Assembly: GCA_016209225.1 (NCBI GenBank)
Contig: JACQWO010000069.1
Span: 4,172 to 68,171, forward strand
Length of the DNA stretch: 64,000 bases
Direction: 5' to 3'
Origin: Desulfobacterales bacterium
Lineage (GTDB): Bacteria; Desulfobacterota; UBA8473
This document shows, piece by piece, positions 1 to 64,000 of the stretch. The notes beneath the pieces were generated by a model. That model did not search any database and was not told the origin of the DNA. It worked only from the letters and a program-made list of their open reading frames with translations. Made by a program: the position numbers and the translations under genes. Numbering within the stretch: position 1 is the stretch's first letter; each line of letters starts with the position of its first letter.

Positions 1-9
1 AGGTGCTTT

Positions 10-180
10 ATGAGGGCTAAAAAGTTTGATGCGGTTGAAACGAAACGCAGGCTACAAAAAGAAGCTGAACAAAAGTTGTCTACACTTTCGGAAAAGGAGC
101 AGGTGGAGTTTTTGGCTAAGAAATTTTGGCTCTTATACAATAAAGTTGCTAACGTATTCCTGGGCAGCCCGTTCCCATGA
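10..180 (+). CDS. Small hypothetical protein (56 aa), possibly the partner of an upstream PIN-type toxin; 3' end overlaps the convergent GT gene
   Basis: ATG at 10 gives MRAKKFDAVETKRRLQKEAEQKLSTLSEKEQVEFLAKKF...; it overlaps an upstream frame ending VLYEG* (TAA 18-20). Below the ORF-track length cutoff; family call is from memory only. Confidence 0.35.
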   Translation: MRAKKFDAVETKRRLQKEAEQKLSTLSEKEQVEFLAKKFWLLYNKVANVFLGSPFP

Positions 181-1827
181 GAAACTACGCCTGATATAGT
201 TTATCCCTTCTGTCAGCATCCTGTAATACAGTTCAGGGGTGTCTCTATAGACTTGAACACCATCTACAATGCTAAGCATAAGCTCGCGGGCCATTGATTG
301 AAACAGAGGGTATCTCTTGCGCTGTTCAACTCGGTCTAACCCTCTGCCTTTAATGTCATATTCGGCAGCGTTAATTCCTCTCCAATCATCAACAGCAGAT
401 TCTATGTTGTCTCTCTCTCGAAACAGGATTCCGGTGGGTGTGGCCAAAGCAGTGTGCCAGCGCTCGCTCCTAACCTGGACAGCTTGGGTGAAAGATGAGG
501 CAGATTGAAGGGGGGCGATTTGCTGGACAATCCCTCCAGTTGCTCGACCAATCCCCACAGTTCCATTCAAATAGAATTCGTTAGCCATTCCGAACGGCTC
601 ATATAGTGATGGCATGACCCCATAGGTAGCTCCCTGGAGAGTAGCGAAAAAGCCCTCTTGAAACAAAAAGGGAAGCACGAGGACACTTTCGGAAAATCTT
701 TCCGACATCTTTTTCAAGAAGTACAACCCCTCCAACCCCTCATCTCCGGGGATTGGAAAGAAGAAAAATCGTGCCTCTCCCCCTTTTTCCAAAAACTCTG
801 TAATCCCACTCGCTGCAACATCATAACCTTTCTGGCGAGGATCATCCCGCCCTGCCAAGACAAACCATGGAGAGTCATCTCTCTTAAACTTTTTAAGATC
901 CCCCCAGATAGGTTTGTCTCTTGAAGGGACAAACCTATCCAGTGCATGAAGGGCTTCTTTTCTTCTGATACTTTTCCATTCATGCGCCGGAGCGAAATTC
1001 CCTTGCATCATCTCAGCCAAGATGCCTTCATTAATCGCAAGGCTTGCAAAAAGACCGTTGTCAACCCCAAAAAGCCTTGGTTTCAGAATGTCTTTGAGAT
1101 GGGGCGCCATGACTTCAGCCTGGAGAGGATCTTCCGTTAGGTCCATGGCGAATTGGCTTGATACAGTGAAGACAGGCTGTTCGACAAGGGGCAGCGCCCG
1201 TTGCAGTACGGTTTCACCTGGGCAAGAGGCAGGATCAATTCCTACCTGTAAAAGGTCAGCATTTGTAACTCCGCTGTCATAGCTGTTGTGAAGTGTTAGA
1301 TACAGCTCTTGATTCTTGTCCTGTCTGGTCAGGGCTAAGGCTGTGGTTGCCGCTTCCCAATCCTGCATCATTACCTTCCAATGGTCTGTCTGGTCTGTGT
1401 TGTCAAGTATGCGGGCTATTGTTGCACCGAAAAATAGGGAGTCCCTGAGCAGATTCCTTGAAATCTCTCCCTGCGTTTCCCCTACGTCATACGGATGGCG
1501 TCTTCCTGCAAAGAACCGACTATCCACTGGTTTTAAGAAGTACCATGCCCACTGGTATCGATTATCGTTGTATCGATAGACCTCTACGGGGACATTTTTA
1601 TTGTCAAATGGGACATTGATGTTAGTCATGAGTTTGATTTTGTTATCGAGGGATAATGTCTTCTCGATTTTGTAATGGAATGGCGTGATGACAATCGTAT
1701 CCAGACCTGAGACTTTTTGAACATAGCCGGGTAAACGCCCCATTACTGCAGCAATCCCTCCGCAGGGAGCAAAGGGAGTCTCATATGTAACAAAGGCTAA
1801 TTTCACAGACATCTGCCCTACCCCCAT
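133..1827 (-). CDS. Divergent glycogen/starch synthase-like glycosyltransferase (GT5/GT-B); alternative start at 1812
   Basis: N-terminal AFVTYETPFAPCGGIAAV (cf. E..PF.KTGGLADV), QDWE, TLHN, GRDDPRQKGYD and MPSLYEPFG GT-B motifs. Confidence 0.75.
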   Translation of the reverse strand: MGVGQMSVKLAFVTYETPFAPCGGIAAVMGRLPGYVQKVSGLDTIVITPFHYKIEKTLSLDNKIKLMTNINVPFDNKNVPVEVYRYNDNRYQWAWYFLKPVDSRFFAGRRHPYDVGETQGEISRNLLRDSLFFGATIARILDNTDQTDHWKVMMQDWEAATTALALTRQDKNQELYLTLHNSYDSGVTNADLLQVGIDPASCPGETVLQRALPLVEQPVFTVSSQFAMDLTEDPLQAEVMAPHLKDILKPRLFGVDNGLFASLAINEGILAEMMQGNFAPAHEWKSIRRKEALHALDRFVPSRDKPIWGDLKKFKRDDSPWFVLAGRDDPRQKGYDVAASGITEFLEKGGEARFFFFPIPGDEGLEGLYFLKKMSERFSESVLVLPFLFQEGFFATLQGATYGVMPSLYEPFGMANEFYLNGTVGIGRATGGIVQQIAPLQSASSFTQAVQVRSERWHTALATPTGILFRERDNIESAVDDWRGINAAEYDIKGRGLDRVEQRKRYPLFQSMARELMLSIVDGVQVYRDTPELYYRMLTEGINYIRRSFSWERAAQEYVSNFIV

Positions 1828-1838
1828 AACCTGCCACT

Positions 1839-3101
1839 TCAGGCATTGTCGGCCTCCACAGCTTTCAGAAGCTTGACATATATGTCTGGAATACTATAGA
1901 GGACGCGGTTCCAGGATGGGATTTGAGTATCCTCGCGTTTTTCTTTTATCTCTTTCCATGTAGTCCACAGGAAGTCGTGAAAATGCAATGCCGTGAGCTC
2001 TTCTTCATGGCGATCAAAAATCAGGTCATTCACTTCTGCATCGTCGCTGTATTGTTTAATGAATTTGAGGGCATTCTGATAGTAGGTTTGCCTCACCATT
2101 TCTACGAACGCATCATCAAGAACAACCCCGTTAGAACGCATGTAGTTAAAATAAAATTTAGCGATATCTATTACCATGCGGTGTAGCCCTTTCGTCCTGT
2201 CGTCAGGCGAGAGGACCTGATGCTTGTGTTCGTAATTGGAAATGAGATCAATCTGGGCGATCTTTCGAGGGATAACCCTGTGGTACACCTCCGAGAGGGT
2301 ACTTACCTCGAGCCCCCAGTCGTAAGCGATATTTATCCCTTTCGCCAGACGCGCGGTGAAACTAAACTCACCGGCCAAGGGATAATTAAATGTCCGGTGG
2401 TAGGCGAAGAAAGATTCCAATGCGTGGTAACCCTGGTCGTGCATGATCTGTTTCATGATATCCACAAAGGGTATAACAAAGAGACGCGTGACTCGTCCTT
2501 TCATGGTTCGTTCTGTCGGAGAAATTCTGGGGTAATATCCTTTACAGAACTCAAAGTCGTTGTTAGGATTCGCCGTGGGTTCAATGAGTCTTCCCAAAAG
2601 GAGTCGGTTATATGTAAGAATATCACAGTCATGAAGGGCTATCACATCGCTGTCCTCTCGGGCAAAGAGATAACCCAGGGCAAGCCATACTGACTGTCCT
2701 TTCCCCTGGACCCCGGTAGGTATTTTTCTGTCACTGATATCACTGAGTATACCCTGAATAAGTGGACCATCGACCCATAGGATTTTGACATCCCTCTCAG
2801 GTGTGATAAGTTGTCCAAAGTATTCTTTTGCCTCCTTGAATTTGCTTTCCTCTGTTGTGCCCCCCAGAGCCACTACCACACTGTTGAGGTAGCGAACTTT
2901 CTGGATTTCATCCACTATTCTGTCCAGAACCTGGGGATTCAGCATCTCAGAATAAAGACACGGAAGAAGAAGGCTGATTCTGGTATGTCGGGAATACTCC
3001 TCAAGTTTCTGTTCAAGCCCCATGAGATATTCCTCACGGTCAAAGACCTCATAGAGCGCATGGAGGGTGGTGATTATTCCTTCCTGGTGAAAATCTGTCA
3101 T
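1839..3101 (-). CDS. gpgS: Glucosyl-3-phosphoglycerate synthase-like glycosyltransferase (long GpgS type)
   Basis: MTDFHQEGIITTLH N-terminus, GKGQSVW, HDCDI (DxD), FCKGYY, GRVTRL, YPLAGEF, DWGLEV, YEHKHQ. Confidence 0.7.
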   Translation of the reverse strand: MTDFHQEGIITTLHALYEVFDREEYLMGLEQKLEEYSRHTRISLLLPCLYSEMLNPQVLDRIVDEIQKVRYLNSVVVALGGTTEESKFKEAKEYFGQLITPERDVKILWVDGPLIQGILSDISDRKIPTGVQGKGQSVWLALGYLFAREDSDVIALHDCDILTYNRLLLGRLIEPTANPNNDFEFCKGYYPRISPTERTMKGRVTRLFVIPFVDIMKQIMHDQGYHALESFFAYHRTFNYPLAGEFSFTARLAKGINIAYDWGLEVSTLSEVYHRVIPRKIAQIDLISNYEHKHQVLSPDDRTKGLHRMVIDIAKFYFNYMRSNGVVLDDAFVEMVRQTYYQNALKFIKQYSDDAEVNDLIFDRHEEELTALHFHDFLWTTWKEIKEKREDTQIPSWNRVLYSIPDIYVKLLKAVEADNA

Positions 3102-3214
3102 GAAAATTTCCTCCTTTCTCGGTTGTAATTCACCAAGGTTTGGTAGAATATGCTTAGGTTCGGCAGCCTAGTTTTAGTTGGAGATACAAACCGTGATTGT
3201 TATCGAGGGAGTAA

Positions 3215-3249
3215 ACCCCGTTAGAAAGGACGGGGCTTTCTAACGGGGT
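3215..3249. repeat. REP-like hairpin ACCCCGTTAGAAAG-N7-CTTTCTAACGGGGT (possible terminator for the LapA-family gene)
   Basis: Perfect 14-bp inverted repeat, 3215-3228 / 3236-3249. Confidence 0.7.
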
Positions 3250-3270
3250 AAAAAGGTCATTCGGCTCTGC

Positions 3271-3468
3271 CTAGGATTTTTTGGATGTAAGGATCCTCAA
3301 GAACCAGCCCGTAATCAGACCAACTATAAAGGTACTAAACAACAGAACGATTCTTGACATTGATATTTGCCAGAATAGAAACCGTACTTCAATGACCTCG
3401 GTATTTTGAAGAAGAAAGATCACAAGGAGAGCAACCAAAACTAAAATGATTATGCTTTTGATTTTCAT
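3271..3468 (-). CDS. LapA-family (DUF1049) small membrane protein
   Basis: Two TM segments flanking IFLLQNTEVIEVRFLFW; AGGTGG RBS. Confidence 0.8.
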   Translation of the reverse strand: MKIKSIIILVLVALLVIFLLQNTEVIEVRFLFWQISMSRIVLLFSTFIVGLITGWFLRILTSKKS

Positions 3469-3709
3469 TTGCCACCACCTGATTTTTTATTCGGGCTCCC
3501 GAGTTTTACTTTGGAGATATTATACCAACTATTACATATAGTACCGTAAAATCGATCCCTACACAACAAAAATATTCATTTGCTGAACCAAGATGGCAAT
3601 CTCTTGTTATGCTGGAATGGTCTTTTTCTCTATGGATAACTTTTAGCGGCTGCCTCTGTATTCGGGATCCCGCCCTTGTGGATATACTAGGGGATATAGA
3701 TAGGTGGGT

Positions 3710-3747
3710 AAAAAAAAGGCATGGTCATACAAAGCCCCATGCCTTTT
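3710..3747 (-). terminator. Rho-independent terminator
   Basis: AAAAGGCATGG...CCATGCCTTTT stem followed by T8 on the minus strand, just after the 3767 stop. Confidence 0.8.
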
Positions 3748-3766
3748 AATTTTAATAGATTAGATA

Positions 3767-4123
3767 TTACTTGGAGATTGATTTGGCAGCCATAGTATCT
3801 TTGACATACATAGCTTTTACCTTATCGCCTACCTTAATATCAGCCAGAGCCTTCTTTTCCTTACCTACCTTTACCACAGTTTCAGGAGAGACATTGAGGG
3901 TAATCTCCTCAGGAGTCTTCCCAGCCTTTTTAATCGTAATGGTAGCGGCATCTACCTTTGTAACCTCACCCTTTACCACAACTACTTTCTCTTTTGGGGC
4001 TTTGGCTTCTTTCTTTGCCTCTGCTGGGGCTGTGGCGTCTTTCTTTGCCTCTGCTGCGAAACTGACACCAGCAAGAAATACCACGGTGATAATAAGTGCC
4101 AGAACATAAGATATTTTTCTCAT
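3767..4123 (-). CDS. Small secreted/periplasmic OB-fold-like protein (DUF5666/DUF1344-like)
   Basis: Signal peptide ending SFA-A, Ala/Lys/Glu-rich linker, VKGEVTKVD...LADIKVGDKVKAMY; AAAGGAGGTGA RBS. Confidence 0.75.
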   Translation of the reverse strand: MRKISYVLALIITVVFLAGVSFAAEAKKDATAPAEAKKEAKAPKEKVVVVKGEVTKVDAATITIKKAGKTPEEITLNVSPETVVKVGKEKKALADIKVGDKVKAMYVKDTMAAKSISK

Positions 4124-4175
4124 TCTTCTTCACCTCCTTTCTGATAATGTATTAGTGTTAAGTATAAATAAAAGA

Positions 4176-4192
4176 AGCAACTTTTATGCCTA
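4176..4192 (-). promoter_or_regulatory. Sigma54 -24/-12 promoter for the 3767..4123 gene
   Basis: Minus strand reads TAGGCATAAAAGTTGCT: GG-N10-GC with the TTGC box. Confidence 0.75.
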
Positions 4193-4209
4193 TTTATAAA
4201 TTCAAGGAA

Positions 4210-4222
4210 AATCAATGACTTA
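4210..4222 (+). promoter_or_regulatory. IHF binding site
   Basis: AATCAATGACTTA matches WATCAANNNNTTR exactly, between the sigma54 promoter and the UAS pair. Confidence 0.65.
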
Positions 4223-4243
4223 ACTCTTGAATACAATGTCCAC

Positions 4244-4283
4244 TTTCCTCATTTGGGAAACCTTCGTTTCCTATTTGGGGAAA
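4244..4283. promoter_or_regulatory. Tandem palindromic upstream activator sites for a sigma54 enhancer-binding protein
   Basis: TTTCCTCATTTGGGAAA (4244-4260) and TTTCCTATTTGGGGAAA (4267-4283), both TTTCC-N7-GGAAA. Confidence 0.6.
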
Positions 4284-5647
4284 TCCCCTTTTATCTCTAA
4301 TTTCTTAATTCTGTACCAAAGGGTTTTATAGCTTAAGCCCAAAAGCCTGGCTGCCTTAGTAATGACGAAATCAGATTTTTCCATAGCCTTAACGATCAAA
4401 TCCCTCTCCAGATCATCCAGAGATATCCCCTCTTCCGGGATGTCCAGTTCAACCTTTCCCATAGTGTAAGAACAGGGATGTATCGTTTTTGAAAAGTCTT
4501 TAACCTCTAAAATCTCCCCATCGGATAGGAGGACTGCCCTTTCTATAGCAGATTCCAGTTCTCTTACGTTGCCTGGCCAATTGTACTCCATCAATAAACG
4601 AAGGGCATCCTTAGAGATTCCTTTAATTTCTCTTTTTAGGGAATGATTGAATTTATGAATAAAGTACTCCACTAATGCCGGTATATCTGTAATCCTATCC
4701 CTTAAGGGAGGAAGGAATACGGAGACCACATCTAACCTGTAGTAGAGATCGGCTCTGAACCTCCGTTCTTCAATCTCCTTTTCCATGTCCTTATTAGTAG
4801 CCGTTATTATCCGTACATCCACCTTGATATTTTCTCTACCTCCTACTCTTCTTATCTCCTTTTCCTGAAGTGCCCTCAGTATCTTTGCCTGCATGCCTGG
4901 ACTCAGGTCCCCAATTTCATCTAGAAAAAGAGTGCCTTTGTGTGATACCTCAAAAAGACCTTCTTTTCTCCTGTATGCACCGGTAAAACTGCCCTTTTCA
5001 TAGCCAAAGAGTTCCGAGTCTAAAAGGGTTTCCGGAATAGACGCACAGTTTATAGCATGGAAAGGCCTTTCCTTTCTGGGACTGTTATAATGGATTGCCT
5101 TTGCTATCAACTCTTTCCCTGTGCCACTCTCACCAGTAATCAAGACCGTGGAATCGCTGGGCGCTACCTTCTGGATTAACCTGAATATCTCTTGCATCTT
5201 CTCATGCCTTCCAATGATATTGCCAAACCTGAACCTCTCTTCTAATTGCTGTTTAAATAAGAGGTTCTCCCTTACCAGCCTCACTTTCTCAAAACCCTTT
5301 TTGATACTGAATAGCAATTCATCCCGGCCTACCGGTTTAAAGAGATAGTCAAAAGCCCCTAGTTTCATTGCCTCTTCAGCAGAACTCACTGACCCGAAGG
5401 CAGTGATGATAATTACAGTTACGTAGGGGGCCTCCTTCAGGAGATTTTGCGTTAGATCTCCCCCATCCATATCGGGAAGTTTTAGATCGGTTAAAACCAG
5501 GCTACAAAGCTTTCCCCTGAATATTCTCAATGCATCTCTCCCAGTAGCAGCAGTTTCTACCTCGTATCCTTCTCCTTTTAAGATGAGCTTAAGGATTTCC
5601 AGTTGAGATTTATCATCTTCTATTACAAGGATCGTACCTTCATTCAT
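4271..5647 (-). CDS. Sigma54-dependent response regulator, NtrC/ZraR family (REC-AAA+-Fis HTH)
   Basis: IEDD...DLKLP receiver, GESGTGKE, ELFGYEKGSFTGA, LFLDEIG, WPGNVREL, AARLLGLS HTH. Confidence 0.95.
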   Translation of the reverse strand: MNEGTILVIEDDKSQLEILKLILKGEGYEVETAATGRDALRIFRGKLCSLVLTDLKLPDMDGGDLTQNLLKEAPYVTVIIITAFGSVSSAEEAMKLGAFDYLFKPVGRDELLFSIKKGFEKVRLVRENLLFKQQLEERFRFGNIIGRHEKMQEIFRLIQKVAPSDSTVLITGESGTGKELIAKAIHYNSPRKERPFHAINCASIPETLLDSELFGYEKGSFTGAYRRKEGLFEVSHKGTLFLDEIGDLSPGMQAKILRALQEKEIRRVGGRENIKVDVRIITATNKDMEKEIEERRFRADLYYRLDVVSVFLPPLRDRITDIPALVEYFIHKFNHSLKREIKGISKDALRLLMEYNWPGNVRELESAIERAVLLSDGEILEVKDFSKTIHPCSYTMGKVELDIPEEGISLDDLERDLIVKAMEKSDFVITKAARLLGLSYKTLWYRIKKLEIKGDFPK

Positions 5648-7053
5648 TACTGCCTCCTTAGTTTGACCTTTACTTTAGTCCCCTGATTAGGATGGCTTTT
5701 AATGCTAATTTCTCCTTTGTGTTCCTCGATGACCCGTTTGGTAATAGCCAGCCCCAATCCTATACCTATTTCTTTTGTGGTAAAATACGGCTCAAACACC
5801 TTCTCCATGTCTTCAGGCATTATACCCTCTCCGGTATCCTCAAACTCCACCTCTATAAAAAGGTCGGATTGAGATACCCTGATTGTTAGTTCTCCGCCTA
5901 AGGGCATTGCCTGAATGGCATTCACGATTATATTCATAAGGCAGGTCTCTATCTTATCCCTGTCCACCATGCAAAGAGATTTGAGTGGAAAGGAGTTTTT
6001 TACCATTATTCCCTGGGCATCGATCCTTTCTCTGGTAAGGGTTAGAACCTCTTCCAGTAAAAATACCAGATCGGTTTCCCTCAAATTCAGTTTAAGAGGT
6101 CTGCCATAATCCAGAAGATCCTCTATCATCCTGCTTATACGGGAGATTTCGCCTTTCATATTGGAAACCAGGTGATGAAATTCCTCATTTGGAGAGAGTT
6201 TATCTTTTATATGGTCTATACTTAAGCTGATAAAATTCAGAGGATTTCTTACTTCATGGGCAATCCCGGAGGCAAGTTGCCCAATAGCAGAAAACCTCTC
6301 GGCTTCCTTGAGTCTCTCTTCAAGTTCCCTTCTTTCCCGTAGCTGTTTCACCATCTTATTGAAGTTTTCTACCAAAAGACCAACTTCATCTCTCTGTCTT
6401 GTAGGGGGCAGCTCTTCAAGATTACCTTCAGTTATCCTTTGAGCAGCCTTAGCTACCTCTTGAATAGGTCTGGTATATCTCCAGAATAGGAGAAAGGACA
6501 ATACTATCCCAATGCCAAAGATCAGGGCAGTCACCAATATTCTTTGATAATACTTCTTCCTCAGGAGTTTATTGAAGTCTTCTAAATCCGTATTGATATG
6601 GATATAACCCCGGTGCTCTTCTCCTATGATTACCGGAATGATGACACCCCACTTTTTCTCACTACCGAAATTTTTATCGAGGCTTGCCTCCGTTATCATA
6701 CTATCAGACAAGGGACTGACCTTTGTGCCCAGTTTTTTGGGATCAGAGCTGGCGATCACTTCATCCGCGTTGCTGATAATAGAGACCTCCTTAATCCCCT
6801 TTCCCCGGAGTTTCTTTATGTAGCTACGAAGACGCACCTCAGAATCGTCTCCCTCCAGGGTTAGTTTTTCTACACTCATCCTGATGGCCTCAGAAATTCC
6901 TTCGGTATGGCTGCCCAACTTCAGCACCATATCTTTCTTCCCCTGGACATAAAGAACCGACAATGCCAAAATCGTAAGTAGGGATAAAAAGACAAAGATA
7001 AAAAGGAGCTTTGTCCTTAGATTCATATTAAAACTACCAAGAATTGCCCTCAT
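5647..7053 (-). CDS. HAMP-domain sensor histidine kinase
   Basis: Two TMs, HAMP, AHEVRNPL H-box, N-box NIIVNAIQA, DTGEG, GIGLGL; AAGGAGG RBS. Confidence 0.95.
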   Translation of the reverse strand: MRAILGSFNMNLRTKLLFIFVFLSLLTILALSVLYVQGKKDMVLKLGSHTEGISEAIRMSVEKLTLEGDDSEVRLRSYIKKLRGKGIKEVSIISNADEVIASSDPKKLGTKVSPLSDSMITEASLDKNFGSEKKWGVIIPVIIGEEHRGYIHINTDLEDFNKLLRKKYYQRILVTALIFGIGIVLSFLLFWRYTRPIQEVAKAAQRITEGNLEELPPTRQRDEVGLLVENFNKMVKQLRERRELEERLKEAERFSAIGQLASGIAHEVRNPLNFISLSIDHIKDKLSPNEEFHHLVSNMKGEISRISRMIEDLLDYGRPLKLNLRETDLVFLLEEVLTLTRERIDAQGIMVKNSFPLKSLCMVDRDKIETCLMNIIVNAIQAMPLGGELTIRVSQSDLFIEVEFEDTGEGIMPEDMEKVFEPYFTTKEIGIGLGLAITKRVIEEHKGEISIKSHPNQGTKVKVKLRRQ

Positions 7054-7070
7054 CAAATCCTCCTTATTAC

Positions 7071-7156
7071 GTTACCACTAAGGTTGTTTAGGCTGAAGGC
7101 TGTTAGGCTACAGTCTACAGTCTAACTGCCTACAGCCTATCCACCTGAGTAGTTAT
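7071..7156. mobile_element. Degenerate copy of the GTAACTACTCAG-ended miniature element with internal heptamer repeats
   Basis: Left GTTACCACTAAGG (3 mismatches), right CCTGAGTAGTTAT; interior TAGGCTG/TACAGTC/TACAGCC heptamers; no target duplication visible. Confidence 0.55.
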
Positions 7157-7334
7157 GATAACAGTATATCATAGTTAAAATGCTTTTGTTTACAAGATTT
7201 TTTAGGGCTTGATTTTTTTTATAATAAAGGTATTCTATAGAAGAATCCTGTGATAAAATATCATTTTTTTGCTATCTAAAGAAAGAGCAGTATAGTTGCT
7301 ATGTGAGCCGAGGGAAGAGAGAGTTGATGTAGAT

Positions 7335-9275
7335 ATGCCTGAGAACATGAAAGACAAAACGGGAAATGTCCTGCACGGTGTGAGCCTTCTTACGGACCAC
7401 GATGTTTATCTCTTTAAAGAAGGAAACCATTTTAAACTCTACGATAAACTCGGCTCTCATCCAATGACCATCGATGGAAGGAAGGGAGTCCTCTTTGCAG
7501 TATGGGCGCCAAATGCCGAGGCGGTGTCGGTCATCGGAGATTTTAATGGATGGAAGCCGGATGTGCATCCTTTGAAGGTAAGGGAGGATAAATCGGGCAT
7601 ATGGGAAGCTTTTGTCCCTGGCATTGAAAAGGGGACTCCTTACAAATATCACATTGCCTCCAGATACAATAACTACAAGGTTGACAAAGGTGACCCCCTT
7701 GCCTTTTATTGGGAAACCCCTCCCAGAACGGCTTCAGTTGCATGGGATCTGAATTATGAATGGGGAGATGACGAATGGATGAAAAACAGGCATAAATTCA
7801 ATGCCTCTGATGCCCCCTTTGCCATATACGAAGTACATCTTGGTTCGTGGAAAAGATGCCCTGAAGAAGGAAACAGGTTTCTCACCTATAGAGAAATAGC
7901 CCATTCTTTAACAGAATACGTAAAGGAGATAGGGTTTACCCACGTTGAATTATTACCGGTTATGGAGCACCCCTTCTATGGATCATGGGGGTATCAAACT
8001 GTAGGATATTTCGCACCAACAAGCCGATATGGAACTCCCCAGGATTTTATGTATCTGATAGACTATCTCCATAAAAATGGGATTGGAGTAATATTGGATT
8101 GGGTCCCTTCCCATTTTCCAACGGATGAACACGGGCTTGCCTATTTTGACGGAACCCACCTTTATGAACATGCAGACCGAAGAAAGGGACACCATCCCGA
8201 TTGGGATACATATATCTTTAATCTGGGAAGGAACGAGGTCAAGGAATTCCTCATCAGCAGTGCTCATTTCTGGCTGGACAAATACCATGTTGACGGTTTC
8301 AGGGTAGATGCTGTAGCGTCAATGCTGTACCTTGACTATGGAAGAAATGAAGGAGAGTGGATACCTAACGAGTATGGGGGAAATGAGAGTATCAGGGCTA
8401 TAACCTTCCTGAAGAGGTTCAACGAAGCGGTCTACAGGGATTTTCCCGATGTCCAGACAATAGCGGAAGAATCTACAGCATGGCCAATGGTTTCTCAACC
8501 CACGTATGTGGGAGGTCTTGGTTTTGGAATGAAATGGAATATGGGATGGATGCATGATACCCTGGATTATTTTTCCAAAGACCCCCTTTACCGGAAGTAC
8601 CATCACAATCAGCTCACCTTCAGTATATGGTACGCATTTTCGGAAAATTTTCTCCTTCCCCTCTCACATGATGAAGTTGTCCATGGAAAGGGAGCCCTTG
8701 TTGGAAAGATGCCTGGAAATGAAGAACAAAAGTCGGCAAACCTTCGGCTCTTGTTAGGATACATGTATGGCCATCCAGGAAAGAAACTGATCTTCATGGG
8801 AGGAGAGTTTGGTCAGTGGAGAGAGTGGAATCATGACGAGAGTTTAGAATGGCATGCCCTTCAATACCCCTCTCATCAGGGAATACAGAGGTGGGTTAAA
8901 GACCTGAACCTCTTTTACAGAAACGAACCTGCTATGTATGAACTGGATTTTACGATGGAGGGTTTTGAGTGGATAGATTTTCATGACTGGGAGCATGGCA
9001 TCATAAGCTTTATAAGAAACGGTAAAGAAACCGATAGCATAATCCTTGTTGCCTGCAATTTCACACCTGTTCCACGATATAACTATAGAGTGGGAGTCCC
9101 CCGGGGTAGCTTCTGGAAAGAGGTCCTTAATAGTGATTCAGAGGTATACGGCGGAAGTGGACATGGGAACCTCGGCGGTGTTGAAGCGACGCCAGTACCA
9201 GCCCATGGAAGAGATCATTCTATTTCCATAACCTTACCCCCTTTAGGGGTTCTGTTTTTTAAGAGTGAGACGTAA
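7335..9275 (+). CDS. glgB: 1,4-alpha-glucan branching enzyme (GH13)
   Basis: [59 protein letters not shown]; ATG 7335 preferred to TTG 7296. Confidence 0.97.
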
Positions 9276-9279
9276 ATTT

Positions 9280-9591
9280 CGAGGACAGAATGTATGTAAG
9301 ACAGTAAAATGGATATTCCCATGTCCTGATAAAGAAAGGTATATAACAATAAGAACCGCTCAAAGGATATTTGACATGGCATGTAAACGAGCAGGGATAA
9401 AGAAGGGGGTGACTATCCACAGTCTTAGACATTCATTTGCAATACATCTTTTGGAAAATGGGATTGACCTGAGATACATTCAAGAGCTATTAGGGCATAA
9501 AAATTCCAAAACTACCGAAATATATACACATGTAAGCACAAAAGATTTTGCAAGGATAAAGAATCCGGTAGACCAGATATTAGATGGTTAG
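9280..9591 (+). pseudogene. C-terminal fragment of a tyrosine recombinase (XerC/D-like or integron-integrase-like); 5' boundary approximate
   Basis: KWIFP patch, [24 protein letters not shown] and IKNPVD end; N-terminal domain and first catalytic Arg absent. Confidence 0.85.
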
Positions 9592-9596
9592 CTATG

Positions 9597-9676
9597 GGAG
9601 GTATATCCGACATAGTCGTCTATACCTCCAAAACTAAACAAAAGGCGACATTGTCGTCTATGAACAAGTTATCGGC
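9597..9676 (+). other. attI-like structured recombination site
   Basis: Hairpin GGAGGTATA/TATACCTCC (9597-9605/9621-9629); 16-bp direct repeats CGACAT(A/T)GTCGTCTAT at 9608 and 9646; core GTTATCGGC at 9668-9676. Confidence 0.55.
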
Positions 9677-9724
9677 AATTCTTTGCGAGAAAAGCAAAAA
9701 CTTCTGTCTAAGGAATAATCCTGA

Positions 9725-9976
9725 ATGGTAAATTGGAACCGCTTCCTCCCGAAAGACTTTGAATATGATTTTGACCAGGATAAGCTCAGTGCTCATCGTG
9801 TCTCCTTTGAGGAAGCTGTTGAGTGTTTTTTCTCGGATTTTGAGATCCGCAGGAATAAGGCATATAAAGACAGGTACCAACTTATCGGGAAAACGATTGG
9901 AGGACGTAAACTCAAAATTGTTTTTCAACTCAAACCGGACAACGTTGTCCGCATTATAACAGGATGGGATATATGA
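9725..9976 (+). CDS. BrnT-family type II toxin
   Basis: 83 aa; FEYD...KLSAHRVSFEEAVECF...RYQLIGKT..GRKLKIVF...VRIITG pattern. Confidence 0.75.
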   Translation: MVNWNRFLPKDFEYDFDQDKLSAHRVSFEEAVECFFSDFEIRRNKAYKDRYQLIGKTIGGRKLKIVFQLKPDNVVRIITGWDI

Positions 9977-10260
9977 AATCTAAACTTAAATTCAAAACCG
10001 AAGAAGATATTGACCGTATTGTTATTACCCAAGCAGATGATGAGTCTGCGTGGGGAGTGCCTGTGAAGGTGAGCAAGTCAAAGTCAACCTCACTTGATCT
10101 TCCTTCTGATTTAGCCGCGCGGGCGGCATTTTTTGCCCGTCTACATCGAGAGGCAAGTTTAGAGAACTGGCTTAAACGGGTTATACAGGAAAGATTAGAT
10201 ATTGAAGAAGCAGCCTTTGCTGGATTTAAAAAAGAATTGGTTGCAAAGAACAGCCGATAA
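9973..10260 (+). CDS. Cognate antitoxin (BrnA/CopG-RHH-like)
   Basis: ATGA overlap with the toxin stop; acidic N-terminal half, TSLDLPSDL...LENWLKRVIQERL ribbon-helix-helix-like C-terminal half. Confidence 0.7.
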   Translation: MKSKLKFKTEEDIDRIVITQADDESAWGVPVKVSKSKSTSLDLPSDLAARAAFFARLHREASLENWLKRVIQERLDIEEAAFAGFKKELVAKNSR

Positions 10261-10322
10261 CACAGGCCAAAAGATATACATACAAATACTTCGCACTTAT
10301 TTTGGCATTGAACGTTATCTGC
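10253..10322 (+). other. attC-like site (70 bp)
   Basis: R'' GCCGATAAC (contains the antitoxin stop), inner GCCAAAA[G]ATA / TATTTTGGC arms with one unpaired base, R' GTTATCTGC. Confidence 0.7.
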
Positions 10323-10385
10323 TCAGTGCGGTCAGGGGAAAGACCATTTTTTAAAACTATTTAATAATTATCAGGAGTTAGTAAA

Positions 10386-10610
10386 ATGGAGATTGCTAAT
10401 AGAATATTAGTTGATGAGAAGATTAGATTTGGAAAGCCCGTTATAAAAGGTTCGCGGGTTCCGGTGGATTTAATAATTGGAAAATTGGCTGGTGGCACAA
10501 CCTATGATGAAGTTATGTCTGAATACGAAATAACCAGAGAAGATATCTTAGCTGTATTGGATTATGCTGCAAAACACCTTTCAGATGAAGAAGTCAGGGC
10601 TATAGTATAG
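10386..10610 (+). CDS. DUF433-family protein (putative antitoxin)
   Basis: RILVDEKIRFGKPVIKGSRVPV...YEITREDILAVLDYA; AGGAG RBS. Confidence 0.9.
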   Translation: MEIANRILVDEKIRFGKPVIKGSRVPVDLIIGKLAGGTTYDEVMSEYEITREDILAVLDYAAKHLSDEEVRAIV

Positions 10611-10611
10611 A

Positions 10612-10647
10612 ATGCCTAAATTTGCAATTATTAGAAGGAAACCATAA
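10612..10647 (+). pseudogene. Possible N-terminal stub of the DUF5615/PIN-like partner of DUF433
   Basis: ATG immediately after the DUF433 stop, reading MPKFAI.. then an early stop. Confidence 0.3.
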
Positions 10648-10670
10648 TTAGTAAGGAGTAATCCCCCATA

Positions 10671-13100
10671 ATGGATAAGTATATATGCATCCACGGACAT
10701 TTTTACCAGCCCCCAAGGGAGAACCCCTGGCTTGAAGAGGTGGAACTTCAGGATGGAGCTTATCCCTACCATGACTGGAATGAGAAAATAACCGCCCAGT
10801 GTTACAGACCTAATGCAGCTTCCCGCATCCTTGACAAGGAGGGAAGGATTGTTGATATAGTAAACAACTATTCAAAGATCAGCTTTAACCTGGGACCAAC
10901 CCTTGCCTCCTGGATGGAAAGAAACAAACCCGAAGTCTACAGGGCTATCCTCGAAGCTGATAGATTGAGCATAAAACGGTTCTCAGGACATGGTTCGGCA
11001 ATAGCCCAGGTATACAATCATATGATCATGCCCCTTGCAAACAAGAGGGACAAATGCACCCAGGCAGCATGGGGGATAAAGGACTTTCAGAAGAGGTTTA
11101 GGAGATTCCCTGAAGGAATGTGGCTCCCCGAGACTGCCGTTGATATAGAGACCCTTGAAGTGCTGGCAGAGCTTGGAATAAAGTTCACCATCCTCTCTCC
11201 AATACAGGCAAAGAGGGTAAAGAAAAAAGAGGAGAGCGAATGGCAGGATGTCAGTGGAGGAAGGGTTGACCCAACGATGCCTTATCTCTGTATCCTTCCA
11301 TCCGGAAGGGCTATAAACCTGTTTTTCTACGATGGGCCTATCTCCCGGGACATTGCCTTTGGAGAGTTGTTGAGCAGCGGAGAGGCCTTTGCCAGGAGAC
11401 TGCTCTCTGCATTTAGTGATCAAAGGGGCGGGCCACAGCTTGTACACATTGCAACGGATGGGGAGACCTATGGGCATCACCACCGCTTTGGGGATATGGC
11501 TTTAGCCTACTGTCTCTATCTTGTCGAGGCAAATAATCTTGCAAAGATAACCAACTATGGAGAGTACCTTGAAAAATACCCTCCAACCTACATTGCTGAA
11601 ATCTCAGAAAACTCATCCTGGAGCTGCTGTCACGGAATAGAAAGGTGGAGGGACAATTGCGGCTGTAACACAGGGTTGAACAAAAAATGGACACAGGCGT
11701 GGAGGAAGCCTCTAAGAGAGGCTATGGACGGGTTAAGAGACAGACTCGTACCGCTCTATAAAGAAGAGGCATCAAGGTATTTCAGTGACCCATGGAAAGT
11801 GAGGAACGATTACATCGAGGTAATACTGGACAGGTCACGGAATAATACAGAAAAATTCCTCAGAAAACACACTGTCAAAGCCCTTTCAATAGAAGAAAAG
11901 ATAAGAGTCTTAAAGCTTCTGGAGGTGCAGAGAAATGCCATGCTCATGTTTACAAGTTGCGGCTGGTTTTTCGACGATATATCCGGAATCGAGACTACCC
12001 AGGTCATGCAATATGCAGCCAGGGCTATCCAGCTTACAGAGGAACTATTTGGCATATCCGTTGAAGAAGATTACCTTTCAACCCTTGAAAAGGCTCCTGC
12101 CAATATACCGAAACTGGTAAATGGCAGAAGTATCTATGAAACCCTTGTCAAACCTGCAATGCTTGACCTCATGAGGGTTGGTGCCCATTATGCCATATCC
12201 TCCATCTTCGATGGACATTCTGAAAGCACTGCCATATACTGTTATACCGTCACTAGAGAGACATACAACCTGAGTGAGGCAGGGAGGTTGAGGCTTGCGG
12301 CAGGAAGAGTCAAGGTAGTGTCGGACATAACATGGGATCAAGAATATGTATGCTTTGCCGTGCTCCACCTGGGAGAGCATAATATCATCGGAGGGATTAG
12401 GATTAATGTAAACGATGAAGCCTTCTCAATGATGTACAAGGAATTAACAGAGGTTTTTGACAGAGGAGATATCTCCAAGGTCATAAGGGCTATGGATAAA
12501 TACTTTGGCGCGAATAACTACTCTCTTTGGCATCTCTTTAAGGATGAACAGAGAAAGGTCTTAAATCACATCCTTCGTTCAACACTGGATGAGGCAGAGG
12601 CTTCGTTCCGTCAGATATACGAGGATAATTACGGCACCATGAACTTCTTACATGAAGTCTCTTACCCCCTTCCAAGCCCACTTCTTGCGGCCACCGAGGT
12701 CATCCTGAATACTGACATAAGGAAAGTTCTTGAAGAAGAAAAACCGGATTTAGATAAACTGAAACAACTGATAAGCGCAGTAAAGAGATGGACTGTGAAT
12801 ATTGACAAACCAACCCTGAGCTTTGCTGCAAACTCTATGATCAATACCCTCAGCGAAAAGTTAAACTTGAATAGTAATGATCTGTCAATAATTGAAACCC
12901 TTGAGCATACTATAAGGCTGTTGAGGTTATTAGCACTGGAGTTAGACCTGTCTAATTCCCAGAATATCTACTTTTGCATAGGGCAGACGATCCTTTCTGA
13001 TAAGGTGAAAGAGAGAGAAGAAAGTAAAGATGAAAAGGCAGGAGAGTGGCTGGATGCTTTTTGTAAATTGGGGCATCAATTACATGTCAAGGTCTTATGA
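10671..13100 (+). CDS. GH57-family glycoside hydrolase with DUF3536 domain
   Basis: HGHFYQPPRENPW, GMWLPETAVD, ATDGETYGHH, SWSCCHGIERW, MFTSCGWFFDD. Confidence 0.92.
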   Translation: MDKYICIHGHFYQPPRENPWLEEVELQDGAYPYHDWNEKITAQCYRPNAASRILDKEGRIVDIVNNYSKISFNLGPTLASWMERNKPEVYRAILEADRLSIKRFSGHGSAIAQVYNHMIMPLANKRDKCTQAAWGIKDFQKRFRRFPEGMWLPETAVDIETLEVLAELGIKFTILSPIQAKRVKKKEESEWQDVSGGRVDPTMPYLCILPSGRAINLFFYDGPISRDIAFGELLSSGEAFARRLLSAFSDQRGGPQLVHIATDGETYGHHHRFGDMALAYCLYLVEANNLAKITNYGEYLEKYPPTYIAEISENSSWSCCHGIERWRDNCGCNTGLNKKWTQAWRKPLREAMDGLRDRLVPLYKEEASRYFSDPWKVRNDYIEVILDRSRNNTEKFLRKHTVKALSIEEKIRVLKLLEVQRNAMLMFTSCGWFFDDISGIETTQVMQYAARAIQLTEELFGISVEEDYLSTLEKAPANIPKLVNGRSIYETLVKPAMLDLMRVGAHYAISSIFDGHSESTAIYCYTVTRETYNLSEAGRLRLAAGRVKVVSDITWDQEYVCFAVLHLGEHNIIGGIRINVNDEAFSMMYKELTEVFDRGDISKVIRAMDKYFGANNYSLWHLFKDEQRKVLNHILRSTLDEAEASFRQIYEDNYGTMNFLHEVSYPLPSPLLAATEVILNTDIRKVLEEEKPDLDKLKQLISAVKRWTVNIDKPTLSFAANSMINTLSEKLNLNSNDLSIIETLEHTIRLLRLLALELDLSNSQNIYFCIGQTILSDKVKEREESKDEKAGEWLDAFCKLGHQLHVKVL

Positions 13101-13127
13101 TGAGAAGTCAGAAGTCAGAATGGAAAT
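13101..13127. repeat. Heptamer (CAGAAGT) array; near-identical copy at 37872
   Basis: TGAGAAGTCAGAAGTCAGAATGGAAAT. Confidence 0.7.
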
Positions 13128-13142
13128 GAATAAGGAGGAAGA

Positions 13143-14639
13143 ATGAAGAGAAGAGGAAGCGGCGTACTTCTTCATATATCATCCCTGCCTTCACCATTCG
13201 GCATTGGAGATTTGGGACCATGGGCTTACCGTTTTGCGGATTTTCTTGCTGAGACCAAACAGGGTTTCTGGCAAATCCTCCCCTTAAACCCTGCCGAACC
13301 GGCTTATGCCAACTCCCCATACCACGCCACATCTGTCTTTGCCGGCAATCCACTGCTAATAAGCCCAGAGCTTTTGGTCCGCGACGGCTTCCTTGCCGAA
13401 GAAGATATTAAACCATCACCCAATTTTCCCGAGGAACGGGTAAATTATGAAGAGGTTGTTGCTTATAAAAAAAGGCTCTTTTCTCTGGCATACGAGCATT
13501 TCAAAAAAGGGGGGGGCAATCATGAATATGAAAGGTTTTGTCAGGATAATTCCAATTGGCTCATAGACTTTGCCCTTTTTCTCACCCTCAAAGCCCATTT
13601 CAATGGAAAGATGTGGAGTGAATGGCCTTCTGAAATACGGGATAGGAAAAGAGAAGCTCTGCAACCGTTTAAAGAAAAGCTTTTGGACAAAATGGAGTTT
13701 CATAAGTTTCTTCAGTACCTCTTCTTCAAACAGTGGCTCTCACTAAAGCTCTATTGCAATCATAAGGGCATTCATATCATTGGAGACATCCCCTTTTATG
13801 TGGAATATGACAGCGTAGAGCTTTGGACTAATCCCGATATATTTAAGCTGGATGGAGAAAAAAGGCCTTATGCTGTTGCAGGTGTTCCGCCCGATTACTT
13901 CAGTGAGACAGGACAGCTATGGGGCAATCCTGTTTATCGGTGGGACGTTTTGAGGGAGAGGGATTATAATTGGTGGGTTCAAAGGATAGGACATAACTTA
14001 AGACTCTTTGATCTGGTAAGGATTGATCATTTCCGTGGCTTTGTGGGGTACTGGGAAGTTCCAGCAGGCGAAAGCACCGCAATGAATGGAAGGTGGGTTG
14101 AAGCACCCGCACAAAACCTGTTCAATACACTGCTCAGGAAATTTCCCTACCTGCCCATGATAGCAGAAGACCTGGGGTTCATCACCCCTGATGTACGGGA
14201 AATAATCAACCGTTTTGACTTTCTGAGCATGAAAGTGCTCCTTTTTGCCTTTGGTAATGATCTTCCTACCAATCCCTATATACCTCATAATATCGTGAAA
14301 AACTGTGTTATATACACAGGAACCCACGACAACAATACGGTGAGGGGATGGTTTGAAAAAGAGGCAACATCGGAGGACAAGAGGAGACTATTTCAGTATC
14401 TGGGACATGAGGTGTCAGTAGAGGATATTCACTGGGAAATGATCCGGCTTGCCATGATGTCAGTCGCAAACATGACCATATTCCCAATGCAGGATATCTT
14501 AGGTCTAGGGGAGACGTCCAGGATGAATCGACCGGCGACAACACAGGGCAACTGGCTATGGAGGCTTCTGCCTGAACAGTTAACACAGGACATTGTAACA
14601 AAACTCTCGGAGATAACCGAAATTTATGGAAGGGGGTAA
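13143..14639 (+). CDS. malQ: 4-alpha-glucanotransferase (amylomaltase, GH77)
   Basis: SGVLLHISSLP, WQILPL, AGVPPDYFSETGQLWGNP, RIDHFRG, AEDLG, YTGTHDN. Confidence 0.97.
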   Translation: MKRRGSGVLLHISSLPSPFGIGDLGPWAYRFADFLAETKQGFWQILPLNPAEPAYANSPYHATSVFAGNPLLISPELLVRDGFLAEEDIKPSPNFPEERVNYEEVVAYKKRLFSLAYEHFKKGGGNHEYERFCQDNSNWLIDFALFLTLKAHFNGKMWSEWPSEIRDRKREALQPFKEKLLDKMEFHKFLQYLFFKQWLSLKLYCNHKGIHIIGDIPFYVEYDSVELWTNPDIFKLDGEKRPYAVAGVPPDYFSETGQLWGNPVYRWDVLRERDYNWWVQRIGHNLRLFDLVRIDHFRGFVGYWEVPAGESTAMNGRWVEAPAQNLFNTLLRKFPYLPMIAEDLGFITPDVREIINRFDFLSMKVLLFAFGNDLPTNPYIPHNIVKNCVIYTGTHDNNTVRGWFEKEATSEDKRRLFQYLGHEVSVEDIHWEMIRLAMMSVANMTIFPMQDILGLGETSRMNRPATTQGNWLWRLLPEQLTQDIVTKLSEITEIYGRG

Positions 14640-14654
14640 GAGAAGGATTAAGCC

Positions 14655-15983
14655 ATGCACTATGACACAGCCCTTAGGGGCTACACATCAAAGCGAATCG
14701 AGGAGATTGAATCCGCAGATATCCTGATAGGGATCCCCTGCTACAACAACGAGAGAACCATCGCCCATGTGATCCAGATGGTCAGTCATGGTCTGGCCAA
14801 GCACTACAATGAACGAAGGAGCGTAATCTTCATTGCCGATGGGGGCTCCACAGACGATACCAGGGAGGCAGCCAAGGAGTTTGAGATCAAACCATGGCAG
14901 GAGAAGATTGTCTCTATTTACCGGGGCTCAGCGGGAAAAGGGACAGCCCTCAGGTCTATCTTTGAGGCTGCTAAGCGGCTCGGTGTTGAGGCGTGCGCTG
15001 TTGTGGACTCAGACCTCAGGAGTATCACATCGGACTGGGTGCAATACCTCCTGGACCCGGTTATTAGCAGGAAGTATCAGTTTGTGTCACCTGTCTACCT
15101 CCGGCACAAGTACGATGGAACTATTACTAACAATATCGTATACACTCTCACTCGCGCCCTTTATGGAAAGCGCATCCGACAGCCCATAGGGGGGGACTTC
15201 GCCTTCTCCAGGGATTTAGCCGGATTCTATAGCGATCAGGACGTTTGGGGAACGGACGTGGCCCGGTATGGGATAGACATCTGGATGACCACCAACGCTA
15301 TCACGCAAGGGTTTAGTGTCTGCCAGTCCAATCTGGGAGCCAAGATTCACGACGCCAAGGACCCGGGACAGCACCTGGGTCCCATGTTCCGCCAGGTTAT
15401 CTGGACCCTTTTTTTTCTCATGGAACACTTTGAGACCTCCTGGAAAGAGGTCAGGGGCAGCAAACCTGTTGAGACTTTTGGACACGAAGAATACGTGGAA
15501 CCTGAGCCAGTAACCGTTAACGTAGAGGTGATGATAGAGAATTTCAGGACCGGCTTTCAGCAGTTCTCTTCCCTGTGGAAGGAGATATTCTGCAAAGATT
15601 GTTTCGACGAGATCAGGAAGAGTTACAAAATGGATTCGGGCCATTTTCATCTCCCCACCGATACATGGGTCCAGATCCTCTATGAATTGGCAGCTACCTT
15701 CCATGCCTGGCGCATCAACCGCAACAAGCTGATCGACTTAGTGACCCCCCTCTACTATGCCAGGGTGGCATCCTTCGTGCAGCAAACCCAGGAGATGTCC
15801 TCACAGGAGGCCGAGGCGCTGGTAGAGGAGCAGGCTATAAAGTTTGAGGAACACAAGGATTATCTCGTTGAGGTATGGGATAAGAAATCCGAGGATACAG
15901 CAGATATCCTTGCCAAGTTTGAAAAGGGACTTAGCAAGGAAGGGGCTGAAGAAAAGCAGAAAAAAAAGGTAAGGAGACAATAA
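14655..15983 (+). CDS. Glucosylglycerate synthase-like glycosyltransferase (Ggs/MGS-like, GT-A)
   Basis: ILIGIPCYNNERTI, DGGSTD, GKGTAL, VDSDLRSI, RHKYDGTITN, RQPIGGDF, YGIDIWMT, KIHDAKDP. Confidence 0.7.
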   Translation: MHYDTALRGYTSKRIEEIESADILIGIPCYNNERTIAHVIQMVSHGLAKHYNERRSVIFIADGGSTDDTREAAKEFEIKPWQEKIVSIYRGSAGKGTALRSIFEAAKRLGVEACAVVDSDLRSITSDWVQYLLDPVISRKYQFVSPVYLRHKYDGTITNNIVYTLTRALYGKRIRQPIGGDFAFSRDLAGFYSDQDVWGTDVARYGIDIWMTTNAITQGFSVCQSNLGAKIHDAKDPGQHLGPMFRQVIWTLFFLMEHFETSWKEVRGSKPVETFGHEEYVEPEPVTVNVEVMIENFRTGFQQFSSLWKEIFCKDCFDEIRKSYKMDSGHFHLPTDTWVQILYELAATFHAWRINRNKLIDLVTPLYYARVASFVQQTQEMSSQEAEALVEEQAIKFEEHKDYLVEVWDKKSEDTADILAKFEKGLSKEGAEEKQKKKVRRQ

Positions 15984-16016
15984 ACAAACGAAGATAACAG
16001 AAAGAAGGGGAGAGCA

Positions 16017-17234
16017 ATGAGGAACGTCCTGGCCATGATTATGGCAGGGGGTGGCGGACAGCGGCTCTATCCATTAACCCGTGACAGGGCCAAACCGGCA
16101 GTCTGTTTCGGGGGGATATACCGCTTGATCGACTTCACATTAAGCAATTGCATCAATTCGGGAGTTCGAAAGATTGTAGTCCTGACCCAATACAAGTCTC
16201 TGTCCCTGGAGCGGCATTTGAGGTTGGGGTGGGATATATTGGATTCAGAACTTGACGAATATATATTTCCGATCCCCGCCCAGATGAGGACCAGCGGGGA
16301 ATGGTATAAGGGAACGGCCGACAGCATATATCAGAATTTATACTTTGCCGATACAGTAAATCCCCGGTATTTCCTGATCCTCTCAGCGGATCATGTGTAC
16401 AAAATGGACTATTCTAAAATGCTCGCCTTTCATCAAGAGAAAGGCGCCGATGTTACTGTGGCCGCCATAGAGATCGATCAGACCGTCGCATCTCGGTTCG
16501 GTATACTGAAGGTGGGTGAAGAAGACAGGGTGATAGGTTTTGAGGAAAAGCCTGAGAGAATCGAGGCTTCACCCAGCAGCAAGCAGCCCCTCTTTGCCAA
16601 CATGGGGGTCTATATCTTCAATAGCGACGTCTTAAGAGAATCACTTGAGGAAGATGCCCATAAAGAGACCAATCACGACTTTGGCAAAGACATTATTCCG
16701 GAGATAATCCACAAAGCGAGGGTCTTTGCCCATAATTTTAGAGATGAGAACAAGAAGGAAGCCAAATACTGGAGGGATGTTGGTACTATTGATGCTTACT
16801 TTGAGGCCAATATGGACCTGGTTGCACCGGATCCAGCCCTGAACCTTTATGACACTGACTGGCCCATACGTACCTATCAAGGTCATTATCCCCCTGCCAA
16901 GACTGTCTTTGCGCAGGAATATCCCGGTGGAAGGTTGGGTATCTGCCTCGATTCCATGGTTTCTGGGGGATGTATAATTAGCGGCGGCAGGGTGCAAAAC
17001 TCTGTCCTCTCTCCCCGTGTTAGGATCAACAGCTACGCTGATATTCGGGAATCCGTTTTGATGGAAGGTGTAGAGGTAGGCAGATATTCTAAGATCAGGA
17101 GATCTATCATAGATAAAAGAATAAAGATACCTCAAGGAACAGAGATCGGGTATAACCTGGAAGCGGACAGAAAGCGGTTCTTTGTAAGTGAATCAGGGAT
17201 AGTGGTTATAGCTAAAGGCACGAAAATTAATTGA
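16017..17234 (+). CDS. glgC: Glucose-1-phosphate adenylyltransferase
   Basis: MAGGGGQRLYPLTRDRAKPAV, WYKGTADSIYQN, DHVYKMDY, FEEKP, DFGKDIIP, YWRDVGT. Confidence 0.97.
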   Translation: MRNVLAMIMAGGGGQRLYPLTRDRAKPAVCFGGIYRLIDFTLSNCINSGVRKIVVLTQYKSLSLERHLRLGWDILDSELDEYIFPIPAQMRTSGEWYKGTADSIYQNLYFADTVNPRYFLILSADHVYKMDYSKMLAFHQEKGADVTVAAIEIDQTVASRFGILKVGEEDRVIGFEEKPERIEASPSSKQPLFANMGVYIFNSDVLRESLEEDAHKETNHDFGKDIIPEIIHKARVFAHNFRDENKKEAKYWRDVGTIDAYFEANMDLVAPDPALNLYDTDWPIRTYQGHYPPAKTVFAQEYPGGRLGICLDSMVSGGCIISGGRVQNSVLSPRVRINSYADIRESVLMEGVEVGRYSKIRRSIIDKRIKIPQGTEIGYNLEADRKRFFVSESGIVVIAKGTKIN

Positions 17235-17249
17235 TGGAGAAAAAGAGAA

Positions 17250-19400
17250 ATGGATATGGGACTATTAGCAGCAAGGCTTCCTGCACCTATTGGCAGACTT
17301 GCTGAGTTGGCTTACAATTTGTGGTGGTCATGGCACCCAGAGGGGCGGGCTCTATTCAGGTCGTTGGATAGTGTACTCTGGAAAGGCGCCCACCATAATC
17401 CAGTCAAACTCCTCGAGGATATTCCCCTTCAAAGGCTCCTGGCCGCAGCAGCAGACATTTCTTTCCTCCAGGAATATGACACTGCGGTAAAAACCTTTGA
17501 TGCCTATATGTCACAAAACAGCAGCTGGTTTGCCGCTCACTATGGAATCCTTGACAGGCAGACCATTGCCTACTTTTCAGCAGAGTACGCCATACATAAC
17601 TCCCTTCCCATATATGCCGGAGGTCTTGGTGTCCTGGCAGGCGATTATTGCAAGGAAGCCAGCGACTTAGGGGTGCCATTGGTAGGCATAGGATTCATGT
17701 ATCCCCAGGGATACTTTCACCAGCATGTTTCCGCCGATGGCTGGCAAGAGGAGCTCTACGAACAGCTGGATTTCGAAGGGGCGCCCATTAGTCCTGTAGT
17801 CTCCTCTCACGGGGAGAGATTAAAGGTTGCCATCGAGATGGATTCAAGGACAGTATGGGTTGCCCTATGGAAGGTCAATATTGGACGAGTCAATCTCTTC
17901 CTGATGGACACCGATATAGAAGAAAACCCACCACGGGACCGTCGGCTTTCCGCTCGACTTTATGTGAGCGACCGGGAAAAGCGTCTGCAACAGGAAATTC
18001 TTTTGGGGATTGGGGGGGTACGGATTCTCCGGGTACTGGGGATCGAACCGACTGTCTGGCACGCTAATGAGGGACATGCAGCCTTTATGATGCTTGAGCG
18101 TGTTCGAGAATTGGTGGAAAAAGGCATGAATTTTGACGAAGCCGTTCCTCGGATTCAGGCTACCACTGTATTTACCACTCACACTCCAGTTCCTGCAGGT
18201 CACGATGCCTTCCCCTTCGATCTGATTGAGAACTACTTCCATCGCTATTGGGAATCTTTGAGTTTGGACAGGAACACCTTCATGGAACTGGGCAGAATAA
18301 AAGGAGAAACTTCTTTCAGCATGACTGTGCTGGCACTGCGGATGGCTGACTGGCGAAATGGGGTAAGCATACTTCACGGCAAAATCTGTCGCAAGATGTG
18401 GCAATCCCTTTGGCCAGAGGTTAAAGAGGATGATGTCCCCATCACTTCTGTGACCAATGGGGTACATATCCCCACCTGGTTAGCCCCGGATATGAGGAAT
18501 CTCTACAGGAAATATCTGGGCAAGGATTGGAGAGAAAAACAGGATGACCCCGACTTATGGAAACAAGCAATGGACATTCCGGATAAGGAACTCTGGAAGA
18601 CTCATCTGTGGTTGAAACGTAAACTCATCAGTTTTGTATGCGATAGGTCCCGTAAGCGCTGGACTGAAGACAATGTAACACCAGGGCAGGTGCTGACTAT
18701 GGGAGCATTGTTGGACCCCGAGGTGCTTACCATCGGTTTTGCTCGTCGTTTCACTGATTACAAGCGGGCCACCCTGATCTTAAAGGATACGCAGCGTCTG
18801 AAGCGGATTGTTCAGAACCAGTCGCGGCCGGTACAGATAATATTCGCCGGCAAATCACATCCGGCGGACGAACAGGGCAAACACCTCATTCAGCAGATAT
18901 ATCATATAGCAAAGGACCCTATGTTTGGTGGGCGAATAGCATTCGTTGAGGATTACGATATGCATGTAGCACGGTACCTAGCGCATGGCATGGACGTTTG
19001 GTTGAACACTCCTCGACTATTGCAGGAAGCCAGCGGCACCAGTGGTCAAAAGGCAGCGCTCAACGGCGTCCCCCATTTTAGCGTATTGGATGGATGGTGG
19101 CACGAAGGTTACAATGGAGTCAATGGCTGGGCTATCGGCAATGGTCAAACATCTCCTGTGGCATCTCAAGATGACCAGGATGCCGAGGCATTCTATCGTC
19201 TCCTTGAGGAGAAGATTGTGCCCCTATATTATGAACGCGACTGGAATGGATTGCCTCGTGGATGGATAAGGGTAATGAAAGAAGCCATCTCTTCAATCGT
19301 ACCTGCTTTCTGCGCACGACGCATGGTGAAGGAATACGTAGAAAGAATGTATGTAAAAGCTGCCAAAGCAGCCGAAGGCCTGACCACTCCCCATGATTAA
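17250..19400 (+). CDS. glgP: Alpha-glucan (glycogen/maltodextrin) phosphorylase
   Basis: AYFSAEY, YAGGLGVLAGD, NEGHAAF, TNGVH, FARRFTDYKR, EASGTSGQKA (PLP lysine). Confidence 0.96.
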   Translation: MDMGLLAARLPAPIGRLAELAYNLWWSWHPEGRALFRSLDSVLWKGAHHNPVKLLEDIPLQRLLAAAADISFLQEYDTAVKTFDAYMSQNSSWFAAHYGILDRQTIAYFSAEYAIHNSLPIYAGGLGVLAGDYCKEASDLGVPLVGIGFMYPQGYFHQHVSADGWQEELYEQLDFEGAPISPVVSSHGERLKVAIEMDSRTVWVALWKVNIGRVNLFLMDTDIEENPPRDRRLSARLYVSDREKRLQQEILLGIGGVRILRVLGIEPTVWHANEGHAAFMMLERVRELVEKGMNFDEAVPRIQATTVFTTHTPVPAGHDAFPFDLIENYFHRYWESLSLDRNTFMELGRIKGETSFSMTVLALRMADWRNGVSILHGKICRKMWQSLWPEVKEDDVPITSVTNGVHIPTWLAPDMRNLYRKYLGKDWREKQDDPDLWKQAMDIPDKELWKTHLWLKRKLISFVCDRSRKRWTEDNVTPGQVLTMGALLDPEVLTIGFARRFTDYKRATLILKDTQRLKRIVQNQSRPVQIIFAGKSHPADEQGKHLIQQIYHIAKDPMFGGRIAFVEDYDMHVARYLAHGMDVWLNTPRLLQEASGTSGQKAALNGVPHFSVLDGWWHEGYNGVNGWAIGNGQTSPVASQDDQDAEAFYRLLEEKIVPLYYERDWNGLPRGWIRVMKEAISSIVPAFCARRMVKEYVERMYVKAAKAAEGLTTPHD

Positions 19401-19429
19401 ATATGAAGTTGGACAGCAGAACACACATC

Positions 19430-20347
19430 TCACTCTTCAGAAATATCTCCCAGGGCAGTTTCCACCATTGAAGGATCTACATGGACAATCAACAGGCCGA
19501 GGTCCTGGAAGCCTTCGGTAAGGCATGCTTCCACCTCCTTTGCGATTCGATGACCCTCAGCCACAGTCAGATTCTTGTCCACCACCACGTGGATTTCTAC
19601 TTGATAACGCCCGCCGGAGGTGCGAACCTTTAAATCATGAACATCAATGACACCTTCCACACGACAGGCGCAGCGCCTGATCCCGTCCACGATTTCGGAA
19701 TTGGGGGCCTTGTCTGTAAACTCGCGTACAGAGTCCCGCAGGATTTCTAAACCCACCTTAAGTATAAAAAACGAGACCACAAGGGCCGCATATGCATCAA
19801 GGATGTGCCAGCCTGGTTTGATCATGGCTCCTCCCACTCCTATCAGCACCGCCACAGATGACAGGGCATCTGAACGATGTTCCAAGGCATTGGCTATAAC
19901 TGCGGCACTCTTGATCTGTTTTCCAACATGGATTGTGTAGCGGTAGAGAGTCTCCTTAATGGCGATGGAAAGCCCTGCCGCTCCTATGGCTAGCCAGGTG
20001 GGGTGATGCTCGGTATGGTGGTAGATATTTAAAGTGGCTTCTATGCCTATATAAACCGAAGTGCCCACGAGCCCCAGGCCAATAATCGAAGATGACAGGG
20101 TCTCAAACCTGGCATGTCCAAAGTGGTGATCTTTATCAGAGGTTTTGCGCCCTGCCGTTAAGCCAAACAGCACCACAAAATCGGTTACAAGATCTGATGC
20201 AGAATGGGCTGCGTCAGCAATGAGTGCCTGACTGTGGCCGAACAGACCTGAAAAAAACTTGAGGGCGATCAAGAACAGATTGACCAGAATACCGATATAA
20301 GTAATCCTGTAGCCAGAATGGACTTGTGAATGACCTGGTTCTGACAT
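19430..20347 (-). CDS. Cation diffusion facilitator (FieF-like); alternative start 20401
   Basis: SQALIADAAHSASD, HHFGHARFE, HRSDALSS, C-terminal HDLKVR...HVDP. Confidence 0.92.
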   Translation of the reverse strand: MSEPGHSQVHSGYRITYIGILVNLFLIALKFFSGLFGHSQALIADAAHSASDLVTDFVVLFGLTAGRKTSDKDHHFGHARFETLSSSIIGLGLVGTSVYIGIEATLNIYHHTEHHPTWLAIGAAGLSIAIKETLYRYTIHVGKQIKSAAVIANALEHRSDALSSVAVLIGVGGAMIKPGWHILDAYAALVVSFFILKVGLEILRDSVREFTDKAPNSEIVDGIRRCACRVEGVIDVHDLKVRTSGGRYQVEIHVVVDKNLTVAEGHRIAKEVEACLTEGFQDLGLLIVHVDPSMVETALGDISEE

Positions 20348-20576
20348 CTCTATTTGATGCCTTTCTTTCCTGTCTGACTTTGCGTTGGGCACAGCCTGCA
20401 TCTTCTTTAGTGCAAAGGGTATACTTAATTATCAGGCCGTTTATCCATAGTATCAAATTATCACATTCTAGACGACAGCCATATCGTATGTCAACAACTG
20501 AATATCACAAATCGTTACTCAGTGGGAACTTTGAAAAAGTATCCCCTTACAACGGATGACTGACACTATGAAAATT

Positions 20577-21770
20577 TCAGGAGAGGTGATGATCCTGTAA
20601 CAGGATAGGTGGTGAATGGCGAACACGCATGAGGAGAACGGATGCTGCAGCAGCGAAGCCTGCACCGGTTAAAAAGGCAGCAGGCACACCAAAAAACTGC
20701 CAGATGAACCCGAAGATCAGGCTGGCAGGCAATGCCCCAAGACCGATTGTGCCGTGGTAATATCCAAAGGCAGTACCTCGAAGATGTCCTGGAGCGAGGT
20801 TAGCCACTAATGCCCTCTCAACAGGTTCTGTAAGTCCAAAATAGACGCCATAAGCAAGAAAGATGACAATGAGCATTCCGGGAGAATCTGCTAGAGCAAA
20901 AGCTAAATAGATCACGGCATACACAATCCACCCAAAAAGAATCATGGTGCGGTGACCAATTCTATCTGAGAGACGTCCACCGATATAGGTGGAAAGCATC
21001 TTGATCACATGGTGCATAGACCAGAGCGCCCCAACCCATGCAGCGGGGACACCGGCATCTGAAAGGCGAAGAAGGAGAAAAGCGTCGGTGGAGTTTCCCA
21101 GGGTGAAAACCAGCAGCGCGGTAAGCAGATACTTGAAGTCTCTGCCCAATTCCTGCCAATGCCCTGACAATCCTGATGGCTGAGGGTTTTGTTTGAGAGG
21201 GATACGGGGTTCCTTAACCCCTGCCATCAGGATAATAATGACCACAGCGGCAGGGATAGCTGAGAGAAGAAATACATGGCGAAGGGAAAGGTATCCAAAC
21301 GCAAGAAGCCCTGCTGCAACCAGAGGCCCGACCACAGCCCCGGCATGATCCATAGATCGGTGAAATCCGTAGGCCGATCCCCTATGGGCTATATCCGTTG
21401 TGTCAGCAATCAACGCATCCCTGGGCGATGTCCTGAGACCCTTGCCCACACGGTCTATAAATCTCATGACCAGCACAAACGGCCAGATCGTTGCCAGGCC
21501 AATAAGGGGTCGAACCAGACCGGAAAGGCCATATCCTGCAAGGATGAGAGGCTTCCTGTGACGCATCCGGTCGGTCCATATTCCGGAGGCCACCTTCAAG
21601 AGGGATGCTGTGGACTCGGCTATTCCCTCGATAACCCCCAGCGTCATGGCTCCCGCTCCCAGCACCGTGGAAAGAAAGATGGGGAGTAACGGATAGACCA
21701 TTTCGCTCGACAGATCGGTGAAGAAGCTGACAAGCCCCAGAAAAAAAACGGTTTTGGAGATACCTTTCAT
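20577..21770 (-). CDS. MFS transporter
   Basis: About 12 hydrophobic segments; GIWTDRMRHRK and GRLSDRIGHR motif A, DRVGKGLRTSPRDALIAD. Confidence 0.92.
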   Translation of the reverse strand: MKGISKTVFFLGLVSFFTDLSSEMVYPLLPIFLSTVLGAGAMTLGVIEGIAESTASLLKVASGIWTDRMRHRKPLILAGYGLSGLVRPLIGLATIWPFVLVMRFIDRVGKGLRTSPRDALIADTTDIAHRGSAYGFHRSMDHAGAVVGPLVAAGLLAFGYLSLRHVFLLSAIPAAVVIIILMAGVKEPRIPLKQNPQPSGLSGHWQELGRDFKYLLTALLVFTLGNSTDAFLLLRLSDAGVPAAWVGALWSMHHVIKMLSTYIGGRLSDRIGHRTMILFGWIVYAVIYLAFALADSPGMLIVIFLAYGVYFGLTEPVERALVANLAPGHLRGTAFGYYHGTIGLGALPASLIFGFIWQFFGVPAAFLTGAGFAAAASVLLMRVRHSPPILLQDHHLS

Positions 21771-21827
21771 TCGCCTTGGTAGTGTAAATATTTATGTAAT
21801 TTCTAAAATAATAGGAAAAGGCGCTTT

Positions 21828-22616
21828 TCAAAAGTGAAACGCTGCCATTACTCCTACTCCATTTGGAATAGCGGCTGGAGTTACAACTATCTTTGGTCTC
21901 TTTGTTCCCGTTTTGTCCATACTGGCAACTGCCAGATATGCCATCCACCAGCCCAATGCTGCCTGGGAAAAATAGTGAGCATTATCGTTTATCCTTGATA
22001 TCCCACCTAGAGCCGATGCAAAGTAGAGACCGTACTTATAGTATGGATTATCTGTCATTTTAGCAGCCGTGATGAAAGGGACAGCCCCATTAAAACTGTG
22101 TCCACTCACCCCATTGTTATCACTAAAGGGGCTCCAGCCTGAGCCGCCTTCATCCGGTCTCGGAGCTCCAAGTGCTCTTTGTAGGAAAAGCGCTGGAGGA
22201 GCCCCTACAAGGAGCGTTCTTAAGCACCTTTTTCCCCATTCACCAGTTGTGGAACTCAATTCTACATCCCCGGCAAACTCTCCAAAAAGGGCAGCCCCTA
22301 AATATACAGGGATGGTTATTACCCCCTCTCCAAACATCCTTGTGACTGTTGAAAGGTTGTCAGTATCTTTGTTCCTTACTGATTCTTGATACCGATCCTG
22401 AATTTCCCTATCTGCCGATGTATTGGCCAATACTCCAGCCGCCCCCAGCCCTATTGCCAATTTTTCCAGATTCCCTATAGAATAAAAGTTCTTATAGTCT
22501 TCATATATGGTATTCTTTACCCTGTCCTCCCAACTATCTTTCCCTTCCTCTGTCCAGGCAATAGACGGGAGAATTAACAGAATCATAACCAAAAATACTA
22601 CTCTTAGACTTTTCAT
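21828..22616 (-). CDS. PAP2-family phosphatase, exported/membrane
   Basis: Signal-like N-terminus; GAPRP, VSGHSF and SRINDNAHY PAP2 motifs. Confidence 0.8.
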   Translation of the reverse strand: MKSLRVVFLVMILLILPSIAWTEEGKDSWEDRVKNTIYEDYKNFYSIGNLEKLAIGLGAAGVLANTSADREIQDRYQESVRNKDTDNLSTVTRMFGEGVITIPVYLGAALFGEFAGDVELSSTTGEWGKRCLRTLLVGAPPALFLQRALGAPRPDEGGSGWSPFSDNNGVSGHSFNGAVPFITAAKMTDNPYYKYGLYFASALGGISRINDNAHYFSQAALGWWMAYLAVASMDKTGTKRPKIVVTPAAIPNGVGVMAAFHF

Positions 22617-22620
22617 TTCA

Positions 22621-25600
22621 TTACCTACCTTTCTTCTCAAATCGCCCATAACGCAATGTAAGGGTCGGAAGCACTAAAAGATTTAAAACCGTTGAGGTCG
22701 CAAGACCGCCGAGAATCACCATTGCCATAGGACCTTCAATTTCACGACCTGGCGCTCCGCTCCCGATAGCCAGCGGCAGCAGCCCCAGCCCGGTAACCAG
22801 AGCGGTCATAAGAATCGGGGCAAGTCGCTCTGAAGCTCCTCTAATAGCCGCTTCATGCCCCCAGAGCATTCCCTCCACATTGACAAGGTGGCCATAGTGA
22901 GAAATCATCATGATGGAATTGCGCAGCGTAATGCCAAAGAGAGTTACAAAACCGACCAGAGAACCGATGGAAAGCCCCCCGCCCGAAGCAAACACGGCGA
23001 GCACACCGCCTACCAGCGCAAAGGGGAGGTTTGCCATAATCAAAAGCAAGTTGCGGGAGTTGCCGACTACAATAGACAAGAGCATGATAAGACCAATGCC
23101 TGCCAATAGAGAATGTACTATGAGGTCTCGTGTAGACTGAGCCTGGGCTGCGGCAGCGCCGCTAAATTCGGCATAGGTTCCGGAAGGGAAGGAGACGGTT
23201 GAGAGCAACTGTTTTTTTGCCTTGCTGACAAAGGAATTAATATCACGCCCTGTCACATTGCAGGTCACCGTTTGTACACGTCGGGCGCTATTGTGCAGAA
23301 CCACATAGCGCCCTGAGGTTTCATAAATATCAGCAAGTTGCCGCAATGATATATATGTTCCTGCAGGATTACGCAAAGGCAATAACCCGACACGGGCAAT
23401 ATTTTTCCGATCTTTCGGGTCGAGGATCACCGATACCCCAAAGACCCGATTCCCCTCATAGATTTGGCTGACTACATCCCCATCGTAAGCGGTGCGTACT
23501 GCGTCAAGGACATCAACCGGATTAAAGCCCCAGCGAATAAGGTCATCATTCCGCAGGTAAATCACAAGGTACGGGGTTCCTGGTGGCGATTGGACCTGCA
23601 CATCGGCAGCCCCTGGGATTTTTCCTAAAACCCGTGCGATCTCTTGAGCCTTTTTATCCAGTATGTCGAGTTCATTTCCGAAAATATTGATAACAACAGA
23701 AGCTGTATATCCGGAGAGCGTTTCCTCTACACGTTCAGTCAGAAAGGTTTTGACAGCGAAATTGACACCGGGGAACCGAGTCAACACATTGCGTATCTCC
23801 AATCGTGCCAGCTCAGCCTGCTTCTCTTTAAGCGGCTTGAGATCTACTTCAAACTCGCCGTCATGGGTTCCAAAGATATCATCCGCTTTTTCCGCCCTGC
23901 CCACCCGCTGGGCAACAGATCGTACATAGGGCAGCTTCAGGAGTTCGAGGCTGACATGGCGTCCCAACCGCAATGACTCCTGCAGCGAGGTGCCGGGCAC
24001 CGCTGCCATATGAACAATGAAATGCCCTTCCTCAAGCTCCGGCAGAAACCCTCCTCCTAAGAAGGGCAATACCGCAAGCCCGGCTACTGCAAAAAACACT
24101 ACGCCGGCGATTACTATGCGATGTCTCCGCTCTATTTGTACAAGCAAGGAACTATATTTCACTTTCAACCATTGCACAACAGGAGGTTCCTTGAAAGTAC
24201 GCTGACCAAGAAACACAAAACATAATGCAGGGGTTACCGTAAGAGCAACCAACAGGGAAGCGAGCGTTGCTATAATATAGGCGATTCCGAGCGGCGCAAA
24301 CAGTCTCCCTGCCACGCCCGACATGGTCAATACCGGAATAAAGACCAGTGCCACCGCAAAAGTCGCGTACACTACAGCATGTCTTACTTCAATCGAGGCA
24401 TCAAGGACAACTTGAAAGACGGGCTGCGGATTCTCTCCTAAGCGGTTCTCACGCAGTCGCCGTAAAATGTTTTCTACATCAATGATAGCGTCATCTACGA
24501 CCATCCCTACCGCAATGGCGAGGCCCCCCAGTGTCATTGTGTTAAGGCTGAAACCCAGGCGTTCTATCGCCATTACCCCGGCCAGCAACGACAAAGGGAT
24601 TGCTGTCATAGAGATGGCCGTTGTTCTGAAGTTGAATAAAAAAAGAAACAATACGGCAATTACTAGAAATGCACCGATGAGCAAAGACGACCGGATATTG
24701 CGAATGGCTGTCCGGATAAAGTTGGCGGGCAGGAAGAGGTCTGAATGAAGAACAATTCCTTGTGCGCTTAAAGCAGGATTAAGTTCTTGCAACGCCTGCT
24801 TAACGTTTCGGGTCACCTGAAGGGTATTTGCTCCATACTGTTCGGAAATCATCAACATTATACCCGGCTGTCCCATAATTGTGGCGGCGCCGGCAGGCGG
24901 TTCAGGCGCATTTACTACTCTCGCCACATTGCCGAGGGTTATAGCATCACCGTTCTGGTATGTGAGGACAGTCTTGGCAAGTTGCTGAGGAGTGAGGACT
25001 TGCCCCTCGGTATGAAGAACGATGTGTTGATTGTCATTGTCGATGAAACCGGCTCCCCGGATACCTGTGGCATTTCGGGCAGCTGCGACTACATCATTGA
25101 TTGCCAGGTTATATTGTATCAGGCGGTCGGGCTGAACCTGAATCTGAAGCTGTCTTGTCTCACCACCGAATACCACAACCTTGGCAACGCCGGGAACAGC
25201 GAGAAGACGCTGTTTGACCGTCCAATCGGCAATGGTACGGAGGTCCATCAGGGAAAGCCTTCCAGAAGTTAACCCTATCGCTAACATAATGCTCGTGGAA
25301 GATGTCAAGGGGGTCATGACCGGCGCAGACACTCCCTGCGGCAATTGACCGGCCAGTGCAGCAAGTCGTTCAGCTATCATCTGGCGGTCAAGGTAGATGT
25401 CGCTCCTTGGACTAAAAGTCACCGTGACAACTGACAGTCCCTGAATCGAGCCGGAACGAAGCGATTCGATTCCTGCCACGCCGTTAATAGCATTTTCTAT
25501 AGGCTGTGTGATAAGCACTTCAACCTGTTCAGGACTAAGCCCTGGAGCCTCTGTCTGGATGACTACCTGTGGTGGAGCAAACTCAGGGAAGACATCATAT

Positions 25601-25704
25601 TTGGCCTGTGAGAGTGTGTAAAGACCATAGCCCGCGAGTATGCATGACAGTGCAATAATGACCCCACGGAAGCGGAGCGAAAATCTTACAATTGCTGTCA
25701 GCAT
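22621..25704 (-). CDS. CusA/CzcA-family heavy-metal RND permease
   Basis: DVFPEFAPPQVVIQTEAPGLSPEQVE, GMVVDDAIIDVEN, ERLAPILMTAL. Confidence 0.95.
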   Translation of the reverse strand: MLTAIVRFSLRFRGVIIALSCILAGYGLYTLSQAKYDVFPEFAPPQVVIQTEAPGLSPEQVEVLITQPIENAINGVAGIESLRSGSIQGLSVVTVTFSPRSDIYLDRQMIAERLAALAGQLPQGVSAPVMTPLTSSTSIMLAIGLTSGRLSLMDLRTIADWTVKQRLLAVPGVAKVVVFGGETRQLQIQVQPDRLIQYNLAINDVVAAARNATGIRGAGFIDNDNQHIVLHTEGQVLTPQQLAKTVLTYQNGDAITLGNVARVVNAPEPPAGAATIMGQPGIMLMISEQYGANTLQVTRNVKQALQELNPALSAQGIVLHSDLFLPANFIRTAIRNIRSSLLIGAFLVIAVLFLFLFNFRTTAISMTAIPLSLLAGVMAIERLGFSLNTMTLGGLAIAVGMVVDDAIIDVENILRRLRENRLGENPQPVFQVVLDASIEVRHAVVYATFAVALVFIPVLTMSGVAGRLFAPLGIAYIIATLASLLVALTVTPALCFVFLGQRTFKEPPVVQWLKVKYSSLLVQIERRHRIVIAGVVFFAVAGLAVLPFLGGGFLPELEEGHFIVHMAAVPGTSLQESLRLGRHVSLELLKLPYVRSVAQRVGRAEKADDIFGTHDGEFEVDLKPLKEKQAELARLEIRNVLTRFPGVNFAVKTFLTERVEETLSGYTASVVINIFGNELDILDKKAQEIARVLGKIPGAADVQVQSPPGTPYLVIYLRNDDLIRWGFNPVDVLDAVRTAYDGDVVSQIYEGNRVFGVSVILDPKDRKNIARVGLLPLRNPAGTYISLRQLADIYETSGRYVVLHNSARRVQTVTCNVTGRDINSFVSKAKKQLLSTVSFPSGTYAEFSGAAAAQAQSTRDLIVHSLLAGIGLIMLLSIVVGNSRNLLLIMANLPFALVGGVLAVFASGGGLSIGSLVGFVTLFGITLRNSIMMISHYGHLVNVEGMLWGHEAAIRGASERLAPILMTALVTGLGLLPLAIGSGAPGREIEGPMAMVILGGLATSTVLNLLVLPTLTLRYGRFEKKGR

Positions 25705-25706
25705 AC

Positions 25707-26753
25707 CTAATCCCCAATCTGAATCTGTGAACGAAATTCTTCAGACATGAGCAATTGCGAACCTCTTACCACGATTCGGTCGCCTGCTGTGATGCCTTTC
25801 AATACAAACCATCCATCTTTAACAGGTGTTTCTGTAGAAATTTCGCTGCGAATAAATTGGCCGGTTCCCTTTTGCACATAGACCCATGCCTTCCCCTGCC
25901 GCCAGACAACCGCCGGGGCAGGGACCACAACCCCTTGATATCGGGAGCCTGCCGGCAAATAAGCAATTATATTCATTCCTGGAAGAAAGCCTTGCTGTGT
26001 GGAAGTAATATAGAAGAAACTCATTCTCTGAATGCGGGGGTCCATACGTGGGGATGGAGAGACAAGTTTAGCTGATGAGAGATTACCATTAGTAGTCTGA
26101 ACCAGTGCGGTTTGGGGCGCTGACTTAAGAGGTATGTCTTGAGGGAGTACGATTTGAATCAGGACATCCTGTTGTTGTCTCAGCCGGTTAAAGACCGGGG
26201 ATTTCTCAACCAGCCATCCGGCAATAACAGCGCCCCACCTCTGCCGTACAGCCACATTTATAGTATGCAGGGCTTCCTGTGCAGCATGCGCGTCGGCTTC
26301 ATTTGAGCGCCACGCCGCCTCGGCAGCCTGGAATGTCTTGTCGGAAACATTCCGGTTGTTTTCATGGAGGGGCTTTAGTCGTTCATATTCCCTTTGGGAG
26401 GCGTCGAGGCTTGCCGTTGCTTTTCCCACCTGCGCCTTTCCAGCGACATAAGAATTGTACAGGTCAAACAAGTCCCTCAACTCCATAACCGTCCCGTATG
26501 CCTTGAGTTCTTCCTGGTGTGAAACCGGCTGGAGAGGAGCCACAGCGATCCCGCTTTTGATCTCTTCATTCCTGCTGAGTGTTACAACGCTCTCACCATC
26601 CAGGATTGACACACGCGATGGGGTCTTGACAGGCTGTTCCAGCTCTTGCTCTTTTGCTAATTCCTTGCGTCCTCCCAGAAATGCCCAGATTAGAAGGGCT
26701 CCCACGACTGTGAGAACAATAATGACAAGTAATGATTTCTTATGGAGTTTCAT
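25707..26753 (-). CDS. RND periplasmic adaptor (MFP)
   Basis: N-terminal TM, coiled-coil hairpin, LPGM..VVPAPAVV..GDRIVVRG; lies between OMF and RND genes. Confidence 0.88.
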   Translation of the reverse strand: MKLHKKSLLVIIVLTVVGALLIWAFLGGRKELAKEQELEQPVKTPSRVSILDGESVVTLSRNEEIKSGIAVAPLQPVSHQEELKAYGTVMELRDLFDLYNSYVAGKAQVGKATASLDASQREYERLKPLHENNRNVSDKTFQAAEAAWRSNEADAHAAQEALHTINVAVRQRWGAVIAGWLVEKSPVFNRLRQQQDVLIQIVLPQDIPLKSAPQTALVQTTNGNLSSAKLVSPSPRMDPRIQRMSFFYITSTQQGFLPGMNIIAYLPAGSRYQGVVVPAPAVVWRQGKAWVYVQKGTGQFIRSEISTETPVKDGWFVLKGITAGDRIVVRGSQLLMSEEFRSQIQIGD

Positions 26754-28176
26754 TTTTGTCCGCCTCCTTTGTCCGCGGATTCTTTTCAGGTACCACGGGG
26801 AAAGATTTTAATGGTTGGAGAGGACGTTGCACAGCATCCTCGAGCAAGCTCAGGGATTGCTGTGAATTTGCCAATGCATCCAATCGCAAAAGTTTGATGG
26901 AGTGAAATTCTGATTGGTTGCTGAGAAGGGAGAGTCTGTCTTCTTCTCCTGCATTGAACATCGCCTGTATGGATTGGAGTTGTTTTTTCATGGTTGATTG
27001 CAGGAAATCAGCCGTTTCTAACTTTTGAAGGGCTGCGTGGTAGCCTGTAAACGCCCGGTCGATCTCGCCTATAACTCTGGACTGAAGGGCTACAAATCTG
27101 CTTTCAGCCTCTTTCCGCCGAGCCTCAGCCTCAGCAATAGGGCCCTGATTACGATTAAAAATCGGCAATGAAATGGAAAATCCGAGAGACCACTTGTTAT
27201 TTCCCTGATCCCATGAGTAACCAGGACCTATGTGAATATCCGGGTATTGCCTTGCGATTTCGAGCTGCAAAGCTGCCTCACTGGCAGCGTACTCTGAGAG
27301 GGCACCCAGGATATCCGGTCGATTGAGTAATGCCTGGCGGCGAGCAACCTGCAAAGGAATATCCACGGCAGAGGGAAGCTGTTCTGTAAAATCAAAGGAA
27401 ATGTGGACATCATTGAGGGCATTTACAGGTAAACCCAGGGCATCGGCAACCTGCACACGTGCCTCGGCATTCTCTTTTTGCGCCTCACGCAGAGAAAGGC
27501 GTGTCTGGATAAGGGGAATATGTACCTGGGTTACATCAGGCTGTGATGCCTCTCCAAAGGCTAATCGTTGTTCCAGAAGCCTCACAATCTCTTCTTGAAC
27601 CTTCTGTTGGTTCTGCAAAAGGGTCTCTGCTAGCTCTGCTCTATAAAGGTTGAGGAGACTCTTTCTCATACGGCTCCTCACCTGCCATACCACCGTTGCA
27701 ATATTCAGACGGGCTGCCTCAGAAAGATGTTTAGCCTTAGCTATACGATAACCACGCTTATCGGCAGTCTCTATAGAGATGTCAAGGTTAAATCCGAGGG
27801 TCCATGGAGAAAGCCCACCAGCGGTATCGGCATTGTATTGAGGCGTAAATCCAATACGAGGATTAGGACGTCCACCAGCCGAAATTATCCCTGCCTTTGC
27901 AACCCTCCATTGGGCACGCGCCACATCCAGATCAGGATGATAGTAAAAGGCAACAAGGGTGAGTATCTCAAAATCCCATGATCCTGGAGGCCATATCGTT
28001 ATCTTATGTTGGAGGTTCTTCTCCACAAATTCTTTGAGACCAATGTTGGACAGCGTGCGGGATTCAAAGGCCGAAGCTGTCTGGTCAGGAGCAATAGGCT
28101 TCGGATGAAAGGTGGCACATCCGACCATCATTATAAGAGTAACGACCAGAACAAGTATCTTTGCAGTGCATCTCAT
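26740..28176 (-). CDS. TolC/CusC/CzcC-family outer-membrane factor (lipoprotein)
   Basis: Lipobox MVGC; HPDLDVARA, RPNP, RPDI, SLPIFNRNQG repeats. Confidence 0.9.
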   Translation of the reverse strand: MRCTAKILVLVVTLIMMVGCATFHPKPIAPDQTASAFESRTLSNIGLKEFVEKNLQHKITIWPPGSWDFEILTLVAFYYHPDLDVARAQWRVAKAGIISAGGRPNPRIGFTPQYNADTAGGLSPWTLGFNLDISIETADKRGYRIAKAKHLSEAARLNIATVVWQVRSRMRKSLLNLYRAELAETLLQNQQKVQEEIVRLLEQRLAFGEASQPDVTQVHIPLIQTRLSLREAQKENAEARVQVADALGLPVNALNDVHISFDFTEQLPSAVDIPLQVARRQALLNRPDILGALSEYAASEAALQLEIARQYPDIHIGPGYSWDQGNNKWSLGFSISLPIFNRNQGPIAEAEARRKEAESRFVALQSRVIGEIDRAFTGYHAALQKLETADFLQSTMKKQLQSIQAMFNAGEEDRLSLLSNQSEFHSIKLLRLDALANSQQSLSLLEDAVQRPLQPLKSFPVVPEKNPRTKEADKNETP

Positions 28177-28210
28177 GAGTATAAAATACCAAATAGATAC
28201 AGACAGGACA

Positions 28211-28240
28211 ATGACAGGAAGATTACAATTCTGTAATCTT
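28211..28240. promoter_or_regulatory. CusR/CopR-type box upstream of the efflux operon
   Basis: Palindrome AAGATTACA-ATTC-TGTAATCTT (28219-28240) plus an ATGACA half-site 11 bp from ATTACA. Confidence 0.65.
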
Positions 28241-28243
28241 TGT

Positions 28244-29704
28244 TCAGTTGGCTGATGGAAATCTCAAGGTGACTGTTGAGCCTTTATTGGGTTCACTTTG
28301 AATTACCACTGTGCCGCCATGCATGTCCATGATGGACTTGACAATGGCGAAGCCCAGTCCTGTCCCCTTAGGATATTGGGAGCGTGAACGGTCATCCCTG
28401 TAGAAGCGGTCAAAGATTCTTGCAAGATGTTCTGGCTCAATACCTGAACCTGTGTCGCTTACGCTCACTTCAACGGACTGGTCATCTGAGGACTGTTTAA
28501 CAGAAATGGTAATCCTTCCTCTTTGCGGGGTATATTGAAGGGCATTGGAAAGCAAGTTACTTATTGCCCGCCGAAACAGGATTGGATCCGCCTTTAATAG
28601 CCCATTCCCGTGACAGGTAATCTCGATCCCTTGCTCCTCAGCTATAACATTGTGAAATTCCCGAACTGATTCAATTTCTTTGAGGGTGTCAAATAACACT
28701 CTTTCAATTTTAGCCTCCGCGCTTTCAGCACGGGCCAGAAAAAGGAGGCTGTCTATCATGTGAGACAGCCTGGTATATTCTTCAAGGCTTGATTCAAGAA
28801 CCTGCCTGTATTCCTCTGGTGTTCTAGCTCTGGAGAGAGCAACCTCAGCTTCACCCATGAGGTTATTGATTGGTGTGCGTAATTCGTGAGCCAGGTCTGC
28901 CGAAAATTGGGAGAGCCGGATAAAAGAGTCTTCGAGACGTTCAAGCATATTGTCAAAGGCAGTGGCTAATGAGACCAATTCCCTTGGCCATTGCATCATA
29001 CCGATTCGTTCATTAAGACGGGTTGAGGTTATCCGTTGAACAGTCTCTGTGATTTCTTCGAGGGGTTGCATCCCTTTTTTAGCAACGAGAAAGCCTGCGG
29101 CGGCAGAGCACAATATTCCTAAAATGAGCACAAAGGATAGCTTTCGACGATACTCTGCAATAAGAGTATTTTCAGGTGATACATCCAATGCTGCCTGGAG
29201 GAGTTGCTTTTTTCCGTTAAGGTGGCCAACCTCTGCCCATGCAGCCATCAGGAGGTATGTCCTGCCATCACGCGACCTCTGTTTTATTCCATTCTTAGGG
29301 TTTTCTGTCACACCGGATGGAGCCGGGAATAATGATACGGGAATGATATTGCCCATTCCAGGCGTCTCAATTAGGGTGTGTTTTCCTTCATCCAGAACCC
29401 TGGCGTAGTATTTGGTAAACCGTAGAGCGGCTCCCTCCCATTTTACTTCCTCCTCTAATGCCCCCAAATTATCAGGACGTTCCTGTAAAATAACGCGTAG
29501 AACTTGAATCTTATTGACAATGAACTGATTGTCTTCTTTTTCCAGATTATTTATAAGCACCCAGTATAAAGAAACAGTAGCGATGACGAGTATTCCAGAG
29601 GCTGATAAGGTATATAAAAAGGTTAACCGTCGTGTAATTGACCAATAGTTTAAGTTCAACCTATCCTTATGCTCTATTGTGTTTTCATCGCTCTTCGAGG
29701 ACAT
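28244..29704 (-). CDS. Heavy-metal sensor histidine kinase (CusS-like)
   Basis: Two TMs, [40 protein letters not shown]. Confidence 0.93.
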
Positions 29705-30356
29705 ATCCTACTCCGCGGATTGTATGGATTAACTTCTTTTCAAATGGGTCATCCGCTTTTCTTCTAAGTCGGCGAATAGCGACATCCACCACATTGGTAT
29801 CACTGTCAAAATTCATGTCCCAGACCTGTTCTGCGATCATTGTCCGTGACAGAACCTCCCCTGCTCGTTGGACAAGGAGCGATAGAAGGGTAAACTCCTT
29901 AGGTGTTAGGTCAAGGTGTTGTCCGCCTCTTATTGCCTTGTGTCTTAGAAGGTTGATCTCCATGTCTGCAATTCTGAGTATTTCGGGTTGTCGGGTTGGT
30001 CCTCGACGGAGGATGGCACGTACCCGTGCAAGCAATTCCGAGAAAGAGAAGGGTTTCACCAGATAGTCGTCTGCACCCAATTCCAGCCCCCTGACCCGGT
30101 CATGAACTGAATCGCGTGCCGTCAGAAAGAGGACAGGTGTCTGCTTACCACCCCGTCTTATCTCAGCGATAATTGACCATCCGTCTCGCTCCGGAAGCAT
30201 TACATCCAGGATAATAAGGTCATATTCGTGGGTTGTGGCGAAAAAGAGACCTTCATCTCCATCGTTTGTGATGTCTACAACAAAGCCGTTTTCAGTCAGT
30301 CCTTTCCGCAGGTATGCTGCTGTTTTTCGTTCGTCTTCTATGATCAAAATACGCAT
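29685..30356 (-). CDS. Heavy-metal response regulator (CusR-like, OmpR family)
   Basis: [45 protein letters not shown]. Confidence 0.95.
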
Positions 30357-30570
30357 AATTTAGGCGGAGGCCTCCATTTATTTCTTCCTTGACAATACCC
30401 AAAAACCTTAGCCTCAGCATGGGTAAAATCTTTTCTGGTAGTGTAAAATTATACTGAAGCGAAAGGGGGGCTTTTTCAAAGCTTCTAATGATGTTGACTA
30501 GGAAGGAACCTTACTGGCAATCGATTTTGAGCCTTACTCATGGAAACACTACATGGCTCTCAGGTATAGT

Positions 30571-30927
30571 TTAATCGATAAACTCGGCAATCCTGCTGTA
30601 CTTTTGCTTGAGCTCCAAAATAACCCTATCGTAGTAGCGAATCCTGGTGATTCCTCGGATGATGAGGTATGAACCCAGAAAAAACAAAACGGCACTTATC
30701 ACCAATGCCGGCACAAACAGATGTATCACCTGGATAACGTCGTAGTATTTCGAGGTAGCTATCAGGACACTCAGCACCGAGAGAGGCAAAGCTAAAACAG
30801 CGATTCCTGTGCGCATGGCTGCCAGTGATGTCCTTTTTTCCGCCAAGAGAAGCTGAACCTCATTGATGACAACGCCTTCATTCTCAATTTCATTATTCCG
30901 TAGCAAAGATTCCTCCTTGAGTTCCAT
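30571..30927 (-). CDS. DUF202-like small membrane protein
   Basis: LLAEKRTSLAAMRTGIA followed by two TMs. Confidence 0.7.
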   Translation of the reverse strand: MELKEESLLRNNEIENEGVVINEVQLLLAEKRTSLAAMRTGIAVLALPLSVLSVLIATSKYYDVIQVIHLFVPALVISAVLFFLGSYLIIRGITRIRYYDRVILELKQKYSRIAEFID

Positions 30928-30948
30928 GCTGCCAGGTTTTTCAGGCTA

Positions 30949-31617
30949 TCACTCTTCCCCACGCAGCTTTTCAAGCCCTTCATTTGAACCCAGAAGAACC
31001 ATGATGTCGCTGTCCTTAATTATGGAATCTCCCGTGGGGATAAGGTTCAAGCGTTCAGGAATGAGTTCCTTGATTGCGATTATCTGAACACCATACCGAT
31101 TGATAAGATCGAGCTCACGCAGGGTTTTACCCGTAAACTTCTTTGATGGAGCCAATTCTATAATACTGTAACCTTCCAGGAAAGGTAAATAGTCGAGCAT
31201 GTTAGGGTTGTGTAACCTTTCAGCCAGAGAGATAGCAAGGTCCCTTTCAGGGAAGAACACCTCAGATGCGCCAATCTTCTGGAGAATGCGACCATGAGCA
31301 TCACTAATAGCCTTGGCAAGTATGCGCTTGACTCCGGCATCCTTCAGATTTAGGGTAACAAGAATCGAATCACTCAAAACTGAACCGATGCAGACCACTA
31401 CCGCGTCCATCTCCTTCATCCCAAGCGGTTCCAAAATCTTCCTGTTGGTGGCATCAGCTACTATGGCTTGGCTGACCCCGTCTTTGATTTCTTGAACCCG
31501 GTTGGCATCTTTGTCAATGGCAAGCACTTCATATCCTTTCTCATATAGGTGTGTCGCCAGATAATAACCGAAATTCCCTATCCCAATAATAGCAAATTGT
31601 CTCATTTTTTTCCTCAT
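30949..31617 (-). CDS. ktrA: KtrA/TrkA potassium uptake regulatory subunit (RCK)
   Basis: IIGIGNFG Rossmann motif, VFFPERD, GKTLRELDL RCK_C. Confidence 0.92.
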   Translation of the reverse strand: MRKKMRQFAIIGIGNFGYYLATHLYEKGYEVLAIDKDANRVQEIKDGVSQAIVADATNRKILEPLGMKEMDAVVVCIGSVLSDSILVTLNLKDAGVKRILAKAISDAHGRILQKIGASEVFFPERDLAISLAERLHNPNMLDYLPFLEGYSIIELAPSKKFTGKTLRELDLINRYGVQIIAIKELIPERLNLIPTGDSIIKDSDIMVLLGSNEGLEKLRGEE

Positions 31618-33011
31618 CCTATCATGATACTTTCCTCTGCATAGTAATAGTTAGGCACCTCGCGGCGGCTAAAAGCCATGGCAATTAACAGTGGCCCAAG
31701 ACGGCCCGTAAACATAACTAAAGTGAGAACAAGCTTGCCTGTTATACTCAGTCCCCCTGTAATTCCGGTAGAAAGTCCCACCGTGCCAAAGGCACTTACA
31801 ACCTCAAAGAGGATATCCAGAAACTCTCCCCTGCTTATAGGATGAGAAACACCCCCTATCTCTGTAATCAGAAGAATTGTGGTTCCAGTGATAACCACAA
31901 CTATGCTGATCATCACAACACTAATTGCCTTCCCGACGCTCTCAGCCGAGATTGTGCGATGAAACAATTGAGGTCGCTGGTGCCCCCTAAAACGGGACGT
32001 TCCCAGTACGATAAGAGACATTAAAGTTGTTGTTTTTATGCCGCCCCCGCAGGAACCAGGAGAAGCCCCAATAAACATGAGTATAATAAGGATAAAAAGG
32101 GTCCCGTTAGCCATCTCCCCGATTGGTAAAGTGTTAAAACCCGCTGTGCGAGCAGTCACAGACTGAAAAAAACCTGCAAGAAAACGGTATGGGAAAGATA
32201 GGGTTTTAAGGGTATTGTGCCATTCCATACCGGTAATGAGGAGGCTGCCCAGGACAAGCAAAACAAAACTAGCAGAGAGTACCATCTTTGAGTGAAGACT
32301 GAGGCGAGACCACGTACGGTGTTTGAATTGGAGTCGTTGCTTCAGCTCAAATAGAACTAAAAAACCGATTCCTCCGCTTATAATCAGGAAACAGGTTACT
32401 ATGTTTAACAACCAGTTCTGCTGGTATCTGGCAAAACTGTTCGGGAAGAGAGAAAAACCTGCATTACAAAAGGCGCTGATTGAGTGGAAAACCGATAAAT
32501 AGAGGGAATGAAAGACCCCTCTTCCGGGAAGAAAACAGAAGAACATAATCACCAAGCCTATTGCCTCAATTACAAAAGTAAATAAGATCACATCCCGTAG
32601 AATAAAAAACAGGCCCCGGTCTTCGCTCCGGGTGAAAGAGTCCTGTATTACAATCCGTCCTGCTATAGTGGGTCGCCTGCCGACAATCAGGAGGAGCAAA
32701 GTTGAAAGCGTCATGATGCCCAGCCCTCCTATCTGAATAAGGGCAAGAACCACCACCTGCCCAGAAAGGCTGAGGACACTTCCTGTATCCACCACTACAA
32801 GACCGGTCACACAACTTGCAGAAGTAGCAGTAAACAAAGCGTCTATAAAGTTTAAACCTCCATTTGTTGACGCTGACGGCAGCATCAGCAGTGCGGTGCC
32901 GATGGAAATAAGGATAGCAAACCCAATGATAGAGATACGCGCAGGTGATTGGAGAAGTGACTGCTGAATTCTTTTAACCGGTATTTTAAAGTGGCCTGAG
33001 AAAGCCGACAT
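31614..33011 (-). CDS. ktrB: KtrB/TrkH potassium uptake membrane subunit
   Basis: SASCVTGL, SAFCNAGF, RTAGFN, SAFGTVGLS pore motifs; GASPGSCGGGIK. Confidence 0.93.
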   Translation of the reverse strand: MSAFSGHFKIPVKRIQQSLLQSPARISIIGFAILISIGTALLMLPSASTNGGLNFIDALFTATSASCVTGLVVVDTGSVLSLSGQVVVLALIQIGGLGIMTLSTLLLLIVGRRPTIAGRIVIQDSFTRSEDRGLFFILRDVILFTFVIEAIGLVIMFFCFLPGRGVFHSLYLSVFHSISAFCNAGFSLFPNSFARYQQNWLLNIVTCFLIISGGIGFLVLFELKQRLQFKHRTWSRLSLHSKMVLSASFVLLVLGSLLITGMEWHNTLKTLSFPYRFLAGFFQSVTARTAGFNTLPIGEMANGTLFILIILMFIGASPGSCGGGIKTTTLMSLIVLGTSRFRGHQRPQLFHRTISAESVGKAISVVMISIVVVITGTTILLITEIGGVSHPISRGEFLDILFEVVSAFGTVGLSTGITGGLSITGKLVLTLVMFTGRLGPLLIAMAFSRREVPNYYYAEESIMIG

Positions 33012-33129
33012 CTACTTGCCCTTATAATCCATTGTTTCACGAGAAAAAAATCAGCAAAATAGATCAAATGTTCCGGCTATTCTGTGCTTGCGCCATTCAT
33101 TCAGATAAAAACAAGTGGATTTTGCTTTA

Positions 33130-33417
33130 TCAGATATGGATTACGTTGTTTTGGGTTCCGAAGCAGTTTGCACAGACCTCATCATTTTTGGGATCATTCT
33201 CCCACTGCCAATCTACCAAAAACTTGTACTCGTACCTTCCAGGGGAAAGCATCACGGTCTTTTTCCATATACCGCCCTCATCCTTTTTCATGGGATGGAC
33301 TCTAGCATTCCACTTGTTGAAATCTCCCAATAGAACTACTTCGTTTGCCCACGGTGATTCCCATGTGAAGGTAACCCTTTTCTTCCCTGTTTCCTTTTTC
33401 TGTTGTTTTTTTGCCAT
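33130..33417 (-). CDS. Stand-alone glycogen-binding CBM48/AMPK-CBM protein
   Basis: VTFTW..ANEVVLLGDFNKW..W..LSPGRYEYKFLVD..W.NDP..FGTQNNV. Confidence 0.88.
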   Translation of the reverse strand: MAKKQQKKETGKKRVTFTWESPWANEVVLLGDFNKWNARVHPMKKDEGGIWKKTVMLSPGRYEYKFLVDWQWENDPKNDEVCANCFGTQNNVIHI

Positions 33418-33448
33418 TTTTCTCCCTTCCCTTCATCATTAAAAATTC

Positions 33449-33571
33449 GTAACTACTCAGGCACAAAGTGGCAAAGGCACATAGGCACAAAGCGGAGCGA
33501 GGTCGTTTCGTTGTTTTTTCCTACTTTGTGCCTTTGGTGCTCTGTGCCTCTGCGCCTACCTGAGTAGTCAC
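33449..33571. mobile_element. Miniature element with GTAACTACTCAGG/CCTGAGTAGTCAC ends and a perfect 8-bp target duplication
   Basis: AAAAATTC at 33441-33448 and 33572-33579; inverted GGCACAAA/TTTGTGCC octamer arrays inside. Confidence 0.8.
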
Positions 33572-33600
33572 AAAAATTCAAGCTTGTCTAACCGAGCACT

Positions 33601-34665
33601 TTAAAGCCACTTTTTTCTCTTAAAATAGATTACCATTACAACTCCTACAGTTACCATGGCTATCCATACGGCTGGATAGGCCCAATGCAGTTCAAGCTCC
33701 GGCATGTATTTAAAGTTCATTCCGTAGACACCTGCCATGAAGGTCAAAGGGATGAATATGGTAGCAATAATAGTTAAAACCTTCATAACCTCGTTCATTT
33801 TATTGCTGATACTGGAAAGATAGACATCGAGCATCCCGGAAACCATGTCCCTGAACGTTTCTATTGTATCCATAACCTGGATTGTATGATCATAGACATC
33901 TCTAAGAAATATCCCGGTGGATTGTTTGATTAAGCCCGACTCCCCCCGCTCTAAGACATTGATGACCTCTCTCAATGGCCATACCGACCTGCGGAAAAAT
34001 ATCATCTCTCTCTTTAAATGGTGGATACTCTGCAGGGTTTCTGGCACAGGATTGGTTACCAGATCCTCTTCCAATGATTCTATCCTATCACCAACGCTTT
34101 CTAATATTATAAAGTAGTGATCAACAACAGAATCCAACAAGGCATAGGCAAGGTAATCCGCCCCCATCTTTCTAATACGACCTTTTGCCTTTCTTATCCT
34201 TTCCCTTATTGAGTCGAAAACGTCTCCAGGTCTTTCCTGAAACGAAATGACAAAATTTGAACCCAATAACACGCTTATTTGTTCTGCATTTATCTCACTG
34301 CCTTCCTCGTCAATAGAAAGCATCTTTATGACAACGAAGATGTAATCCTCAAAATCCTCCATTTTGGGACGGTGCCCTGTATTCAAAATGTCTTCCAGGA
34401 TAAGGGGATGTATGTTAAAATGGATTCCAAGTCGTTCTATAACGTCAACCTCATGGAGACCATCTATGTTTACCCAGGTAACGGTCGGTGTATCTTTAAA
34501 TGGGAAACATTCCTCCACTGTATTTACTTCCTGCTCTTGAAACTGTGCTTCATCGTAGTCAATAATCCTAATCCTTGTCCTGTCAGTTTTCTTTTCCCCT
34601 ATATGAACGAGGGTGCCAGGGGAAAGACCAATCTTTTTTTGCCTCTTCTTAATCAGTTTAAACAT
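33601..34665 (-). CDS. corA: Magnesium/cobalt transporter CorA
   Basis: WVNIDGLH, HPLILEDI, YGMNFKYMPEL signature. Confidence 0.96.
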   Translation of the reverse strand: MFKLIKKRQKKIGLSPGTLVHIGEKKTDRTRIRIIDYDEAQFQEQEVNTVEECFPFKDTPTVTWVNIDGLHEVDVIERLGIHFNIHPLILEDILNTGHRPKMEDFEDYIFVVIKMLSIDEEGSEINAEQISVLLGSNFVISFQERPGDVFDSIRERIRKAKGRIRKMGADYLAYALLDSVVDHYFIILESVGDRIESLEEDLVTNPVPETLQSIHHLKREMIFFRRSVWPLREVINVLERGESGLIKQSTGIFLRDVYDHTIQVMDTIETFRDMVSGMLDVYLSSISNKMNEVMKVLTIIATIFIPLTFMAGVYGMNFKYMPELELHWAYPAVWIAMVTVGVVMVIYFKRKKWL

Positions 34666-34680
34666 TATGGGTTCCTTCAA

Positions 34681-34820
34681 GTTGGTTTTATTGGTTTTAT
34701 TTGTTCGGTTAGTTCTGATTAACGTTTATTGACGTCCTCCCTTACTGACTTCCACACAACAGCGGGCTTAAGCCCGCTGTTATATGTTCAACATCAAACC
34801 AATGAAACCAATCAAACAAC
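34681..34820. repeat. Inverted nonamer arrays flanking a perfect 24-bp palindrome
   Basis: TTGGTTTTA repeats at left, AAACCAAT(G/C) repeats at right; AACAGCGGGCTTAAGCCCGCTGTT at 34758-34781. Confidence 0.65.
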
Positions 34821-34901
34821 TCTATTCACCTGCGTCCAAAAAAGAAATTCCTATACGATCCAGTCAGCAATATCCCATATAACGAATATAAGGCATTTTG
34901 A

Positions 34902-36779
34902 TCATAATTTATCTGGTGTAATATAGTCGCCGTATCTTTCCCTTGCCTTGTTCAATCTCTGCCTTTGTTCCTCCAATACTTCAAATAACTTTTTGGGTGT
35001 ATCAGAAACCTTGGTTTCATAAATCTCTTTTATCCTATCAATCTTTGTCAGGTTTTCCGGAACCCTTATCATAAATTGCTTACTATAGTCTTTTTCAGTA
35101 TAGTCTTTTTTGAGTACATCCTTAAACAGCCTTTTAATATCCTCATACCTGGGTATCTTACCGGTAGGTGTTTCAATGAAGCCGACTTCATCATTGACCC
35201 GCAGTTCCATCCATTTATACCAGACCCTCTTATCTGTTTTCTCATTTAAGAAGTTCCCCTCCCTATCTTTAATAAAGTAATTAACAGAAAAGATGATGGG
35301 CGGCTTTTTCAGGTCTTTGCCAAAATCCAGATTGTCTTGAATATACTTTCCTACAGGAATGGACAAAAAATCCAGATTGGACATAGGATTAAATTCTCTT
35401 ACCCCTTCCTTCCCTAACGTGGCAGCCGTAGTCTCAGATTCTATTGATGCACCTTTGGCTATTATTCCATGCGCCCAGTCAAAAGATTCTTCCACCGGCA
35501 CACAGGTATCCGAATCCCTGCCCCCGTAAACTATTCCACCTACTGGAACACCTGATGGGTCATTAATCTTCGGGTCAAGATTCTTAAAGGCGTCCAAGCT
35601 AATCGTAAATCTTGCATTTGGATGGGAACATTGTATCTCTTTACCCTTTTCGTCTTTTTTCCCAATAAACCACTCCCCTGAATGGTTATAACCTTTGGAA
35701 GGGACATCCCCATCCTTTCCAATCCAATGTATGTGTTTATCTTCAGTAACCAGCACATTGGAAAATATGATTTCTCCAGGGCTATGAAGCCCGTTCCACT
35801 GATATGGGTCATCCTTAGAATTTACCCCCATTATTATCCCGAACATCCCCTTTTCCACATTGACTGCCCTGACCTCTCCATCTTTTTGTCTGAGATAAGC
35901 AATATCGTCCCCCACAATTCTTTCCCCATCCAACATGGCAGTAGAGGTCTTCCCGCAGAGGGAAGGAAACGCCCCGGTAAAATAAGTCACCCTATTTTTG
36001 GGACCGTTTATTCCAAGGACGAGCATATGCTCTGTTAACCAGCCTTCTTTTGACCCCTGTCTGATTGCCAGGCGCATAGCCAACTTTTTCAATCCAATAG
36101 TGTTGCCGCCGTACTGGGTGTTGGTGCTGTATACAATATCATCATCGATATCAATATATATTCTTCGTTTATCCAGATTTTTACACACCTTCCTTTCATC
36201 GAGTTCCCCTTGAGAATGGACAAACTTGAAGAAACGGGCTTTTGACCCCTGTCTGACAAATTCTTCATAACCTGCCCGGTAGAGGAGGAACTCACTGTGA
36301 GCCACATAACTGGAGTCGGTAAGTTGGACACAGGGGATGGAAAACTCGGATTTGGTCGGTCCCAAACAGAAGAAACATATGTAGAGTTCCTTGCCCTCCA
36401 TAACATTTTCAAGTATCTCATGGATTTCTTTTACCCCTTCATCTCTGTCTTTTGTAATTATGGTTGGGCCAAGGTCCACGCCTCTAGGGACAAGGATATC
36501 GGTATGCTCTTTGTCCCTTCCCTGATCATAATAACTGTCAAAATGAACGGTATGACCATCAATAGCCAGTCTGCTTTCCTCACCATTTATCATTGCCGAT
36601 TCCCTTATATATTTAATATCATCCCTGGAATCAGTACCAACAAACACCTTTCCCGGGTTACAGAGTTCAACATACTTGGCGATGAATTGATGAAGTTCCG
36701 GATTGTCAATTCTAATCAGTTTTTGGTACCCATCTTCCCCTAATCTGGTCTTGAGCGTGTTCATAGTTTTTTTATCCAT
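34902..36779 (-). CDS. pckG: Phosphoenolpyruvate carboxykinase (GTP)
   Basis: YGGN, GWLTEHM, AFPSLCGKT, VGDDIAY, HPNARF, YGGR, NPMSN. Confidence 0.93.
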   Translation of the reverse strand: MDKKTMNTLKTRLGEDGYQKLIRIDNPELHQFIAKYVELCNPGKVFVGTDSRDDIKYIRESAMINGEESRLAIDGHTVHFDSYYDQGRDKEHTDILVPRGVDLGPTIITKDRDEGVKEIHEILENVMEGKELYICFFCLGPTKSEFSIPCVQLTDSSYVAHSEFLLYRAGYEEFVRQGSKARFFKFVHSQGELDERKVCKNLDKRRIYIDIDDDIVYSTNTQYGGNTIGLKKLAMRLAIRQGSKEGWLTEHMLVLGINGPKNRVTYFTGAFPSLCGKTSTAMLDGERIVGDDIAYLRQKDGEVRAVNVEKGMFGIIMGVNSKDDPYQWNGLHSPGEIIFSNVLVTEDKHIHWIGKDGDVPSKGYNHSGEWFIGKKDEKGKEIQCSHPNARFTISLDAFKNLDPKINDPSGVPVGGIVYGGRDSDTCVPVEESFDWAHGIIAKGASIESETTAATLGKEGVREFNPMSNLDFLSIPVGKYIQDNLDFGKDLKKPPIIFSVNYFIKDREGNFLNEKTDKRVWYKWMELRVNDEVGFIETPTGKIPRYEDIKRLFKDVLKKDYTEKDYSKQFMIRVPENLTKIDRIKEIYETKVSDTPKKLFEVLEEQRQRLNKARERYGDYITPDKL

Positions 36780-36833
36780 TTTCTACTCCTCTCCTGACTA
36801 AAAAAGTCCATTAAAACTTGTTATTGTTTTAAT

Positions 36834-36945
36834 GTAACTATTCAAGCGAGACGCCTGTCCTACTGTGTTGTATAACCACCTACGACGCAGGACAGCCGTC
36901 TCGAATGTCTAAAATACAGGGCTTTAGATAAAGCTGAATAGTTAC
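36834..36945. mobile_element. Miniature element with GTAACTATTCA/TGAATAGTTAC ends and target duplication GTTTTAAT
   Basis: Left flank GTTTTAAT (36826-36833), right flank GTTTTAA then a second insertion; internal hairpin CGAGACG.CTGTCCT...AGGACAG.CGTCTCG. Confidence 0.75.
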
Positions 36946-36952
36946 GTTTTAA

Positions 36953-37037
36953 GGGGCTGTTGCCCAAATCCCTTTTCGCTTGTCCAAAATGTTTTTTGAT
37001 GACCGCTCAAAGGAATTTCTATTTAGGCAGCAGCCCG
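36953..37037. mobile_element. 85-bp MITE with TTAA duplication
   Basis: TIRs GGGCTGTTGCCCAAAT / ATTTAGGCAGCAGCCC (14/16); TTAA at 36949-36952 and 37038-37041. Confidence 0.7.
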
Positions 37038-37258
37038 TTAATGATCTTTTTATCAGAAAAGAACTCTCTTATCAATCATTTCTTTATTCTTTTCTTTTTT
37101 TCTAACCGGCACACTTCCCCTTTTTCAGGGCTACGGGTATTGGATTGCTGTGTTTTTTCCTGTTTAGCAGAAAAATTCTTTTTCCTTAGACAAAAACTTT
37201 ATTATCCGGCTCCCCTTTTTAGGTTGCTCGTGGATTGTGTTTATGGTATAAAGAATAA

Positions 37259-37360
37259 GTAACTATTCAGGTTCAAAGTTCCGGGGTTCAAGGTTAGAGA
37301 GCGATGAAGATCGCAAGCCAACCAACCATGAACCGTGAACCTGACGACCTGAGTAGTTAC
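37259..37360. mobile_element. Miniature element with GTAACTATTCAGG/CCTGAGTAGTTAC ends and GGTTCA/TGAACC heptamer arms
   Basis: Ends match 12/13; no target duplication visible. Confidence 0.7.
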
Positions 37361-37385
37361 CATTAATTCAACAATCGGCCGAAAG

Positions 37386-37874
37386 ATGGATATACATACT
37401 GAGCTTATGCAGGAGGCGCTGGCAGAAGCCAGAGAGGCAGAGAAAAAGGGGGAGGTTCCTGTTGGAGTTGTAATCATTTCCTCAAATGGAGAGTTATTGG
37501 CCAAGGCTCATAATGAATCTATTTCCCGAAATGATCCTACTGCCCATGCCGAGATTCTGGCACTGAGAAAAGCAGGCAAAAAACTGGGTAACTATCGTAT
37601 ATCAAACAGCACGTTTTACGTGACTATAGAACCCTGTATTATGTGTATAGGGGCGCTTATCAATGCCAGAATCCATCATCTGGTTTATGGCGCCAGAGAT
37701 CCAAAGGCAGGGGCAGTAGATTCCTTATATAATATTCCAAAAGACCCCAGGCTTAACCATAGAATGAAGGTCACTTCAGGCGTCTTGGAAAGAGAATGTC
37801 AGGATATTATCAAATCATTCTTTCGACGACTGAGAGATAAGCAATACAAGTTAGTTGCTTCGCAACAAACTTGA
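37386..37874 (+). CDS. tadA: tRNA adenosine(34) deaminase
   Basis: EVPVG, DPTAHAE, EPCIMC, DPKAGA, LNH. Confidence 0.95.
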   Translation: MDIHTELMQEALAEAREAEKKGEVPVGVVIISSNGELLAKAHNESISRNDPTAHAEILALRKAGKKLGNYRISNSTFYVTIEPCIMCIGALINARIHHLVYGARDPKAGAVDSLYNIPKDPRLNHRMKVTSGVLERECQDIIKSFFRRLRDKQYKLVASQQT

Positions 37875-37905
37875 GAAGTCAGAAGTCAGTAGTCAGAATG
37901 GAAAT
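37872..37905. repeat. Heptamer (CAGAAGT/CAGTAGT) array starting at the tadA stop codon
   Basis: TGAGAAGTCAGAAGTCAGTAGTCAGAATGGAAAT, one unit longer than the 13101 copy. Confidence 0.7.
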
Positions 37906-37966
37906 AATTTCAACAAGTTAAAGGTTAAAAGTTACAGGTTTATTGTACCCCATATAGTGGGGTTAC

Positions 37967-38060
37967 GGAGAGATGGCCGAGTCTGGTCGAAGGCGATTGA
38001 TTCGAAATCAATTGTCCTGAGAAATCGGGACCGGGGGTTCAAATCCCTCTCTCTCCGCCA
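37967..38060 (+). tRNA. tRNA-Ser(CGA)
   Basis: Acceptor GGAGAGA/TCTCTCC-G-CCA; anticodon arm ATTGA-TTCGAAA-TCAAT; long variable arm; GGTTCAAATCC. Confidence 0.95.
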
Positions 38061-38067
38061 TAGAAAC

Positions 38068-38148
38068 CAGTTAAGAGTGAAAAGTGATGAGTGATGAGTA
38101 ATTAAAAAGATTTTTGACTGAAAACTGACCACTGAAAACTGACCACTG
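38068..38148. repeat. Heptamer arrays between the tRNA genes (GTGATGA/GTGAAAA; ACTGAAAACTGACC x2)
   Basis: Direct reading; the 27-bp block CAGTTAAGAGTGAAAAGTGATGAGTGA recurs at 38257-38283. Confidence 0.7.
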
Positions 38149-38156
38149 TAGTGATG

Positions 38157-38249
38157 GGAGAGATGTCCGAGCGGCTGAAGGAGCACGACTGGAAATCGTG
38201 TGTACGCCCAAAAGGTGTACCGAGGGTTCAAATCCCTCTCTCTCCGCCA
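38157..38249 (+). tRNA. tRNA-Ser(GGA)
   Basis: Acceptor GGAGAGA/TCTCTCC-G-CCA; anticodon arm CACGA-CTGGAAA-TCGTG; long variable arm. Confidence 0.96.
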
Positions 38250-38379
38250 CAAAAATCAGTTAAGAGTGAAAAGTGATGAGTGAAAAGTGATTAGATTTAA
38301 AAAGATAGAGATGATTAGTTTGTTAGTTTGTCCTGGAAGATGAAGAAGAGATTTTTAAAGGTTGAATATAATTACAGAT

Positions 38380-38482
38380 TGATAGCTGGATCCTACGCAA
38401 CTAAGGGTTACAAACCCCGTCAGGTCCGGAAGGAAGCAGCGGTAGTAATATCTTAGTGTGCCGTAGGGTAATCCAGCTATCA
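38380..38482 (+). ncRNA. ffs: Signal recognition particle (4.5S) RNA
   Basis: Conserved TCAGGTCCGGAAGGAAGCAGC core in a long hairpin closed by TGATAGCTGGAT/ATCCAGCTATCA; upstream of dnaX. Confidence 0.93.
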
Positions 38483-38511
38483 TAGTTCTTTAGAAACAAA
38501 AAGGTTTTTTT

Positions 38512-40212
38512 ATGTCCTATTTGGTCCTGGCTCGGAAATGGCGACCCCAACTCTTTGAAGAAGTGGTAGGCCAAAGACACGTCACAAAGACCCTCCAAAA
38601 TGCAATTGTTGGTAATAGAGTCCCCCATGCCCTTTTGTTTACCGGCGCAAAAGGAGTAGGGAAAACATCCGTGGCCCGAATTATGGCAAAAGCCTTAAAC
38701 TGCCAGGATGGTCCAACTCCTCTACCGTGTAACCAGTGCCAGTTCTGCAAGGATATATCCGCAGGGGTATCCATAGACGTTCTGGAGATTGATGGGGCAT
38801 CAAATACCGGTGTAGACGATGTCAGAGAACTCAGGGAGAACGTTAGATACCTCCCCTCAAAAGGTAGCTATAAGGTCTACATCATTGATGAAGTCCATAT
38901 GCTCTCCAACAGCGCATTCAATGCATTACTAAAAACCCTGGAAGAGCCTCCTGAACATGTAGTATTTATATTTGCTACTACAGAACCCCATAAAATACCC
39001 CCAACTATACTATCCAGATGTCAACGATATGATTTTAAGCGAATCCCTACCAGAGACATTCTTGCTCATCTGAAACTCATTGTATCAGACGAGAAGGTAC
39101 AGATCAGTGACGAGAGTTTGGCTTTAATTGCCAGAGAAGCAGAAGGTAGCATGAGGGATGCTCAGAGTATCCTGGATCAGGCTATATCATTTGCTGGGAA
39201 GGATATTGGCTATGATGAAATTGTGGAGATTCTGGGGATCATAGATCGGAAACTGTTCTATGAGACTTCCCTTTCAATAATAGAAAGGAAACCTCAAAGA
39301 TGCCTCGATATTATTGAGGATGTCTATAACTATGGGTATGATATTAAAGAATTTTATAAGGGGCTTCTGGAACAGTTTAGGAATCTGGTAGTAGTCAAAG
39401 TTGCCGAGGCCCCTTCCATGTTAATAGACTTACCGGATAGCGAGATTGAAGATATTACCACGCAAGGGGCATTAGTAGGCATCGACGAGATTCAGCAGCT
39501 ATTTAGCATCCTTGCCAATAGTGAAGAAGATATTATAAGATCAAGTAACCCCAGGTTGGTCATGGAGATGACCCTTGTCAGGATGGCTCATACAAGACCA
39601 TTGCTCTCTATTGATGATATCTTATGTAAGGTTGATAACTTAGAGAAAAAACTATTAAATCTTAATAATGAGGGTAATGCTGCTGCCTATATGCCCCTGG
39701 AAAAACCGCAGTTTTCGAGCCCATCCTCACAAACAGCGGCTATCTCTGAAATTGAGCACTTAGAGGATACTGATGATACCCAACCTTCCGAGGCAGAATC
39801 TGGAATTAAGGGGGGGGATACCAAGGAGACATGGCTTAATCTGATTGGTTTTGTTAGGAAGAAAAGACCTCTCTTGGCTTCTATCCTTGAACTTGGTCAT
39901 TTGATAAACATGGACGATGGGAAGATTGATATAGGACTTAAAAAAAATTCTGTACTTATGGACAGTATAAATGAGCCCCAGAACAAAAAGGACCTTGCAG
40001 ATATTTTCATGGAATTCTTCCAGAGGGAGATGGCGCTAAACATATCAGTCATAGTGCCTGACTCAGACTCAGCGTCCATTCTGAAAAAAAACGGTAAAGG
40101 ATCTGACGGGGTTAGAAAACTGGGAGAGGAGGCATTAAACAATCCAATTGTCCAGGATGCCATTAACATCTTTGGAGGCAAGATTATAGAAATAAAGACT
40201 AAGCAAGTATAA
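38512..40212 (+). CDS. dnaX: DNA polymerase III subunit gamma/tau
   Basis: MSYLVLARKWRPQ, GAKGVGKT, zinc Cys cluster, IDEVHMLS, SRC. Confidence 0.97.
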   Translation: MSYLVLARKWRPQLFEEVVGQRHVTKTLQNAIVGNRVPHALLFTGAKGVGKTSVARIMAKALNCQDGPTPLPCNQCQFCKDISAGVSIDVLEIDGASNTGVDDVRELRENVRYLPSKGSYKVYIIDEVHMLSNSAFNALLKTLEEPPEHVVFIFATTEPHKIPPTILSRCQRYDFKRIPTRDILAHLKLIVSDEKVQISDESLALIAREAEGSMRDAQSILDQAISFAGKDIGYDEIVEILGIIDRKLFYETSLSIIERKPQRCLDIIEDVYNYGYDIKEFYKGLLEQFRNLVVVKVAEAPSMLIDLPDSEIEDITTQGALVGIDEIQQLFSILANSEEDIIRSSNPRLVMEMTLVRMAHTRPLLSIDDILCKVDNLEKKLLNLNNEGNAAAYMPLEKPQFSSPSSQTAAISEIEHLEDTDDTQPSEAESGIKGGDTKETWLNLIGFVRKKRPLLASILELGHLINMDDGKIDIGLKKNSVLMDSINEPQNKKDLADIFMEFFQREMALNISVIVPDSDSASILKKNGKGSDGVRKLGEEALNNPIVQDAINIFGGKIIEIKTKQV

Positions 40213-40242
40213 AGGGTTGATGAAAGATTGTATTATGAATCT

Positions 40243-40279
40243 AACTTTGAACCGTGAACTTTGAACCGTGAACGGTTAC
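40243..40279. repeat. 14-bp tandem AACTTTGAACCGTG x2 ending in TGAACGGTTAC (possible solitary right end of the GTAAC family)
   Basis: Direct reading; terminus resembles TGAGTAGTTAC. Confidence 0.55.
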
Positions 40280-40294
40280 TAATGGAGGTAGCGG

Positions 40295-40609
40295 ATGTCA
40301 AAAGGTTTTGGAAATATTATGAAACAGGCTAAGATGATGCAGGAAAGGCTTGGAAAGATCCAGGAGGAACTGGCCAATAAGACCGTAGAGGCTTCGGCTG
40401 GTGGAGGAATGATTACAGTTGTGGTCAACGGAAAACAGGAGCTGATTTCCATAAAGATAGACCCTGAGGTTGTCGACCCCAATGATGTGGAGATGTTGCA
40501 GGACCTTATAGTAGCCGCAGTAAGTGAAGGAATAAAGAGGTCGCAGGAGATGATGGCGGAAGAGATGAGCAAGGTCACTGGCGGGATAAAGATTCCTGGA
40601 TTAACCTAA
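40295..40609 (+). CDS. ybaB: YbaB/EbfC nucleoid-associated protein
   Basis: MKQAKMMQ, EASAGGGMITVVVNG, DVEMLQDLIVAA; dnaX-ybaB-recR synteny. Confidence 0.95.
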   Translation: MSKGFGNIMKQAKMMQERLGKIQEELANKTVEASAGGGMITVVVNGKQELISIKIDPEVVDPNDVEMLQDLIVAAVSEGIKRSQEMMAEEMSKVTGGIKIPGLT

Positions 40610-40640
40610 TTTAACTGTATAGGAATTTCCATTTTAAATA

Positions 40641-40684
40641 ACTTTAGGCACTTTAAACTTTAGCTCACTTTAGGCACTTAACTT
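40641..40684. repeat. ACTTTAG(G/C) short-repeat array between ybaB and recR
   Basis: ACTTTAGGCACTTTAAACTTTAGCTCACTTTAGGCACTTAAC. Confidence 0.55.
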
Positions 40685-40699
40685 GAAAAGAGCAATAGG

Positions 40700-41305
40700 A
40701 TGTCGTTTTCTTGCTTTGGTGATTCCATTGATCGGTTGATAGACAGGTTGAAAAAACTTCCGGGCATAGGTGAAAAGACAGCTACTCGTCTTGCCTTTTA
40801 TATGCTTAACTCCTCCAGAAAGGAAGCAGAGGAACTGGCCAAAAGTATAATCGATGTAAAGGAAAAGGTTTCCTGTTGTTCTGTTTGTTTTAATTTTTCC
40901 GATAGTGATCCATGCAAGATATGTGGGAATGAAAGAAGGGATGATAAGACAATATGTGTCGTAGAGGACCCGGCAGACTTTCTGGCAATAGAGAAGACAG
41001 GGAAATACAAAGGCAGATACCATGTATTGCAGGGGGTGCTCTCACCTTTAGATGGGATCAGTCCCCAGGAGATTAGAGTAAAGGAGTTGATAGAAAGACT
41101 GCGCGGTGGAAAGGTGAAAGAGGTTATTATCGCTACTAATCCCTCTGTGGAGGGAGAGGCTACCGCTATTTATCTGGCTAAGCTGATTAAGCCCATGGGG
41201 ATAGAGGTGACAAGGATTGCCTATGGAATTCCTGTGGGGGGTGACATTGAATATACCGATATGGATACCTTAAGTAGAGCCATGGAAGGAAGAAGAAAGC
41301 TATAA
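40700..41305 (+). CDS. recR: Recombination mediator RecR
   Basis: LPGIGEKTATRLA, CSVC...CKIC, ICVVED, ATNPSVEGEATA Toprim. Confidence 0.97.
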   Translation: MSFSCFGDSIDRLIDRLKKLPGIGEKTATRLAFYMLNSSRKEAEELAKSIIDVKEKVSCCSVCFNFSDSDPCKICGNERRDDKTICVVEDPADFLAIEKTGKYKGRYHVLQGVLSPLDGISPQEIRVKELIERLRGGKVKEVIIATNPSVEGEATAIYLAKLIKPMGIEVTRIAYGIPVGGDIEYTDMDTLSRAMEGRRKL

Positions 41306-41318
41306 ACAAACAATTTAA

Positions 41319-44891
<3,573 letters not shown>

Positions 44892-44913
44892 ATTGTCTGG
44901 AATAAGAAACTAC

Positions 44914-44954
44914 AGAAGCATCCTGGACACGTTTCTAGGGTGCTTCTTTTTTTT
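44914..44954 (+). terminator. Rho-independent terminator after PFOR
   Basis: AGAAGCATCCTGGA/TCTAGGGTGCTTCT stem followed by a T run. Confidence 0.8.
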
Positions 44955-45014
44955 GAACCATTCCCAGCAGAAACAAAGCCTCTGAGGACTTGGGTAGAAA
45001 AAATCTTGCCCACC

Positions 45015-46199
45015 TCATAAGATGGTGGAGCTCCTATCATCGATGATCTCCAGGATCCTTCTGTATACGTGATCGAACTTTTCACCTGTGTTCTTAAAAT
45101 AATGGACTCCCTCAGCTATATTTGATCGATAGAGCCCTTTAGCCGTCTCCAGAAGCCTTATATGAATAAATGCCTCATTGCCTGCCATAGGATTAAATTT
45201 GGCAGGATCTACAAAGACATCAAAATATCGAGGCGTCGAGGCGATTTCCCAGGGGGTTTTTGGTTTTCGGCAGGCATTGTATGTAAACTCAAGTCTGGAA
45301 CGGTGGTGTTTCTTTAGAAAATCAATTCTTCTGTAAAAGTCCCGAATATTCCTCCCGTGTGCAGGAAGAGAGAGGGCGATCTTTTCCAGTTGTTTAAGAT
45401 CATCTAAAGTACGAAGATATGTAACCAGATCGTTGGGATGAGGGGTTATGGGATATAAGAGGACATCTCCACAGATCAGTGTCTTCTCCTCATCCTCTTC
45501 TGAACCGATTCTGAGGCAGATTGACCCGGGTGAATGGCCTGGGGAGTGCTTTACTGTTATAAAATCACTCTGAAGTCCATCTAATGATAGAAAACCATCC
45601 ATTGCGATAGGATGATCCACCTTCAGAGAGAGGCTAAAAGATTCCTGAACAGCCTCTTTATGGTATTCATAGGCTGAAGATTTGGGAAGAGGCATACCAA
45701 AGGCTTCGTACCTGGGGCGTCCTTCAAACACTCTCTTTGAGATCGCCCATGGGTTACATATCTGATCAGTGTCCAGAACATGGGATGAAACTCCAGCCCC
45801 ATTTCTTTCTACTATGGTGCTACCCAAGAGATAGTGATCCGGGTGGCCATGGGTTATTATAATAGATTCTATGTCTTTGAGGGAGTAGCCTGCTGCTTTC
45901 AGTCCATTGATCAGTTCAGTCTCACTATAATCATCCGGTATATCTTTCACCTTTTGTGGTATTGGTTGATTTCTCCAGTAGTAGAATATCTTTTTAGCCA
46001 GATGGGTTGGAATACCTGTATCCACCATAATTAAAGCTTCATCTTCAATAACGTAAATGTGGGTCGGGCCAGGGCCTATAATGTCAGGACAGAATGTGGT
46101 AATCTGCGTAACTTTTCTGCCTTTGGAGAGTACGTATTGTTTGACTCTTCCACTTCCTGCTTCTGAATTAGGCTTGATGATATTCTCTTTAATATTCAT
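45015..46199 (-). CDS. MBL-fold metallo-hydrolase
   Basis: VDTG, THGHPDH, PGHSPG, GDVL, PAHG; ATGA overlap with the radical SAM gene. Confidence 0.88.
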   Translation of the reverse strand: MNIKENIIKPNSEAGSGRVKQYVLSKGRKVTQITTFCPDIIGPGPTHIYVIEDEALIMVDTGIPTHLAKKIFYYWRNQPIPQKVKDIPDDYSETELINGLKAAGYSLKDIESIIITHGHPDHYLLGSTIVERNGAGVSSHVLDTDQICNPWAISKRVFEGRPRYEAFGMPLPKSSAYEYHKEAVQESFSLSLKVDHPIAMDGFLSLDGLQSDFITVKHSPGHSPGSICLRIGSEEDEEKTLICGDVLLYPITPHPNDLVTYLRTLDDLKQLEKIALSLPAHGRNIRDFYRRIDFLKKHHRSRLEFTYNACRKPKTPWEIASTPRYFDVFVDPAKFNPMAGNEAFIHIRLLETAKGLYRSNIAEGVHYFKNTGEKFDHVYRRILEIIDDRSSTIL

Positions 46200-47299
46200 T
46201 TTTTATCTCCGGTATCGTCCAATAGTTTAGCTAGATTTTCGCTGTTTTCAACCCCATTGTCTTTAAACACTTTTCTCCATACTTCGCGGCTCTCCATGCA
46301 GAGGTATACACATAGTTTCGGATTATAATCCCTTATCCATTCTAACATCTTGGAATACATCTCTATCCGAATGGGTTTAAAGTACCTCATTTTCCCGTCC
46401 ATACCCGGAACAAACTCGTCATATATTATCTTACTTTGGGGGAATCTTTTTTGAATTATGGGCTTTAATTCAGGCAAAAACCTGAACCCCCCCATACTTA
46501 TCCATGAGACATTCCTGGGATCTATCTTGGCAAAAAGCCTCTCCAGTGTTCTCTGATAGCCTTCTTCCCATCCAGGACAATATATCAACGGATCAAAATG
46601 AAACCCTAACCTGTAACCGACCTTCTGGCATTTAAAGGCTGCATCTATTCTATCATCTATTGACGGTGCAAAAAATTCCTCTCTTTTGGCTACCTCTTCT
46701 GTATTCAAAGACCAGGATACCATTGTATTGCCATTATGTTGTAAATCAATTAGATTGCCTATATTATCTGTCTTTGTCTTTAACTCCAAAATTACATTCT
46801 CTTTGTGAGCGAAATATGGCACTATTAGCTTTGCAAAACCTGTCAGATGATCCAGGGCTAAACTATCGGTGAATTCCCCTGTCCCAATACGATATATGGA
46901 CTCGGAATCCTGGCTTAGTTCATACTCCAGTTCGGCAAACATATCCTCTATATTGGCATATACTACCATTGCCGGATTATTAAGGTAGGACTGAAGGATA
47001 CAATAAGAACATTCTAGGTTACAGTTGGTTGCGAAGTTCAGTATTCGGTAGCCACAGCATATATATTCCTTTGTGCCAGGACAGGCCTTCAGAAACCTTC
47101 CTCTGTTTTCCGTGAGTAAGAGTACCTTTTTCCCCACACATGAGGGGTCTTTTCCCCCTCTTATCGCATCTATTGCTGTGTTTGGGTCAGCTACATACTC
47201 TACTGGAACACCTGGAAGGTTATTAAGAATGTTGTGAGTAAGGAGTGAATCTCTGACTTTGGTATCGATAATAATCTTCCTGGGAATATATCTGACCAT
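46196..47299 (-). CDS. Spore photoproduct lyase (SplB)-like radical SAM protein
   Basis: CNLECSYC (CxxxCxxC), GTGEFTDSLALDHLT, LELKTK, SWSLN, HFDP, DGKMRY, YLCME. Confidence 0.85.
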   Translation of the reverse strand: MVRYIPRKIIIDTKVRDSLLTHNILNNLPGVPVEYVADPNTAIDAIRGGKDPSCVGKKVLLLTENRGRFLKACPGTKEYICCGYRILNFATNCNLECSYCILQSYLNNPAMVVYANIEDMFAELEYELSQDSESIYRIGTGEFTDSLALDHLTGFAKLIVPYFAHKENVILELKTKTDNIGNLIDLQHNGNTMVSWSLNTEEVAKREEFFAPSIDDRIDAAFKCQKVGYRLGFHFDPLIYCPGWEEGYQRTLERLFAKIDPRNVSWISMGGFRFLPELKPIIQKRFPQSKIIYDEFVPGMDGKMRYFKPIRIEMYSKMLEWIRDYNPKLCVYLCMESREVWRKVFKDNGVENSENLAKLLDDTGDKK

Positions 47300-47314
47300 C
47301 TCTTTAGTTCATTC

Positions 47315-47491
47315 TGAAAAATTTCCTTTTCCGCTCTCTGGTGCAGGATTTTTGACCCATCTATGACTTGCTCCAGGCATTTTCAGGAACTCGCCCTCCT
47401 GGCTCAAACACCTGAAAATGCTTATCTTCCGCTTCGTCAAGATGGGTACCCCAAAAATCCTGCTCATGTTCGCTCCAAAAGAAATTTTTCA
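47315..47491. repeat. 177-bp nested imperfect palindrome (MITE/REP-like)
   Basis: Arms TGAAAAATTTC/GAAATTTTTCA, GCAGGATTTTTG/CAAAAATCCTGC, ACCCATCT/AGATGGGT, GCATTTTCAGG/CCTGAAAATGC. Confidence 0.75.
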
Positions 47492-47509
47492 TTTTTCAGG
47501 GTGGACTCT

Positions 47510-48472
47510 TTAGCCTTCAATTATTCTTCTGAATTCTTTATTGTGTTTAATGGAGTCTATCTTTTTCAGATTCTCTTCCAGGTCATCCATGTTTTCAAAT
47601 TGAAACTCAATACAGTATCTGTCCCCCTCAAAAGACGGTGGGGGAGTCAGTTTTATAGAGTCTCCCATGTTCAGATTTCTTTTCATTTCCAGGAAATCCT
47701 CCTCAGCCTTAACTATCTTTGGATATCTCAGCTTCCTGAGGAAGTAACGCACCCTACTGCCCTTTTGGGGTATGTTGAGGCTGCTGTCGGCTAAAATGTC
47801 CCTTAATTCCCTGGCATCGAGAATGCCGGATATCGAGCATCCGTCTCTCTTAGTGATGTCATAGAAATTATCAATAATTTCGTTCTGCTTATTTTTGCTG
47901 AACCTTAAGACAGAGAGAAGTTGGAAGAGTAGTTCTCTGTCTTTTTCTGAAAAATTCAAAAGCTTTGTAGCTACCCCCTCATCTATCCTTCCATCTACAA
48001 CTGCGTCTTTAATCTTTATATCCAGACTTGATAGAGGTTTGACCCTATCCAATACCGAATAATGGGGGTTCAATCCTAAAAGAGGCAAGAATTTTTTTAC
48101 TATAACCTCGTCTGAATAGTATTTTTGTAGTTTACTAATGGTTATGGATTTCTCAACAGGGTTTAAAACCCTATGGGAGAGATTGTCATAAAGGCCTGTC
48201 AAAAAGGTATCCTTGTCTTCAATCTTCTGGCGAATAATAGCGCATCTCAATTTTTCTATCCCTATGTCCTGGCAGACCAGAAGTCTTTTATAACCACACA
48301 CTATGCTGTACTGCTCCTTGGATTTCTTTTTCACAAGTGGAGGATTGAGTATGCCTATCTTCTCAATGGATTTCTTTAATTGAGTTAGGGTAAAACCATA
48401 GGTAATGACAAAGGTAGTGTCAGTCAGATCAATGGACTTTAGATCTAATTGTTTATATTCTACGTTTCCCAT
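47510..48472 (-). CDS. ParB/Srx N-terminal-domain protein (orphan ParB-like)
   Basis: LKKSIEKIGILNPPLV, IVCGYKRL (GxxR), DNLSHRVLNPVEKS; start 48472 preferred. Confidence 0.8.
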   Translation of the reverse strand: MGNVEYKQLDLKSIDLTDTTFVITYGFTLTQLKKSIEKIGILNPPLVKKKSKEQYSIVCGYKRLLVCQDIGIEKLRCAIIRQKIEDKDTFLTGLYDNLSHRVLNPVEKSITISKLQKYYSDEVIVKKFLPLLGLNPHYSVLDRVKPLSSLDIKIKDAVVDGRIDEGVATKLLNFSEKDRELLFQLLSVLRFSKNKQNEIIDNFYDITKRDGCSISGILDARELRDILADSSLNIPQKGSRVRYFLRKLRYPKIVKAEEDFLEMKRNLNMGDSIKLTPPPSFEGDRYCIEFQFENMDDLEENLKKIDSIKHNKEFRRIIEG

Positions 48473-49335
48473 TTTGACTCCTGACTTCTCAAGTTTGGGG
48501 CTTTGCAACTAACTTGATATTTCTCCGGTATCTTTAAATACCTTTCCCCCTCTTTTATCCTTCCCCTTTTTAAACACCCATTGCCAAATATGGTACATTT
48601 TCTCGTTAGCTCTTTTAAGGACGCCTTGTACTGTTCAGGGAAAAGAACGCCGCTTTCCAATATATTAACCAAGGCTTTTATCCTAAACCTGTCGAGACCT
48701 ACAAACTTCTGGGATAACTGACCATGATGTCCTCCCCTCTTTATTATCAGAGGGGTTTCTATCAAATAGACAGGGTACCTAGCGGCTATTCTGAGCCACA
48801 TATCGTAATCCTCACACGCCGGTAAACTCTCGTCAAAGAAACCGATCCGGTCAAAGAACAAATCCCTTTTAATCATAACAGAAGAAGGGCTTATAATACA
48901 AAGGGGCAATATCTTCTCGAATATCATCCCGCTGTGTTTCCTGTGTTTCTTCATGGGATTTACTCTTATGCCATTTCTAAACCATATCTCTTCAGTATAA
49001 CATATCAAGGAATTGGGATCATGTGTAAAGAAATCCATCTGAGAAGAGAGCTTCTTTGGTAACCACTTATCATCGGAGTCCAGAAAGGCAATATACTCTC
49101 CAGAAGAGGTTTTTATGCCCATATTTCTTGCACAACTCACACCTCTCTTATTCTGATAAAGATAAATTGCTTTCTCAGAGTATCTTTGTACAATATCTCC
49201 AGTTTCATCTGTAGAACCATCATCAACGACTATAAGTTCAAAATCCTTATAGTCCTGGGATAGAACCGATTCAATTGCTTCCTCAAGTAGGTTTGCTCGA
49301 TTATAGGTGGGAATTATAACGCTTACTTTTGGCAT
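48460..49335 (-). CDS. GT2-family glycosyltransferase
   Basis: VSVIIPTYNR, VDDGSTD, ARNMG, FLDSDD, CEDYDMWLR. Confidence 0.92.
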   Translation of the reverse strand: MPKVSVIIPTYNRANLLEEAIESVLSQDYKDFELIVVDDGSTDETGDIVQRYSEKAIYLYQNKRGVSCARNMGIKTSSGEYIAFLDSDDKWLPKKLSSQMDFFTHDPNSLICYTEEIWFRNGIRVNPMKKHRKHSGMIFEKILPLCIISPSSVMIKRDLFFDRIGFFDESLPACEDYDMWLRIAARYPVYLIETPLIIKRGGHHGQLSQKFVGLDRFRIKALVNILESGVLFPEQYKASLKELTRKCTIFGNGCLKRGRIKEGERYLKIPEKYQVSCKAPNLRSQESKWET

Positions 49336-49348
49336 GGATAGATTCTTG

Positions 49349-49392
49349 GTAACTACTCAGGTTCAAAGGCACAGAGCACCAAAGGCATAAAG
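49349..49392. mobile_element. Truncated copy (one end only) of the GTAACTACTCAG element
   Basis: GTAACTACTCAGGTTCAAAGGCACAGAGCACCAAAGGCATAAAG; shares AGGCACAGAGCACCAAAGGCA with the reverse complement of the 33449 copy. Confidence 0.7.
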
Positions 49393-49453
49393 TTTATTTG
49401 AAATAGTTTTTCCCTTTCAAACTGATAAAGGTGCACCCCTCCCATAAACGGTG

Positions 49454-49744
49454 CTAGACTATTCCCTCCATAGGCATAATAAATGCCTTGACCCCGGCCT
49501 TGGGGTGCTTTTTCTTCATTTCTTTAACTGTCGAAATCAGATGTTCGACCTCTTTATCTTCAACTGCTATGGCCAGGAAGTTGTTCCTTCCTGGCCAGCA
49601 TTGAGTTCCCATATGAGGCTCGGTCTCGGTGCCTTCGCCCAGAACCTCAGTAAATTTTGTGTAGCCTCTTACCCCTGCGGCCTTTATGGCCCCTATCAGA
49701 TCGTAGTCAGCAGCCTCAGAGTACGCTATAAGAACCATTTTCAT
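49454..49744 (-). CDS. PII-like transporter-associated protein (PG0541-like)
   Basis: 96 aa; GYTKFTEVLGEG...PHMGTQCWPGRN; last gene of the RND operon. Confidence 0.75.
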   Translation of the reverse strand: MKMVLIAYSEAADYDLIGAIKAAGVRGYTKFTEVLGEGTETEPHMGTQCWPGRNNFLAIAVEDKEVEHLISTVKEMKKKHPKAGVKAFIMPMEGIV

Positions 49745-49745
49745 C

Positions 49746-51044
49746 TTATCCCCCTTCCCTCCCTATTATTCTCACATTGGCATTATCAACCAGGTTTTTA
49801 TGCCCTTTTGTAACTATCATGTCATTCCTTTTTAACCTATGGGATAATACCTCTACCTTTCTGTCAAGGCGTCTGCCAACTCTTATGTGGTCCAGTATTG
49901 CTCTGTTGTCCCTGATTATAAATATGGATGGCTTATTAGCCACTGACACAACAGCCTCTTCTGGAAGCACCATAGCGTCCTTTTTGGTCGAGGTGGTCAA
50001 CTGTATATCTGCAGAGAATCCCTGTTTTAATCTATTATCTCTATTCCCTATCTTTGCCTTTACCTTAAGGCTTCGTGTAGAAGGGTCGGATTCAGGGCTT
50101 ATAAAATATACCTTTCCTATAAACTTTTCTCCCGGGAAGACATTAACCGTGGCTACCAGGTTCTGACCTATCTTAACCTCACCGGCAAATGTCTCAGGGA
50201 TAGAGAAAGAGAGCTTTAACGGGTCGTTTTGCACTATCTTAAAAAGCTTAATGCCGTTTTTGATGTGCTCTCCAAGAGATACCATCCTACTATTAACTAT
50301 CCCCGTGATAGGAGAATATACCCTTGTATCTTTAAGATTCTTCTCCGCTACCTTCAAGTTCACCATAGCCTTTTCAACCTTTGCTTTTGCTACCCCGACA
50401 TCCTCTTTCGCAGGGCCACTTATGGCTATTCTATATCCATCTTCCGCAGTCAATGCCTTCTTCTTTGCCATTTCATATCTGGACTCTATCTTATCAAATG
50501 TGCCCTTATCTATTAACCCGCTCTCGTAAGATTCCTTCTGTTTCTTATAATCGCCCTCTATCTTCTCAAGGCTGATCCTTGCCTTATCCAGATTCGTCTT
50601 CATCTGTTCGGCTCTTTCTGCCCTTGCCCCTGCCATTAGTTTGTCAAAAGCTGCCCTTGTTTCTTCAACGATCGATCTCGCCTTTTCGACGACCAGCCGG
50701 GCCTTTTCATCGTCGACCTTGAGAAGAATACCCCCTTTTTTTACCGGACTCCCTTCATCGGCAAATATCTCTTTTACTTTCCCTGTAACCTCTGAAGTGA
50801 TGGTCACATTCTCATTTGAAAGAAACGAGCCAATGGCATCTATATCATAGTTAATATCCATTGTCTTTACACTGGCAGTCTCGACATCAATGACATTCCC
50901 TTCAAAACTTCTATTTGCTGTACCGCTAATCTCATCTTCCCCCTCCTTTCCACATCCAAAAGATGAGACATATATCAGTGATAGAGCGGAAAAGATAACG
51001 AGCACCATCTTTAGAGTTTGCAAACCTTTGCTCCTCTCGCCCAT
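49746..51044 (-). CDS. RND periplasmic adaptor (MFP) with long coiled coil
   Basis: SEVTGKVKEI lipoyl half, RVYSPITG, VLPEEAV. Confidence 0.9.
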   Translation of the reverse strand: MGERSKGLQTLKMVLVIFSALSLIYVSSFGCGKEGEDEISGTANRSFEGNVIDVETASVKTMDINYDIDAIGSFLSNENVTITSEVTGKVKEIFADEGSPVKKGGILLKVDDEKARLVVEKARSIVEETRAAFDKLMAGARAERAEQMKTNLDKARISLEKIEGDYKKQKESYESGLIDKGTFDKIESRYEMAKKKALTAEDGYRIAISGPAKEDVGVAKAKVEKAMVNLKVAEKNLKDTRVYSPITGIVNSRMVSLGEHIKNGIKLFKIVQNDPLKLSFSIPETFAGEVKIGQNLVATVNVFPGEKFIGKVYFISPESDPSTRSLKVKAKIGNRDNRLKQGFSADIQLTTSTKKDAMVLPEEAVVSVANKPSIFIIRDNRAILDHIRVGRRLDRKVEVLSHRLKRNDMIVTKGHKNLVDNANVRIIGREGG

Positions 51045-51053
51045 ATATTGCGG

Positions 51054-54000
51054 CTATTCAGCCCTACCCTCTCTCTTTTTCACAAGCCTTGTCAGCCAAT
51101 CATCAAAGAGGTCATAGGCTGCCGGAACGACAAGGAGTGTCAGAAAAAGGGAGGTAAGAAGACCGCCAATGACGGAGATTCCCATGGGGGCACGGGTTTC
51201 CGAACCCTCGCCGATACCGAATGCCACCGGCATCATGCCAAAGACCATGGCCAGGGTTGTCATAAGAATAGGCCTAAGCCTGACAGGGCAAGCATGGAGG
51301 ATTGCCTCCTGTCTTGACATGCCTCTTTCCCTTAGGGTATTGGTATAATCTACAAGCAGGATCGAGTTCTTCTTCACAAGCCCCATGAGGAGAATTAGCC
51401 CTATAAGACTGAAGATATTTAGGGTATTCCCGGTAATAAGGAGTGCCCCGAATGCCCCGATGAATGAGAGGGGCATGGCAAGCAAGACCGTAAAAGGGTG
51501 GACAAAACTCTCGAATTGGGAAGCCAGGATCATATATGCCATGACCACCCCAAGGATAAGGGCAAACAAGAGGTACCTGAAAGACTCTCCCATGGTTTCA
51601 GCCATGCCTTTGTACTTCGGCAGGTAATCAGATGGAAGCACCTTTGCCGATATGGCATCAAGCTCTGCCATTGCCTGCCCCAGGGGTTTACCCTCAAGAC
51701 TGGCAAAGACCGTTATAGCCCTTTGCCTGTCTACCCGGTTGATAATGTTGGGGCCTCCTCCTTCCTGTATCCGAACAACACTGGAGAGTTCAACAAGCCT
51801 TCCGTCCCGTGACCTAACATAAAGCCTTGCCAGATCATCCGGATCCTTCCTGTCTTCAGGGTTGAGCCTGACCCTAACCTCGTATCGTTTACCCCTGGCT
51901 TCATCCTTGAACTTTGTTATGTCCAGTTCCCCGCTGATAAGGATATTAATGGCCTGGGCAACAGTGGCAACATCCACCCCCAGATCCGCAGCCTTATCCC
52001 GGTCAATATAGACCTTAAGCTCCGGCTTCCCCGTCTCAAGGGAGGTGTCCACATCCACTATGCCAGGCAATCTTGAAAACTCAGCAACGATCTGCCTCGT
52101 GTAGGTCTGAAGGGAAGGCAGGTCCCGTCCCCTGATACTGTACTGAATCGGCACCATTCTCTGACCCCCGCCAATCATGGAGATATCCTCTGCCGTTGCC
52201 TTGAGTCCAGCTATCTGAGCGGTCTTCCTTCTTACCTCTGCCTTAATCTGCTCCTGGCTTTTCTCCCTCTCCGCCCTGGGCTTCAGACGTACGAACAGGA
52301 CGGCCCTGTTTATCTGAGGGGTTAAGCCAAACCCCAGTGCATAGAAGACCGTTCTCACCTCTGGGGTCTCTCTTAATATCTGTTCGGCCTTTTTGAAGAG
52401 ATCGTCTGCCTTATCAATAGAATAATCTATTGGGGCTTCAAGTCTCACAATCAACTGGCCCTGGTCTTCGGGTGGTATGAACTCCTTCCCCATGAATTTT
52501 GTGATATAAAGGCTAAAAATGAACATAAGCAGGGCAAGAAGCAGAACGGTTTTTCTGTAACGGAGAGAAATCCCCAGTAGTCGTCTGTATGCCCCTTCCA
52601 CCTTTTTGTAGCCTGTCTCAAACCATTGCCCCATCCTGTAAATGTAAGCAAATCCGGAAGGGGTTCCTGTAGGATTCCCCTTTATTGATTTCATCCTTTT
52701 CAAAAAGATGGAAGCCATCATCGGGGTCAGGGTAAAGGAAACCAGCATGGATACCAGAACGGAGAAGACCACGGTAAGCGCAAACTGCAGGAAAAATCTC
52801 CCGACCATCCCCTTCATGAATGCCACGGGAAGGAAGATTGCAACAATGGCAAAGGTGGTGGCCATAACCGCGAGTCCGATCTCGGAGGTGGCAAAAGAGG
52901 CAGCCTCCCGTGGCTCCCTCCCTTCCTCGACATGACGGTATATGTTTTCTACCACTATGATGGCATCATCAATGAGAAGGCCCACGGAAAGGGAGAGGGC
53001 AAGCATGGTCATGTTGTTAAAGGTAAAACCAAAAAATTTGATCATTGCAAATGTGGAGACAATCGATACAGGCAAGGCTACGGCAGTGATAAGGGTCGTC
53101 CTGAAATTTCTTAAGAAGATAAAAACGACAATAATGGCAAAAAGACTGCCCAGGATCAGGTGTTTTTGAACCTCGTTTATGGAGCGTTTGATAAACGTGG
53201 ACTGGTCAAAGGCGATGTTCAGGCTCATACCAGGCGGCAGGGTCTTTATAATACCCGAAAGCTCTTTCTTGACCCGGTTGATTACCTCAATGGTGTTTGA
53301 CCCTGATTGTTTCTGAACCCCTATGCCAACCGCAGGTACGCCGTTGAATCGCACAAGGGAACGTTTCTCCTGCATCCCATCCTCAACCCTTCCAATATCA
53401 CGGAGCCTCACCGGTGCCCCCTTATAATAGGCAACAATCAGATCATTGAAATCAGGCACATTGGGGAATTCTCCCTTGATCTTTACTGTGTATTCTTTGG
53501 ATGCAGTTTCAATCCTTCCACCGGGAAGTTCCACATTCTCACGCTGGAGCGCCCCTAAAACGTCATTGGCTGCAATCTGATAGGCTTGAAGTTTATTTGC
53601 GTCAAGCCAGACCCTAACCTCCCTCAGTCTCAATCCGCCCAGCCGGATAGCGCCAACACCATTGATCCTCTGGAACTGCTCCTTTAGTACCTCATCGGCA
53701 TACGTAGAAAGATCACGAACCGATCTTTGTCCTGCCAGATTAAACCACAAAACAGGCGTTGAATCCGGGTCAACCTTCTCTATAATCGGTTCATAAATGT
53801 CCCTGGGGAGTTTTTGTCTGACAACAGAGACCTTTTCCCTGACATCCTGTACCGCAAGATCGATGTCCCTTTCGAGGACAAACTCCACCGTTACCAGGGA
53901 TGCCCCTTCGATACTTGTAGATGTAATGCTCTTTACGCCGTTGATTGTGTTTACAACTTCTTCAATCTTATCCGTGACGTCAATGTCCATGATCTCCGGG

Positions 54001-54164
54001 GATGCACCCTTCAACCTTGTTGTGATATTTACAATCGGAAAATCAACCTTGGGAAAGAGGTCAACACCGATCTCAGGGTAACTGACCAGGCCAAGAATCA
54101 CCAGAGCAAGAACAAACATGGTTGCAAAGACGGGCCGTCTAATAGATGTATCAGCGAGCCACAT
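51054..54164 (-). CDS. AcrB/AcrD/AcrF-family RND permease (HAE1)
   Basis: SIRRPVFATM, IDDAIIVVEN, VKKNSILLVD, RLRPILMTT. Confidence 0.96.
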   Translation of the reverse strand: MWLADTSIRRPVFATMFVLALVILGLVSYPEIGVDLFPKVDFPIVNITTRLKGASPEIMDIDVTDKIEEVVNTINGVKSITSTSIEGASLVTVEFVLERDIDLAVQDVREKVSVVRQKLPRDIYEPIIEKVDPDSTPVLWFNLAGQRSVRDLSTYADEVLKEQFQRINGVGAIRLGGLRLREVRVWLDANKLQAYQIAANDVLGALQRENVELPGGRIETASKEYTVKIKGEFPNVPDFNDLIVAYYKGAPVRLRDIGRVEDGMQEKRSLVRFNGVPAVGIGVQKQSGSNTIEVINRVKKELSGIIKTLPPGMSLNIAFDQSTFIKRSINEVQKHLILGSLFAIIVVFIFLRNFRTTLITAVALPVSIVSTFAMIKFFGFTFNNMTMLALSLSVGLLIDDAIIVVENIYRHVEEGREPREAASFATSEIGLAVMATTFAIVAIFLPVAFMKGMVGRFFLQFALTVVFSVLVSMLVSFTLTPMMASIFLKRMKSIKGNPTGTPSGFAYIYRMGQWFETGYKKVEGAYRRLLGISLRYRKTVLLLALLMFIFSLYITKFMGKEFIPPEDQGQLIVRLEAPIDYSIDKADDLFKKAEQILRETPEVRTVFYALGFGLTPQINRAVLFVRLKPRAEREKSQEQIKAEVRRKTAQIAGLKATAEDISMIGGGQRMVPIQYSIRGRDLPSLQTYTRQIVAEFSRLPGIVDVDTSLETGKPELKVYIDRDKAADLGVDVATVAQAINILISGELDITKFKDEARGKRYEVRVRLNPEDRKDPDDLARLYVRSRDGRLVELSSVVRIQEGGGPNIINRVDRQRAITVFASLEGKPLGQAMAELDAISAKVLPSDYLPKYKGMAETMGESFRYLLFALILGVVMAYMILASQFESFVHPFTVLLAMPLSFIGAFGALLITGNTLNIFSLIGLILLMGLVKKNSILLVDYTNTLRERGMSRQEAILHACPVRLRPILMTTLAMVFGMMPVAFGIGEGSETRAPMGISVIGGLLTSLFLTLLVVPAAYDLFDDWLTRLVKKREGRAE

Positions 54165-55269
54165 TGACCTTCACCCCCTCCGACAGGTTGTTTTGTCCTA
54201 CAACTACAACCATCTCCTTCTCTTGCAGCCCTTCCACAATTTCCATCAGCTCTCCGTACTTACTGCCAATCTTTACCTCTCTTTCTCTGGCATGGTCGCC
54301 CTCAACAACAAAGACCCTGGTCTTTGAGTCGTCATAGAGGATAGATGTGATGGGGACAACGGTTGTATCCCTCGGTCCGCCGGTATAGATGGTGACATTG
54401 GCAAAGATCCCTGGTTTCAGAAGCCCATCATGATTGGAAACCCTTGCTTCAACCTTAAGGGTCCTGGTCCTTTCCTCAAGACTGGGATAGAGGATGCTCA
54501 CACTTCCTTTAAATTCCTTGTCAGGGAAGGCATTAACCCTAAAGGTCACATCCTGCCCTATACGGAGTTTCCCAACGTCCTTTTCCGTTACCGTAAAATT
54601 GAGCTTGAGAGGATTGTTCTGGATAACCACAAAGAGGTTTGTGCCGTTTTTCATATAATCCCCTGCTGAAACCCTCTTCTCTTTTATGATACCATGTATG
54701 GGTGAGTGGATACCCGTTTTGGAAAGCCTTTCTTTAGAAAGAGCACGGATTGTCTTTGCCCGTTCCACCTCCGCCATGGCAAGAGACAGTCGGGTGGAGA
54801 CATCATCGAACTGTTGTTTTGTGACCAGTTCTTCCCTGTAAAGGGCATTCTTTCGTTCATACTCCAATCTCGTATTTTCAAGGGTCGCTTCTGCCTGTTT
54901 CAAAGCGATCTCTGTCCTCTTCACTTCGAGGCTGTAATTCGTATCGTCAATTGTCGCAAGAAGCATCCCCTTTGAAACTACTGTTCCTTCATCCACCCTG
55001 ACACTTCTCAAAACCCCTTCAATCTCACTGCTTACCACGACCTCCTCACCAGGCATCAGTGTACCGATGCTTTCTAGGAAGGGTCTGAAAGACCTTTTCT
55101 CAACAGCCTGAACCCGTACATTGATAGCCTTTCCCCGAGTTGCTTCTACCTTTTTGTTCTTACAGGCAGGGCAAATGAAGATAAGGGATAGGAGAAACAA
55201 CAAAAGGATAACCTGACCTGATCTCTGACCTTTCATGTAATCCTTACCAACGTAGTATTCCATAAACAT
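54151..55269 (-). CDS. RND periplasmic adaptor (MFP); alternative start 55236
   Basis: SSEIEGVL, IHSPIHG, LKPGIFA, VVPITSI. Confidence 0.9.
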   Translation of the reverse strand: MFMEYYVGKDYMKGQRSGQVILLLFLLSLIFICPACKNKKVEATRGKAINVRVQAVEKRSFRPFLESIGTLMPGEEVVVSSEIEGVLRSVRVDEGTVVSKGMLLATIDDTNYSLEVKRTEIALKQAEATLENTRLEYERKNALYREELVTKQQFDDVSTRLSLAMAEVERAKTIRALSKERLSKTGIHSPIHGIIKEKRVSAGDYMKNGTNLFVVIQNNPLKLNFTVTEKDVGKLRIGQDVTFRVNAFPDKEFKGSVSILYPSLEERTRTLKVEARVSNHDGLLKPGIFANVTIYTGGPRDTTVVPITSILYDDSKTRVFVVEGDHAREREVKIGSKYGELMEIVEGLQEKEMVVVVGQNNLSEGVKVNVAR

Positions 55270-55273
55270 AAAT

Positions 55274-56647
55274 TCACTCCCTCTTACTTTTTTTTGCATC
55301 CTGGCTGTTAACTGCAGCCTGTTTGCCTGTGACCCTTTTCAGCAGTCTCCCTGTTACCCGTTCAAGCCTCAGAATGGACAACTTATAGTTATATACAGCA
55401 TCTACAAGCTGACGCTCTGCTGTAACAAGCAATGTATTTGCATCCATGACATCTATACTGTTTGCCAGGCCAAATTCAAACTGTCTTGAAATGGCACTGT
55501 AGTTATCCCTGGCGAATGCCAGCCTATCTTCAAGAGATTTCAAAACCCCTTTCTGTGTCATATAGTCAAGGTAGGCATTTTCAACCTCTACATTTATTCT
55601 CTTCCTCATGTCTTCATATATAAGATCAGCCTGTCTCTGTTTTGCCATTGCCTCCATTACCTCTGCCCTCCGGAGACCTCCCTCAAAAAATGGGAAGTTC
55701 AGCTTAATGCCCGCATAGATGGTTTCCTTATTAAGAGAGGCGGTCGCAGGGTCTTCATCTCTACCTGCATAAACACCCTCGATGGAAAGTGTAGGCCAGT
55801 AGAGGCCGCGCGTGTATTTAACCTGATCCCCTGCAATCTTTTTCTGTATATCCAAAGACTTAAATTCAGCCCTTCCCGAGAGGGCTGCTTCCTTGAACAG
55901 CCCCAGGGCATCATCGGGCTTGTAGTCTGACGGGTACTGATTACCCTCGGACACCTCTTTGAGATTATAATCTCCTGTCAACCCGACTATCCTTGCAAGG
56001 ACTGCCTTTATAAAACTCAGATTGTTTTCTGCCCTAACCAGTTCTGATTGAGCCCCTGATAATTCAGCCTCTGCCCTCAGAAGAACGGTCTTTGTCACTT
56101 CACCCACTCTGACTCTTATGGCGGCGGCATCCCTATACTTTGTAAGCCTCTCAACATTTGCCTTTGCAATATCCACAGCCTTCTTCACCCTAAGGACATC
56201 GTAATAACCAGAGGAAACACCGAAAAGATATTCTTCCCTCACTGCATAGAGGTCATATTTGCTCTTTTCAATAGTATCTTTCGATATTTTAAAAGCATCA
56301 AACTCCCTGCCGCTTACCGAGAGGGATTGGTCGAGCCTTAACCCCCAGGATGTGGAATAATCAGGCTGAATAAGGGCACCTGTTGATCCCCGTTTATCCT
56401 CGCTGTATCCCGTAAAATTTCCGAAAGCGGAGAGTCGGGGGAAGAGCACAGAGACCGCCTTGTCTTTCGTTCTTTCTGAAATATACAGGTCTTCCTCTGA
56501 CAGCTTTATCCTTTCAGCGCGTTCAAGGGCAATCTTATAGAGGTCGGCAAGCGAATATTCCTCCGCTGCATAAAGACTCTTGAATATTGTAAGAGTCATC
56601 AATACCATTGTAATACATCCAACTATGATAAACCTGGGTTTCATCAT
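55274..56647 (-). CDS. TolC-family outer-membrane factor
   Basis: Signal peptide; FPRLS, YWPTLS, FPFFEGG repeats. Confidence 0.9.
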   Translation of the reverse strand: MMKPRFIIVGCITMVLMTLTIFKSLYAAEEYSLADLYKIALERAERIKLSEEDLYISERTKDKAVSVLFPRLSAFGNFTGYSEDKRGSTGALIQPDYSTSWGLRLDQSLSVSGREFDAFKISKDTIEKSKYDLYAVREEYLFGVSSGYYDVLRVKKAVDIAKANVERLTKYRDAAAIRVRVGEVTKTVLLRAEAELSGAQSELVRAENNLSFIKAVLARIVGLTGDYNLKEVSEGNQYPSDYKPDDALGLFKEAALSGRAEFKSLDIQKKIAGDQVKYTRGLYWPTLSIEGVYAGRDEDPATASLNKETIYAGIKLNFPFFEGGLRRAEVMEAMAKQRQADLIYEDMRKRINVEVENAYLDYMTQKGVLKSLEDRLAFARDNYSAISRQFEFGLANSIDVMDANTLLVTAERQLVDAVYNYKLSILRLERVTGRLLKRVTGKQAAVNSQDAKKSKRE

Positions 56648-56710
56648 GTTAGCTCACTCCTTGTAAGATGGATAGGAAAAATAAAAAGTCATCGGCAAAA
56701 ACCCTGGGCA

Positions 56711-57940
56711 TTATTCATACCTCAACGCATCTATAGGATCAAGAAGTGATGCCTTGTATGCAGGATAAAATCCGAAAAACACCCCTACCAATCCAGAAAA
56801 ACCAAATGAGAGGAGAATGGCAACGGGTGATACTGTTGTAGACCAATCCGTAAGTATGGTCAGTCCCTTTGAACCGGATATTCCAAGAACAATTCCAGCT
56901 ATTCCACCGATTAATGATAATGTAACCGCCTCGACTATGAACTGCAGCCTTATATCCCATGTCTTTGCACCAACAGCCATTCGTATCCCTATTTCCCTTG
57001 TCCTTTCTGTAACCGAGACAAGCATTATGTTCATAATCCCTATTCCTCCTACCAGAAGAGAGATGGAGGCTATAGCTCCGAGCAATAGGGTCATTACCTT
57101 TGCAGACTGTTCTGCTGTCTCCATAATCTGGGTGAGATTTCTAACGGTGAAATCGCTCTCCTGTTTCTGACCGATGTGATGTCTCTGTCTTAACAGATCA
57201 TTTATCTGTTTCTCTGCCGGTGCAAGGGCTTCACTGCTCTTTGCCTTCACCATTATTATCCTCACCATCCCGGGAAATGGGGTTCCGAAGAGCTTTTTCT
57301 GTGCGGTTGTCACAGGAACATAAATGCTATCATCCTGGTCCTGACCATGTGGAGACTGACCTTTTATTGCAAGAACACCAATAACTATAAAAGGGACCTT
57401 TTTGATCCTGACAACCTGACCAATTGGGTCAGTATCTCCAAAAAGTCCATCCACCACGGTCTGCCCCAATAAACACACCTTTGTAGCACTCCTGACATCC
57501 CGGTCCGTAAATGACCTACCCGAAGCAAGCGGCCAGTCCCTGACAATAAGCATACTTGGGGTTGTCCCTGTTATACCTGTTGACCAATTCTGGTGTCCAT
57601 AAACGACCTGTGCGACCCCGCTGAGAACCGGGGCAACATCCGAGACAGCATTGCATTCCTTCTGTATTGCATCTGCATCACCAATAGTTAGAGTGGATTG
57701 AGTACCTGCTCCCATTCTAACCCCCCCTGATGTGGTAGCTCCGGGAAGAACCATGATAAGATTACTACCTATACTCGAAATCTGCTCAGATATCTTCCGG
57801 CTTGCACCTGTACCCACAGCAAGCATAGTAATAACGGCAGCCACACCAATAATAATTCCTAACATTGTAAGGGCAGAACGCATCTTGTTCACTTTTAATG
57901 CCCTGAAGGATATCCTAAATGTTGAAGGTATGTTAATCAT
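56711..57940 (-). CDS. MacB-type ABC transporter permease
   Basis: RSALTMLGIIIGV, GGIGIMNIMLVSVTERTREIGIRMAVGA, DPIDALRYE. Confidence 0.95.
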   Translation of the reverse strand: MINIPSTFRISFRALKVNKMRSALTMLGIIIGVAAVITMLAVGTGASRKISEQISSIGSNLIMVLPGATTSGGVRMGAGTQSTLTIGDADAIQKECNAVSDVAPVLSGVAQVVYGHQNWSTGITGTTPSMLIVRDWPLASGRSFTDRDVRSATKVCLLGQTVVDGLFGDTDPIGQVVRIKKVPFIVIGVLAIKGQSPHGQDQDDSIYVPVTTAQKKLFGTPFPGMVRIIMVKAKSSEALAPAEKQINDLLRQRHHIGQKQESDFTVRNLTQIMETAEQSAKVMTLLLGAIASISLLVGGIGIMNIMLVSVTERTREIGIRMAVGAKTWDIRLQFIVEAVTLSLIGGIAGIVLGISGSKGLTILTDWSTTVSPVAILLSFGFSGLVGVFFGFYPAYKASLLDPIDALRYE

Positions 57941-57944
57941 AGTA

Positions 57945-58055
57945 GTTCACCGTTTTCCGTTCACTGTTATCCGTTCACCGTTTTCCGTTCACCGATACCT
58001 GTCTTAATGGGCACAAGCGAAGAATTGAACACAGATAACGGCCAACGGATAACAG
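57945..58055. repeat. Inverted heptamer/14-mer arrays between the MacB ATPase and permease genes
   Basis: GTTCACCGTTTTCC x3.5 (57945-57994); AACGGATAACAG (58044-58055) is the reverse complement of CTGTTATCCGTT. Confidence 0.75.
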
Positions 58056-58739
58056 TTATCTTATCTCATCGCTTATAACACATCCATCCAGGAATTTTAT
58101 TATCCGCCTGCTGTACGCTGCGATATTATCCTCATGGGTTACAAGTATTATTGTAATGTTTGATTGGGTATTCAGTTCCACCAATATCTTCATTATTTCG
58201 ACACTCGTCTTTGTGTCGAGATTGCCCGTCGGTTCGTCTGCAAATATTATGGGGGCGTTATTTACCAATGCCCTCGCTATTGCGACCCTTTGCTGTTGTC
58301 CGCCTGAAAGCTGATTAGGATGATGGTCCCCCCTATCTTCCAGGCCTACTTTTTTGAGGGCTTCTAACGCCTTCTCTTTCCTCTCCTTTGCAGATATGCC
58401 GTCATAGAGCATTGGGAGTTCAACATTTTCCAATGCAGATGTCCTCGGAAGCAGGTTGAATCCCTGAAAAACAAAACCTATTTTTTTGTTCCTTATGGCC
58501 GCCAGTTTGTCTCTGTTAAGATCGCTGATATCGATATTTTCTAAAAAATACTTGCCGCTTGTCGGTTTATCAAGACATCCCAGAATATTCATAAAAGTTG
58601 ATTTACCGGACCCCGACGGTCCCATTATTGCGACAAATTCATCTTTTTCTATTGCTAATGACACACCTATGAGTGCATTCACATCTATATCACCAAGACT
58701 GTAGACTTTCGTGATTTCCTGCGCCTCGATAATTGCCAT
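58056..58739 (-). CDS. MacB/LolD-type ABC ATP-binding protein
   Basis: [30 protein letters not shown]. Confidence 0.96.
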
Positions 58740-58740
58740 A

Positions 58741-59895
58741 TTAGAACATCCTTGGACTTAAACGGCTTGGTTCCTTTGACTTTGCGAGAGATTCAACTAT
58801 CAGTTCCTGCCCTTCACTGGTCTTTCCTGCGACGAGTTCCGTATAGTTTCCGTCACTTATTCCCAAAGAAACCGGAATACGCTTTGGTTTATTCTCTTCA
58901 AGTATCCATACACCGGGGCCTTTCTTTTCTGATACCGGCATACCTTTTCCCGAGGGTTTAAACCGCAAGGCAGCATTAGGGATCTTTAACACATCTTTTT
59001 TTATTGATACGATTATGGATACATTGGCAGTCATTCCGGGTTTAAGCTTAAACTCAGGATTACTTACTTTAACCACTACATCATAGGTTACAACATTCTG
59101 AACTGTTATCGGAGCGTTCCTTACCTGCCATATCCTTCCCTTAAAAGTAATGTCTGGATAGGCATCTACAGTAAATTGAACATCCTGTCCGACTTTTAGA
59201 TTCCCTATATCCGCCTCATCCACACTCGTATCAATCTGCATTTTTGTAAGGTCCTGTGCAATGCTAAACAGTGTCGGTGTCTGAAAGCTCGCAGCAACAG
59301 TCTGCCCAGCGTCCACATTCCTCGACACGACAATACCATCTACAGGGGATACTATTTTAGTATAATGAAGGTTTGTCTCTGCAAGGCTTAAGGCTGCCTC
59401 TGTCTGGGCGACCTGAGATTTTGCTACGCTTACCGAGGCGTTTGCAGTTTCATAATTTGTTTCTGCCGTATCGAGATCACTCCTCGCAATAAGATTTTTT
59501 GAGAACAACTCCTTGCTCCTGTCCATTGCCCTCTTTGCATCAACAAGTGTTGCCCCGGCTTTCTCCAGATTTGCTTTAGCCGAAAGGAAATTTGCCTTTG
59601 CCTGATTCACCTGTGCATCAAATAGAGCCGGGTCTATCCGGGCTATAACCTGCCCTTTTTTAACAAGAGAATTAAAATCCACATATAATTCTTTTATCGT
59701 GCCTGATACCTGTGTGCCCACAAGGACCGTAGTCACAGGGTTTACTGTACCTGTGGCGCTAACCGCCATTTCTATATCGCCTCTGATAATCTTATCAGTT
59801 CCAAATTTCGGTTCATTTCCTCTGTCTCTGAATAAAACAAATCCAGCAATAACAATGACAATAATTATTCCGCTGATAATGATTATTTTTTTCAT
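58741..59895 (-). CDS. MacA-type periplasmic adaptor
   Basis: VGTQVSG, GQTVAASFQTPTLF, VDEADIG, QNVVTY, LKPGMTANV. Confidence 0.93.
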   Translation of the reverse strand: MKKIIIISGIIIVIVIAGFVLFRDRGNEPKFGTDKIIRGDIEMAVSATGTVNPVTTVLVGTQVSGTIKELYVDFNSLVKKGQVIARIDPALFDAQVNQAKANFLSAKANLEKAGATLVDAKRAMDRSKELFSKNLIARSDLDTAETNYETANASVSVAKSQVAQTEAALSLAETNLHYTKIVSPVDGIVVSRNVDAGQTVAASFQTPTLFSIAQDLTKMQIDTSVDEADIGNLKVGQDVQFTVDAYPDITFKGRIWQVRNAPITVQNVVTYDVVVKVSNPEFKLKPGMTANVSIIVSIKKDVLKIPNAALRFKPSGKGMPVSEKKGPGVWILEENKPKRIPVSLGISDGNYTELVAGKTSEGQELIVESLAKSKEPSRLSPRMF

Positions 59896-61193
59896 CGTAT
59901 CCCCACCGCCTTCTCAATACTGGCCTGTGCAATCCTGTAATCATAAAGTGCCTGTATATAGGTTGTCTTTGAATTGATTAATGACACTTCTGCATCCGTT
60001 ACCTCAATGGGATTCCCTACACCTGCGGCATACCTGCCATTCGCAAGCTCAAGGTTTTCCTCTGCCTGTCTTACAGTCATTTCAGCAGTAAAAATCCTTT
60101 CACTTGCCTCCTGCAGATTCAGGTATGCCTGCTGAACCTCAAGCAGTATCCCCTGCCTTAATGCCTCTTCATTTGCCTTCAGAAGATTAAGGTTTGCTAT
60201 CGCCTCCTCTACCTGGTATCCGGTTGAGAACCCACTAAATAATGGAAATGTGACGGTCATGCCAACATTCCAGATGTCCTCCAGGGGAAATCTTTCACCA
60301 ACCCGGCCGTAAGCTGCATTTCCTGATAGAGTAGGATAATAGTCCTTCTTTGACATCTCTATCGATGCCTCTGCTGCCTTTTTCTTTATGAGGATTGATG
60401 TAAGGTCGGCCCTCTGACGATATGCCCTTTTCAGCATATCTTCAAATGTAATATCGTATCTAACAAAAGTAAGATTATCCACCAGACTGTATTCAGGGGC
60501 ATCAGTCACCCCCATTGCGTTGCTAAGGATTACCCTTGCTACCCTGATGGCATTTTCAGCCTTTATCAGATTCAGTTTTGCATTACTCAAATCCACTTCT
60601 GCCTTCGTAACATCAAATTTTGGTTTTGTGCCGACCTCATAAAATCCCTTTGCCTGTTCCAGGTGTTTTTTGAATTGCCTGACAGCTTCCTCAGCAACAT
60701 CCCTGTTCCTCTTCGACTGCAATAATCTGTAGTATCCCTGCTTAACATTAAAGACTACCTGATCTGATACGTTCTCAAGGTCTACTCGGGAAGAATCCAG
60801 GTTCAGCCTTTGAATATCCACCCGTGTAGCGGTTTTACCAAAATCATAGATATTCTGCGTGAGGCTAACTCCGCTTGAATATTCATCGGATGAACGGCTG
60901 CTGGCGCTGGAAAAGGGAGAGGATTTACTGTAACCTGATGACAAATCTATCTGTGGATAATAATTCGCCTTTGCCTGCCCTACCCTGCTTTGATTTATAT
61001 TCACTGCCTTCATTGCAGCAATAATGTTCGGCTGCTTTTTCAGCGCTATCTCTACGCATCTCTCCAGCTTAAGAACCTCATCCTTTTTTATAATCCCCTC
61101 TGCCCCCACTCTAAAAGGAACAAAAAAAAAGAATACCAGCAAAACCAAAGAAAAGATTCTGGAGGACAGTTGTCTGACAGATAAGGCTCTCAT
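59892..61193 (-). CDS. TolC-family outer-membrane factor
   Basis: Signal peptide; YYPQI, IYDFG, YYPTLS, FPLFSG. Confidence 0.9.
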   Translation of the reverse strand: MRALSVRQLSSRIFSLVLLVFFFFVPFRVGAEGIIKKDEVLKLERCVEIALKKQPNIIAAMKAVNINQSRVGQAKANYYPQIDLSSGYSKSSPFSSASSRSSDEYSSGVSLTQNIYDFGKTATRVDIQRLNLDSSRVDLENVSDQVVFNVKQGYYRLLQSKRNRDVAEEAVRQFKKHLEQAKGFYEVGTKPKFDVTKAEVDLSNAKLNLIKAENAIRVARVILSNAMGVTDAPEYSLVDNLTFVRYDITFEDMLKRAYRQRADLTSILIKKKAAEASIEMSKKDYYPTLSGNAAYGRVGERFPLEDIWNVGMTVTFPLFSGFSTGYQVEEAIANLNLLKANEEALRQGILLEVQQAYLNLQEASERIFTAEMTVRQAEENLELANGRYAAGVGNPIEVTDAEVSLINSKTTYIQALYDYRIAQASIEKAVGIR

Positions 61194-61208
61194 AGGACAT
61201 CATCCCCT

Positions 61209-62252
61209 TTATAAACCTGAACCCTCTTCAAACAAGGGTCTCATCTCTTTACATACATCTTCTGGTCTCATAAACATGAAACACCAGTCATGGAGGATCC
61301 TTCCTATGCTTGCATCAGCCGCCTGAACAGGAGAATAAAGGAATCTCGGTACAAATCTGGCATAAGTCGGCAAATAATCCCTTGTCTTTTCATTACAAGA
61401 GTAAAGGTTCAGGTTAAAACTGTACAGGTTCTTTCTATCACAGTAATTGAAAACCCTTATAAGTCCTTCTGAAAAATCGTTAAGCTCTTTTGAAGAAAGT
61501 TCCATGATTGTCCCTGTTCCATGAAAAACAGCAATGATCTCAAAGAGCCAGCTTCGCGATACAAAATTGACAATCCATGAAACATCCCCCGTCTCTCCCA
61601 GATATCGCAGTCCCAATTCCTTCTCTTTCTTTACGAGGTCATTAAAGTATACCCCGCCATATCGTTCGTGATAATCCCTGGAAGCATTTATCACCTTTTC
61701 TTCCAGGGGAGTTGGATAATTCTGTCCCATAATTTGGAGGTGGGGATGCACCTGACTTCCCCCCGACGGTGGCATGTAATTCCAACCAACAGACCAAGAA
61801 TTCAGTTCATCACCCATTTCCCTTATCCTGGACATATAGCGCTGAGAAAGGCGCAGTGCATTCGCGAGCATCACGGGATGGAATTCTTTCATGCCAACGA
61901 AATGATTTGAGGAGACCACGACAAGGGGATTGTGAAGGGTCCATGGAAAGATATTGGGGATCAGCCATGCCTCTCCCTGATTAATCCTGCCTTCAGGGAA
62001 AATACCTGGCAAAAATTTCGGGGTGAACTTATCAACCAGTTCCGGACAGAATGGACAAGGTCTTTCCAGTGACTTTTCGATTATCGGATTCAGATCAGTC
62101 CCTTCTGATGGAGAGAGAGCAAAATGAGATAAATCACAACGCTCCCCCAACAGGGGATCGTACCTGATCTCCATCTCAATCCTATCTTCCCTGAACTCTT
62201 TTAGCGGGTTAAGGATAGTAGAAGCCACAGAAATCGATTTGAATTCAATCAT
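61209..62252 (-). CDS. GalT-like (HIT superfamily) nucleotidylyltransferase
   Basis: EIRYDPL, CPFCP, PNIFP, NYMPPSGGSQVHPHLQ (HxHxQ). Confidence 0.8.
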   Translation of the reverse strand: MIEFKSISVASTILNPLKEFREDRIEMEIRYDPLLGERCDLSHFALSPSEGTDLNPIIEKSLERPCPFCPELVDKFTPKFLPGIFPEGRINQGEAWLIPNIFPWTLHNPLVVVSSNHFVGMKEFHPVMLANALRLSQRYMSRIREMGDELNSWSVGWNYMPPSGGSQVHPHLQIMGQNYPTPLEEKVINASRDYHERYGGVYFNDLVKKEKELGLRYLGETGDVSWIVNFVSRSWLFEIIAVFHGTGTIMELSSKELNDFSEGLIRVFNYCDRKNLYSFNLNLYSCNEKTRDYLPTYARFVPRFLYSPVQAADASIGRILHDWCFMFMRPEDVCKEMRPLFEEGSGL

Positions 62253-62878
62253 ACCTCCTCCTTTATAACCTCCCCAGCGCCTCGCAAGAAGAGGTCCATG
62301 ATTATCACTGATTTGGAAACCAGAGTACCTTTCTGTGGATTAATGATCCATTGAAAGACGAAAGAATTTATTATACCCAACAATGCCCAGGCCATTTCCC
62401 TTGCATCCAAATCTTTGAGCTTGGATTGTCTTATACCCTTAAGCATTACATCAGCCACAAGGTCGATATATGAGAGATATCTTTGGCGGAGAACTTCTCC
62501 AAAATCTTCATTTACCGTAGCCTCCAGAGACCCTCTTTCTTTGATGAATATCGCAAAGAAGTCCCTGTTATCCTGAAAAAAGGAGAGCTGGGTTTTAATC
62601 AGACCTTCAACCTTTTTAAGGCTATCTCTGAATCTGGAAACATTGTTTCCTATGCTAGAATAAAGAAGTCCGAGTTTTTCGATGACCATAGTATAATAAA
62701 GGTCTTCCTTGTTCTTGAAAAATTGGTATAGCGTTCCAATAGCGAATTCCGATTCCTGAGCAATTTCCGCCATGGTAGTATTGTGGAATCCCTTGCTCGC
62801 AAATAACCTCTCTGCTGCGTCCAGGATATCAGATCTCCTTGCCTGGTACTCCCTTTCTTTCCTGCTCTTCCGTTGCAA
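62249..62878 (-). CDS. TetR/AcrR-family transcriptional regulator
   Basis: ILDAAERLFASKGFHNTTMAEIA...GTLYQFFKNKEDL HTH; ATGA overlap with the GalT-like gene. Confidence 0.95.
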   Translation of the reverse strand: MQRKSRKEREYQARRSDILDAAERLFASKGFHNTTMAEIAQESEFAIGTLYQFFKNKEDLYYTMVIEKLGLLYSSIGNNVSRFRDSLKKVEGLIKTQLSFFQDNRDFFAIFIKERGSLEATVNEDFGEVLRQRYLSYIDLVADVMLKGIRQSKLKDLDAREMAWALLGIINSFVFQWIINPQKGTLVSKSVIIMDLFLRGAGEVIKEEV

Positions 62879-62975
62879 TGAAATTACCTCTTTGCAATAT
62901 GTATGCTAAAATCTGAATTAACATTCGTATAATATCAGTATCATTATGTCAAGATTTTTTTCTTTTCTGCAATCT

Positions 62976-63177
62976 AAACTTAAAAGTGAACACCTAAAAT
63001 GTTGTAGCCTTGGACCAAAAACGGGGGTTCAAGGCTATGGTTCAAGTACACAAAAAATTTACTGATGATCAGGTTCAAAAAAACCGTCTCTGAGATTAGG
63101 TTCTGGCATTGTAATAACCTGATTGATGTCCAAAAAGTGAAAATTAATGCTGCCCAGGGTGTTCGGTTTTGAAGTTT
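62976..63177 (+). mobile_element. Internally deleted IS remnant with both terminal inverted repeats
   Basis: AAACTTAAAAGTGAACACC (62976-62994) vs GGTGTTCGGTTTTGAAGTTT (63158-63177); ORF start MVQVHKKFTDDQV (ATG 63037) joined out of frame to SEIRFWH..LIDVQKVK..GVRF*, which ends in the right IR. Confidence 0.6.
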
Positions 63178-63294
63178 GATGGCTTCGTAAAAAGTCCATC
63201 TGCGGCGTTGCACTGCATCCTTCGTCGTTGCGGCGTACCCCTAAGTACGCCTCACTCCTCAGGATTTGCGCGCCTTGCATCTGGAGCTTTTTAC
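63178..63294. repeat. Intergenic palindromic repeat (MITE-like)
   Basis: GTAAAAAGTCCA...TGGAGCTTTTTAC ends, inner GGCGTAC/GTACGCC hairpin; resembles a dispersed deltaproteobacterial repeat (from memory). Confidence 0.6.
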
Positions 63295-63370
63295 TTTAGC
63301 CAATTTAGAAATGGGCAAAGGGGCCACATTATGCAATTGATTTTTTTGACTTTATACCCTATATTAAATA

Positions 63371-63597
63371 GTAACTACTCAGAAGCCAGAATAAAAAGGA
63401 AACCCACTAAAGATTTTCAGGGCTTGATTGTATGGCGAAAGGTCCATATTTAGTTCTACGTATCATCTTAGCGATAGTTTTCCACTGCTTCTATTCTAGA
63501 TTCTGGCTACTGGCTCCTCCTAAGAAACTTGAAGCGCAAATTTCTTTCATTTATAACCCTAATGCAAAGCATTGGGGTCATTTGCTGAGTTAGTTAC
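63371..63597. mobile_element. Longer copy of the GTAACTACTCAG element with 8-bp target duplication
   Basis: GTAACTACTCAG / CTGAGTTAGTTAC; flanks ATTAAATA and AATAAATA (7/8); AGCCAGAAT/ATTCTGGCT inverted arms. Confidence 0.65.
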
Positions 63598-63684
63598 AAT
63601 AAATAGATTTCTACTGGAACATTTACTAATGAGTTCAAACTGAAAATTACGAATAATTAGCAGGACAGGATTGGAGAATAAATA

Positions 63685-64000
63685 ATGAAGCTGGACAATG
63701 ATCTTTATTGCTATCCATGGACCAGTATGGTGGAAAACAACTGCAATAGCTACTACCTGGGAGGTAAAACACCTACTCTTATTGATGCTGGTCATAAGCA
63801 CCGTGTAAGTAACCTATCCTCCCTTATGGAGAGTGATGGTATTGATCCCAAGGGGATAAAGCTGGTGATCAGTACCCATGCCCATCCAGATCATTTCGAA
63901 GGAAACCAGATTTTTACCAATAATGGGGCGATGATGGCAATCCATAAAGAAGAAGATAGGTTTCTCAGAGAAGTAGGTGGGAGATTTTACAGGATGTTTG
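63685..64000 (+). CDS. MBL-fold metallo-hydrolase, partial (runs off window)
   Basis: GGAG RBS; MKLDNDLY...NCNSYY..LIDAG...STHAHPDH. Confidence 0.85.
   Translation, partial: MKLDNDLYCYPWTSMVENNCNSYYLGGKTPTLIDAGHKHRVSNLSSLMESDGIDPKGIKLVISTHAHPDHFEGNQIFTNNGAMMAIHKEEDRFLREVGGRFYRMF

Follow-up and report, generated by a model that had tools for sequence, protein, structure and literature searches.

The window, a stretch of 64,000 nucleotides from the genome of a Desulfobacterales bacterium (contig JACQWO010000069.1), carries between the glgB gene and a gene for a GH57/DUF3536 glycoside hydrolase an inserted segment in which a truncated tyrosine recombinase gene is followed, on the same strand, by an attI-like site, a complete BrnT/antitoxin cassette, an attC-like site and the remnant of a second cassette (Table 1). 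On the glgB side, homology with two genomes of the same genus (G006 and G003) extends to position 9276; both lack 9277-10648 and have in its place a spacer of 195 nt (G006) or 242 nt (G003). The GH57/DUF3536 gene was present in 16 of the 21 related genomes searched. Every element that an earlier note on this DNA had listed was found where that note had placed it, including GTTATCGGC at 9668-9676 and GTTATCTGC at 10314-10322. Rfam gave no match at E <= 1 over positions 9000-11000 of the window. A promoter and terminator scan returned nothing above shuffles that is relevant to the integron-like finding.

Table 1. Features of the inserted segment and of its two flanking genes (positions in the window; a slash within a motif marks the putative crossover point).
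Feature	Position (strand)	Details
glgB (1,4-alpha-glucan branching enzyme)	7296..9275 (+)	left flank; Pfam CBM_48, Alpha-amylase, Alpha-amylase_C
Integron-like remnant, inserted segment	9277..10648 (+)	between glgB and the GH57 gene
Tyrosine recombinase, C-terminal fragment	9301..9591 (+); listed ORF from 9265	PF00589 positions 94-170 only
Palindrome GGAGGTATATCCGAC and GTCGTCTATACCTCC	9597..9629 (+)	first putative recombinase-binding element; inverted repeat I7
CGACATnGTCGTCTAT x2, 38 nt apart	9608-9623 and 9646-9661 (+)	direct repeat D3, 94%
Proximal attI element and simple site ...GTCGTCTATGAACAAG	9646..9668 (+)	putative
Complete BrnT/antitoxin gene cassette, 646 nt	9669..10314 (+)	start complementary to own R''
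brnT toxin gene	9725..9976 (+)	PF04365, E 6.6e-9, 36.4 bits (cut-off 34.5)
Putative antitoxin gene, BrnA-like by position	9973..10260 (+); alternative start 9964	ORF of 95-98 aa
attC-like site	10253..10322 (+)	R'' GCCGATAAC, ACA, L'' GGCCAAAAG (10265-10273), variable centre
attC-like site, 3' half		L' TTTTGGC (10300-10306), ATTGAAC, R' G/TTATCTGC; alignment A2
DUF433/DUF5615 cassette remnant	10315..10648 (+)	no 3' attC
DUF433 gene, intact	10386-10610 (+)	PF04255, E 5e-19
GH57/DUF3536 glycoside hydrolase	10671..13100 (+)	right flank; Pfam

The recombinase frame (9265-9591) matches PF00589 with an E value of 3.8e-22. Measured against the invariant catalytic columns of alignment A1, its HxxR, H and Y boxes are kept; since the first catalytic arginine and the lysine are absent, this catalytically incomplete C-terminal third, to judge from its residues, cannot be active. 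The fragment is 63% identical to a full-length paralogue on contig C54 of the same genome, and in the tree described below it is the sister of L030 (support 98).

Beyond the stop codon of the fragment, the palindrome that may serve as a first binding element has arms of 15 nt that are 87% complementary, and equivalent palindromes stand 3' of the stop codon in homologues from other phyla. The CGACATnGTCGTCTAT motif pair is also found at C11:127150-127215; in metagenome contigs of runs X5 and X6 exactly 38 nt are skipped and 9614 is joined to 9653. The attI-like site of the window ends GAACAAG/TTATCGGC, and the crossover would take place between G9668 and T9669. The sequence ...TGAACAAG/TTA is common to the copies on C54, C16 and C11 and to many homologous loci, the bases past the G being different. 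Where the site adjoins a recombinase gene, it is conserved at 45-130 nt 3' of the stop codon and variability starts after that same G. Empty sites read ...AACAAG/ATACCCAAAATG, that is ...AACAAG/ATACCC, and array ends read ...AACG/ATAC, as an exchange between attI and attC past the G would predict. The site occurs in both empty and filled forms, and it adjoins the 3' end of the gene instead of the 5' end.

Of the BrnT/antitoxin pair proposed by the earlier note, the toxin is borne out by a BrnT domain above the Pfam cut-off. The second frame has no match in Pfam or NCBIfam, so that the label of antitoxin rests on its position and on the ATGA start/stop overlap with brnT. At the DNA level the pair is 84% identical to a BrnT/antitoxin pair at G005:C141, and the cassette occupies the same locus in G001 with 98% identity; in a contig of run X5 the 3' half of another attC lies immediately ahead of 9668. 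The earlier note had held that an occurrence of the pair elsewhere without these boundaries would speak against a cassette, and the pair does recur, with identical boundaries.

At the far end of this cassette, GCCGATAAC (10253-10261) is indeed the reverse complement of the entry core and contains the stop codon (TAA, 10258-10260). The complementarity exceeds what had been described, 9668-9686 being complementary to 10243-10261 at 17 of 19 bases. By itself this is only modestly unusual, the same value being reached in one of 100 mononucleotide shuffles of positions 9000-11000. The boundary signature draws its support from the repetition of the pattern elsewhere, for in each of the eight complete cassettes of the genome (four on C16, one on C54, two on C11 and the one of the window) the R'' box is matched, as its reverse complement, by the 8-11 bases that open the cassette, counted from GTT. 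A reading of the inverted repeats as toxin-antitoxin operators, terminators or coincidences, with no mobile cassette involved, has some facts to draw on: toxin-antitoxin promoters often contain palindromes, 1.4 kb of sequence should include a 9-base inverted repeat by chance, and shuffling did attain the 17 of 19 once in 100. It is nevertheless hardly credible, and already contradicted, for besides the signature in eight of eight cassettes, members of the hairpin family separate unrelated toxin-antitoxin pairs at 15 or more places in the genome, and the cassette content of close relatives changes exactly at the junctions.

The hairpin family was followed through 28 aligned attC-like sites, which have the box architecture and AAC/GTT ends. 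A profile built from the sites of the genome, the one in the window among them, matches the window site at E 1.2e-17 (nhmmer), and the homology of G002 and G005 to the window begins exactly past its AACG. Its predicted folding favours the bottom strand (-7.0 kcal/mol, against -4.6 for the top strand), and the bottom strand was the more stable in 18 of the 20 sites, out of the 28, that were folded singly. For the 28-site alignment RNAalifold predicted no consensus fold. Under a structure of our own making, 73.8% of the cells of the MAFFT alignment were paired as against 69.1% in shuffles, and sliding the register by -1 gave a higher covariation score (0.193 instead of 0.130); because of such register shifts, pair counting on this alignment is equivocal. 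A generic AAC...GTT hairpin finder was abandoned, as the clusters among its 94 matches, about 30 for each Mb of this 3.1-Mb genome, were mostly spurious.

In the remnant of the second cassette the DUF433 gene has lost its neighbour. G002 and G005 carry at this locus DUF433 together with a 121-aa ORF, and in the window this partner gene (121 aa) is gone through a deletion of about 330 nt just past 10610. The unit was thus broken by an internal deletion that took the partner gene, and not by the loss of an end. In G001 and in contigs of X5 and X7 the DUF433 stretch is swapped for a different unit of about 750 nt. A joint of 10313 to 10649 in one X6 contig, with a shorter side of 31 letters at 88% likeness, was not relied on.

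The segment is one of several copies. The genome harbours a decaying, multi-copy platform of this kind at unrelated intergenic sites (C54, C16, C48, C64, C11 and C95); C61 and C52 contain further matches. On C54 the recombinase frame is open over 374 residues, and behind it come attI, then a HicBA cassette with an attC. Near the N-terminus of this full-length recombinase there is no ATG, GTG or TTG in frame, and it may be non-functional. The copy on C16 comprises a recombinase with an internal deletion, attI and four toxin-antitoxin cassettes with attCs between them, and that on C11 an attI with two cassettes. The same genome also encodes a canonical IntI (C19, 377 bits, full length), partial canonical copies on C86 and C13, where they lie at contig ends, and a separate XerD-like gene on C11. 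Canonical IntIs of this genome could act on the attCs in trans.

Turnover of the cassettes is apparent among close relatives, in which the glgB-GH57 locus exists in five different states in six genomes of one genus. It is empty in G003 and G006. In G001 the recombinase fragment, attI and BrnTA are those of the window, but a DUF4258/MqsA-like cassette comes next; in G002 and G005 the first cassettes are different ones, and DUF433/DUF5615 comes after them. Homology begins at AACG/TTATCTGC and breaks at AACG/TT. Metagenome contigs add further variants, with BrnTA followed by a different unit, another attC before BrnTA, or the same attI with another cassette.

The recombinase itself departs from canonical IntI. 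Against TIGR02249 the full-length protein scores 231 bits (cut-off 265) in two pieces that leave model positions of about 181-237 unmatched, and in the alignment to IntI4 (2a3v) chain residues 174-244 face only 29 query residues. The KDR and HxLRH motifs lie 61-62 aa apart in 32 of 35 rows of the family and 103 aa apart in 17 of 20 rows of IntI; in the XerD-like protein of the genome their spacing is 68 aa. The family lacks about 41 residues of the insertion specific to IntI, in agreement with the earlier remark that the extra segment of IntI is absent. A quick IQ-TREE phylogeny with few outgroups, archaeal XerA not among them, included 34 of 80 family loci picked for length and taxonomic spread (the other 46 being omitted), P0001, the window fragment, 17 IntI loci (14 from the phylum and 3 from plasmids) and, from the genome, three IntI and three other paralogues, of which C63 is an IntI fragment. 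Canonical IntI, IntI1 included, formed a clade with a support of 99 and all 36 family rows fell outside it. Family and IntI together were split from the Xer-like rows with a support of 100, a grouping with IntI against Xer-like proteins that the family shares with canonical integron integrases, and the monophyly of the family received a support of only 9. As the earlier note had surmised, the homologues are neither canonical IntI nor ordinary XerD, lying outside the IntI clade and away from the XerD-like protein of the genome.

Of 31 family members, 24 have an N-terminal domain that matches Pfam HARP (PF07443) at E <= 0.01. For the protein of this genome the isolated domain reaches 26.7 bits, above the cut-off of 25, and the whole protein 21.8 bits, below it. 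SMARCAL1 HARP, T4 UvsW and archaeal XPB recognition domains bind forked or branched DNA, and it is to these that the AlphaFold2 model of the domain (pLDDT 91.5) aligns best: first to the T4 UvsW N-domain (Z 8.2, 1.7 A over 61 residues), with Z 6.5-6.7 for the XPB N-domain and 4.2 for the SMARCAL1 HARP domain. The predicted fold match is borderline, Z 8.2 being a level that the tool calls common. Foldseek returned no match for the domain at E <= 0.001; with the full-length model it returned tyrosine recombinases only, XerA structures being the second-best matches. Unlike in SMARCAL1, UvsW and XPB, the HARP-like domain, a putative DNA binder, is here fused to a tyrosine recombinase; its structural scores are moderate.

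The likeness to Xer enzymes deserves attention. The recombinase is Xer-like in length and its best NCBIfam model is the XerA-type NF040815 (245.6 bits), whose cut-off of 220 it passes, so that an XerA-like annotation by sequence stands. Toxin-antitoxin modules are typical pdif cargo. One could imagine on these grounds, and on those of the missing IntI insertion and of the palindromic site adjoining the gene, a single-enzyme chromosome-dimer resolvase with a dif-like site beside its gene, exploited by toxin-antitoxin units as in IMEX or Acinetobacter pdif. We consider this very improbable. The platform is present in multiple decaying copies at unrelated intergenic sites of one genome and the protein is 59-84% identical across phyla, unlike a vertically inherited housekeeping gene, while the genome has its separate XerD-like gene. 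The unit borders are direct hairpins of 70-145 nt with the G/TT permutation signature, not alternating 28-bp dif sites. Compared with XerA, XerC/D-dif, CTX-phage, IMEX and pdif, the platform thus differs in being multi-copy and apparently horizontally spread, in its hairpin-bounded direct cassettes and in its HARP-like N-domain. Xer enzymes can, for their part, use a folded single-stranded phage site (PMC3442271).

As the earlier note had proposed to verify, a site of this kind also comes after the homologues found in Nitrospirota, Bacillota, Bacteroidota and other phyla, and beyond it lie variable cassettes on the same strand. Over 80 homologous loci, the genome's attC profile found 20 matches, all on the recombinase strand and 19 of them downstream. 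Among the 44 loci whose downstream sequence extends for 1.5 kb or more, 24 show the first-cassette signature and 20 do not, compared with 5 of 66 in the upstream control and 10 of 44 in that of the opposite strand, and arrays were traced at Clostridium, Natronincola and Bacteroidota loci.

The main competitor is an ordinary integron leftover, that is, a CALIN of a canonical IntI in which the recombinase fragment would be an unrelated Xer-like gene beside a secondary insertion site. Canonical IntIs are encoded in the genome and in 47 of the 121 genomes of the phylum sample, as well as in five of its eight family-positive genomes, and the crossover triplet and the ...TAAC and GTTA... ends match the canonical attCs of G056. 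Cury et al. 2016 hold recombinases near attCs that lack the IntI-specific profile to be non-IntI (PMC4889954). We find this explanation unlikely all the same. The junction lies at a fixed distance past the recombinase stop codon in at least six phyla, beside palindromes that differ between lineages; four of five carrier genomes, including the complete Clostridium and Maribacter genomes, have no TIGR02249 match above the cut-off. G056, a complete genome, possesses both systems at separate loci, its canonical integron having a divergent array and a different attC sequence type. Within 1.5 kb on either side of 17 canonical intI loci the attC profile had no match, which is weak evidence because the flanks were short and the profile narrow.

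Segment 9277-10648 is therefore best read as an inactivated copy of an integron-type platform whose recombinase has a HARP-like domain and no IntI insertion, an explanation that we consider probable. The proposal of the earlier note, a decayed remnant of a cassette-capture system with a non-IntI tyrosine recombinase that would escape IntI-based tools, has accordingly gained support, each of the tests by which it might have failed having turned out in its favour. An intact platform would consist of a tyrosine recombinase with an N-terminal HARP-like domain; of an attI right after its stop codon, made of recombinase-binding palindromes and a simple site ...GAACAAG/TT; and of co-oriented downstream cassettes, each ending in an imperfect hairpin of 70-145 nt (attC) of the form ...TAAC-A...stem...stem...GAAC-G/TTA. 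Site-specific recombination at G/TT would let cassettes in and out, and this would be why the start of an integrated cassette is the reverse complement of the R'' box of that cassette. The copy in the window would have lost the N-terminal two thirds of its recombinase and the toxin-like partner gene of its second cassette, the BrnTA cassette remaining intact. From their conserved adjacency we infer that this recombinase, rather than canonical IntI in trans, performs the reactions. The attC would recombine as a folded single strand, and the HARP-like domain might give the structure-specific DNA recognition that the I2 insertion gives in IntI.

Many traits are common to this platform and to canonical integrons: a recombinase gene beside attI, a simple site of the L-AA-R form ...GAAC AA GTTA, cassettes that terminate in imperfect palindromes whose boxes read ...AAC and GTT..., a putative crossover behind the G of GTT, complementarity between the start of a cassette and its own R'', and arrays rich in toxin-antitoxin genes. 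Canonical attCs fold with a spacer and extrahelical bases; Nitrospirota-type attCs differ in sharing conserved internal sequence and in a one-sided 4-nt bulge in the predicted bottom-strand fold. The family further differs from canonical IntI by the missing insertion of about 41 residues and the extra N-terminal HARP-like domain, and from canonical integrons by an attI past the 3' end of the gene and an array co-oriented with the recombinase. This same-strand downstream array, pointed out in the earlier note, is real, but co-orientation alone is not new: according to PMC4889954 and PMC9668308, integrase and cassettes are co-oriented in some integrons, namely those with an inverted integrase (Treponema group) and those of archaea, and in archaeal integrons attI lies immediately 3' of intI. 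Integrases of these two groups are reported to have the additional domain of IntI (PMC9668308), which the family here lacks.

Going further, the family could represent a second widespread integron lineage beside or below IntI, in which an integrase that never had or has lost the IntI insertion handles hairpin attCs through a HARP-type N-domain and is encoded upstream of, and co-oriented with, its cassettes. Its range would cover Nitrospirota, Thermodesulfobacteriota, Bacillota, Bacteroidota, Spirochaetota and candidate phyla. For this reading, range included, we see the balance as even. Text searches of the literature brought up no description of cassette arrays tied to an insertion-less recombinase. 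Supplementary figures S1 and S5 of PMC4889954, on recombinases without the IntI profile near attCs, could bear on the claim of novelty.

The IntI-specific insertion serves both to define integrons and to search for them. The standard tool discards recombinases without it, and its authors judged that such proteins near attCs are no integron integrases (PMC4889954). The IntegronFinder 2.0 paper describes Firmicutes as having almost no integrons and Bacteroidetes as rarely having them (PMC9024848). If the family is a working integrase, the integron census is incomplete, cassette-bearing homologues being present in complete Clostridium and Maribacter genomes; the essential role of the insertion in hairpin recombination would need revision, and the origin of IntI from Xer-like enzymes would become testable with natural proteins. 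A second lineage, if real, would explain part of the attC clusters without integrase that are still unaccounted for and the arrays in phyla called almost integron-free, and would provide a natural intermediate between Xer recombinases and IntI. The HARP-like domain, finally, suggests another way of recognising folded DNA.

Between glgB and the GH57 gene, a recombinase remnant, a structured attI-like site and a toxin-antitoxin cassette closed by an attC-like hairpin follow one another. On reading 8800-11400 together with the ORF list, the features described in the earlier note agreed base for base. The core complementarity that it reported is present, and its length of nine bases proved too short: the inverted repeat around the BrnT pair extends to 17 of 19 bases, a level reached in one of 100 shuffles of the 2-kb region. 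The recombinase fragment is devoid of the first catalytic Arg and of the Lys; as these residues predict, this copy cannot act alone, and any movement of the BrnT cassette would need an enzyme in trans. One 38-nt period of the attI direct repeat (9615-9652) is absent from contigs of two other studies (coded metagenome runs X5 and X6), reflecting either a duplication in the window or a deletion in those contigs.

Features of the locus in the window and related elements elsewhere
Feature	Position	Remarks
glgB	stop codon at 9275	left of the feature set
Recombinase fragment		after glgB; PF00589 profile positions 94-170 only (last 77), E 3.8e-22
Palindrome, 33 nt	9597-9629	in the structured site after the recombinase fragment
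CGACATnGTCGTCTAT		two copies 38 nt apart in the structured site
Structured (attI-like) site		3' end is GAACAAGTTATCGGC
BrnT	9725-9976	
Second ORF of the BrnT pair		95-98 aa, overlaps BrnT; no family model matches
Imperfect hairpin, ~70 nt	10253 to 10322	from GCCGATAAC (10253) to GTTATCTGC (10322)
DUF433	10386-10610	
GH57 gene	from 10671	after DUF433
Further platform remnants, window's own genome	C48:36775-37350, C95:13740-13960, C11:127130-128230, C33:85800-87250, C61:17715-17900, C52:1058-1109	
Long inverted repeat and following element	C95:13830-14100, C48:37210-37340	also in loci L038, L017, L142
Canonical integron integrases or fragments, window's own genome	C19:88812-90254, C86:54872-55540, C13:6755-7459, C63:26812-27327, C62:49426-49740	

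The assembly of the window's own genome (G000), searched with the recombinase fragment and both non-coding elements, contains paralogues of the former and copies of the latter. Contig C54 encodes the recombinase in an open frame of 374 residues, followed about 120 nt past its stop by ...CTTATGAACAAG|TTATCTGC, a HicB/HicA pair and a hairpin with the left box GCAGATAAC. On C16, a recombinase with an internal deletion precedes the same site and four toxin-antitoxin pairs, with a hairpin between each of the form xxxTAAC-ACA-GGCCAAAAG...CTTTTGGCC-TTGAAC-GTTAxxx, and on C11 this site, without a recombinase, lies behind trpS and is followed by two cassettes. C54 and C16 share their final ~170 nt; the assembly is thus collapsed at this point, and the arrays could extend further. 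A hairpin profile built from seven sites matches at least 15 hairpins in this genome. The C54 recombinase, the sole full-length copy in G000, lacks an ordinary N-terminal start codon: where homologues begin (C54:32554-32600), no in-frame ATG, GTG or TTG occurs, and a good ribosome-binding site is followed by an out-of-frame ATG. Among the remnants in G000 are recombinases with internal deletions, solitary attI sites and a common upstream promoter-like stretch. Many adjoin housekeeping genes (the mraZ region, an hdr-like gene, trpS, leuD/leuB), a distribution that suggests intragenomic spread or copying of the entire platform.

G000 contains eight complete cassettes: the BrnT pair of the window, four on C16, two on C11 and one on C54. 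In each of them, the bases after the G of GTT match, as reverse complement, the left box of the 3' hairpin belonging to that cassette. This is the circular-permutation signature expected for a circular cassette with one hairpin recombining at G|TT. Unoccupied sites reading ...AACAAG|ATACCCAAAATG (C48, C95) and array ends reading ...AACG|ATAC... (C11, C33, C55, C91 and fetched loci L037 and L038) are the two reciprocal products expected.

Across six genomes of the genus, cassettes have turned over at G|TT in the glgB-GH57 locus. Two genomes (G006, G003) hold only a spacer of 195-242 nt, and G001 shares the truncated recombinase, the site and the BrnT cassette (98%) with the window; next comes a DUF4258/MqsA-like cassette that has a hairpin of its own. 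G002 and G005 present ORFs of 1072 and 275 aa, respectively, each followed by a hairpin and by DUF433 with a 121-aa partner. In the window, the truncated recombinase, site and BrnT cassette precede a DUF433 gene whose partner was lost by a ~330-nt deletion; the similarity of the window, G002 and G005 to one another starts exactly past ...AACG, at TTATCTGCTCAGTGCGG. The large G002 ORF and its hairpin (contig C21, locus L119, 2192-5410) form an unusually large cassette. Further variants come from contigs, not reads, of four coded groundwater runs, of which X4 and the probable source share a study. The BrnT cassette is followed by a different 752-nt unit in X5 and X7, the 3' half of another hairpin (...GCACTTGAAC) stands immediately before 9668 in X5, and the same attI leads to a different cassette in X4.

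Scoring of 8,000 candidate proteins gave at least 7,999 relatives at E <= 1e-20, of which the best 120 share 59-84% identity and belong to many phyla. In 31 of 80 fetched loci the contig ends within 500 nt past the recombinase gene, as assembly-breaking repeats would cause; this suggests that the arrays following the gene regularly interrupt metagenome assembly and that MAGs contain too few of them. The G000 hairpin profile gave 20 matches in 11 of the 80 loci, all on the gene's strand and 19 downstream of it. A test independent of hairpin sequence, in which an 11-mer from GTT 20-330 nt past the gene recurs within 2.5 kb as its reverse complement ending in AAC, was positive in 24 of the 44 loci with enough downstream DNA, against 5/66 upstream and 10/44 on the other strand of this region. 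Arrays of two to four consecutive cassettes could be followed in loci of Clostridium, Natronincola and Bacteroidota. A palindrome lies a few bases ahead of GTT in every lineage, and its sequence differs among lineages. PMC9024848 describes integrons as almost missing from Firmicutes and as rare in Bacteroidetes. Archaeal integrons also have attI downstream of intI, but their IntIs possess the extra domain typical of IntI (PMC9668308). Within a literature coverage that leaves aside subscription journals and supplements, no description was found of arrays tied to insertion-less enzymes.

Judged from its sequence, the family recombinase falls outside the accepted definition of an integron integrase. 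The full-length paralogue reaches 231 bits in two pieces against TIGR02249 (cut-off 265) and passes the XerA-type model NF040815 (245.6 bits, cut-off 220). Its alignment to the integron integrase 2a3v forms two blocks, chain residues 174-244 lying opposite only 29 query residues. The KDR motif and the HxLRH box are 61-62 residues apart in 32 family members (motifs detected in 32 of 35 rows), against 103 in 17 canonical IntIs (17 of 20 rows) and 68 in a XerD-like protein of G000. Among 32 aligned members, the columns of the catalytic residues (Arg, Lys, His, Arg, His, Tyr) show little or no variation. In two publications, IntI is distinguished by its extra domain and recombinases near attCs without it 'are not IntI' (PMC4889954), and an 'integron-like' recombinase subgroup has an insertion 'not fully conserved' (PMC8138268). 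A quick maximum-likelihood tree (59 rows, few outgroups) united the canonical IntIs (IntI1, two other plasmid IntIs, 14 from the same phylum and G000's own) with support 99 and left all 36 family rows outside this clade. Bacillota (96), a mixed Nitrospirota-type group (99) and Bacteroidota (100) form three well-supported family groups, and family plus IntI split from Xer-like rows (100); the family could be either a single clade or paraphyletic to IntI. The earlier proposal of a non-IntI recombinase is supported by the low TIGR02249 score, the motif spacing and the placement in this quick tree, and the expectation that homologues are followed by a site and cassettes by the signature counts and the traced arrays.

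All close homologues carry ~70 additional N-terminal residues and then a variable linker. The isolated domain passes the Pfam HARP model (26.7 bits, cut-off 25); within the full-length protein the match stays under the cut-off (21.8 bits), and 24 of 31 members match at E <= 0.01. A confident AlphaFold2 model (pLDDT 91.5) predicts a beta-beta-alpha-beta-beta-alpha-beta topology. Among all representative chains, the model most resembles the N-terminal domain of T4 UvsW (Z 8.2, 1.7 A, 61 residues), then archaeal XPB N-domains (Z 6.5-6.7); against SMARCAL1 HARP, Z is 4.2. Foldseek listed XPB and HARP in its top seven, none at E <= 0.001. The UvsW, XPB and HARP domains are related and recognise forked or branched DNA. 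Some homologues (P0023, P0107) have two tandem HARP-like domains.

The 28 aligned hairpin sites have in common TAAC, a run AAA(A)G, CAAA, CTT-CTTTT and GAAC-GTTA. When 20 were folded one by one under DNA parameters, the bottom strand was predicted to be more stable in 18, typically with an outer stem of 6-7 bp, a one-sided 4-nt bulge and an inner stem of 10-12 bp; on the MAFFT alignment, neither consensus folding nor counts of covariation were informative. The family recombinase probably binds the palindromes of its own attI and, in the manner of IntI, carries out strand exchange with hairpin attCs after the G. Chances seem evenly balanced that the attC would react as a folded bottom strand, its branched shape being recognised by the HARP-like domain in place of the IntI insertion.

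The strongest rival explanation is that canonical IntIs serve these hairpin sites. Such genes are present in G000, in 47 of 121 genomes of the phylum and in five of the eight family-carrying genomes among those 121; beside the G000 IntI genes and fragments (five loci, two at contig ends), no array of the family hairpin type was seen. The integron-integrase cut-off was exceeded by no protein in four of five carrier genomes tested, including complete Clostridium and Maribacter. In the complete genome G056, both systems coexist at separate loci: the canonical intI has a divergent array whose hairpins differ in sequence type, and the family gene precedes a site of its own. In the two G000 IntI copies at contig ends, the 5' end faces the contig edge.

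In the empty attI, the right half (GATACCCAAAATG...) opens a long inverted repeat closing with ...CATTTTGGGTATC, after which comes a conserved structured element of ~200 nt (GGCGGATGAGCG...CGCTCATCCGCC) ending at another GTTA; together they may constitute a second, long class of recombination site.
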